The translations under genes and the position numbers were made by a program. Positions 1 to 64,000 of a stretch of 64,000 nucleotides of DNA are shown piece by piece; the stretch's first letter is position 1; the number at the start of each line of letters is the position of its first letter. Where the stretch lies: NCBI GenBank assembly GCA_002104945.1, contig MCFH01000039.1:124001-188000 (forward strand). Reading direction: 5' to 3'. Origin of the DNA: Piromyces finnis finn. Taxonomy: Eukaryota; Fungi; Neocallimastigomycota. The notes under the pieces were generated by a model. It saw nothing but the letters and a program-made list of their open reading frames with translations, searched no databases and was not told the origin of the DNA.

Positions 1-75
1 ATGATGACGATAATAATTGAAATATAATATATATTTATATATTTATTTATTTTTACTATTGATATATAATAATAG

Positions 76-3000
76 AAATATGTCCTATCATCTTGATGAA
101 TTAAAAAATGAAGCTGTAACAACACATATTCATGGATTAAAAGAAATTAAAAGTTTATTTAATAATCTAAGACGTAATACCGCTCCAAAACATATTTTAC
201 CTTATATTACTAATATCAATGAAATTTACAAATATCAAAAATTAGCAAACAATCAATATAAAAATATTATTCGACAATATCATGATGCAAGAGTAAATGA
301 AATTAAAAAAAAAAGTTTATTATTTTTATAAATGATACTATTAAATCACAGTAATAATTAACATTTACCTTTTTTTAATATTGAAAACAATTAAAAGGAT
401 GTCATGCAAATTTATATTTTATTTTTGACAGATGTTATGGTAAATATCGAATATACTATTAATGACATTAAATTTATATTATATTAATTTACTATTTTTA
501 TTAATTTTCATTAATTTTAAATATAGGGTAGAGAAGATGAAGCTGTAAGTATATACTATGCCATATATATCTATATTACATACAAAAATTTTAATAAAAA
601 ATTTAAATTATTATATATATATACGTATTAGTATAAATTAAATAATATGATGGAGGTAAAGTATCTTTCTAAAATAATATACATCATCAATTACAATAAA
701 CATAATTAATTAAATTTTTAACTATTTATTTTCTTACTTTACTTTTTATTATTAGAATAATAACAAGAATCGTCAACAAGAATTAATGAAAATAAATAAT
801 GCTGAAAATACCGAAAATAAAAATACAGAAACTTTAAAAAGTTCTTTAAAACATAAAACTGCTGCTGCTGATAATAATAATATTAATAATAATATTAATA
901 ATAATAATAATAATGTATCATCATCAATGAATTCTTTAAACTCTCAAACAGAAAATTATACAGGAATGTCAGGAAAATATATAAGAAAAAAAACAGCTTT
1001 AAAGTAATCATCGATATATATATATTTAACCTATGTTTTTTTTTATATATATATATAAATGAATTTTAATTTAATTATATAACAATTATGTAACCTTTTT
1101 TTTTAATTTATATTTTATTATAATAGACATAATATGGTTTCAACATTAACAGCAAAAATTAAGGAATATAAATTAAATATGAATTTTTGCATTATCTTTT
1201 TTATTGTTGTTTTTGCCTTTCAGTAAGTTTTTCGTGCCTTTATCCTTCAAATTATACATATATTTAAATTTATATATAAATTATTAATTTTTATATAATA
1301 GAGTCATCTATGTAATTAGAACATTGACCTACTCAAAGAATGTAGGTCTTGAATTGAATTTAAATATTCATATTCCTGGTACTATAAAGGAAGTTGCATT
1401 TAATACAAGATTGACATCATTAAGTATTATTTCACGAGATTATGCAGAATGGTTTAAACATAACAACAACACTCTTGGTGATATATTTATTTTTGATACT
1501 TTAAGTTGGCATAGTGTTAATGCAAATATGAATAATGTGAAGACAAGTAGTCCTTTAATTATACCAGTTGGGAAATATTCTTATGATTCACTTGAAACTG
1601 TACCTCTTTCTGAAGCCTATAGTAAAATGCTTTCCGACTTAAAATATGTATATAATCGAGGTAAAATAAAATAGAAATTAAATTAAAAGTACAATGAAGA
1701 AGGGAAAATTCTAATTAATTTTTTTAATAAAAAAAAAAAAGATTTTGCAAGTTATGACAATGACACTGCATTAGATCTTTTATTCGACCCACATTTCAGG
1801 TATATATATATATATAATAAGTAATTTAAATATCTTTTTTTTTCTAATGTATCTAATATAAATTTTTATTTCATTCTCTTTATCCCCCATAGATATTTCA
1901 CGGGTAACTATAGTTTTTTTTTATTATTTTAATATTTATAATAAGAATTTATAATTAATATTTACACATTATAAATTTAAATAAAAAAATGTAACTAAAA
2001 GTACCTGTAAATAATTTAATATGCTTTTTCTAATAATTTTTATTTAATATCATAGTGAATTCAAGACGCCATCTTGATTTAGCATTTAATGATAGTAAAA
2101 ATATTTTCGGTGAGAAAATAGTTAATAAGTTTAATACAATGAACTATACTATCATTATTAATAGTACAATGTTAATCATAAATTCATTAATGATTCTTTA
2201 TTTAAGTAAGTTTTAATTATTTAGATTTTTTTAGTAATAATAATAATAATAATAATGATAATAATGATAATAATGATAATAATGATAATAAAATTCAGAA
2301 TGGAATGATAAATAATAAAAATTTTTTAAATAATATATTACAACAGCCTATGGACCATTAAAAAATACAACTAGAAAAACGATTTATAATATAATTAAAA
2401 TGTATCGGTTTTTCTCAAAATGTAATTAACAAAGTATAAATTAATAGTGATAAAAAAAAAGAAAAAAGAAAAAGTAATTAACACATCTAATTCACGAATA
2501 TATATATATACATTCATAATCAATAGCTGATTTTGAAGATATAATTATAAATTATGATGAAAAAATAGACGGTCTTTGTGAAAGTTATGAAATTGATAAA
2601 GAAATTATAAATCAACAAAGTACCCTAAAAATAAAGAAAAGAGACTATGAAAACTTAAAGCTAGGAATATCTTTCGCAATTATCTTCTTCTTTATTATAC
2701 TTGTTGACTATATGGTTTTCGTATGTATAGTATATTTATTAATAAATGGACAAAATATTTTATATGAGTATTATTAACAATATATGACAATATCATTTTT
2801 TTCAACTAAATCTATAAGGATATTTCAACAAAAGTTAAAGATTTAGTTACTATTGCAGAAAAATCTGTTAGTATTATATAAATTTATATATTATTTTTTA
2901 GCATTAAATAAAAATCAATAATCGTACTAAATAATAATTTTCAACATTTAGGCTGATAGATATACATTATTAAAAGGAATACAGTTATTTACCTATGAAT

Positions 3001-4167
3001 CTGTCATTCAAGATAGATCTTTATTTTTAGAGGGTGAGCCTGAACGTATATTAAGTGATAATATTAAAAAATTAGAGGTAAATGTTGTTGCTGTTGGTGG
3101 TGTTATTGTTGTTGTTGTTGTTGTTTTAAATAAAATAATAGTCACAAAAAAAAATAAGTTGCATTAAATTAAAAATTAATAAAATTTTTATTATTCCATT
3201 AACAAATATAAAAGAAATTACAAGAAGAATTAAAAACAGGATCATATGGTGGTCCAACTTTCGATAACTACCCAGCATTAGATAATATTTTAAAGGATAA
3301 TGGATGTCATCGTATGTATTACGATCCATCATGCATGTTTATGCAGTATCAATATGATAGTAGTTATGGTAAAACAAAAAAAAAATACATTTCTTTTTTA
3401 TAATTTCTTATATTTATTTATTTCTATTACTATTTCTATTAAAATTATATAAATATAAAAATTATTAATTATATATATTTATATTTATAATAATTTATAA
3501 CAATATAATTATTTACTATTTACTATTTTCATTAACTTTTTAAATATCTTTAAAAAAAAAAAAGGTTTCACGGAAGAAATTGCAACATTACCTATGAATG
3601 AATTAATTTCGGAATATCTTGTTAATGTTAAAAGTTTCATTGAAAATTTAAAAGAAGATAAATACATTAAATTGCCATTTTCAAATGCAGAAAATATTAA
3701 AATTATGTTTGAACAAATGAAAAACGATAATTTCTTCAGACTTCAAGAAAAATTAGTTAATAATTTAATTGGAGATATTCAAGTTATAGATGATTATTTA
3801 ATTTCAAGTTCACTTTTATTATTGGATTCTAATAAAAATACATTAATTTATGTGGTTAGTATTGGATGTGGTATTCTTATAATAATCGATATTTTCGTAT
3901 TTAATAAAGTATACCAAACAAAGATAAAGAATTTGGATGCTTTTATTTCATTTGTATTCCTTATGCCACAATCTTTAGTTAACAAGATAGACAGATTTAA
4001 AAAGTAATATAAATATTAATATTAATTTATAAATATAATTAAAAGGAATAAAAAAAAAATTTTTTTTTTTTGAATTATTAATTTTATATATATTACATAT
4101 ATACATATTTTTTTTTCAATTCCATAGGTTCCTTGAAACTTCCCAATTTGAAGGCTATATCAATTAA
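76..4167 (+). CDS. 3' part of a large multi-exon, multi-pass membrane protein, TmcB/TmcC-like; start lies upstream of the window
   Basis: Many in-frame exons with GT-AG boundaries (within ORFs 17-331, 786-1007, 1324-1674, 3594-4007) and several TM segments. The last TM is followed by KIKNLDAFISFVFLMPQSLVNK, and a final exon 4128-4167 (FLETSQFEGYIN*). Family assignment is from recalled C-terminal architecture; internal exon boundaries are only partly resolved. Confidence 0.5.
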
Positions 4168-4639
4168 AAAAAGCATATTCTACTACGTTGATATATTTTT
4201 TATTTAAAAAAAATTTTGTTTTTTATTTTTTAATTTCAATTCATTTTACTCTTTAAAATATTAAACCATTATAATTCTTCAAGTATTTATATTTCTTATT
4301 TTTTTTTCATTCTTTAATAATTGTTTTTTGTACCTTTTAAAAATAAGTAGTAAATATAGAATATTATATAAATTAAACAACATATGAAAACGACGAACTT
4401 TCAATGTATATATAATAATAATAAAACACAGCATTTTAAAAAATCATGGTAAAAGCAATAGAAAAAAAAATAAAAGACAACTCCTCTTTTTTTTTTTTAA
4501 TAAAATATAAAATTAAAATATTTTTCTTGAAATACACTACACTATAGCTATAACTGTAATCCTTTTTATAAAGGAAAATTGATAATTGTTACTGTTGTTA
4601 TTGTTGGTTTTGTGGTATTCAAAATTAACTATATACTCT

Positions 4640-4908
<269 letters not shown>

Positions 4909-5255
4909 TTAATTTAAAGAAAATCTATTTTAATATAACGTGTGACAATATTGTGTAATCTTAATATAATATATTCAAACTTAATTAGATTTTTAAATTA
5001 ATTAATATAAATCACAATTCAATATTTTAATATATGATAAAACTTTCAATTAATATTAATTTTTATATAAATATCAAAAAAAACCCTTTTAAGAAAGTCA
5101 AAAAACAAAAGAAAGTAACAAAAGCAAATTAACAGCAATAAAATACTTTGATACTATTAAATAGTTGTTTTAATAGTATTAACAAAATAATATAAAATAA
5201 TATAAAATAACATAAAATAATAAAAAACTAATACAAAATTAAAAATATAAATAAA

Positions 5256-5836
5256 ATGAAATCATTCAATTTAATCACTTTATCTGCTTTATTTCTTTTA
5301 ATTCTTGGCAAAAGCCAAGCAATTACCTGTGAAGAAGTAAAATCCATTTTAAATACTGAATATGAAAAAGATTGCTGTGAATTACCACAAGTTCAATGTA
5401 ACCAAACTAATAATGAAGTATTATCAATGTATGTATTAAATAATATATTTATTAAATAAAAAAAAGTCAAAATAAAGATTAAAATAAAAAAATGAATATT
5501 ATATAAATATAAATTTTATTAATTATAAATAATAATAAACTAAGACATTTCAAATAAATCTTCATATAAAGTAATGGAGTAGGTATAGTCAAATTTGATA
5601 ATCATTTAGAACGTAGAAAAGGTGGTGGTGGTCATGGTGGTGGTCACTCTAGCAGTCACTCTAGCAGTCATTCATTTTCATCAGGTGGTCATTCATTTTC
5701 ATCAGGTGGTCATAGATCCGGTTCTAGTGGTAATGCTTTTAGTTCTTCACCTTCCACATATATGCAAAGTCAAAAAAGTAGTATTATTTATCCTATTGTC
5801 TTATGCATTATCGCTTTTCTTTTTGGAAAGTTTTAA
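5256..5836 (+). CDS. Small secreted protein copy 1 (145 aa): signal peptide, 4-Cys domain, ERRK, Gly/His/Ser-rich region, hydrophobic C-terminus
   Basis: Exons 5256-5428 and 5572-5836; 143-nt GTATGT..AAG intron. Spliced frame is open: MKSFNLITLSALFLLILGKSQA-ITC..DCC..QC..-NHLERRKGGGGHGGGHSSSH..IIYPIVLCIIAFLFGKF*. The track ORF 5622-5840 is the wrong frame. Confidence 0.85.
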
Positions 5837-7500
5837 ATAAAATAATATATTTATATTTTATTTTACATATTAGAATTTTACATATTAGAATTTAGAATAA
5901 TAAAAAAAAAAAAAATAAGCATAAAATTTAATAATCTAATAAATAATAAAGATTTTTTATTAATAATAAATGTTTTCTTTATCATTCTAATAAGTAACAA
6001 TGTATAAATTCAATTTCAAAATAACAAAATGCCTAAATATTATATTATATATTTCAAATTTAAATTTTGTATATATGTATATACAATAAGAATTTTAAAA
6101 AAAAAAAAAAAAAAAAATTAAAGAAATACTTATGAAATAAATAAAAAATAATATTTTTAACTATTTAAATATTATCATTGTTTTAATAATATTTTTAAGA
6201 TTTTACCTTTTAAAAAACTATTTTTTTTCGAAATAGTGTTGATAAAAATATATATAAAAAAAAAAAAAAAACTACTCGAATTATCAATAAATTTGTGTTT
6301 TGTATAACAATTTGTTATATGATGTATATTGTGATATATGCGATATAAGTAGTTTATGAGTTTTTTCATGATACCTTTATTGATATAAAATAAAACTAGG
6401 TCATTATCATTATGAAAAAAATAATAATAATAATTTTTTTTTTTACAATGCGTATTAAATATAAAATCTTTTTTTTTTTTTATTTAATTTTATATTATAA
6501 TAATCAGATGAACAATCAAAGTTTTTTTTTTTTTTTTTTTCAAGACTCGTCAAGATATTTCGATACCAATTATTATTTATAATTTATAACAGATGAAGAA
6601 AAAATAGTAGATTCTTCATATATGGTATTGTAATGATCAACATTAACATCTGCATTTTATATAAAAGCATTATTAAAACATTTATTTGAAAAACACGGTT
6701 TTCACAATAGTTCCTTAAAAGGTTGAATATATCTGGCTCTAGTTGTTTTATAATATATTTATGAAAGTAACCATTTTTTATCTAGAAATTCAATAAATAT
6801 TTTACCATTATATCATCTTAAACTAATGTATTCATCATCTGTACCAAGTGGCTACCGATGGTAGCTCATAACCTACAGTATACTGATATTCATGACATTA
6901 GATTATTAAAAAAAGATAAATAATCCGTTATTATGTTTTTTTTTCACTTATTAATATACCATATAGCAAAAACAAAATTTTAATATATATCCATAAATAG
7001 TTATATAATTCATCGTTTAGTTCTTTTTAAAAAAAGAGGTTGTGTGGAGTAATTGTTAAAGTTGTAACTGCCTTTTACTATTAGAATTGTATGAATGTAT
7101 CAATATTTACTACATTTAAATATGTTTTATATTAATTTATTAGAAATTCTAATTTATATTAAAATTCCAAAAGTTTTTTATTTAAAATATCAATTATGTT
7201 ACACAATATTGTCATACATTTATATTAATATAAAACATATTTAAATATATCAAAGTATATTGTAATATATGTTTGATTTTTATTAATCTGTTTTCATATA
7301 AATTAAAAAAAAATATTTTTTTTTAGATCAAAAAAAAAAATACAAAAAAACAAAAGAAAGTAACAAAAGCAAATTAACAGTAATAAAATACTTTGATACT
7401 ATTAAATAGTTGTTTTAATAGTATTAACAAAATAATATAAAATAATATAAAATAACATAAAATAATAAAAAACTAATACAAAATTAAAAATATAAATAAA

Positions 7501-8081
7501 ATGAAATCATTCAATTTAATCACTTTATCTGCTTTATTTCTTTTAATTCTTGGCAAAAGCCAAGCAATTACCTGTGAAGAAGTAAAATCCATTTTAAATA
7601 CTGAATATGAAAAAGATTGCTGTGAATTACCACAAGTTCAATGTAACCAAACTAATAATGAAGTATTATCAATGTATGTATTATTTTAAATTAAACAAAA
7701 TGTTTAAAATTAAGATTTAAATCTTTAAGATTAAAATATAATAAACATAAAGTTTAATATAATTATATTATTAATAAAATTTATACATAACATTTCAAAT
7801 AAAACTTTATATAAAGCAATGGAGTAGGTGTAGTTAAATTTGATAATCATTTAGAACGTAGAAAAGGTGGTGGTGGTCATGGTGGTGGTCACTCTAGCAG
7901 TCACTCTAGCAGTCATTCATTTTCATCAGGTGGTCATTCATTTTCATCAGGTGGTCATAGATCCGGTTTTAGTGGTAATGCTTATAGTTCTTCACCTTCC
8001 ACATATATGCAAAGTCAAAAAAGTAATATTATTTATCCTATTGTCTTATGCATTATCGCTTTTCTTTTTGGAAAGTTTTAA
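7501..8081 (+). CDS. Small secreted protein copy 2 (145 aa, His-type tail, intron type B)
   Basis: Exons 7501-7673 and 7817-8081; spliced frame is open. Confidence 0.85.
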
Positions 8082-9752
8082 ATAAAATAATATATTTATA
8101 TTTTATTTTACATATTAGAATTTTACATATTAGAATTTAGAATAATAAAAAAAAAAAAAAAATAAGCATAAAATTTAATAATCTAATAAATAATAAAGAT
8201 TTTTTATTAATAATAAATGTTTTCTTTATCATTCTAATAAGTAACAATGTATAAATTCAATTTCAAAATAACAAAATGCCTAAATATTATATTATATATT
8301 TCAAATTTAAATTTTGTATATATGTATATACAATAAGAATTTTAAAAAAAAAAAAAAAAAAAAAAAATTAAAGAAATACTTATGAAATAAATAAAAAATA
8401 ATATTTTTAACTATTTAAATATTATCATTGTTTTAATAATATTTTTAAGATTTTACCTTTTAAAAAACTATTTTTTTTCGAAATAGTGTTGATAAAAATA
8501 TATAAAAAAAAAAAAAAAAACTACTCGAATTATCAATAAATTTGTGTTTTGTATAACAATTTGTTATATGATGTATATTGTGATATATGCGATATAAGTA
8601 GTTTATGAGTTTTTTCATGATACCTTTATTGATATAAAATAAAACTAGGTCATTATCATTATGAAAAAAATAATAATAATAATTTTTTTTTTACAATGCG
8701 TATTAAATATAAAATCTTTTTTTTTTTTTTATTTAATTTTATATTATAATAATCAGATGAACAATCAAAGTTTTTTTTTTTTTTTTTTCAAGACTCGTCA
8801 AGATATTTCGATACCAATTATTATTTATAATTTATAACAGATGAAGAAAAAATAGTAGATTCTTCATATATGGTATTGTAATGATCAACATTAACAACTG
8901 CATTTTATATAAAAGCATTATTAAAACATTTATTTGAAAAACACGGTTTTCACAATAGTTCCTTAAAAGGTTGAATATATCTGGCTCTAGTTGTTTTATA
9001 ATATATTTATGAAAGTAACCATTTTTTATCTAGAAATTCAATAAATATTTTACCATTATATCGTCTTAAACTCATGTATTCATCATCTGTACCAAGTGGC
9101 TACCGATGGTAGCTCATAACCTACAGTATACTGATATTCATGACATTAGATTATTAAAAAAAGATAAATAATCCGTTATTATGTTTTTTTTTCACTTATT
9201 AATATACCATATAGCAAAAACAAAATTTTAATATATATCCATAAATAGTTATATAATTCATCGTTTAGTTCTTTTTAAAAAAAGAGGTTGTGTGGAGTAA
9301 TTGTTAAAGTTGTAACTGCCTTTTACTATTAGAATTGTATGAATGTATCAATATTTACTACATTTAAATATGTTTTATATTAATTTATTAGAAATTCTAA
9401 TTTATATTAAAATTCCAAAAGTTTTTTATTTAAAATATCAATTATGTTACACAATATTGTCATACATTTATATTAATATAAAACATATTTAAATATATCA
9501 AAGTATATTGTAATATATGTTTGATTTTTATTAATCTGTTTTCATATAAATTAAAAAAAAAATATTTTTTTTTAGATCAAAAAAAAAAAAAGTACAAAAA
9601 AACAAAAGAAAGTAACAAAAGCAAATTAACAGTAATAAAATACTTTGATACTATTAAATAGTTGTTTTAATAGTATTAACAAAATAATATAAAATAATAT
9701 AAAATAACATAAAATAATAAAAAACTAATACAAAATTAAAAATATAAATAAA

Positions 9753-10333
9753 ATGAAATCATTCAATTTAATCACTTTATCTGCTTTATTTCTTTTAATT
9801 CTTGGCAAAAGCCAAGCAATTACCTGTGAAGAAGTAAAATCCATTTTAAATACTGAATATGAAAAAGATTGCTGTGAATTACCACAAGTTCAATGTAACC
9901 AAACTAATAATGAAGTATTATCAATGTATGTATTAAATAATATATTTATTAAATAAAAAAAAGTCAAAATAAAGATTAAAATAAAAAAATGAATATTATA
10001 TAAATATAAATTTTATTAATTATAAATAATAATAAACTAAAACATTTCAAATAAATCTTCATATAAAGTAATGGAGTAGGTATAGTCAAATTTGATAATC
10101 ATTTAGAACGTAGAAAAGGTGGTGGTGGTCATGGTGGTGGTCACTCTAGCAGTCACTCTAGCAGTCATTCATTTTCATCAGGTGGTCATTCATTTTCATC
10201 AGGTGGTCATAGATCCGGTTTTAGTGGTAATGCTTATAGTTCTTCACCTTCCACATATATGCAAAGTCAAAAAAGTAATATTATTTATCCTATTGTCTTA
10301 TGCATTATCGCTTTTCTTTTTGGAAAGTTTTAA
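9753..10333 (+). CDS. Small secreted protein copy 3 (145 aa, His-type tail, intron type A)
   Basis: Exons 9753-9925 and 10069-10333; spliced frame is open. Confidence 0.85.
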
Positions 10334-12002
10334 ATAAAATAATATATTTATATTTTATTTTACATATTAGAATTTTACATATTAGAATTTAGAATAATAA
10401 AAAAAAAAAAAAAATAAGCATAAAATTTAATAATCTAATAAATAATAAAGATTTTTTATTAATAATAAATGTTTTCTTTATCATTCTAATAAGTAACAAT
10501 GTATAAATTCAATTTCAAAATAACAAAATGCCTAAATATTATATTATATATTTCAAATTTAAATTTTGTATATATGTATATACAATAAGAATTTTAAAAA
10601 AAAAAAAAAAAAAAAAAAAATTAAAGAAATACTTATGAAATAAATAAAAAATAATATTTTTAACTATTTAAATATTATCATTGTTTTAATAATATTTTTA
10701 AGATTTTACCTTTTAAAAAACTATTTTTTTTCGAAATAGTGTTGATAAAAATATATAAAAAAAAAAAAAAAAACTACTCGAATTATCAATAAATTTGTGT
10801 TTTGTATAACAATTTGTTATATGATGTATATTGTGATATATGCGATATAAGTAGTTTATGAGTTTTTTCATGATACCTTTATTGATATAAAATAAAACTA
10901 GGTCATTATCATTATGAAAAAAATAATAATAATAATTTTTTTTTTACAATGCGTATTAAATATAAAATCTTTTTTTTTTTTTTATTTAATTTTATATTAT
11001 AATAATCAGATGAACAATCAAAGTTTTTTTTTTTTTTTTTTCAAGACTCGTCAAGATATTTCGATACCAATTATTATTTATAATTTATAACAGATGAAGA
11101 AAAAATAGTAGATTCTTCATATATGGTATTGTAATGATCAACATTAACAACTGCATTTTATATAAAAGCATTATTAAAACATTTATTTGAAAAACACGGT
11201 TTTCACAATAGTTCCTTAAAAGGTTGAATATATCTGGCTCTAGTTGTTTTATAATATATTTATGAAAGTAACCATTTTTTATCTAGAAATTCAATAAATA
11301 TTTTACCATTATATCGTCTTAAACTCATGTATTCATCATCTGTACCAAGTGGCTACCGATGGTAGCTCATAACCTACAGTATACTGATATTCATGACATT
11401 AGATTATTAAAAAAAGATAAATAATCCGTTATTATGTTTTTTTTTCACTTATTAATATACCATATAGCAAAAACAAAATTTTAATATATATCCATAAATA
11501 GTTATATAATTCATCGTTTAGTTCTTTTTAAAAAAAGAGGTTGTGTGGAGTAATTGTTAAAGTTGTAACTGCCTTTTACTATTAGAATTGTATGAATGTA
11601 TCAATATTTACTACATTTAAATATGTTTTATATTAATTTATTAGAAATTCTAATTTATATTAAAATTCCAAAAGTTTTTTATTTAAAATATCAATTATGT
11701 TACACAATATTGTCATACATTTATATTAATATAAAACATATTTAAATATATCAAAGTATATTGTAATATATGTTTGATTTTTATTAATCTGTTTTCATAT
11801 AAATTAAAAAAATATTTTTTTTTAGATCAAAAAAAAAAAAAGTACAAAAAAACAAAAGAAAGTAACAAAAGCAAATTAACAGTAATAAAATACTTTGATA
11901 CTATTAAATAGTTGTTTTAATAGTATTAACAAAATAATATAAAATAATATAAAATAACATAAAATAATAAAAAACTAATACAAAATTAAAAATATAAATA
12001 AA

Positions 12003-12661
12003 ATGAAATCATTCAATTTAATCACTTTATCTGCTTTATTTCTTTTAATTCTTGGCAAAAGCCAAGCAATTACCTGTGAAGAAGTAAAATCCATTTTAAA
12101 TACTGAATATGAAAAAGATTGCTGTGAATTACCACAAGTTCAATGTAACCAAACTAATAATGAAGTATTATCAATGTATGTATTATTTTAAATTAAACAA
12201 AATGTTTAAAATTAAGATTTAAATCTTTAAGATTAAAATATAATAAACATAAAGTTTAATATAATTATATTATTAATAAAATTTATACATAACATTTCAA
12301 ATAAAACTTTATATAAAGCAATGGAGTAGGTGTAGTTAAATTTGATAATCATTTAGAACGTAGAAAAGGTGGTGGTGGCCGCGGTGGCGGTCGCTCAAGT
12401 AGCAGCTCAAAAGGTAGCTCAAAAGGTAGCTCAAGCAATAAATCCAGTGGTTCAAGTTTTAGTGGAGGATATAACAAAGGATATAGTACAGGATATGGTA
12501 TAGGATATAGTTCATCTAGCAATAAATATAGAAATGGTTATCATAGTGATAATTCTACTAGTTCATCACCTACTACTACATACATGAAATATAATCAAAA
12601 AAATAGTATTATTTATCCAATTGTTATATGTATTATTGCTATTCTTTTTGGAAGGCTTTAA
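12003..12661 (+). CDS. Small secreted protein copy 4 (171 aa, divergent Gly/Ser/Arg/Lys/Tyr tail, intron type B)
   Basis: Exons 12003-12175 and 12319-12661; ..ERRKGGGGRGGGRSSSSSKGSSKG..GGYNKGYSTGYGIGYS..IIYPIVICIIAILFGRL*. Confidence 0.85.
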
Positions 12662-14584
12662 ATGAAACAATATTTTATATTTAATTTTACGTATTAAAAT
12701 AAACAAAAAAAAAGGAAACTTTTTTAATGGATAATTACAATAATCTAATTAATGATAAAAGAAAATATTAATAATGAATGTTTCCTTTACCATTCTAATA
12801 GATAATTATATAGATTCATATGAGAAATAACGAAATACCCAATATTATTATACATTTCAAAATTATGGTTAATTATATATATGTGTAATTTTTACGTTAT
12901 TAATAAAGTATAATGAATATCAAAATGAATTTGAAACTTGAAACAAGCTCTACAATTAGTCAAAAATCAAGCTAGGAAAATTGAGTTTGACTTTATTATG
13001 GGGATGATTGTTTTAGATTTTTTTTGGTTTTTTGGAACAAACCCTGAATTAAAAAAAAAAAAAAAAAAAAAAAAAGGTTATGGAAACAAGCCCAATAAAT
13101 ATCATAGTATTTAGAAATAAGCAATTTTATTTATATTTTAGTAATTCATCATATGTTAAACTAGTAACATATTAACATATAACTTTTATATATATAAATA
13201 TCAATATAACAGCAAATATATATATGATATTTAAAAAATATAAAATTCATTTTAAATGCATAGTTTTATAAAAATCGTTAAATCATATACATCGTAAAAA
13301 AATTAAAGAAATCATCATTAAATAAAAAAAAAAGAATAAATAAATAATAAAAAGAAAAATATTACTATTTTAGTGTTGTAATTGTTTTCATTATATTTTT
13401 TTACAAAAATAATTTTTATCAGAACATTGTACCCTTTTGAGCATTTACATATAAATACAAATAAGATAAATACTCGTCAATGATTTTATAATTATAGAAT
13501 TGGTTTCATTTTTTAAAGGAATAAGTGATAAGAGTTATTATATATTTTTATATTACTATTCAAACCAACGTCTTAATATGAAAAAAAAAAAAAAAAAAAA
13601 AAAAAAGGTATTGCTAATGTTTTTATTACCATAATGAATTTATGTATATTAATCATATTATCATATGATGAATCATATGATATAAATATCACAAGATTTT
13701 TTCTATCCTTAATTATTTATTTAATTATTTATCTTTCATTCATTTATTTAATTTATAATATTTAAAATTATCCAATAAAGAATTAATGGATCATAAAATA
13801 AAATATGGAAAAACTTTTTAAATAAAATGGAAAAATAAATAAATAAATAAAATATAAAATAAAATAAAAAAAAAGTCAACTTTTTTAAAGTTAAACAAGA
13901 GAAAGAAAACACAAAAAAAGCAAAATAAAATAAAAACTTTTCTTTTTATAAATCATTAAATAAAAAAAAAAAGAAAGATTAAAATAATTCTAAAAAGTTT
14001 TATATATAAAAAGATAAATATTATATATATATAAAAGAAAATTAAAAAAAAAAAAAAAAGGAAAATGTTAATACTTTAATACTACTACTACTACTACTAC
14101 GAAGAGAAAGTGAATAAAGTTATAAATTAAAAAAAAAAAAAAAAAAAAGAAAGGAAAAAAGAAAAAAGGAAAAAGGAAAATATATATATATATATATACC
14201 TAAAATAATTTGAAATATACAAAAATTGTAGGTTTTATTTTTCAATTATAATAATAATTTATCGTTTTAATTCTAATTATTCTAAAGGATGAAAAATAAT
14301 AGTATCATTCATAATAATTGATATCATTAATCATATATCCTTTATATTATATAAACATATATCAGGATTTATACATCTATCGATTTTAATCATATACCAT
14401 AAATTAATATTAAAAAGAAAGAAAGAAAGAAAAAGCAAGATATTGAGTTATATATGCAAATTAAATTACTACTGTACATAATTTCACAATTATAATAATT
14501 AATAAATCCTATTTTTTTTTTACATCACAAATTGTATTAAAATATATAACTCTTAATTCAAAAAAAAAAAAAAAAAAAAAAAAA

Positions 14585-17500
14585 ATGAGACTTTTATCTA
14601 TAAGTAAATGTACCTATTTAATTTTCATTTAAATATTAATAAAATAAATAGGTTTAATGAAAGAAAATTTTTAATATCATTATCAAATAAATTTCAAATA
14701 TTAATAATTTTTTAAAAAAAATTATCTATTTCATATATGATAATAATAATAATAACATTGGTACTTTAATAGGTCTTTTAATAGCATCTACTGCATTTAA
14801 TTTTTCATATGCAAATGAAAATGAAAAAGATATACGAAATCAATCTGGTATTTTATCAATTATCTTTAAAATTTATTTATGAACCATTTAAAATTAAATA
14901 ATAATAATAATTAATGAATAAATTGTTTTATATATATATATATATATTTAAAAAATTCTATAATTAAAATGAAATTTAACTTGTCGATTTAAAAGAAATT
15001 ATATTTGATTCAACATTAAACGTATTAAAAAGTTTCCCTAATACTACATATGTTGATACTAGATCATTTTTGGAAAAGAAATTTCATAGATTCCCAGGAG
15101 TTTTAAATCATTTACATCTCAATAATATTATAGAAGCAAAAAAAAAGGAAAAAAATGATATCTTTAATATTATTCTCGATAAAAGTAAAATAGAAACCCT
15201 ACCTGTAATACAAGATAAGGATAAATTACCTGAAAAACGTCTCAAAGCTCATAGAATATTAGAATATTTAGGAATAAAAAATAAATATGGAAAAGCGTTA
15301 TTAAAACTTGCAGATATATATTTTGTAATTATAGATTTAATATTTATTATTAATATTAATAGTAAAAAAAAATGAACTATATATATATAAAAAAAGCAGA
15401 GTAATATAAATGATAATAACTTTTAAAAAAAAAAACTTTTTTATTTTATATATTTATTTTTATTATTCAATATTCAAATACTTAATAAATACAATAACAA
15501 CTCTATGACTACAATAATTATTGAAACCTATTATATATACTACTTTATAATAAAAAAAAAAAAAAAGTATGGTTATTATGGTTATGAACAAAATATTGAT
15601 AAAGCTTTTCAACTATATCAATTTTTAGCTGATGAAATGGGAAATCCTCAAGCTCAACAAAAAATTGGTTTCATATATTCAATAGGTTTAGGAAGTATTA
15701 AAAGAGATCAAGCCAAAGTATGAAATTATAACAATAATTTTCAACACTAATTATAATTGATATAAATTAGAGAAATATAAATACACTTTTATTTATATTA
15801 AATATTCATCATTAATATAAATAACGTTGAACGTTGTATCTTTTTTTAATTCATAATAAAAAAAATATTAAATATTTTTTTTTATTTATTTATTTATTTA
15901 TTTATATATTAAATAATTCATTTTCAACAAGGCATTATTATACTTATCCTTTGCAGCAATGAATAATGATATTTCATCTCAAATGGCTATCGGTTATCGT
16001 TATTTATTCGGTATTAGTACTGAAAGAAATTGTGATGAAGCGGTCTGGTATTATAGAAAAATTGCTGATGAAAGTAAATATTTCATAAATTAAATGAAGA
16101 TAACTGGATTTTTAGTTTAATTCAATAATTATTTAGAAGAAAGAAAAAAAAAATTACAATTGAATATTCATTAATAAATATATAAAATTATTCTTTTTAT
16201 ATTTATAAATATTTCAAATTTTTAATTTTTTTCCTTTTTTTTTTATCAGTGGTAAAAATTCAACAATCTGGACCACCATTAGGTCGTCTCTTACCTTCAC
16301 CAAAAATTAGTGCCTATGAAGAAGATGGAGGTATCTTTGGAAAAGGAGCAAGTAATGTCATTGGTAGACCAATTGATGAAGCTAAAGGTGGTGCTGATAT
16401 TTCTGAAACAGAACTTCATCAACTCTACAAATATATTGAAGAAAATGAAAAGCATAATCCAAATAAACAGGTAAAAATATTAATATATATACAATTACTA
16501 TAATGTTAAAATATATAAATATATATTAACGTTAGCAATTAAAGACAGCAATAAAAATAATACCTAAGTATTGTTGTTATTGTTTGTTGTTAAAAGTTTT
16601 ATAAACAAGTCTCATTAAATAATGATAAATAAATTATTAAAAGATAAATTTATTCGAAAAAAATGTTTTTTAAAATATTTTCATATTTATATATAGGTAT
16701 TAATCGCTTTAAATTACTATCAAGGAACTCCTCCAATTAAAAAGAATTTCAAAAAAGCTCTCAAAATATTCAAAGTAGCTGCTCGTCACCTACCTGAAGA
16801 AATCTATAAATCTGACAATATTGAAATTACCGAAAAGGATTTGGAATTTATTCCAACCAATAATAAAATAAAAGCTGCTGCTAAAGCTGCTGCTTTTGTT
16901 GGTCAAATGTATTGGAGAGGTGAAGGTGTGGAACCAAATGAAGTTGAAGCTCGTAAATGGTATCAACGTAGTGCAAAATTGGTAAGATTTCTTTTTAATA
17001 TAATTAAACAGATTAAAAAAAAAAAAAAAAAAGAGGGAAAAAGCTTTTAAGATAATAACTACATATATTTTCAACAATAAATTATTATTTACATAATTGA
17101 AAATAATTTAATAAATATACCAATATATTAACCTTATTCCCTTTCTTCTTAACCTCCTTCACTTTTCATATTGATAATATAGGGTTATAGTGCTGCAATT
17201 AATGCTTTGGGTGTCATGTATCAATATGGCTATGGTCAATTAAAACAAGTAATATATATATACATTATATATATTATTTATTTAAATTGAAAATTTTAAT
17301 TTTTAAAATATATATATATATATGTATATATTAACTAATTCATTTACTAAATATATATTATCAATATCATTTATTTTATTTTATATTAAACCTTTTTAGG
17401 ATGAAGATTTAGCAATAAAATATTTCATTGCTTCATCCAATAAAGGTAATCCAGATGCCCAAACTAATTTAGGTAGTATTCTCGCTGAATCTGATATTGT

Positions 17501-19351
17501 AGAAAACAAAATTAGTGCCTTTAATCTTTTCCAACAAGCTTCTAAAACTGGTAATATTGTAGCCTCATACAAATTAGCATCCTTTTATATGGCAGGTGAA
17601 ATTGTTGCAGAGCAATGTGTTTTTGCAGCTTCTCTCTACAAAACCATTGCTGAACGTGCTAGTTATTATGATGAATTATTTGAAGAAGCAAAAATGGATC
17701 TTAGACGTCGTAATTATGATGCTGCACTTCTCAAGTATATTATACTATCAGAACAAGGTTATGAAATAGCCCAAAGTAATGCCGCTTATTTAATTGATGA
17801 AGGTATGAATACATCTTTTTATATATATATATATATCAAGAATATTTATTAAACTTAACCATACAATGAATCATTTTAATTTCATTCCTATATATATCAA
17901 TATAATTCTATATTAATATCCAATAAAATACCTACAATTTTTTTTTTGTTTTTTTTACCATTTTATTTTTTATTCTAATTTCCTTTATAATTTTTTTTTT
18001 TTTTTACCATTATATTTTTTATTCTAATTTTTTTTATTTATTTATTTATTTATTTAGGTCTTGCTTCCATAAATTCACTCTTTTATAATGAACAAAATCC
18101 ATATTCAATAGCCTTAGTTTATTGGAAACGTTCTGCTAATCAAATGAATCCTGATGCTAGAGTTAAAGTAGGAGATTATTATTTCTATGGTTTAGGTACA
18201 GATGAATTTATGGAAGAAGAAGTTACTGAAAGTGATGATAGTAGTTCTGATGATGATAATGATGATGATAATGATGATGAAGATAATAAATTAGAAAATC
18301 AAGAAGGTGAAGAATCCACCACAACTGAAAAAAAGGATGATAAAAAGCATGAAGCCGGAACTACAGAAATGGATGAAAGTACTCGTCATGAAATTAAGAA
18401 TAGTATGCTTCGTTTTTCACAAAAAATTGCAGGAAGTCTTTATGGTAAACAAGGTACACCTGACTATTCCATTGCCTTTAGTTATTATCAAGCTGCAGCA
18501 GATAATGAAAAAAGTTCTCTTGCTATGTGGAATTTAGCCTTTATGTATGAATATGGTATTGGAGTTAAAAAGGTAAAAGAAAAGAACAGAAAAGGAATAA
18601 TAATAATAACTAGCATAATAATGATAATAAGCATAATCATAAATTATTCTGATAATAAAATAAATATACATACAAGAATAAGAATATATGATAATAATGA
18701 TGATTAATTATTTTTTTTTTCTTTATTTTAATATAATATATATATATTAATTCTTTCTTTTTTTTTTTTTTTTTTTTTTTTGCCTGTATTATATAGGATT
18801 TATTCTTAGCTAAAAGATATTACGATCGTTCTTTAGAAATCAATCCATTTGCCTCTACACCTATTAAACTTGCCCTCTATAAACTTAATTTAAAGGTTCA
18901 AATTCATAATATAAAATGTCAATTAACACACCGAGAAGATGAAATGATTAATTTCAAGGAAGATAAAGAAGGTACAGATAATAAGATTAATTTTGATGAT
19001 GGTGATGATGAAACCAGTAAAGGTATTAATGAACGTATTAAGCAAAGTTTCAAAGATAAGCATGGTCAAAATGAAAAGGAATTAACTTTGAGTGAAAAAC
19101 TTTTAAAGAGTATGGAAATTGATAAGGAAACCAAACTTATTCTTACCAGTTTTCTTTTTAAATTCTTGTTGGGTTATGGTGTAGGTTATATTATTTATGC
19201 TATTTTCCATTATCGACAACATAGAAGATTCCCAACAGTTCGTTTTAGTTTAGTTGTCTTATACCTTTTCTTATTTTCTGCTTGTATAGGAACTATGCTT
19301 TCTAATATACAAGAAGAATTACAAAGACGACTTCAGCTACCACATCATTAA
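14585..19351 (+). CDS. HRD3: ERAD component Hrd3/SEL1L (Sel1-repeat ER membrane protein), multi-exon
   Basis: Spliced signal peptide (MRLLSISLLIASTAFNFSYA) and multiple Sel1 repeats (GNPQAQQKIGFIYSIG, YWRGEGVEPNEVEARKWY, GYEIAQSNAAYL, ARVKVGDYYFYGLG, AMWNLAFMYEYGIGV). Acidic insertion and C-terminal TM segments. Confidence 0.9.
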
Positions 19352-19969
19352 AATGAAATCACTAAAAAAAACGAAAAAAAAAAATTTCATTTTTCATTTC
19401 AATTTTTTTTTTTTTTTTAATTTTATATCTTTTTTACTCTTTTTTACACCTTTTCATTTTCTTCCTCTCTTCTTCTTTTTATTTATTAATTAATTATTCT
19501 TTTCTCTTTATTTTTTTTTTCTTTTCTTTTTCTTTCTCTTTTTTTTTTTTTTTATTCATAAACTATAATTAATATAGGTCTATACATAGTTTTTTTTTTT
19601 TTAAAATTATTAATAATATACACACACATTATATATTTTATTCTCTAATTACAAATTAAAAAAATAAAAATAAAATAAGAAATTAAAAACAATAATAAAA
19701 TAATTAAAAGCAATACAAACAAATATAAAAAAAAAAAAAAGAGAGAAAGAAAATAAACAAGAAAAGAAAAAAGTAAAAGTAAAAAAAAAAAAAAAAAAAA
19801 GAAAAGCAAGTATTAAACCAAATAAAAAATAATAATATTATTAAATAAAATAACAAATATATATAAATACATTTATACAATTCAAAATATGTTTGTATTC
19901 TAATTTCCTTTTTTTCATGATAAAACTTTTTATAAAAAGAAAAAGTTGCCTTTTTCACATTTCCTCATT

Positions 19970-20004
<35 letters not shown>

Positions 20005-20131
20005 CTTATTTATTTATTCATTCATTCATTTATTTAGTTAGTTAGTTTATTTATTTATGTATTTATTTAGTTTATTTATTTATGTATTTATTTATTCACT
20101 TATTTATTTAGTTAGTTAGTTAGTTAGTTAG

Positions 20132-20222
<91 letters not shown>
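19970..20222. repeat. Compound (TTTA)/(TTAG)/(TTCA) microsatellite
   Basis: Visible runs between HRD3 and MED9; same unit types as 4640-4908. Confidence 0.9.
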
Positions 20223-20223
<1 letters not shown>

Positions 20224-20397
20224 TTTTTTAATTAAAAAAATCTTTTTTTTTTATATAATTACACTTTTTTTAAAAATATTTTTATCCATTTTAAAATTTC
20301 ATCAACAAAGAGAGAAATTTTATTTAAAAAATCACCCAATTTATTTATTTATTATAGGTTAATTTGTATTTAAAGCATTTATAAAAGCTAATTTAAA

Positions 20398-21264
20398 ATG
20401 TCTAAACAAAATAATAACATTATTAATAAAGAAGATTTTTCTTTTCTTCCAACTATTCTTAGTATTTTTGAAAAAATAAATTCAGAAAATATGAAGGATA
20501 CTCAAGCAATAAAAAAAATAGTAAAAAAAAAAAAAACATTATCTTTTAATATATATATATATATAATAATATATAATAATTATAAAAGAAGAGAAAATAT
20601 TAACATAATCTTTATATATATATTAATAAAAAAAAAAAAGTCTATAAATTTATTAGAACACATTGAAGAATGTAAAACAAAAGTTAATAATTTACCAGGT
20701 ATTGAAAATTCCAATATTGAACAATTAAATAAATATGATGAAGAAATTAAAGTTGTTAATCAAAGAAGGTATACTAGTATATAGTAATAATATTTCTTTT
20801 TTCGTTACTTTCAATTTCTATGTACAAATGTCAAATTAATATTTTTATTAATTTATAAAAATGTATATACATATTTTCAATTTTAATAATAATTCACTTC
20901 TTTCTTAAACTAAAAATGGATATTACTATAAAAAAAAATACATAAAAATAAAAACAGAAAGCAATTTATAGACTATTTAAACATGCCAATATTTAAAAAA
21001 TTTTATAGTGAAGAAGGAATAAAAAAACAAAATGAATTAATTTCCATTCAAAAACGTTTAGAAGCTATTGATAAAGAAAAGATAGCAGATATAAAAAAGA
21101 GAACTAGGGATACCATGGAAGTTGATACTGAATCCTCTACAAAAAAAACAAAAGTTGAATCTGAAGCAACAGAAACTACATCATCTACTTCAGAGACTAA
21201 AGTAGAAATAAAACAAGATACTTCCACAGATATAAAAACTGAAATCAATACCAACACTATATAA
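20398..21264 (+). CDS. MED9: Mediator subunit Med9-like, 3 exons, with a Thr/Glu/Lys-rich C-terminal extension
   Basis: DFSFLPTILSIFEKI..KTKVNNLPGIENSNIEQL.. resembles the Med9 FLP..I / MPGI..S.E.Q motifs; introns ~20521-20640 and ~20769-20958. Confidence 0.7.
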
Positions 21265-22208
21265 AAAATAAATATTATAAATTATACATTTAAAAATTTA
21301 CAATGTTTATAGGTACCTTACCAAAAGAAAGAAAGAAAGAAAAAAGCATTTACATTTAATATATATTTCAAAATCCGTCAATAATTCCAAGATAATTTCA
21401 TATTAATATAAAAAACTCTAAATTAACTCTTTCACAAGACATTAGATATTTAAGCCATCACAAATTTTATCAACTCATACTTTTTTTTTATTACTTTAAA
21501 GCAAATACATACTCATAAAATAAAAAAAAAATTAACTATTTATTAGACTTTAAAAGTTTAACCAAATAAACGAAAAAAAAAAAAAAAAAAAAGAATATGT
21601 TCTCTATTAATATATATGAGCTTTTTAGTATTACTATTATTAGTAAGTAGTAGTAGTAGTATTATGACTTTGTATACTAACTATCGTACATCTCTCAAAA
21701 TAAATACTTCTCCTCTCAAATATAGTTTATAAACATTATCAAATATAGATAATGAAAAAAAAAAATAATAAATTTAATATCCTATTTTTTTCATATTTTA
21801 TACAAACATAAAACATGCCTTTAAAGTACTTTTTATAAGTTATCCCTTGTAAATAATTTCCAATATTTCATGTTTTTTTCTAATTTATAGAAAGAAAGAA
21901 AATTTCTTTTTTAAAGAAAAAAAAACAATATATTTAAATTGTCACTCTTTTTCTTCTTCTTCTTCTTCTTAAAATTATATCTTTTTGTTCTGTTATTATT
22001 ATTATTTTTAGTTTTTATTATTTCATTTTAATTTATATTTTCAAATTTTCATGAATAGTTTTATTATCATTATTATTATTATTATTATTAATTCTTGTTT
22101 ATTTTTATATTGGAATCCTTTTTTCAAAAAATAAAAAAATAAATATCTATTTTTAAAAAATTTAATCATTATTGAATTAACTTGTTTCTTTGGTTATTTT
22201 GATCTTTC

Positions 22209-22244
<36 letters not shown>

Positions 22245-22417
22245 TCTTTTAAAAATAATTCTAATAATTATTTTTGTTTTATATTATTATGCATTGCTTA
22301 TTTAAAAATATAATATTTTTATAATCTATGGTTTAAAACTCTGATTAAAAAAAAAAAAAAAAAGATATTTTGTTATAATTATTAATAAAGTTTTCTTTGA
22401 GAAATGAATCTATTAAA

Positions 22418-22939
22418 TTACTTCTTTCCCTTGTTCTTTGGTTGCCAATCCTTTAAGGAACGTTCAATATTTTTCCAGTATCTTAATTTTATAGTTTCAT
22501 TTTGAGCAGCTTCCCAAACTTCAGCTTGGAAAAATATAGAAAGATTTCTTATGGCGAGATCAATTCTTGCTGTGAAATATGATAATAATAATTTAGTTAA
22601 TAATATAAAATAAATTAATAAATCATCATAATTTCATATCTCAAGAATATAAGGATATTTCATTAAGGTGTTATCAATAATAATAATTTTACCTTCATTT
22701 TCAGAAAAGATGTCTTCAATATCTTCAATGCATTCAGCATTATCAATAAATTCATTAATAGTCATAATTTCCATTAAGAATTCAACATTATTATTAAGAG
22801 TTTCACTTTCTTCGGTTGGATGACCTAAAAGAGTTAACTTTTTTTTTTGAGGAAGAAAAAAAGGAATAGGATGAGAGAAAGATAAAAAAAAATATAATAA
22901 AATATTATTATTAATACCATAATTTAACATCGAATAAAA

Positions 22940-22971
<32 letters not shown>

Positions 22972-23826
22972 ATTACAAGATAAGTAGCACGGTCTAATGG
23001 TTCAACTAAGCAATGATAGGCCTTATTAAGGTATGAGGATTGTTGTTCAGAATATTCTTTTTCCTTCTTTTAAATGTTAAATTAATAAAAAAAAAACAAT
23101 TAGAATATATATAATATATAATATATATTATTTATAATGTTCATAATAATATTTTGAAATATAATATATTCATATATGATTCTGAAAATGTAATGTAATT
23201 TATCATACATCAGATTTGGTAGAGTAATTATCTGGATGAACAGCTTGTTGAAGCTTTAAAAATTTAGCTTTTAAACTTTTTAAATCAATATCGAAACTTC
23301 TTTGACTATTATTAAATAGAGAATGAGGCATATAAAATAATTAATATGAAATTATATTTATTACAAAAAAAAAATATATATATATATATATTATCAATTT
23401 TAGAAATTCACTTTTTTTTTAAAAAAAAAAATATTTTCTTTTTCCTTTTTTAACTTACATTCCGAATATACTAAAATAGTCAACTCCTCGACTTAAATTT
23501 TGAACAGTTTTACATTTTTCACAGAAAATAGCTTCAATCTTGTTATCAGCATCACATTTCCAACATTTTTTATTGGTTGGAGTAGAGTAAAATCTTTGTT
23601 GTTGAGATTTAAAACAAGTATTGGAAAAAGCTAAAGCTTCCTTACATTGTGAAAAATAATTGTTTAAAGAAGTATTTAACTTGACACCAGATTGAGTTGA
23701 AAGAGAATGGTAGTTATTTTTAAGACTGAAATTTCTAGCAATACCACAATGATGGCCAGATGTTAAAGCTGGTAAAACATTTTTAATACTTTTAAGACTT
23801 TGTTGTTGTTGTTGTATTAAAGACAT
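22418..23826 (-). CDS. HSC20: Fe-S cluster co-chaperone HscB/HSC20/Jac1 with organellar presequence
   Basis: Presequence ending QRFYST; CWKC..CEKC motif; J-domain (DYFSIF, LQQAVHPD); LNKAYHCLVEPLDRATY; C-terminal KLRYWKNIERSLKDW..GKK*. Confidence 0.92.
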
Positions 23827-24109
23827 TTTCTTTTTTAACTATTCAATTCCTTGATAAATTTTAAAATTTTTGTTAGATTTTAACTTTTTTAAAATTCAAA
23901 TTAAAGAAAAAAAAAATTAAAATAAAAATTTTTTTTTTTATAAATTCGGAAGGAGTGGAAAAAAATTTTTATATTAAAAAAATTCTTTTTTTTTTATGGT
24001 AAAAAAAAGCGAATTTTTAAAAAAGAAATGCCCATTGACCATGAGACATGGATATAATCATGTATTTATAGTTAAGTAATCATAGGCATGATGCTATTAA
24101 TAATTGGTA

Positions 24110-24556
24110 ATAGTAATCGGTAATCGGTAATAGTAATCGGTAATAGTAATAGTAATCGGTAATAGTAATAGTAATAGTAATAGTAATAGTAATAGTAATA
24201 GTAATAGTAATAGTAATAGTAATAGTAATAGTAATAGTAATAGTAATAGTAATAGTAATAGTAATAGTAATAGTAATAGTAATAGTAATAGTAATAGTAA
24301 TAGTAATAGTAATAGTAATAGTAATAGTAATAGTAATAGTAATAGTAATAGTAATAGTAATAGTAATAGTAATAGTAATAGTAATAGTAATAGTAATAGT
24401 AATAGTAATAGTAATAGTAATAGTAATAGTAATAGTAATAGTAATAGTAATAGTAATAGTAATAGTAATAGTAATAGTAATAGTAATAGTAATAGTAATA
24501 GTAATAGTAATAGTAATAGTAATAGTAATAGTAATAGTAATAGTAATAGTAATAGC
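24110..24556. repeat. (TAATAG)n hexanucleotide microsatellite, roughly 65-70 units, with TAATCGG variant units at the left edge
   Basis: Directly visible; explains the spurious poly-Leu ORF 24097-24687. Confidence 0.98.
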
Positions 24557-27500
24557 AATCGGTAATTAGAATTAGAATGGTAATCAGAATAATTAGAATA
24601 ATCCTTTTTCACATAGGAATATAAATCCACTCGCGATATTTTAAAATGTTGGTAAAGTATTGATATATGGTCACAATAACAAATCAAAAAAAGTTTTTAT
24701 TAGTAAGAAAAAGTTGATTTTATTCTTATTCCGATTATCCGATTATACTATTACTATGTCTACTAATATTAATGTATTAGGAGCACTAAATTAGTAGGAT
24801 GAGTATAAATTATTAATATGAGTATTAGTATGAATATCAGAGTATTACCGATTACTATTACTATCATTATTCTAATCATTATTACACATATATCCATATT
24901 CATTTACATATATTATTCTTTTCCTTTTACGAATCATTTTTATAATGTTTATTTCTTTATTTTAATATTTATTATTCTCTTTCTTTTGGTGTTATAGAAA
25001 AAAATTCTTTTTTAATTTCATGTTTACAAAAAGAAATGAATATAATTAATATTGGTAAATAAAGAAATAAAATCATAAACGCTCTATTCAAATATACACA
25101 CAATGAATGTATCATAAAATACTTGAATATATATAACTTTAATATTATTAGGAATACTTTTTGCATCAAGTCTAATACAACTTTTTTTTTTATTAAAAAA
25201 ATATATTTAATCTTTCAGTTCCATTCTCTTTTATATTCTAAATTTCTTTATTTACAATAACTTCAACCTTTAATCAACCTCTAATTGAAAAGGCTTCTTC
25301 CTTTCAAAGTTTTCAGCAAAGCAAAGCTCCTATTATTAAGGGTTAGAATATTAAAAGAAGATGTTTTTCCGTTGCTGGAAGTTTTGGCTTGAATATTTTA
25401 AAGAAACCAGAGTTTGTTAGGTTTCATGTGCTAATGATGATTGGCTAAAATTAAATGAACGTTTTAAAAATAAAATTAAACAATTCAATTTATATATATT
25501 AACAGTATATTGCAATATATTATAATAGTAATTGAAAATTTAAAAAAAGTGGAAAAGTGACATTAAACCTGAAAAAAAGGTAAAGTGTAAAATGAAAGAA
25601 AAGAAGAAAGAAATATTAAAAAGCTGGAAAATAATTAAAAATGAAATGAATTTAATATTCATATTTATGGTATAAATCTTTTCAAAGGATTCTACCGTAC
25701 ATTTTTTAACATTTTATTAGTAAAAGAGGGAAAAAAAATTTAAAGTTGAATTTAATTCTTTTCCTTAGTACTTAATATTTATTATACCTAACTCACTTTT
25801 TCATTGGCATGGTAATGACTAAAACAATTATTACAATGTGATTTTTAATATATAAAAAAACAATTACAAATAAAGTAGTATTAAAAATAAAAGAAAAACG
25901 TAATGGGGAATATGCTATAAATGATGTTTTTTTTTAAAGAAATAGAGCTTTACAAAGTTTATAGCTTTCATACCATTATTATTACTTGTATCTTTAATTA
26001 TATCTTAACACTTATTTATTAAATACAATTTCATTTTTTTTAAATATAAATGCTATTCCAACTCTTTTTTTTCATATACCTTTTCCTTTCTCTTTCTTCT
26101 TTTCTCTTTAAATACTTTCTTATTTTGTCTTTTTTTTTTAAAAAAGCTTTTTTATAGTGTTTGCTTCTTTTTCAAGTTTGCTTTTTGTTATTAATTAAAA
26201 TATCCTTTTTAAGAAGATTTTCTATAAAAGGAAAGATTCATTAAACATTCAAACTTTAATTAATATAAAATTAATTAAAAATTAATTAAATAAAATTATA
26301 CCAAAAATTAAAAATAAAAGAAAAAGCAACCAGAAAAAGCCAAAAAAAATTAACAAAAGCCAATAACAACCAGCAACAACCAACAATCGTTAATACTAGT
26401 TGATTTTAAAAAAAATAAACTATATTTTTTTTAATTAGAACTTTTTTTTGTTTGTTGTTTGTTTATAATTTTATTTTTTACTGGAATCTTTTTTACAATA
26501 AAATTTCACCCTTTCCTTAATATTGAATTGATTAAAAAATTAATTATTTATATTATACACCACATATTATAGTATATTGTAATATATTGATAATTAAATT
26601 AAATAATCATGTATTACATTACATTATTGTATTATATTTATTGTTTAGTTTAATTTTTCAAACATGTAACAAAATCTTGTATTTAAAACAATATATACAA
26701 TACAATATATTATTATATATTAAATTTATATGAAATCAATACTTTTAATATATTGTTGAATAAATTAATTGATTTAACGATAGTCAATATATCATAAACT
26801 TTAATAAATAATAATTTGGCTTTGTCAAATTTAATACGATCGTTATCATAGTACAATATAAACTACAATATAATACAATATATTGTAATATATGAACAAT
26901 ATATTATTTATATACTTTGTTATTAAATTTTTAATTTTTAATTTATTATGGAAAAAGTTGCATTACACAACACAAAAGGTTAGGTTATTACCAAAAGTTT
27001 ATTACTAGTAAAAACAGTGAAAGTACCAAGAAGTTTGAAGAAGCCTAAAAACAAGAAAAAGAAAGGGAATAAAAGTGGTTTAAATCATAAAAAATTCTAC
27101 TTTGCCTTAGCTATGGGTTATGGTCGTCTAACAAAAAAACTTTAATGCTTTTGACTTTTTATTATGCCTTTCATTCTTTTTTTTTTTTTTTGCTGTTGTT
27201 TTCTGTATAATTTATTGTAAATTTTTAATTTTCATTTTTTAATTTATTTTATTATTAAATAATGTCATCGAAATTAATTCATTTTTTAATGGAATAAAAA
27301 TCAACAAATTAATGAATAAATTATTAATAAACTAAATAAATTATTAATTAAATAAATGAATAACTAAATAAATAATTAATAAATATATAAAAGATAAATT
27401 TTTTTTTTTTTTTCTATTTTTCTATTTATAATTATAATTTATAGTCAATTAGTCATTTACCACGTTCATTGACTACGTACAAGATATAGAGTTTCTTTTT

Positions 27501-27846
27501 TTTTTTTTTTTTTATTTCTTTGTTGAATTAATAATTATAGAGGAAATAGATAACGTTAACAATCAATTAAAGTTGAAAAATAAATAAATAAAATAAAAAA
27601 AAATACAATTCAATAAAACAAAAAAATAACAACAACCGAATAATACCACCACCAACTATTGTTATTTATTTTCAAAAGGCAAAGTTTTCCGAAAATATTA
27701 TTATTGAAACAATAGTAGTAAATATAAAAGGAAAAAAGATAATTTATAGACAACTTGTTATACAGTTCAATGTACAATTAAAAACAACAACAATAATAAC
27801 AGCTATAAAACAAAAATAAACATTAACTAATAAATAATATTATTTG

Positions 27847-27877
<31 letters not shown>

Positions 27878-28396
27878 AAAATTATAGTTTTGTTTTAATA
27901 AGGAAAAGCAACACCATATTTCTATTCGTATTCATAAAAATATATATATATATTTTTTGACATTCTTGAAAAATTTGAAGGAAACACACTCCTTTTAAAT
28001 ATTTGTAAATATAATATTTTTTATATTGTTTTTATAAAAAAAAACTGATTTGATTTCCTAATCGTAAAAATTATTATCATACAAAAATAAGTAGCAATAT
28101 ATATATATATATTTTTTATTAAAAAGAAATATACAAATTATAGAATTTTATTAAAATAACAAAAAAAGTATATATACGAAAATTTATTTATTCTCGAAAA
28201 GAAATATATACCTTTTTTTTTTTTTTTTTTTTTTTTACAATTGAATAAATAAAAACTTTTATAGACTTTTCATTTATATAATAGATAATCTATCAACTTG
28301 AAGGATATATTTATATAATTCAATATACTATCAATTTTTTTATTCTTATCATACACTTTTCATTTTAAAAAAAATCAATAATAAAGATAAAACACC

Positions 28397-30856
28397 ATGG
28401 AAGATAATAATAAATTTTCTTTAAAGCTCGATTTAGATTTGGGTAATGATATAGAGTTAGCTAAAGATCTAGATTTTGATAACTTTAAAAAACAATTTTT
28501 AACAGATGAACCAGACGATTTTTTAAAGAATTCACCTGTATCACCAATAAGAACAAATTTTCAAAATGCTAATATTAATGCCTCACAGGTTAAAACACCT
28601 ACCTCACAAAAAAGAACAAGTTCTTTTGTTGCTATATCAAAATATTTAAATAATAGGTATAGTACTGATAGTAATGTCAGTAATAAAACTGATAATAATA
28701 TATCATCTTTATTAGTTAAAGTTGGTGACTTTTTCTCAAAGAAAACAACAGAAAAAGAAGTTGATGATAATAAAGTATTTATACCTACCAGTACCTCAGA
28801 TATGCCATCCGCTGTCATTATGAATATATTATTGAATGTAAAATCATCAAATGATTTATATAATGCTGCTCTTGTTTGTAAACGTTGGGCAACAATTGCT
28901 TTACCCCTTCTTTATTCAAAGGTTCACATAAAAACCGAAAATAATTTTAAAATTTGTTTAAAAATGAAAAAGTGTAATAAAGTATGCCAAATTTGTACCA
29001 ATAATACTTTCTCTCCTATTCCATCAAAATATAGAGGTCTAATTCAAGAATTAATTGTATCCCTCACTCATATTGATAGGAATAAGTTAAATTCCTCAGC
29101 GACTCCTATCGTACCACTTTATAAATCAAATAACAAACAACGTCTTTCCGTACAATCTACTCTCTCTAATTCTAGCTACTTATCTAATTCTTCTTCTATA
29201 CGATTAAATAGTAATAGAAGAGATTCCGAAATTTCCATTGGCTCTACAATATCTACCCTTTCAAATTCTCTTTGTAATTTCCCAATTAATGAGGAAGAAA
29301 CTATCACTACAACAACCGAATCCTCTTCAACCCTGGCCCAACTTGAAGGTAGTAATACCTCTTCACCTACTCTATCCCCAGATGGAAACAATAACACAAA
29401 TAGTAGTTTATCCGAATTAATCAACCTTCAATTAAATTCAACATCCGCCGCAACATCATCAAACCTTAACATCAATACGTCTGTGAGAGCTATTAAAAGA
29501 AGTAGTTTAAATAACGGTAATTCAAGTCCTCGTATTCAACCAGGCAATTCATCCTTTCAAATGGATCCATTCTTTGAAGAACATATCATTAATTGTGCTA
29601 TAGGTGGTAATCTTAAGGTATTAAAGCTTGTCAATATATCCTTACCAAGTTTAAATGCCATGTTAAAATATATCCCACCAAAACAACTTAAACATCTTGA
29701 AGTCACCACCATTCATAAAAGAATGACCCTTGAAATTGATTCTCTTTTAAACTATTTGAGACGTTGTGATGCCCTATCTTATTTAGGTCTTGGATTTTGT
29801 ACCGATCATTGTTCTTGTTGGTATGATGATAATGCCAAGTCGTTAGTTAGTCGATTAGTCAAGAGTCTACCGCCAAATTTGAAATCAATAAGATTTTTCT
29901 GTAGTAACATGATTCATCGTGATACCATGATGATTATTTCTCAAAAATGTCCAAAGTTGGAGAAATTAGATTTAACCGAAGCATGGTTTGAATTAGAAGA
30001 AAAGGAAGAGGAGGAAGAAACCAGCGCCATGGATGAAAGCTTTGAAAAGGTACAAGAGGATACGGCAGTAGAAGAATCAAAAATAGAAGATCAAAAAGAA
30101 AATTTATTAAATATCATGTCCATTCCTACGAAAAAGGGATTCCAATTTGCCAATCTTAAATACTTTGGATGTCGTGGTAGTGGTAGTCTTACCACCACCA
30201 AAACGGTATTAAACTTGATCCGTTCTGCTCCAAAGCTTTGTAATTTAAATTTAGATAGTCCAAATGAAATGACTTCCATGACAAGTACTCCACCATCTTC
30301 TGCTGCTGCCGGTAGAAGATCAATTTCTTTTAACGGTAATAGAAATTCTGTCAGTGGTAGTGGTAAATCAATTATTACTTCATCCGATTTAACCTTGAAA
30401 CTTTTTGAAACCATTTTAACGCATGGTAACACAGAAAGTTGGAAGACCCTTTTCTTGGGTCCACACCTTAGATCATGTTCACTCGGTAATCTTCATTGTA
30501 TTGCACTCTTTAGTCATTTAGAAGTATTACAATTATCCTGGGTAGCAACCGATACGCTTCTCAATGAAATAACGGAACAATGTAGAAATTTGAAGGTATT
30601 AGATATTTCTTATTCAAGTGTCACTGATAAAGGTTTAAGAAGAACCTTTATTGAAAATGGTTATGGAAAGCATTTAGAATGGCTTGGTATTCACAGTTGT
30701 AATCAAATTACTAATGAAGGTAAACTTTTATTAGTTAGTGAAATGCCAAAACTTTATGGTATTTTAACAGAAAAGGTAGCTCTCTACTGGATCAATAATC
30801 ATTTTGAATTACGTGGATGGCGTGGTATGAATGGTTATAAACAATATATTATGTAA
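28397..30856 (+). CDS. F-box / leucine-rich-repeat protein (819 aa), intronless
   Basis: F-box-like DMPSAVIMNILLNVKSSNDLYNAALVCKRWATIALPLLY; FBXL-type LRRs (CPKLEKLDL, CRNLKVLDISYSSVTDKGL, CNQITNEG); Ser-rich linker. Confidence 0.88.
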   Translation: MEDNNKFSLKLDLDLGNDIELAKDLDFDNFKKQFLTDEPDDFLKNSPVSPIRTNFQNANINASQVKTPTSQKRTSSFVAISKYLNNRYSTDSNVSNKTDNNISSLLVKVGDFFSKKTTEKEVDDNKVFIPTSTSDMPSAVIMNILLNVKSSNDLYNAALVCKRWATIALPLLYSKVHIKTENNFKICLKMKKCNKVCQICTNNTFSPIPSKYRGLIQELIVSLTHIDRNKLNSSATPIVPLYKSNNKQRLSVQSTLSNSSYLSNSSSIRLNSNRRDSEISIGSTISTLSNSLCNFPINEEETITTTTESSSTLAQLEGSNTSSPTLSPDGNNNTNSSLSELINLQLNSTSAATSSNLNINTSVRAIKRSSLNNGNSSPRIQPGNSSFQMDPFFEEHIINCAIGGNLKVLKLVNISLPSLNAMLKYIPPKQLKHLEVTTIHKRMTLEIDSLLNYLRRCDALSYLGLGFCTDHCSCWYDDNAKSLVSRLVKSLPPNLKSIRFFCSNMIHRDTMMIISQKCPKLEKLDLTEAWFELEEKEEEEETSAMDESFEKVQEDTAVEESKIEDQKENLLNIMSIPTKKGFQFANLKYFGCRGSGSLTTTKTVLNLIRSAPKLCNLNLDSPNEMTSMTSTPPSSAAAGRRSISFNGNRNSVSGSGKSIITSSDLTLKLFETILTHGNTESWKTLFLGPHLRSCSLGNLHCIALFSHLEVLQLSWVATDTLLNEITEQCRNLKVLDISYSSVTDKGLRRTFIENGYGKHLEWLGIHSCNQITNEGKLLLVSEMPKLYGILTEKVALYWINNHFELRGWRGMNGYKQYIM

Positions 30857-31550
30857 GAAGAAAATATAGTATAAAAGAAAAAAAAAAGGTTTCTCAAACT
30901 TTTTTTTTTATTTTTGTTCATCATTTCAATACTTTATATGGGAAAAAAAAAAGTCTAATAATAATAATAATAACACAAACAACAATGATAATAATGATAA
31001 TTAACATTAAAAAAAAAAATTGAATATTTTATATATATATAAAGACAATATTCTCTTGAAGACATAGAGAATTAAGATACCGAAAAAGTTTATAATTTTA
31101 GTATATAAAAAAGTTTTATCAATTTTATTTTATTTTTTTTTTTTAAAAAATTAAGCCTACAAAGAAGAAGAAAGAAAATTTTAGTAAGAAACCGCCAAAA
31201 GAAAAAAAAAAAAAAAAAAAAATCCAATTATATTTTTATATAAATCATAGAGGAAAAAGGAAAATTTTTATTTTACACTTTTAATATTTTTTATTTATAT
31301 TATATATATATTTCTTCTTCTTCTTCTTCTTTTTTTTTTTTTTTCTTCCCCTTCTTTACTATACAAATAAGAATGTTTTATAAAATAAATATATTTTATA
31401 TTTTTTTTTCAAGTGTAAAATTTATTATTTTTTCAACAATAAAATAAAAAAAAAAAATAAAAAAATAGTAAAAAAAAAAAAAAAAAAGTATGTCCTTTTA
31501 AGTTAGGAATAAAAGAGTAAGAAAAGTATTAAAAAAAAAAAAAAAAAAAA

Positions 31551-31950
31551 AGTTCATGACAAAGAACTCTACAAATTATGTGTTGTAGCATAAATTCCTT
31601 TCTGGTAAATTAAATGAAATAAAGAAAGGAAAAGGTAGGTAGAATAGTTAGGATGACCTCACACAAAACTTTTTCATGACTCTTTTACTAATATTTTTAT
31701 TCAAAAAAAAAAAAGAAAAAAAAAATACTTTTACATTGAATCCTATTGTACGGAACATTTGTAATATTCCTTTTTGACATATCAATTCTTGGTATGATTT
31801 CGACGTTTTTTTTTTTTTTTTTTTTGATGATGCCATTAGATGTTTTTACTAAACCTATAATAAATAATATCTTAATTATTAAAAAAAAAAAAAAAAAATA
31901 TTCTTTATAAATTAGAATGTAGAACAATTTAATAATTCCATTGTGAAAAG
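31551..31950 (-). ncRNA. Paralogous structured non-coding segment A (candidate ncRNA or decayed repeat)
   Basis: Shares blocks with B and C. Minus-strand 8-bp hairpin GGAAUAUU-ACA-AAUGUUCC (31752-31770); terminal hairpin AGUUC..GAACU followed by a U-run. Interrupted by homopolymers. Confidence 0.35.
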
Positions 31951-31954
31951 ATTT

Positions 31955-32178
31955 TTTCATCATTAACTATAGCAAGTCAAGAATATTTCATATTTCTAGC
32001 AATAGCAATTCTGGTAGATGTTTTTTTCATAACCAAAATGAATATAAATAATTCAATTCATTTCTAAATTTTAATGAGGTTTCATTGAATCTCTATGAAC
32101 AGAACATTTAGGAATGTTTCTTTTCCATATCAATACGACATTGATGCTCTTGATGACGCTAGGTGTCTTACTAATATA

Positions 32179-32180
<2 letters not shown>
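31955..32180 (-). ncRNA. Paralogous structured non-coding segment B
   Basis: Minus-strand hairpin AGAA(A)CAUU-CCUA-AAUGUUCU (32101-32121). Shares CATTGAA..GAACATT and GATGA.GC..TAG.TGT..TACTAA blocks with A and C. Confidence 0.3.
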
Positions 32181-32218
<38 letters not shown>

Positions 32219-32393
32219 TTTTAAGACTAGGAAAAGAATACACTTTTTCTTGTATTTATTTATTTAATTTGAAATATTACATTATATTAGGTGATGATAC
32301 ATATTGATATAATAAATAAATGATAATAAAAAAAAAAGATAATATATAAATATAAAATAAAATAAAATAAAATAATTATTAAAGTTGCATAAA

Positions 32394-32700
32394 AGTTCAA
32401 TGAACTATGCAATTCGTACTGTGTAGGATTGGTCTCTTCTTAATAAATTAAATGAAATAAAAAAGAAAAGCAACATCAGGTAGGATAGAAAGGTGTCTAC
32501 TAAACGCTCCCATGAGCTCATAATGTTTTCATTTGAATTTGAGGAAATACTAACATTGAACCCTGTGTACAGAACATTAGGAATGCTCCTTTGCCATGTC
32601 GGTATGACGTCAAGAGGGTATTGAATGATTTTTAAACTTTTTTGAATAATGAAAAAGCAAATTCCATTTCTAATAAACAAAAAATAAAGATCAATCATAA
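32394..32700 (-). ncRNA. Paralogous structured non-coding segment C
   Basis: Minus-strand hairpin GGAGCAUU-CCU-AAUGUUCU (32571-32589); an 18-mer identical to A (32444-32461 = 31606-31623); terminal hairpin AGUUC-AUU-GAACU plus UUUU. Confidence 0.38.
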
Positions 32701-33357
32701 ATATTTTCCACTTTTTTTTATTTATTTATTCATTGCAATAATGTTAATATTCATTTAATCAAAACTATCAACAAATACCCTCTTTTCATCTCATAAAATA
32801 TATATATATATAAAGACTTTTAATAAAATAGGAAAGTAATGAAACTAAAATTAATAAAGGATATTAAAATCCATATGTTTTTTATTTTTTATTATCATTT
32901 ATTATTATAATTATTAATAAATATATAAATATTATATATATAATAAAAAAAAAAAAGAAAAAGAAAAACAAATATTTAAAAATATAATTTTATTTTATAA
33001 CTATTATAATTATTATTTTATTATATTATATATATATATATATATAAAACAACTAAAAAAGAAAATAACAAATTATATTTATTATTTTCTCTTTTTTTTC
33101 ACATTATCCTTTCTTTCAATTTATAAATATATATCTTTTCTAAAAAAAATAAAATAAAATAAAATAAAATAATTATAACACCTATAGGACTATATATATT
33201 TCTTTTTACTAATATAACTAATATAAAAAATATTATATTTTTAAAATTAGTTCGTTTTTTTTTTTTTTTTTTTTTTTTTGGATTTTTTTTTATAATTTTT
33301 TTTTTTTAATTATTATACGAATAATCTTATTGTTTTTAAATATAACGTTTAATTTTC

Positions 33358-35322
<1,965 letters not shown>

Positions 35323-38300
35323 TTTTTATTATTTACTTTTTATCGTTTATTATTATTATTCATTTGTCATATTGTTATTATTTATTGTATTTTGTGTGTG
35401 TGTGTGTGTGTGTGTTTTTTTGGTTTAATATGTTGTTAATGTATAATTTGTGTTTTTATTATTATTTTTTTTAATTACATATTCAATTTTGGTGTGATAT
35501 TCAAATATAATTCATATTTTTTTTTAAAAAAAAAAAAAAAAAGTTAGTTTTTGAATATTATATTTATATATTCTTTTTTTTTTTGTACAAATATATTTTT
35601 TTAAAAAAAAAACAATTATTCAATAAATATATAAGCCTTATATTCAATTGGTTTTAAATTTTGCTTTTTTTTTTTTTTTTATGAATTGTGTTCTGAATAT
35701 TTTAATTTATATTTATTAATATATATATACTATTTTATTAGTTGGTGTAAAGTTTTTTCTATTTTACTTTTTTGTATTTATTTATATATGTAATATTATA
35801 GGTTTTACATATTTTGTTTTTTTCAATAGATAAAAGAAACTGAAAATATTGTTTTATTATTATTATATTATTATTTCTTATATTATTATATTCATTTTTA
35901 TTATTTTTATAATTTATTTTTTGTTTTATTTTAATATGCCTTTTAAAAATATGTGGATATATATTGCTTTGTACTTTATTATTATACTGAATTGTACTTT
36001 TTTTTTTTTTTAAAAAAAAAAAAGAAATAATAATTTATTATTGTTGATTTTCTTTTCTTTTTTTTTTTTTTTTTTTTGACATTTGAATTTATTTTATTAT
36101 TTTCTTTTCTATTAATATTTATTGTCCGAATTACTTTAATACAAATATATAACATTATATATACATTTTTATTTTTGATATTCTACTTGAAAAACAAATG
36201 ATTTATTATGTATATCTTTTCTTTCTATTATATTTAAATATTTCACTCTTTTTTTTTTTTAAAAAAAAAATAAAATAAAAATAAAAATGAAATAATTGAA
36301 TATTAGAGAAATTAAAAAAAAAAATAGAATAGAAATTAAAATTTAAAAAAAAAAAAAAAAAAAAAAGGAAAATAAAAAAGTTTCCTATTTCTTACATTTA
36401 TTTTCTATTATTAAAAGTTTTTTTTTATTTTTTCTTTTTTTTTAAAAAAAAAGAAAGTAGTGATATTCTAATAATAAAATTATATTTTAATTATTAAATT
36501 ATTTTTGTTAAGTTAAATATTCTATTAATAAAAAAAAAAAAAAATAAAAAAAGATAACAAGTTATTAGTAAAAAAAAATAATATAAAACCTTTTTTTTTT
36601 TGAAGGTGATTTATTTTTATTATTATTTTTTTTAAAAATAGATATCTACCAACTAAAAATAACTTTTTTTTTTTTGTTTTATTTTATTCTTCTTATTATT
36701 TTATTTTTTATTTTTTATTTTATTATTATTTAAAATTAAAAGGTTAAATAATAATAAAATTATAATTATTGAATTATATTTTTTAAATTCAATTAAAATC
36801 TTATTTTATAGGATAATTTTTTAAAAGTATAACTTTATTTTAGTAAAAACTCTTTTTTTTTTTTTTTTTGAGAATAAATAAAAGGGTAATGTTAGATTTT
36901 ATTATAATAATCACTATTACTATTATTACAATTAAAATATTTAAAAAATAAAATTTAAAATAATAAAAATAAAAATATTTTAAATGCTACTTAATTTTAT
37001 ATTAATTAAAATAATTTAAAAATTATAAAAATATTTTTAAAAATAAACTAAATAATTAAAATAGTTAAAGGTAGGAAAACTCTAATTCTAATGCATAAGA
37101 CCTTGATAATACATGAAATTAATAATAATACATAAAAACCTTGAACTAATTCAAATACATAAAACCTTGTTATATATATAAATATTTTTAAATGCACATT
37201 TCTACCAAAGGGAGGGATATATCATCTGAAAGAAAAGAAAAAAGTTTTAATATATAATAAGATTTAGTATTAAAGAAAAAAAGTGTTTTTTTATTTACTA
37301 ATAATTTTTTGTTAGAATGAAAAATTAAATACTTTTTTTTTTTTTTAAAAAAAAAAACAACAATATTAATGTTTTTTTTTTTAAATTTAAATTGTAATTA
37401 TGAAATTATAATTGATATATATAGCTCAAAGTAATACATTTTTTCTATTCTTTTTTTTTTTTTTTTTTTTTTAATTATGTGGTATTTTTAAATTTCCATT
37501 TCTAAATTTAATAATGATAATTAATAAAAAGATAATTACTTTTATAAGATTATGGGTTGGTAATTTTAATATTTAACCTATACCTATCTCTTTTATTAAA
37601 AAAAAAAAAGGTATTGTTATATATAGTTCTTTTTTTTCATTTGTGTAAACGGTTTAATGAAAAAAATAAAATAAATTTGAATAGAATATAACACAACAAT
37701 TAATAAATAGGTAATATAAAAAGAAAAATGAGAAGTACTTTTTCATTTTAAGGGATATAAAATATAAAGAAAAAAATATCCTTTTTTTTTTTTAATTTTA
37801 TTCAAATTTTTTTTTATTATTTATAACTTTACAATTATTATTATTTTCTTTTTTTTTAAATTGATAAAATTAATACAAATATGTAAATAATAAAAATAAA
37901 ACTTTAATAAGAATATTTATAAAAATATATAAAGTTTAGTATAATAATTTTATATTATATATATGTATTGTATATATGTGATAACATCTTTTTTTTTTTT
38001 TTTAAAAAATAGTTAAAATTATAATAAATAGCTAAATTGTTTTAAAGGAAATTTTATTTAACTCAATTTTTCTTTTATTTATTATTAAAATAAAATTTAA
38101 AAAAAATGCAATTAATGAAATAGTTTTTTTTAAAGAAGATGATATTTAACAATAAACTATTCTTTTTCTTCAATTTCATTCAATAGATATATATTGAATA
38201 TAATGAATTAAGAAGAAGAAGAAGAAGAAGAAGAAATGTTTAGTTAACAAATACTACTAATAAAATAGTTAATTATCGTTCGTTTTTTTTTTTATTTTTA

Positions 38301-40161
38301 TTTTTTATTGATATTTCAATAATAAAAAAAAATAGGTTTAAACCGAATGTTCTTAATTATTAAAAAACTTTTTTTTTTTTTTTTTAATTTCAAATTGTTA
38401 ATTATATTTAAAAATAAAGTTTTTAAAATTACAAAAAAAAAAACTTTTCCTATTTGATATTATCATTACATATTGTGAACAATTTATGTAAAGAAATGTT
38501 TGTTAAATATATTTCCTTTTTTTTTTTTTTATATAATAATATTTTATCAGTTAAAAAAAAAAAAAACCGGTTTTTATAACCAAACATATTATAAAAAATT
38601 AAAAGTTAAAATATTAATTATTAATTTTACCTTTTTTTTTTTTAAGAAAAAAAATAAAGGTGATGTTATGAAAAAGAACAATTTTTTTTTTAAATACTGA
38701 ATCTATTAGTGATTCTAATACTAAAAAGAAATTTCTATTAAATAGAAAATAATAATAATAATAGTAATAATAGCAATACTTATTATTTTATGTTCAATAG
38801 AATTTTATTATTCCTTTTTTTTTTTTTTTTTTTTTTATAAATTCTCTAAAGATTAATATTAATAGTAATGAAAAGAATTATTCTTTTTATTTTGTTAATT
38901 TATTTTAAAATAGTAATAATAAAAAAAAACTATTTAAAAAGATCATTATAAACATGCCATCTAACCTTTTATTTTACAAAATTATAAAGTCTCATATCAT
39001 AAATACAAGCATGTGGTGGTAGTAGTAGTTAAACTCTTTTTATAAATTAAAACTCTATTACAATTATTGTTTCGTTATTATTTGAATGGTCGTTTTACTA
39101 GTAGAAAAAAAAAATAAATGAACTATCAATATATTCTTTTTTATTATAATATGATAAACAAAAAACCAAATATATTTAAGTAATATTGTATCTTGTTTAA
39201 TACAAAAAAAGTGTATCTTTTTATTTATTTAAAATATAAATTCGTGATATAAACATGAATTTATAATAATCCTCTTTATAGTAATAATAATAATAAAGAG
39301 GATTATTATAAATATTAAATTGTTATTAGTAATGATAATATCACTGTTACTGATAAAAAAAATTCAAATAAATGTTAAACTATTTATTTATAGATAACCC
39401 TTTTTTTTAATAAAAATAAAAAAAAAAAAAAAAAGAATGTTGCTGTCTTTATTCCATGCTAATAAAGTTAAATCTTCTTTACATGGTAAGGGAGAAAGGA
39501 AGAATAATAATGAAAACTTTTTTTTATTTTATATAATGAATAGCCGTATTAAAGCACATTTCTATTATTATTAAATGAAAATTATACAAGATGAAGAGTC
39601 AAATAAAGATTTTAATTAGGCCAGTTCAATGACTGCTTTTTTTTTAAAAAAAAAAAATAAAATTTTTTATATAAAAAAAAGTTTGATTATTATTATTATT
39701 ATTATTATTTTAGTTTAAATAAAAAAAAATAGCGGTAACCAATTTTTTTTTTTTTTTTTTTTTAATTTGAAAAATATATAATTTTTTAAAAAAAAAAAGA
39801 ACAAATTTAAATTTAGTTAAAAGGAAATAGTATTAAGGAATAAAACATGAGAAAACTATGTAAGTTATTAATAGTCTTTTTTTTTTTTTTTTTTTTAATT
39901 ATTATAATTTATTAAAAAGATTTATCATCCATTTAAAACTTTAAAAATATTATTTTTTTTTGAAATTATATATTGAGAATTGCTTTTTTTTTTTTTCTTT
40001 TTTTTTGTCGTTTTATGGAATATAATTTATAAATAAAGAGAAAAAGAAAATAAAACTAATATTAAATATTAAATTCTTTATATATATATTAATAATAATT
40101 TCAAAAATATGAAATTTCAAATTTAAATTTCAAAAAATATTATATATTATTAATATGATAT

Positions 40162-40213
<52 letters not shown>

Positions 40214-40269
40214 TATATATATATATAAAAGGCTTAACACAAACTACAAGTAACTCTTTTTATAAGAAT

Positions 40270-41293
40270 GTGTTTAAACAATCTTCAAAAACAGTATTAA
40301 ATTCTTATTTAAAGTCTAGTAGAAATTATTCTGTAAAAAGTAATGATAATAATAACTCTTTAAAAATATCAAATAAAATTTTATCTCCAGTGGTTCAACA
40401 AGAATTTAAAAAGTATTTGAGTAAAAAACCAACTAGTGATATTAAAAATCAATTTACTACTCGTAATATTACTTCTATAACTGACCAAGGTATTGTTTTT
40501 TATTTTCAATTTTATAAACATTATAAAGAAATTGAAAAAAAAAAAAATAATTACAGAATTATATTACTACTACTACTGCTGTTAATAATTATAACTGAAA
40601 TATTAATATTCATACCAATAACGATACTAACAATAAAAATGTTTATATTATTTAAAACATTTTTTTAAAACAACATTATCTTTATATACATAATAATATT
40701 TATTATTATAAAATAATTTTTATATATTTAAATATATCATATCTTATTATTATTAATATATGTATAAATCCATATGGGAATACGTCATTATCATCATAAA
40801 CTATAATCATAAATCATAATAATAATAAATAAATAAATAAAAAAGGCAATGAAGAAACAACTTCACTTGTTCCAACGTTATCCTCTTCTTCAGTTATTTT
40901 AACAGAAGAAGAAAGAAAACTTTTAATTCAAAAATTTGATGAAGAATACGAAAAAAGAAAGCAAAGTGTTATTGAATATCGCTCTATGCTAACCAAATTA
41001 AAACGCGGTGAAAATAATTTTAAAAGTGAACTTTATCAATTTAAAAATCCAAATTTAAATTTTATTCATAGTGATAGTAAGGGATTACCATCTGATCTTT
41101 TTCAACAAAAGAATCTTTCTTGTTTAAAATATATTGATCCTTCCACCGTTTTTGCAAATAACGAAGTAAATATGAGTAAAATTGATATTTATGGCTTTGA
41201 TTATGATGTAAAGTTTTCTTTTTTTTTTTTTACTTTTTTCTTATTTTATTTCTATATAAATGATTAATTTATGTATATATAATTAAATAGTTG

Positions 41294-41327
<34 letters not shown>

Positions 41328-43689
41328 GTTAATTATTATAATTTCAAGTTTATTTTAATATATTAACTGATAATTATATCTATCTATCTATTTTCCCCAA
41401 CATTTTTAATAGTATACCTTGGCACAATACTCAAAAATTTTAGCACCACATTTATATCAAATGATTTTAACTAATTTAGTTAAAATAAAACATTATCCAA
41501 AAATGATTTTAGATTGTAAATTTAATCCAAAATTTGCTGTTCGTGGTATTCATTAGTAAGTATATATACAATGAAATAATCTTATTTTTCTGTTTAATTT
41601 ATTTCCTTTTTTTTCTTTTCTTTTCTTTAATATATAAATGATATCACTAACATTATAATATTTTAATTTTTTTTTTTGATTATTAATTATTACTATTATT
41701 GTGATTATCGTTGTTACTGTTGTCGTCATCATTGTTGTGATATAGTGATTTTAATGCTTGCCTATTCTTTAAACTTAGTTCAACCTTTCAAATTGATCGT
41801 ACTTCCATTCATAGAGGAAATAAAATTTTAAGTGAAAAGGAGGTTCGTGACTATTTCAATAATTATCATCATGGTAGTTCCCATGTCACCCAAAAATATT
41901 TAAATGATAATACTTATCATTTAGTTGATCTTTTTTCCATACCTGAACTTTGTGCTATTTCAGATATTATTCAAATCTTTTTTGATAATAATATAAAATT
42001 TAATTCCAAAGTTATTTATAAAGATATTAGGTAATTTTTAATTTTTAAAACTATTAAAAATACTTGATGAAAAATACTATTTTTATAAAGAAGAAAAAAA
42101 AAATTAATTTATATATATTTCATATTTCATGCTTTATTTATAAAATATATCATTTATATGAATATAACTATATGTATATGTATATATATTTCATGCTTTA
42201 TTTATAAAACATATCATTTATATGGATATAACTATATATAGAGCTGTAACTTCTGGATTACATCAATCTGGTGAATTACATAAAAGAATTACCGATAATA
42301 TTGATACTTACTTAGAAAAGAATCCAATATTATTTAACTACTTAAAAAAATTAAAAAAAAATAACAAGAAATTATTCTTATTAACAAATAGTCCTTACCC
42401 TTTCATGTAAGTAATATAAAAATGGAATTTCATTAATATTTCATCAAATAAATAGAATTATTTTATATATATATATAGAATAAATGAATTCTATTAATCC
42501 TTTTTTATCTATATATTTTTTTATTTCATTTATTTATCAATAGTAATAAAGGTTTAAATTATATCTTCCAAACTAAAAAATCAGAAGATTGGCGTAAATT
42601 ATTTGATGCCATTATTGTAAGTATACCATTAATGAATGATATTTTTTTTTTTATTATAACTTTTGATACTTTTTAAATTCAATTTTTTTTTCTTCTTTTT
42701 CTTCATGTTAATATATACCATTTAATTATTTTCATAATACTAAATATATATTTTTTACTATATATAACCAAAAAAAAAAAGGTTCAATCATCAAAACCAA
42801 GTTGGTATAATTCTAATGAACCTTTCCAAAAGTATAGGTTAGAAAAAGACAAAGATGGAGATGAATATTGTGTTCCAGTATTTGAAGAAGTAAACTATTA
42901 AAAAAATTTAAAGTCAAATTATAAATTATTTATTTTTAACTTTTTCTTTTTTCTTCATTTTAATAATAATGATAATAATAATAAAAAAAAAAAAAAAAAG
43001 ATTAAATCGATTGAACCCGGTGTTGTATATAGTGGAGGAAATCTTAAAGATTTTGCTAGATTAACGGGATGGCAAATGAATAAAAATGTTTTATATTTTG
43101 GTGATCATTTATATTCAGATTTAGCCAAACCAACAGAAGAATATGGATGGAAGACCGTAAGTGATGTTTTTTTTTTTTTTTTTTATATCTATCTATATAA
43201 TGTGTATATATATACCCGACTTTCTTTTTAATATTATACCTATTAAATAAATTGAATTTTTTTTTTTTTTTTATTTTTATCTGATAAATAATAAATCATT
43301 AGGGTGCTATTATAAGAGAATTAACTAGTGAAATTGGTGTTCATAATAATATTGATTATCATTGTAAATTAAAATGGGCTTTTCTTATTGAAGAATTAGT
43401 TCGTTTAGCTCAACGTCTCAATAGAATTGGTTGTCTTGATGATAAAATTAAAAAATGGAAAGAGGAGCGTACAGAAGCACGTTATCAACTTAGTATTCTT
43501 TTTAACAAAGAATTTGGTTCCATATTTAAAGTACATTATTCTTCTACTTTCTTTGGTCAAAAAATTAAAAAATATGCTGATTTATATACAAGTCGTTTAG
43601 AAAATTTTGAACCTTACGCTTTAGATTATGTATTTAATCCTATTTGGTATTATTTACCAAATGAAATTCAAAGTGCTCTTTTCCCATAA
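40270..43689 (+). CDS. HAD-family 5'-nucleotidase domain protein (NT5DC type), multi-exon, with a presequence-like N-terminus; start codon uncertain
   Basis: IDIYGFDYD/YTLAQYS (motif I), KKLFLLTNSPYPF, YSGGNL, VLYFGDHLYSDL, GWKTGAII; stop at 43687-43689. Confidence 0.88.
42121..42240 (+). repeat. 64-bp tandem duplication of the intron 3' end in the nucleotidase gene
   Basis: TATTTCATGCTTTATTTATAAAA..ATAACTATAT at 42123 and 42187; only the second copy ends in AG. Confidence 0.85.
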
Positions 43690-43831
43690 TCAACTTTTTT
43701 TTTTTTTTTATTTAAACTTTTTAATAAAAATCTTTACCAACTTTACCCTATAGGACTCTTTTATTTTTCCTATTAATTCACGATTATAAATCTTTTTTTT
43801 TTTTTTTCCCTTATTTTTCATTAAAACTTGA

Positions 43832-43866
<35 letters not shown>

Positions 43867-44320
43867 CAAATAAAAATTTAATTACGCCTAGTCATACTTT
43901 ACAAAAATCATTACTACTACTTACTACCATAAAAAAAAAAAAATTAATTATAAAAATAATAATAGAAACCTTTAATATTAGCTAAGAAAAAAAAAAAAAA
44001 AAAAAAAAAAAGTAATAAGAATTATAAAAAAGTTTTTTTTTTAAAAGATAAATCTTTAAAAATAATCTTTTAATCCTTTTATAATTATTATTATGAAATG
44101 AAAAATATTTTGAATAATAACATGTTCATACTGAAATGATTTTAAAAATTTCTTGTACAAAGAATAAATATTATAATCATGATTTAATAAAACAAAATAA
44201 TACAATACACAAAATAGAATTATTTCTTTTGTTGCTGTTGTTGTTGTTGTTGAAAAAAGTGTGTCAAGTTGTTATCTAAAAAGAGATGAATTATAATTGT
44301 TATTGTTAAATAAGTAATTA

Positions 44321-44359
<39 letters not shown>

Positions 44360-44769
44360 TTTTCTTCCTTTTTTTTTTCGTATATATAGAATTTTTTTTA
44401 AAAAAAGAAAAAGAAAAAATAATAATAAAATTATTAAAATAAAGGCATATATCAGTAAGATAAAAAAAGAAAATGTAAAAGGAAAAAAAAAAATATTCAT
44501 TATTGAAAATTATTGAATATTAAAAAATAAATTTATAAAGTATATGCAGTGTTCAAGGAGGAAAAAAAAAATAAAATTATTTAAATAATTATCAAGTAAA
44601 GATTATTGTATACTGATTATGGATATAATATAACAATATACATTTTATATTATTTGATAATTTTTTTTTTTTTTATTTTTCTTCCTTCCTCCTTTTTTCT
44701 TAATTATTTAATTGAGTGTTTATATTATATAAATAGATGAATAAAATATTTGCTTTGCTTTTATTATGT

Positions 44770-46425
44770 TTAGAAATGACGTCTTCCACGACCACGACCA
44801 CGACCACCACGGCCTCCACGAATATTTCTTGCTATTTATTTTTATATATATAAAATATTGATAAAAATAAACATTAATATATATTATTATTTTAAACTAT
44901 CCATTAAAATATGTAAAAATAAAAGAAATAAAAAAAAATTATTTTTTTCCTTTAAATCTTACTTTTTGGATCCTTCTTTGATTTTGATTTTGGGGTATCA
45001 TCAATTAATAAAGTATCTAATGGTAAGTTTTCTGGAAGAATAAAGTATCTGATATTATTACCACGAACACATAAAGTATCTAATGAAACTGGGTCTCTGT
45101 TCTTAACAGTCATTTTAACAGTTTTTAAGTGGGTATTCATAGCCATATCGACACCTTTTTTTTTTTTATTTATTTTCAATAATTTAATATATTATGGGAT
45201 TTTTTTCGAAAAATGTAATGAAAAAAAAAATAAATATAAATAAATAAAAGAGTCTAGGCATTAAACATATTTATACTATTATATAATAATATTATAGTTA
45301 TTTTATCTTTTCTTTTTTTTTAAAAAAAAAAAATAAAAACTTACCAACAACAGTTCCATTAACAACTGTACCATTTTTAAGTTCTATGGTAACAGTTTGA
45401 TTTTTTTTACTTAATTTCATAAGAAATCTATTCAATTTTTGAAAATAATAAATATATATATATAAATATATTCCAGTTATTATTTTTGTCATTTAAATTT
45501 CATTATTTCTAAAAAAAAAATATAAAAACAACAAAGTAAATCCAAGGTTATTTCACAAAAGATGAAAAATGATTCTAAAATTAATCAGTTTAATGATATT
45601 TAGTTTTTAAAAAATATCCAAATTTGAAGTATATTTACTATTATTATTAATAATATTTTTGCTAAACCATTTTTGTACACCGTTTGTGTATGCTATTTAT
45701 TTTAATAAAAGTGTTTAGTAATTAAAAAAAAAAGTAAATAGTAATACTAATAAATAAAATCATTTCATCCCATTTTATCAATTTTATTATTTTCATGTGT
45801 ATTGGGTTTCAATTTTATCAATTCTAGAATAAAAAACGATCCAAAAAAAAAAAAAAAGGTTTAATTTTATTTGATAAAAGTTTTGGATTTTCAATGTGAA
45901 TTTTTTTTTAAATCTTTTACTATTGGTGATCAGTTTTTTTATTTCTGTTTACTTTTAATCATTTGAAAAAATAAAAAATTATAAAGATAATAATAATTTC
46001 ATCTTTTACTAATTAGAGTTTTTCATATATATATATATTTTTTAAAAACAAACATTTGATAGTGTATGGATAACTATTAATTCCAAATTCTGAGTATCTT
46101 GATTATTCCACTTTATAATAAATATATATAATTTATTTATTTATTTTTTTTTCATCTTGTGATTTTGTGTTTTTTTTTTTTTTTTTTTTTTTTTTTTGAA
46201 AAAAATATAACCAAGGATGAATTGTTAATTATTTTTAATACTATTGATTTGAAAATGATGAAAGTAAAATTTAAATAAAATTATATTTAAAATAATAATA
46301 AAAAGGCATAATTAAAAGTGCTCTTTTTTTTTAATTTCTTTTATCACTTTAATAAACAAATTATTGCTTTTTTTTTTTTTAAGAAAAAAAAAAAAGATTT
46401 CATCTTTCTACCTTACGAGCTTCAT
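44770..46425 (-). CDS. SMD1: Small nuclear ribonucleoprotein Sm D1, 4 exons
   Basis: 14-nt exon 1 at 46412-46425 (ATGAAGCTCGTAAG|GT), then [47 protein letters not shown] and an RG-rich tail ending HF*. Confidence 0.95.
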
Positions 46426-47102
46426 CTTGGAATTTTGTTAATTATCAAAAAAAAAAAAATAAATTATTATAAAAAAAAATTTTTTTTTCTAAACTAAAAT
46501 ATTACATAATAATTTTTTTTAATTAAATTTTTGATACTAAAAAAAAGCAGAAAAAAAATATTTTCAATTACATTTTAATACATCCATACTACGTTATACG
46601 TTAATCTATTACATTATTTGTAATAAAAATTTATGAATTAATTTATAAAAATATGTAAATAAATGATCATCATGTGGATTGATTAAAGATTATAATTTAT
46701 TCATTTTTTATTTATTTATTTATTTTTTTTTTTTTAATTTATACGTTACCAATTTAAAAGGAAAGAAGAAAAAGGTAAAAAATAATATTTGAAAGAGGGA
46801 TAAATTTTTATTATTATTAAGTAAAAGTTTAAATAGCAGTGACCTTTTACAAATGAATAGTGAGAGTCATGTTTTAATTCCTATTCTTTTATAGGATAAT
46901 TATACTTTTTTAAAAAAATAAACATAAATGGATTATATCTATTTGTAATTTATTTTAAAAAATGAAAAAATGTTTATCTGTAAAGATTATCCTTTTTTTG
47001 TTTTTTGTTTTTCTTACTCCAACATATATACTAATTATATAATTTTTGTTATATATAAATATTATTTTTGCATTATTTTATTAATTGAAAAAAAAAAAAA
47101 AG

Positions 47103-47280
47103 ATGGGTTTACTCAGTAATGACCAGGTAATTTTAGAAATTTAAAGAAATTGCCTTTAAAAATGAATAAAGAAAAAAGAAATATAATAAAATAAAATGGA
47201 ATTTAATACTTAACATTTAAATATTTATTCCAAAAACCAAATATATATATATTATCTATTAATAAAAATTCAATTAACAC

Positions 47281-47318
<38 letters not shown>

Positions 47319-48042
47319 AATTTTTGATTATCATCGAAAAAAATTCTTTTTTTTTTTATTTTCCATATACAAAAATAAAAATTTTTTGTCTATTTATAAC
47401 TCTAATAGTTCTTAACTCAATTAAACAATCAATTTGAAAAAACCAAAGAAAATGGAACTGTTTATGTCTCCATGAAAAGATGTAAATTTCATATTTCATA
47501 TATTCAAAATGACTATAGTATAAAGTGTATTGAAAATTTTTCATTTGATTAATACTTTATTAAATTTCTATTGAATTCATTTTAACCTGGTAATAATAGA
47601 CAAGTGGGATCACAAGGAATTACGTAAGAAGAACGCCGATCCATCTTTAATTAAGGAAGATGAACAATTTCAATGTCTTTTCAGAGCTGTTCAAAACAAG
47701 AAAAAGATTAGTACTTTAGTAAGATATCACTAAGATACTGCCTATTTTTTTTAAAAATATATATTTTACTATGACAATTTTAAAAAATGATTTCAACATT
47801 TAGTTTTTAAATAATTTCTTTTTTTTTTTTTTTTTTTACAAAATTTTCAAATCACTAAATAAATCACTAAATCATTTAATATATATATGTATATATTTTT
47901 TTTAAAAAAAAAAAAAAAAAAGATTAATGAAGCCAATTGTGAAAAATTTATTGATGCCTATTCAAATTTATTAGCTTTACACCTTGACTCTTTAAAGAAG
48001 AAGAAGAAGGGAGGAATTAAGAAAAAGAATAACAAGGCTTAA
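47103..48042 (+). CDS. SRP14: Signal recognition particle 14-kDa subunit, 4 exons
   Basis: MGLLSNDQ/FLTQLNNQFEKTKENGTVYVSMKR/..CLFRAVQNKKKISTL/..AYSNLLALHLDSLKKKKK..KA*. Confidence 0.92.
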
Positions 48043-48302
48043 ATAAAATCATACCTATAAAAATTTCAGTATTATCTTGAAATGATATAAAAAAAATTGA
48101 AGTAATAAGGAGAAATGAATTAGAAAGAAAAAAAAAACCATCATCATTTAATATTATTCAATACTTTTAGATTTATTTTATATATATATATATAATCTTT
48201 TTTTAATATTTAAAATTATTTTATATAATAAACCATAACAATAAATAATCGCATCTAAAACTTTTTCATAAAGTATTTTTTCCCCCAATGTATCGCATAA
48301 CG

Positions 48303-48346
<44 letters not shown>

Positions 48347-48984
48347 TTACAAAAAAAAAAAAGTAATAGGCAACAGTTCATTAAACTTTTTTTTTAAACC
48401 TATAATTTATTAGTAGTTGCAGTAGTAGTCGTAGTAACATTTATAAATATATTTATATGTTTTTGTTCATATAGACAAAATAATAGATAACAATAATTTC
48501 TATTAAAAAAAAATGTCTTTACTTTGTTAAATTGAGATGCTAAGCGTAGTAAAAAAAAAAAAAAGTTTTTTTTTTCTCTCTTTTTTCTTTTCTTTTTGAT
48601 GAACATTCATATTCACTCTTTCTTTCTTTCTTCTACTTAAAGTTTATTTTGTATCAAAAATTCTTTGTGGGTGGTTACGTAGTTTCATGGTTGTTTTTTT
48701 CCAATTAAAAAAAAAATTATTATTAGAGAACTTAAACATTGCTTCTTTTTTTTTTTTTTACAAAGAAACTATAAAGTTAAGAAAAAAGAATTTTATTGAT
48801 ATTACCATTAAATGATTATTTTACCCTTTTGTGACAACATTTTATTATACCTTTTATATATTCATACGGACCCTTTTTTAATTAATATTTTAAATCTTGA
48901 TTTTATACTTGAATATGTATTAAATTATTTATTTCTTCTATATATTTAAGTATAATCATAAAAACGAAATAAAGAAAATACAAA

Positions 48985-49082
48985 AAGGTAATAATTACAA
49001 TCTTTTCTTTAACTTCCGAGTACATTTTTCCCATCAATCGGAGTTAGCTCCAATGGAAGGTAATAATTACAATCTTTTCTTT
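48985..49082 (-). mobile_element. 46-nt 5'-truncated copy of the 52.7-kb element's 3' end (49011-49056) inside a perfect 26-bp target-site duplication
   Basis: AAGGTAATAATTACAATCTTTTCTTT at 48985-49010 and 49057-49082; the reverse complement of the insert matches 53158-53203 at 43/46. Confidence 0.85.
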
Positions 49083-50114
49083 TTTTTATATATTTAAAAA
49101 AGGGTTCTATCTTTAACCTTTTCATTGCCTTTCTTCAGCAATTTATGTTCAATATATTAACATTATATTGTAATATATTATAATTAAATTAAATTTAATT
49201 TTTTAAAATAAAATAAAATAGAATAAAATTTAATTTTTTTTTTTTTTTTACTAAAAAAAATAAAGTAAAAAAATAAAACGAAATCAGGCAATTCTCTTCT
49301 TTTTTTTTTTTTATTATTATATTGTTAGAATAAAGACAATAACAAGGAAAAAAGGAAAACAAACAAAAAAAAAAAAACTTAAAAACGAGAACAAAACAAA
49401 AACGAAAAACAAGAATAAATCAATAAAAACGGAAAAAAAATTTTAAACATTTTTTTATAACATTTTATTTATTCCATTGTAAGTAAAAAAAAAAAAAGTT
49501 ATCAACAATAACAAGTATAACAAGTACATAAACAAAAATAAAATTCATTTTATTCGAAAGAGTAAATCCTTTGATTGTCGATATCACTCTTTAAAAAATA
49601 AAAGAATATATATATATATATTTTTCCAAAAAAAAAAAAAAAAAAGTAATTAACAAAAAAAATAAAGAATGGCTTTACCATAGTAATAGAAATTTCAATT
49701 TGAAATAAAAAAAAAATTGAATTTTTTTTTTTTTTTTTTATAATTAATAATAATAGTAGTAAAACTCTTTTGTTATTAGTAGTAATAGTAATAGTAGTCG
49801 TAGTATCATTATTATTTCATTTTTCTATCTTTACCTATTAATTGATAAACTGAAGAATGGGATATTAGTCTATCGATAATAAAAATTTTATTAATATATA
49901 TTTATATATTTTTACATTTTTATATATTTTATAATTTTAAAAATTTAGATTTATTTTTAAAAGGACAATATACACTTTACGCTTTAGGGATAATAATTAC
50001 CTATCATATAATTTATTAGAAAACAATCGTTTAAGAAAAAGAAAATATTTTTTTATTATTATTATAGACAATACGCCACTTTTTTTGAATAATATAATAA
50101 ATTAAAAAGTTACA

Positions 50115-51609
50115 ATGGTTGAAATTATAAATGGTTATGTATACCCATTCCGTGGTATTTTTTATTTATTAAAAAAGCAACAACTTAGAAAGAACTCACT
50201 TCTTCCTATAATTTTTTCTCTTATTATTGATCTTGTTGTTTTAATTTTAATTTTCAAATTTGCCTACACCCCTCAATACGATTTAATAAATGACCATATT
50301 TTAACCTTTTTCTGGTCATGGCTTAATAAAGTCATTACTGTTATTATTGCTCTCATTGAAGTTTATATTATTGCAATGATAGTTATTGTATGTATTTTTT
50401 CTTTTTTCTTTTTACAAAAACATTACCCGAGATTATAAAATATATCGTATATAGAAAAGGGCCTTTTAAAAAATCCTTAAATAATTATTAATTTTTCCTA
50501 TTATTTTTAAAATTCTTTGGTTAATAGAATATCTTTTTAGGTTACTTTTTCGAAAAGACATTTGATGAAGTAAGTTTTATAAAATTTTATTATTTGATTA
50601 TTTTTAAATATATTAAATATTTGATGCTATTATATTTTATTTTTATTAATATAAATCATCACATTTTTCTTGTAAAGGTTTTAGTATTAAAGGGTTGTCA
50701 TCATTTATTAGAACAAGATGATGGTAGTTGCATAAGATCTTTAAAGTAAGTAGAATATAAGATGAAAAAAAAAACCTTTTTTTTTTCAAATATTACAAAA
50801 CAATTTAAAAGATAAAAAGGAATAATAAAATAAATATTTCATATATTATATATGTATAATTAATATTTATAAAATAAAGACGTTCTTTCCGTTTATTCCA
50901 ATTATTCAAGATTATTGTTGCCATTATTACTCTTCCAATGAATTTCATTCCAACTATTGGAAGTATAGGTTACTATTTCTGTAATGGTATCATACAAGGA
51001 TGGGATCAACAAGGTACTTTTTTTTTTTTTTTTTTTTTTTGAATTTATCATGCTCTTCATTTTTATTTATTTATTTAGGATGATATCGATAAAATAGTTA
51101 AATGCAAATTAAAAATAATCTAACTATTATTTTTATTTATATTATAATGATGATATATTACTTTTAATAATCCTTTTTTTTTTTTTTATTTTTCAACATC
51201 TATTTACACACACACACACACACACAAATACGCACTCACTTTCTCTATCTCTCTCACAATCTTTTTTTTTTTTCTATTAAAAGATCGTTACTTTGATTTA
51301 AAGAAAATTGATTCAACAGGTGAACAATGGCAATGGGTTAAGGATCATTTTAAGAATATGTGTACCTTTGGTATTGTCAGTTTCTTCTTGGAAAGTATTC
51401 CACTTATTGGTGTCTTTTTCAATATTACTAATGCTGTAGGTATTGCTTTATACGATTGCCATTTAGAAAAGAAGAATGGTGGTATTGATGATAAATTATC
51501 TGATATCAATGTTTCAGAAAATGAAGAAAATATCATTTCTCAACCCCAACCAACTCAAGAAATCAACACTAAAAATGTTAGAAATTACGGAACCAATTAC
51601 TTTGAATAA
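50115..51609 (+). CDS. EI24/CysZ-like (fungal Rrt8/Lds-like) multi-pass membrane protein, multi-exon
   Basis: GYVYPFRGIFYL N-terminus, TM segments, FEKTFDEVL, GWDQQDRYFDLK, FGIVSFFLESIPLIGVFFNITNAVGIALY. Confidence 0.75.
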
Positions 51610-52686
51610 ATATTAAAATAATTTATCTTTTTTTTTTTTTATATATATATATCACCAACAAAAAATTTAATGTATTATTACAATTCCATTCCGATTCAAT
51701 GATTCATGAAAAAGAAATGGAAGATATATATATATAAATCATTTATTTTTTGTTTATAGTTATTGATACATTTAAAATTTAAAAATAAAATAAAATAAAA
51801 TATATAGTAATCCATGAAAAAAAAAAAAGTCAATCTATGTCTTTTTTTTTATTATTATCAATATCCAAAGGATGGTATATTATTTTTAAGGTGTAGTAAA
51901 ATAAGATAAAAAATATTTTATATTTTATGCAAGTAATGTATACATAATGTAATAAATTTATGTAATGTATTAACTTGTAGAAAGTCGTTAATGATTAATG
52001 AATTAATCCCAAGATAGGATCTGTTATTATAAGAGATTGTGTCATAGGTATAATAGGTAGAAATAGAGTAGAAATTGTTAAGAAAAATAAGTTCAAGTAA
52101 ATAGAGAGAAAGAGTGTGAGCTTAACAACAAGCAATTAATAAAATCTTTATAAGAAAAAAACTTTTAAAGCATTTTTGTCATTTTGTAAGAAGTTACTTA
52201 TAAATAAATTATAAATAACTTCTACAAATTAATAATAATTAAATAATTAACTATTACTAATTTGAGAAAGAAAATGAAAACATTAATTTCGAGTTTATTA
52301 TATAAAAATACTAATAAACAAAAATATTAAATATTAACACTTAAATATAAAAGCACACGTTAGATAAACACTACTTTTAAATAATTAATACTTTATTTAT
52401 TAATAAATTTATATAATAATAACTCTTGATTTCTCAAAGAGAATCAAGATTATTCTTTTATAGTAACTTAATACATTATACATGGATTGGTTAAAATGAT
52501 ACAACTAAATTAATGTAATAAAACAATGTATTTAATCAATGTATTTAATCAATGTATTTAATTAATATATCAAATTATGTATTAAATAATGTATTAAATA
52601 ATAAATAATTATAAAATATTATAATAAATATTAAGAAAAATAGATAAATTATATAGAATTTATCTATGTTTCTTACACATTTTATT

Positions 52687-53213
52687 GTCGTTCCAGTTTT
52701 TATCCTGGTTGTTAAGGCGTTTCCTTAGCATAAGGCTTCTGGTTTGACTCCGCAGATGTCAGTGCTCGTGGATTTTCCCACTGAGTTTGCCACGGGTTGG
52801 GTTATAATATTCAGGTAAGTATTAATGCACTTTCTAATTTACTACTATGATATTAACACTTGTCTAGCCGGCCTGAGAGGGTCAAATGTACATGGTACAT
52901 TTTCAAATTAGAATTTATAAAGTGGTGATTTAGGCTATGCCAAAAACACACATTTAAGTGTAAACATTAGTGGGCGGTTGATGCATGATCATATTGACGA
53001 TAAGAGGCTTAGCATTGTAGTTGTGAAATATCGTACAACGGTATGCATCTAATGTACATGGATTAAGAGAGCGTCGAAGCTGAAGAAACAGTATGACAGA
53101 CCAGGAGGGTCACAACCACCTAGCAATAGGAATGAGCCAACGTTTCTCTAAGAACCACCATTGGAGCTAACTCCGATCGATGGGAGAAATGCACTCGGAA
53201 GTTAAAAAAAAAA
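52687..53213 (+). mobile_element. Candidate tRNA-derived SINE or Pol III structured RNA (~520 nt, A-tailed)
   Basis: GC-rich non-coding island. D-arm/A-box-like TATCCTGGTTGTTAAGGCG (52701-52719), B-box-like GGTTTGACTCC (52741-52751), many hairpins, a 3' stem-loop then A10, and a truncated 3'-end copy with TSD at 49.0 kb. Confidence 0.6.
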
Positions 53214-53383
53214 TTCTATCATTTTATTAGAATATTCTTTTTTATATTAAAAAAAATTTAATTTAAAATTTATAAAAGAGTTTTTTTTACAATAAAAACC
53301 CTTTTTTTTTTAAAAAAAAAAAAAAACTTTTATCAATTTAAAAAATAAAGAAATTAACAAAAAAAAAAAAAAAAAAAAAAAAA

Positions 53384-53998
53384 ATGGAAAGTAAAACTTG
53401 GGATAATTTTGCACCTTTTTACAATATTTTTATGAAAAAGGATAAAAAAGCGTATGATGAAATGTATCGTTCCATTCAAAAAGTTGTTACCAACAAAGTA
53501 GTATTAGAATTGGCAACAGGTACTGGATTAATTGCAAAAAATATAGCTAGTGTTGCAAAACATATTGATGCCACGGATTATTCCCCAAAAATGATAAAAC
53601 AAGCCAATAAAGGTAAAAAACCTAGTAATGTTTCCTTTGAAATTCAAGATGCCACTAATTTAAAATATGCGGATAATTCCTATGATGTGGTTATCATAAG
53701 TAATGCTTTACACCTTATTCCGTCACCTGAAAAGGCAATTGCTGAAATAAAAAGAGTTTTAAAGGATGATGGTATTTTGGTTTGTCCAAACTTTTTAAAA
53801 AGGGATTTGAATCAATTGCCATTAATTAAAAAAATTGCAATGAAATCAATTAATAATTTAGGTTTTCAAACCGTTCATCAATGGTCAGAAGAAGAATATT
53901 TAGCATATTTAGAATCTCAAAATTTCGCCATCTTGAATCATAAAGTATTAGATTCTACTCTTCCTTTATGCTATGTTGAATGTAAAGAGAAAAAATGA
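53384..53998 (+). CDS. Class I SAM-dependent methyltransferase (UbiE/Methyltransf_11/25-like), intronless, bacterial-like
   Basis: VLELATGTGL (motif I), ATDYSPKMI, YADNSYDVVIISNALH, EIKRVLKDDGILV; single exon of 204 aa. Confidence 0.92.
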   Translation: MESKTWDNFAPFYNIFMKKDKKAYDEMYRSIQKVVTNKVVLELATGTGLIAKNIASVAKHIDATDYSPKMIKQANKGKKPSNVSFEIQDATNLKYADNSYDVVIISNALHLIPSPEKAIAEIKRVLKDDGILVCPNFLKRDLNQLPLIKKIAMKSINNLGFQTVHQWSEEEYLAYLESQNFAILNHKVLDSTLPLCYVECKEKK

Positions 53999-56680
53999 AA
54001 CTTTTAAACTCTTTAAATTTTTTAAAAATAATGAATATAAATTTATTATCAACATTTATATATATATATATTTTCAAATACAATAAATAAAAAAAATTAC
54101 TTTTTTTTTTTTATATAGATGACTTTTTACTATTTATGTATTGTTTATTACTTTTATTAAAGAGTATTAATATTGTTAATTAATATTACCCACCCAAAGT
54201 CCAATTTTTCAAATACTTTTTAAAAGATTTCTTTTTTAAGCATGTTAATCAAATAACATTTTTTTTTATCGACAAGAGAATATACCAATATTATCAGAAT
54301 ATACAAAAGAATTATTTTTATATATATTTTTCTTTTACTAAATAATCCTCTTTTTCTTTTTCTTTTTAAAACTTTTCTTTTTACTTTACACTTTTTTTTT
54401 TTTAATAATAAAATGTTATTGTGGTGATAATCCTTTCAAAGGTTGAACACTTTATAAATCAAGTTTTATACTTTTTTTTTTTTGGCGATTCTATTTACTC
54501 AACATTTCCAATATTTCCAATATTTAATTCTTTTACTAAACATTGCTTTTATTTAATAAAAACACTTCACTTCTCTTTGACCTCTTCACCCATTCCCATA
54601 AAAACTTTTTTTTTTTTAAAAATCATCCATTTCACTTTTTTTAATTAATTAATAAAAATTTAAATTAAATGTATTTATTTATAATATATACATAATATAT
54701 TATCATCATATATTAACAATGCATTTATTTAATTTTTTGTATTTAATTTTATTTTTTTTTTTTTTGGTCTTTTAACCTTTATTCTTTTTTATTTTTTTTA
54801 AAAAAAAAGAAAAAGCAAAAGCTTTTAAAAATAAAATCATTTAGAAAAGTTGTTGCTACAATTGAAACTATAATAATAAAAAATAATAATAAAAATAATA
54901 GAAAAAAAAATAAAAGAAAAAGAAAGAACTTTTTAAAAAAATTGTTATTTATCTAGGAATTTATTAAAAAAAAAAAAATATATATATTTTTGTATATATA
55001 TAGTTTTTAAGTAAAACCCATTACTATAAATTGCTTCTTTTTCATTTTATTATTATTATTATTATTATTATTTTATTAATATTATTTCAATTTATAATAG
55101 TTTTTATGAAATACAATGTAATAGTATTTTAAAATTTTTATATGTCATATAGCAATCAATAATAGCAATAATTATATAAAGTTTAAAAAATAAAAAAGCT
55201 AAATAAAACGACATTAAATAAAAAAAGAAATTATAAAGTAAGTGGATAAAGTAAAAAAAAAAAAAAAAAACATCCTTAGATTTTTTATAAATTATGCAAT
55301 GTTCTTATATATTTATTTCGAAATTTTAAATAAAGAGAACAACAAACAACAACATATTAAACACAGAAATATTTTGTTAAAAAAAAAAAAAGATTTTATA
55401 GAGGCAATACCATAAGCAGTAATTTGAAAATATCAATAGAACCATTAATAAGTTTATGTAGAGTAACTGTTAAATGTTAACCGTATTTATTAAAAGTAGA
55501 GATTGTAAGAAAAAGTGTTATGATAAAAGTTGAAATTGAATTTCATTAATTGTAGGCAGTAAAAATTAATCATTTTAATAAAGATAATTTTATTTTAGTG
55601 AAATATATATAACTAGAGTTAAATCATAATTGGTAATTAAATGAACTATTATCCATTGTAATGGTGGTGTTACGACTATTTTTTTTTAAGAAAGAAAAAC
55701 AATTAGGAAAACTTTCAATATACAATTATAATAATGGATACAATACTTGATAAAGTTTAAAACAGTTTTGAAAACAATGTCTAAATAAAAAAATTAGAGT
55801 ATTATTACTCCACTTTTTTTTTTTTTTTCTAAAAGTTGAAAATAATAAAATTACTTTTCTGAACAGAAAAAAAAATATTGATATTTGAAATGTTTATATA
55901 TAAAAAAAAAAGATATTAGATATCAATAGTTAATTTATTAAAAAAAAAAAAAAAAAGATTATTAATACTAATTATATTTATACTTGTATATAAAAATTTA
56001 TTTTTAAAGCTATAGAAAATAAAGCGCTTAAAATCAAATCTATTAACTTAATTTACTAAATAAATAAAAAAAAACAGCAATAATAATAACAGCAATAAGA
56101 ATAATTATTATTATACATTCTCAATTAAAAATAAAAAAAAGTAAAAAAAAAAAAAAAAACGACAAAAGTAAGATTTTCTTAAAAAAATATTAAAAATGTA
56201 TTTTTAATCAACATTTTATTAATTATAATTAAATTTATTTTTTTAAAACAGCGTAGTATAATAAACATTAAAGTCTAAATTCTATCGTCCTCTTCATTTA
56301 TAAAGTAAATATTTTTATAAAATGTTTTTTTACAAGTGTCAATATTATGTCTAATCAATTTTTCTTTTTTTCTTTTCTTTCTTTCTTTTTTTATCAAACT
56401 ATATAATCTATAATTATTTTATACCTACAGTGAAATAAATTCTAAATTACATTTCGAAAATCGAAAATCTTTTTTAAAAACAATTTAAATAATTTTAATT
56501 AAAAAAAGTAACTTTCATTCCATATTATTATTATTGTTAATACATTTTTTTAAATACACGTATACTGGAATTAAAGAAATTAACAATTACATATATATTT
56601 CTTTTCTTTTCTTTATTTTTACTATACCACCTTTTCATTATACAATAATAATTACCAAAAATTAATTTATAGATTTAATA

Positions 56681-59600
56681 ATGCTTCCAATACCACCAAG
56701 AGAAAATTTAAGTTCAAAATGTGTTGATTCCATTTTATACAAAGATCAAAGATATATTGTATGTCAACATTTTATATTTATCAAAATAATTACATTCAAT
56801 ACATTTACTTTTGATAAAATAAAAAAATAAATTTTTATTATGATAATAAAGAAATTTTAACAAAATGTTTATTATAAATAATAAATACAATGAATACAAT
56901 ATAATGGTAATCTTAGGCTTATGGTAGTTTAAATCAAGTCTTTATATATGATTCAAATTTTAACTATATACAAAAAATAATAGTTGATGGAAGTCAGGAA
57001 CAAGTCAACACTTTAGCTTTCAGTGAAAATGCCAAAGTATGAACTATGCCATTAATATAATAATGATATAGCCTTATTATTTAAATAAATATAGATTTTA
57101 ATGATAATATTATTAATATAACATTCAATGTTGGATATCCTTTTTTTTTTATAGTTGGCTGTAGGCTATGAAGCATCTATTATTATTTATATACCAAATG
57201 AAGAAGGATCAAATACTATTCGTTGGGTAATGCAAGAAATTATTCCATATTCAAATCCAAAATGTCTTGATTGGAATGATAATAATAATGAAGGTATGTT
57301 ATTTTTTGTGATTTTTATTCTTAATGATTATTAATATTAGTAATAACTAATATTAGTAATAATTAATATTAGTGATTATAAGTATTAATGACGATAAATA
57401 TTAAGGATAATCAAAATTAATGGTTATTAATATTAGTAATATTAATATTAGTAATGTTAATATTAGTAATAATTAATATTAGTGTTAGTGATTATAAGTA
57501 TTAATGATAATAAATATTAGGGATAATTAATTTTTTTTTTAAAAAAAAAAAAAGAGAAAAAGTATCAAAATGTGGGGTTATCATTTTGTTAAATTATATA
57601 TTTTAATTAAACATAATAGAATTTTTATTAGCTGGTAGTAAAAAGTTAACTCTTTGGAGAAACAGAACTTGTAAGCCTCCAACGTCAGAAGGAACTAAAG
57701 ATCTTACAAATTTGTCTGAAACCAATGAATTAGAAACATCTTCCATAACCGTTACTTCATTGTCTGTACAGGAAAATATTAAAACTAGCGAAAAAATATA
57801 TGAATTAATATGGGAAGAAGAGTAAGTTTTTATTAGTTGGAAGTTTCTTTGGAATAATATAGACACAGTTGAAATTATAGTTTTGTGAAATCCAAAAAAT
57901 AAAAAAATAAGAGTTTAAAAAATTTAATAAGAAAGACATACTATGGATAATATGGATATAGAATAGAAACGTTAAATGTTCTAGATATCTATTGAATATA
58001 AAACAGATACTCTAAATACACTAGATTTATAATCAATATAAAATAGATATATAGAGAAAAAAAAAATTGAAATATATTTTAAATTTGAATTAATATTAAT
58101 ATTTATAATATATATATATTTAAAAAATAAAGATCAGCAAGTGAAATATCTATTGTTTCTTTTTCACCAGATGGTACTTTTTTTGCTACTTTAACTGACG
58201 TAACTATACATTTTTTTTTTATAAAAAATAATATATAATTAAAACAATTCTTTTAATAATAATTATTTTTTTTAATAATTGAAAAAGTATGATAGTTTAG
58301 TAAAAATCTGGTATAAAAGAAATTTTGTTGAAAGTGATTGTAAGTATATATATATTATAAATAGGAACTCAATGAAATAGTAATATATCAATATTTAATT
58401 TCCTTTTTTCGTTCATTCACATTCTCACATTCTCTCCCGATATTTTTTTTTGCGTATAGACGCTTCAATGAATTCGGAAACAAGTTCCTTTAGATATGAT
58501 TTCCTTTACCTCTCTCACCCAAGATCTGTAGTTAGTTTTGATTGGAGAAAGACGGTTAAAAAGAATAGGTAAATGTTTGTTTATATTATTATTAGGGAAA
58601 ATTATATCAGTATAGATATAGACATTTTTTTTTTTTTTTCGAAAAAGTAAAAAGATTATTAACATTAATGTGTGTATATCCGATATATAATGAAATGTAA
58701 TATAATTATTGAAATGGCTAAACTTCATTACAAATGTTAATGATAGTAAAAAGAATAATAACATCTTATTAACTATGTGTCGTGATAATATTTGTCGTCT
58801 TTGGGCACAAAACAATGATGAAAATAATAATTATAAATTCTTCATGTGTAAAATGATTGAACCATTCTGTTTACCACCATCCTTAAATCATACCCCTGTT
58901 AGTGAACCAAAAATTTCATATGTTCATTGGATTGATAATCGTGAAATTCATAGAGCTATTTATTCTGCCAATGTTATTGAAAAAAGAAAATTCCAAAAGA
59001 AATGGATTCAAAAAACTAGTGAAAATCCAAATAAAATTCAAAAAGAATTAAAAGATATTCTCAAGGAAAATCAAGATATGCTTTTCCATGTTTCTCCAGA
59101 TGGTACTGTTGTTATTTGGGGTGTTCAGGTAATTAAATTTTTCATAATAGATAAAATTTATAGTATTTAAATACAATTTTTTTTTCTCTCTTTTTTTATG
59201 ATTTCTTGTTTTATTTTCACATTATTTATTTAATTATATTATATTATTTTATTTTAATAAAAATAGAATCTTAATACTTATCCAATAAGTATTCCACATT
59301 TGGTGGTATTAATTAAAATTCCAAAAGCCTTTTCACCATCAGATTTTAGTTTCTTTAAATCCCCAGTTTTAATATATAGTAATCCAGCTGCTCAAGAATT
59401 AAATGGTATGCTTTATTGCTATTTTTATTTTTTAATCTTTCTATTCCCATAGATTAATTTTTTTTTTATGAAAATTCAATATTCACTTAATTTATATTTA
59501 TATTTATTGTATAATATATTTATTTTTTTTTTTTCCTTTTAGCTTTATGTTCTTCACCAGAATTAATGGTTATTGCCCATAATCATAGAGGTATTATAAA

Positions 59601-62600
59601 TTGTTACGAAATGAATTTGTATAATATTTTCTTGAGTTCTCAAGAAATTCATTTCAGAATGGTTTATTCATGGGCAGCTCATCAAAATTCTATTACAAAT
59701 TTAATTTGTCATCCAAACCTTCCATACATTGCTACTTCTGACAGTAAAAAGGAAATTATGATTTGGTACAATAATGGTATTCAGGTTAGAAAATGAAAAT
59801 AAAAAGTTTAATATATATATATTAAAAGTTAATGAGAAAAAAAGTAAAGAGAGTATAATTTTTAGGCATTTCAATTTATTAATTATTCCTTTATTACAAT
59901 TTTATATTATTTATTAAATGAAAATTACAATTATGGGTATAGGCTAAAAAAAGTTTAGATTGGGTTACAAGTATTAATATTAATGAATCCAATGCATTAT
60001 TTGAATGGTTTACCGAAGGTATGTTAAAGAGATATCATCGTATTATAATACCATTTATTATTTTACAATTGAAGAAATTAACTTATAATTATTATTGTTT
60101 TTTTTTTTTTTAATAAAATCATTATTATTTCTAGGTCCATATATTTATGTTTATCAAGATAATAAAATAAATATTTATGTTCTTACCGATAGAGCTATTC
60201 AAAATGTTATATCTTTTGAAATGAATGAATATCCAATTATTTATATGAACACTTTTTCAAAGAAAAAATCTTCCTATTTATATGCCTTAAGTTCAAATAC
60301 AAATACCCTTTTTATTTGGAAGGTTCAATTAAAAGAAGATGATTATAAAATGACATTAATATACAAATCAAATATTGATTTAAATGATTATGGTAAAATT
60401 TTAAAAGTTGTATCCTTGAGTGATTTTTCTTCCGCTTTCACCTATACTAATATTCCAATTGGTCTCTTTGGTACCTATACCGAAGATAAAAGTTTAATTT
60501 ATTGGCATATTGGTGATGAAAAAGCTTTATATAATTCGGAAGATGTTATTACCGAAAATCTTTTAGTGAAATCGGTTGAAAAGAAACTTAATGATCCTGT
60601 CATTTTAATTAAAAATTCCAAATTAAATACTTTAGCCATTGGTAATTTTTTTTTTAATAGTTTAAATAGTTCTTGAAAAAAAAAAAAAAAAAAAACCCTT
60701 TTTTTTTTTAGTATTAATATCTTATTTTCAAATATTTCATATTTTCATTTACAGTTACGGAATGTGAAGGTAAACATAAATTGAATATTTTCATTAATGA
60801 TATTTACAATTTAGTTATCAAGCGTCAATTTTCAATGACCTTAAGGTATGTCCTCCTAAATTTTATAAAAGAAAAATTGGATAAATGTGTATAAATACAA
60901 TATTAATTTATATTAATATCTAAATATAAAATTATCCATTTATATTACTTTTTTATAAATAAAAAAAAAAATATAAAACTATCTATTAATATTAATTTTA
61001 TATAATATAAATAAAATTAAAACTTTAACCGTTTTATAGTTCCAAAGTATATGATATGGATTGGTATTTCACCAGTGAAGGACAACAATTCTTAGCTATT
61101 GGATTTGAAAAAGAAGTTCATATTTTATGTAGAACAAAAAAAAGTGAAGAAAAACCACAATATGTCAAATGGGAGGCATTTAGTAAGGTTCCATACCCTG
61201 AAGAAACAAAAGAGTGAGTTTTTCCTTTTTTTTATTAATAAGTATAAAGAAAAAATTTTGTGTTAATTTTTTTTTTTATAATTTTTATTTTTCAATATTA
61301 TATTTCATTTTTAGGGAAGGAAGTAAAAAATTAATTAAATGGCTTGAAAATGGTACGCTCATTTATGCCAATAAATTTGTAATTTATTCTATAGATAAAT
61401 GGGTACTTCCACAAAATCAAGGTATTTTTTTTTTTTTAAAAAAATTTTGAATTATTAAATTTTTTAAAAAGTAATATTTCATTATTAATTTAATATTAAT
61501 TTGATTTTTTTTTCTTTTTCTTTTTAGATATTATTCATAAACCAAAGGCCAATTTATTATTATCTGCAAATGATAAAACTCACAGACTTCCATTGTATCA
61601 CCCACAACATTTATTAAGTTATATTTTGTGGGGTCGTTATAATGTTGCTAAGGATGGTTTAAATATTCTTTATCATTACCTTTCATTAATGAGAAAGGCA
61701 GAAAAAGAAATTAAGGAAATACCATCTCCATTATGGTCATTGTTTGAAGAAGAAGTAACTAATTCTTTGACTTTTTTATATCTATTAAAATGAAACAAGA
61801 TCAATTAAAATTTATTAATTTATCTTTTTTTTTATTATTTTTTTAATTATAGAATGAAACTGTTAGTCAAAGTAAAAAATACAATTTCTTATTCCGTACC
61901 TCTATTGAAGAAGAGTAAATTTAATATAATATATTTTTATTTTTAGAAATTTTTAAAAAATTTAGTACTAGAAATTTATGACAATTAATATATATATATA
62001 TATTTTTTTTTTTTTTGATTCTATTAACAGAAATACCGAGGATGAAAATACTTTTACAAATGAAAAAGCTAGATTATTAACAGAATATTTATATCAAATC
62101 AAGTTACCATATATTAATAAGCATGATCAAATGAACCTTGTTGGTATTGTTAACATTTTATTATCAGTAAGTTTTTCCAATAACTATATATTTAATTAAA
62201 TTCAATTTCAATTCAGGAATATAGACAAGATAAATTAATCCTATAAAAATTATTAAAATATTAATAAAAAAAAATTTAGACTACTGAGCAAAAAACTCAA
62301 CTTGATGAAAATGGTATGAGATATTTGATATCTATGAAGCTTTTCACTTACTCTAGAAAGTTTATTTCCCAAAATGCCCAATTAAACTTTAGAGATATAA
62401 CATGGGCTTACTATAGTGAATCACAGGTAAACCATAAAATAATAACCTATAAATTTTTTTTTTTAAAAAAAAAAAAGTCTCATCCTATTTATTTACCATT
62501 ATGTATTCTAGGATGTTTTAATTAATTTCTGTAAAAATTCATGTGGTGAAAAATTCTTGTGGAAAGATGCAAGAGCTCTAGGTTTAGGTTTCTGGATCAA

Positions 62601-64000
62601 GAATAATGCTACATTGGTAATTTTATTTATTTCAACCTATCATTATTAATAGTTATTATTTTATCCATTTATGTTTTTTTAACTTTTTTTTTTTCCCCTC
62701 TTATAGCGTCGTCAAGTTGAACTTATTGCAAGAAATCAATATATGAATAATGGTGAAAATAATCCATACAATTGTTTCATTCTTTATATGGCCATGAGAA
62801 AATTAAAGGTTGTTATAGGTCTTTGGAAGAATGCTGTCTGGCATCCAGAACGTGAAAAGATGTTGAATTTCTTAGATCATGATTTTACTGATTCTAGATG
62901 GCAAAAGGCTGCTTTAAAAAATGCTTTTGCTTTATTAAGTAAAAGAAGATTTGGTAAAGTATTAAATACACTCACGAATCCTATTAAAATAATAATAATG
63001 AAAAAAAAAATTTTTTTTTCTTTTAATTTATATAAACCATTATTCAATTTTTTTTTTTATTATTCCTATATATAAATTATCATTCTAATCTTGGTTATTT
63101 TTAATTTATTTTTAATTCAATAGAAAATGCTGTTGGTTTCTTCTTATTAGGTGATAGATTATCCGATGCTGTAAATGTTTGTATAAAACAATTAAATGAT
63201 GTTCAATTAGCTATTACTATTTGTAGATTATATGAAGGTAGGAACAAAACTATTTAGAAATAATATTAATGAATAGTTGATCTAGAATAGAACTATTTAG
63301 AAATAATATTAATGAATAGTTGATCTAGAACAAAATAATATATATATATGCATATTTATTTCTAATATATTATTATGTTTATTCTAATTCTAGGTGATGA
63401 TAGTGAAGTTTTAAGGGATTTATATACAAACTATTTATTACCACAAGCTATTAAGAACAATGATAGATGGCTTGCTAATCACATTTTCTCCTACTTGAAC
63501 GATAAAGAAAACACTTTACAATCTATCTTTGTAAATATTTATTTCCTTTTCTATTTTTTGATTTTTCTTTTTTTTTTTTGTTCAAAAATAAATTTTAAAA
63601 ATGTATATATATACATTATAATTAACAATTCATTTTGATTCGTGTGTATGTATAGGTTCCATTGGATTCTTTCAAAGATAGGATTACTTCCCAATCCTAT
63701 ACTGATTTATCAGGTTTTGAATATTTCCAAGAAACTAAAGCAGAAGATCCAATTTTATTAATTTTATATCAAAATTTAAAGGATAACTATAAAAGTTTAC
63801 GTATGCCAGTTAATGTTACCCCATTCCAGGAAAAGAAACTTATTTTCAAGGCCATTAATTCTTATGAAATTATGGGTTGTCCAATGCTTTCTTTAGATTT
63901 AATTAATAAATATTCTGAAACTTTATTAAAAACAGAAGAAGAAGAAGAAAAGCTTTATCATCCAAAAGAGTAAGTCATTTTAATAAATTTTATTATTAAA
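56681..64000 (+). CDS. RAV1: RAVE complex subunit Rav1 / rabconnectin-3alpha (DMXL)-like; runs off the window end
   Basis: WD40-type exons (SFSPDGTFFAT, YLSHPRSVVSFDWRK, LLTMCRDNICRLW) and Rav1p_C motifs (YHPQHLLSYILWG, LWKNAVWHPEREKMLNFL..FTDSRWQKAALKNAFALLSKRRF, DAVNVCIKQLNDVQLAITICRLYEG). Confidence 0.93.
57330..57530. repeat. Intronic minisatellite of TAATATTAG(TAA) units within a duplicated ~80-bp block (RAV1 intron)
   Basis: Two alignable blocks ending ..GTGATTATAAGTATTAATGA..TAAATATTA.GGATAAT. Confidence 0.85.
63248..63330. repeat. 40-bp perfect tandem duplication (period 43) in a RAV1 intron
   Basis: AACTATTTAGAAATAATATTAATGAATAGTTGATCTAGAA at 63248 and 63291. Confidence 0.95.

Follow-up and report, generated by a model that had tools for sequence, protein, structure and literature searches.

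A tRNA-headed repeat upstream of a methyltransferase gene

The window analyzed here, a 64,000-nt stretch of contig MCFH01000039.1 from the anaerobic fungus Piromyces finnis, contains a GC-rich interval, with a GC content of 33-41% across positions 52600-53199 versus about 12-25% in the surroundings. The interval carries an element on the forward strand whose body occupies 52687..53203 (517 nt, 91% identical by alignment to the 535-nt consensus of the young copies of its family), followed by a run of ten As at 53204..53213 that was identified by sequence inspection as a poly(A) remnant. From 5' to 3', the body comprises a tRNA-related head (52687..52762, consensus 1-80) with a leader of ~8-9 nt, a class-II-like D arm, and Ala-like anticodon and T arms; a non-coding middle body of ~315 nt (52763..53066, consensus 81-398) that has neither LINE similarity nor an Rfam family; a LINE-derived two-hairpin module (53067..53114, consensus 399-446) with sense homology to the last ~50 nt of a LINE ORF2; and a SINE-specific 3' region (53115..53203) ending ...CTCGGAAGTT, whose match to the LINE 3' region was not significant. 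Relative to the consensus, the window copy has two deletions, one of 4 nt in the anticodon-like loop (consensus 47-50) and one of 15 nt near consensus 270-284; its B-box-like motif at 52741..52751 (+) is mutated, reading GGTTTGACTCC in place of the GGTTCGACCCC of the young consensus.

The 9-mer CATTTTATT is found on the forward strand at 52678..52686, immediately before the head, and again as an exact copy at 53220..53228. The recurrence of a 9-mer with TSD geometry was observed for 1.3% of random window positions. An earlier reading made from the sequence only (the sequence-only reading) had described this repeat as a possible weak TSD; it is a real TSD, and the 10-17 bp TSDs found across the family support this reading. 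The same reading had correctly described the GC-rich island, the head motifs and the GGAAGTT-A10 end, as well as a truncated copy nearby. This second, 5'-truncated copy, on the reverse strand at 49011-49056, is 3.6 kb away from the first, corresponds to consensus 490-535 with 91% identity, belongs to the older subfamily by its C at consensus 506, and has a 24-26 bp duplication on either side (49057-49082 and 48985-49010).

Differences from the young consensus at position 506 (T>C), 141 (A>T) and 232 (C>T) were common to the window copy and other diverged copies. The window copy is therefore a member of an older subfamily, rather than merely a young copy that has decayed. We conclude that it is an old, inactivated member of a SINE family.

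The gene that had been placed 170 bp downstream was also found, with an ORF start at 53384. It occupies 53384-53998 (+), ~170 nt past the A-run, has no introns and encodes a class I SAM-dependent methyltransferase of 204 aa (Methyltransf_11, E 4.5e-23). Another dispersed repeat, at 32441-32611 of the window, was also observed at loci L048, L050, L052/L053 and L034, with copies that are 72-84% alike; in L034, it adjoins LINE 3' ends.

A recently active family with the hallmarks of retroposition

The source assembly (56.46 Mb, 232 contigs) was searched for related copies. At least 40 full-length matches were present among 920 first-look candidates. Genome-wide, 25-mers with up to two mismatches matched 210 heads and 301 tails, the tail 25-mer spanning the SINE end and the first five As, and reversed-pattern controls gave 0 matches. 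The sequence-only reading had held that a single-copy, syntenically conserved element would be a housekeeping RNA; these counts show that the element is multicopy.

Twenty-nine loci besides the window copy were sampled in detail. The element started at the same base, with GTCGTTCCAG, in 29 of 29 copies, and its 3' end (...GGAAGTT) was followed by pure poly(A) tracts ranging from A11 to A99. In 26 of these copies, a perfect 10-17 bp TSD bordered the 5' end directly and recurred after the A-run, and the flanks differed between loci without any relation. The 535-nt body was identical in 24 of the 29 copies and only 1-2 substitutions off in the others, so the last burst of this SINE was very recent. 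Older, diverged copies at 78%, 86% and 92% identity exist besides this young subfamily, and judged from their sequences, these successive subfamilies indicate long-term amplification, probably from changing master copies. The T|A motif at the target sites was uninformative, because the genome is 83% AT and the boundary between the A-tail and the TSD is ambiguous.

A LINE with the same 3' end was considered as the source of the extra ~90 tails and was ruled out, as 20 of 20 sampled tail-only sites were SINE copies without an intact 5' end. Their truncation points were scattered (2, 12, 19, 24, 26, 46, 55, 187, 217, 318, 335, 412, 420, 459 and 503), and no longer LINE or LTR element was reached from any of these 20 sites. 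Coding potential was also ruled out: the longest ORF in the 535-nt consensus encodes 37 aa, and all frames contain 9-17 stops each. Sharp ends, TSDs, A-tails, 5' truncation and the lack of an ORF are together what target-primed reverse transcription leaves when its template is a non-coding, non-autonomous RNA. With these unambiguous hallmarks, the family is a non-coding SINE spread by LINE-type retroposition.

Unusual head arrangements were also observed. On contig C150 (542372-542623, -), two independent pattern searches found three SINE heads in tandem, exactly 110 nt apart; this array may have arisen by tandem duplication of the head alone or may reflect an assembly artefact. The head variants CTTAGCATTCATAAGG and CTTAGCATATATAAGG mark additional subfamilies, for example at C13:497461, C46:259509 and C101:341990. 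Sites with the T-variant head were absent among the 25-mer head matches listed, and their 5' ends may differ.

The head is derived from tRNA

As the sequence-only reading had noted, no intact cloverleaf is present in the element. The Rfam tRNA model had no match at E<=10, even when the search was confined to 130 bases with the head, and ARAGORN found no tRNA in the window or in any SINE copy. The cloverleaf is gone, as judged from the lack of a match to the tRNA covariance model.

The head was then compared with native tRNA genes, namely the subset of the genome's tRNA genes that were read out. Consensus 24-79 is collinear with positions 17-72 of a native tRNA-Ala(UGC) (L037:664-737, -), with a score of 40 vs 17.2±3.4 for shuffled sequences, of which 0/1000 reached it. 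A global alignment of the head with this tRNA gave 43/72 identities with one 1-nt gap and placed tRNA position 1 at consensus 9-10, meaning that the SINE starts about 8-9 nt ahead of it; the rest of the SINE scored at background against the native tRNA. The two parts of the head resembled different tRNAs. Consensus 1-36 resembles the 5' third of a native tRNA-Ser, with a class-II-type D arm (25 vs 12.1±2.5, 0/2000 shuffles), and is unlike tRNA-Ala; for consensus 34-82, the 3' two-thirds of tRNA-Ala are a far better match (38 vs 13.2±2.7, 0/2000) than tRNA-Ser. The anticodon-type loop CTTAGCAT differs from the native Ala CTTTGCAT by a single change. The head is thus clearly derived from tRNA, and its sequence suggests that it may be a composite of a Ser-like 5' third and an Ala-like remainder. 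Two other sources were rejected: no canonical tRNA-Ala(AGC) gene was found by genome pattern search, and the anticodon arms of the native tRNA-Leu(CAA) and tRNA-Leu(CAG) genes that were read out do not match. The tRNA genes of this genome are highly multicopy, with 34 loci tied for the top score and tRNA-Ala(UGC) present at 18 sites; contig C191 alone carries 13 of the 24 sites found for a tRNA species with a UAU anticodon and a TTTAAGGCG D arm.

The B box of the young consensus, at 59-69, fits the canonical GGTTCGANNCC exactly and is positioned as expected from the tRNA alignment. A combined pattern of the anticodon-loop motif and the exact B box, allowing at most 1 mismatch, was found at 237 genomic sites. 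In the D-arm region (TATCCTGGTTG, about 15-31), ~6/9 of the specified positions of the A-box consensus (TRGCNNAGTGG) were judged by eye to agree, a partial match with tRNA-like spacing to the B box. The consensus contains only two T-runs of four or more, T5 at 11-15 and T4 at 91-94. Both could terminate Pol III, and the T5 run is the main argument from sequence against read-through; the length of 535 nt, which is long for a Pol III unit, also counts against a Pol III reading.

The element matches no Rfam family

Searches of the whole window with Rfam gave no family at the gathering score. In the region of the element, relaxing the threshold to E<=10 gave only chance-level matches to unrelated families and none to SRP RNA, RNase P/MRP RNA or snRNAs. 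An intron-like stretch at consensus 134-186 (GTAAGTAT...TAG) was considered as a spliced segment and rejected, as the joined form was absent from the contigs of four runs.

Public runs assigned to four organism codes contained contigs with SINE sequence, as did three animal gut metagenomes. The depth of SINE words was 3-6 in three presumed RNA runs and about 23,500 per unitig in a fourth such run, X4 (L004:1401-2150). The X4 depth reflects either RNA abundance or DNA copy number, and the contigs show presence of the sequence, not its start, strand or polymerase. Two loose ends in X4 showed Illumina adapter after short stretches rich in T, which points to a library of an unusual type. Two pattern scans of a metagenome contig collection for relatives of the SINE returned nothing.

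The SINE shares an internal hairpin module with an L1-like LINE

The genome contains many LINE copies with APE endonuclease and RT domains, with open ORF2 of up to 1478 aa. Among solved structures, their RT is closest to human LINE-1 ORF2p (E 4e-33 vs 1e-19 for R2). Comparison with five LINE copies, a set without the 3' ends of the youngest intact copies, showed that the last ~50 nt of ORF2 correspond in sense orientation to consensus ~400-450 of the SINE, at 85% identity. Independently, LINE coding sequence is linked to the SINE at consensus 401 in one contig from run X4.

The shared segment is internal in both elements. In the SINE it lies about 85 nt ahead of the poly(A), not at the extreme 3' tail, and in the LINE it is followed by a ~300-nt AT-rich 3' UTR ending ...GATGCCGTT-An, as compared with ...CTCGGAAGTT-An in the SINE. 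The terminal 85 nt of the SINE had no significant match to the LINE 3' region, as 166/1000 shuffles reached the score, and the head and the ~315-nt middle body had no similarity to the LINE sequence compared. With no similarity outside the module, derivation of the head, body or terminal tail from the LINE was rejected. A partner LINE with the same 3' tail had been proposed as a target of search by the sequence-only reading; an L1-like LINE does share sequence with the SINE, in the form of the internal module, but the extreme 3' tail differs.

The module folds as two hairpins. Across ten sequences, 97% of the cells were paired, versus 16-44% when the partners were slid. One compensatory pair was found, A-U in 6/6 SINE rows and G-C in 4/4 LINE rows; the other changes keep wobble pairing, and the covariation score was reached by 8/500 shuffles. 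These results support conservation of the RNA shape of the module as predicted from the alignment. The basis for this is one compensatory event in 10 sequences, plus C>T substitutions, for which a G-U pair arises automatically.

A near-young SINE copy in L034 (306-871) contains a 34-nt insert (raw ~470-510) that consists of T12 and the reverse complement of the last 13 nt of the LINE, followed by a duplicated stretch of the SINE. We read this insert as a LINE insertion with extreme 5' truncation and a TSD of its own. The nesting of a LINE 3' end in this SINE copy places the activity of the LINE lineage after the SINE insertion. The young SINE family itself indicates that an L1-like LINE was active very recently in this genome.

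Origin and mobilization of the element

The reading we favor for the interval 52687-53213, with a probability of roughly 85%, is an old and inactivated member of a SINE family with a tRNA-related head, most likely transcribed by Pol III and mobilized by the machinery of an L1-like LINE. This agrees with the central proposal of the sequence-only reading, a tRNA-derived SINE: copy number, TSDs, A-tails, truncation and a tRNA-related head were all observed, and the Pol III part is suggested by the promoter motifs. In the proposed mechanism, a master copy would be transcribed from position 1, most likely by Pol III, from an internal tRNA-derived promoter made up of the B box at consensus 59-69 and the A-box-like D-arm region at about 15-31, and the transcript would continue through the genomically encoded A-tail. 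The SINE RNA would then be captured through its poly(A) by the ORF2 protein of the resident APE+RT LINE, probably with help from the two-hairpin module, whose ~48 nt derive from the end of the LINE ORF2 coding sequence. Target-primed reverse transcription into nicked DNA would produce the 10-17 bp TSDs, the variable tails and the frequent 5' truncation. We infer that the LINE lineage mobilizing the SINE is this L1-like one. More tentatively, and at somewhat less than even odds, the SINE may be recognised by its L1-like partner through the internal two-hairpin module together with the poly(A), with no shared 3' terminus. If true, recognition of this SINE would fall between the 'stringent' and 'relaxed' classes of SINE-LINE pairs, in an early-diverging fungal phylum with a currently active SINE, and the LINE's own cis-preference signal would lie inside its coding sequence.

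Other origins were weighed against the same observations. The copies could be a swarm of retropseudogenes from an abundant structured host ncRNA gene, transcribed by Pol III or Pol II and accidentally retroposed by the LINE. The GC content of the element (42% vs about 17% for the genome), its sharp 5' end and the near-identity of young copies, which fits a single source gene, are in keeping with such an origin; however, no Rfam family was matched at any threshold, about 300 copies in successive subfamilies imply changing masters, and a piece of LINE coding sequence would be unexpected inside a housekeeping RNA. We therefore regard it as improbable. We give similarly little weight to a non-autonomous LINE derivative or SINE-like retroposon transcribed by Pol II, as proposed for Eg-R1-type elements, in which the tRNA-like head would be a relic and not a promoter. 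Such a derivative would account for the LINE-derived piece inside the SINE, and the internal T5 and T4 runs, the long 535-nt body and the lack of AATAAA are further points on its side. Against it, neither the 3.2 kb preceding ORF2 in L047 nor the other LINE parts compared outside the module resemble the SINE, the active consensus retains a canonical B box at the position expected for a tRNA, and, like Pol III precursors, the element has a leader of ~8-9 nt ahead of tRNA position 1.

The sequence-only reading had also named a fragment of a known LINE or LTR element as a finding that would refute it. A fragment of a longer element of this kind, or a chance GC-rich island, has a negligible probability, because the full-length copies share a 5' end of their own that abuts the TSD, their flanks are unrelated, and 0/20 tail-only sites enter a longer element; the shared 50-nt module, and nothing more, speaks for it. 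The tRNA-headed SINE remains the best explanation of the locus.

Comparison with known SINE-LINE systems

To our knowledge, SINEs have been described in a handful of fungi, all of them ascomycetes, and in the searchable literature we found no paper on SINEs or non-LTR elements in genera of anaerobic fungi. The family is young, with most copies identical and about 300 insertions in a 56-Mb genome, so it is likely to be polymorphic between strains and useful as a strain marker. It is also a source of insertional mutation near genes, as illustrated by the window copy 170 bp upstream of a methyltransferase gene, and, for a fungus that is used in biotechnology, the recent activity of an L1-like LINE is relevant to the stability of the genome. 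The hairpin module provides a testable handle on template choice by an L1-like reverse transcriptase.

The family resembles the 'relaxed' Alu/B1-L1 pairs in its long pure poly(A), 10-17 bp TSDs, 5' truncations and an extreme 3' end that is not shared with the LINE, and also in a partner RT that is closest to L1 ORF2p among solved structures. Unlike Alu, its head is tRNA-like and not 7SL-like, and it carries a LINE-derived internal hairpin module that is absent from Alu. The eel UnaSINE1/UnaL2 is a 'stringent' pair of a tRNA-derived SINE and a LINE with a common 3' stem-loop. As in this pair, the SINE described here carries a LINE-derived RNA segment with a preserved structure, plausibly serving as a recognition handle. 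In contrast to UnaSINE1/UnaL2, the segment comes from the coding end of the LINE, ~300 nt before the LINE poly(A) and ~85 nt before that of the SINE, and the terminal sequences differ.

In a report on SINEs with LINE-derived middle bodies, the described sources are the 5' regions of LINEs of the RTE and Vingi clades (Kojima 2018, PMC5786205). The present family shares with these SINEs an internal, non-terminal LINE-derived part, and differs from the sources so described in that its part comes from the 3' end of the ORF2 of an L1-like element.

Among fungi, MgSINE of Magnaporthe and Foxy of Fusarium are tRNA-derived ascomycete SINEs, with a length of 472 bp for MgSINE and about 100-160 copies (as summarised in PMC5063351). 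By the descriptions given there, they and the present family have in common a tRNA-related head, a non-coding body of several hundred bp, the copy number, an A-rich 3' end, TSDs and recent activity. As compared by description only, the present family differs from MgSINE and Foxy in its Neocallimastigomycota host, its length of 535 nt, its composite-looking head and the module derived from the end of a LINE ORF2.
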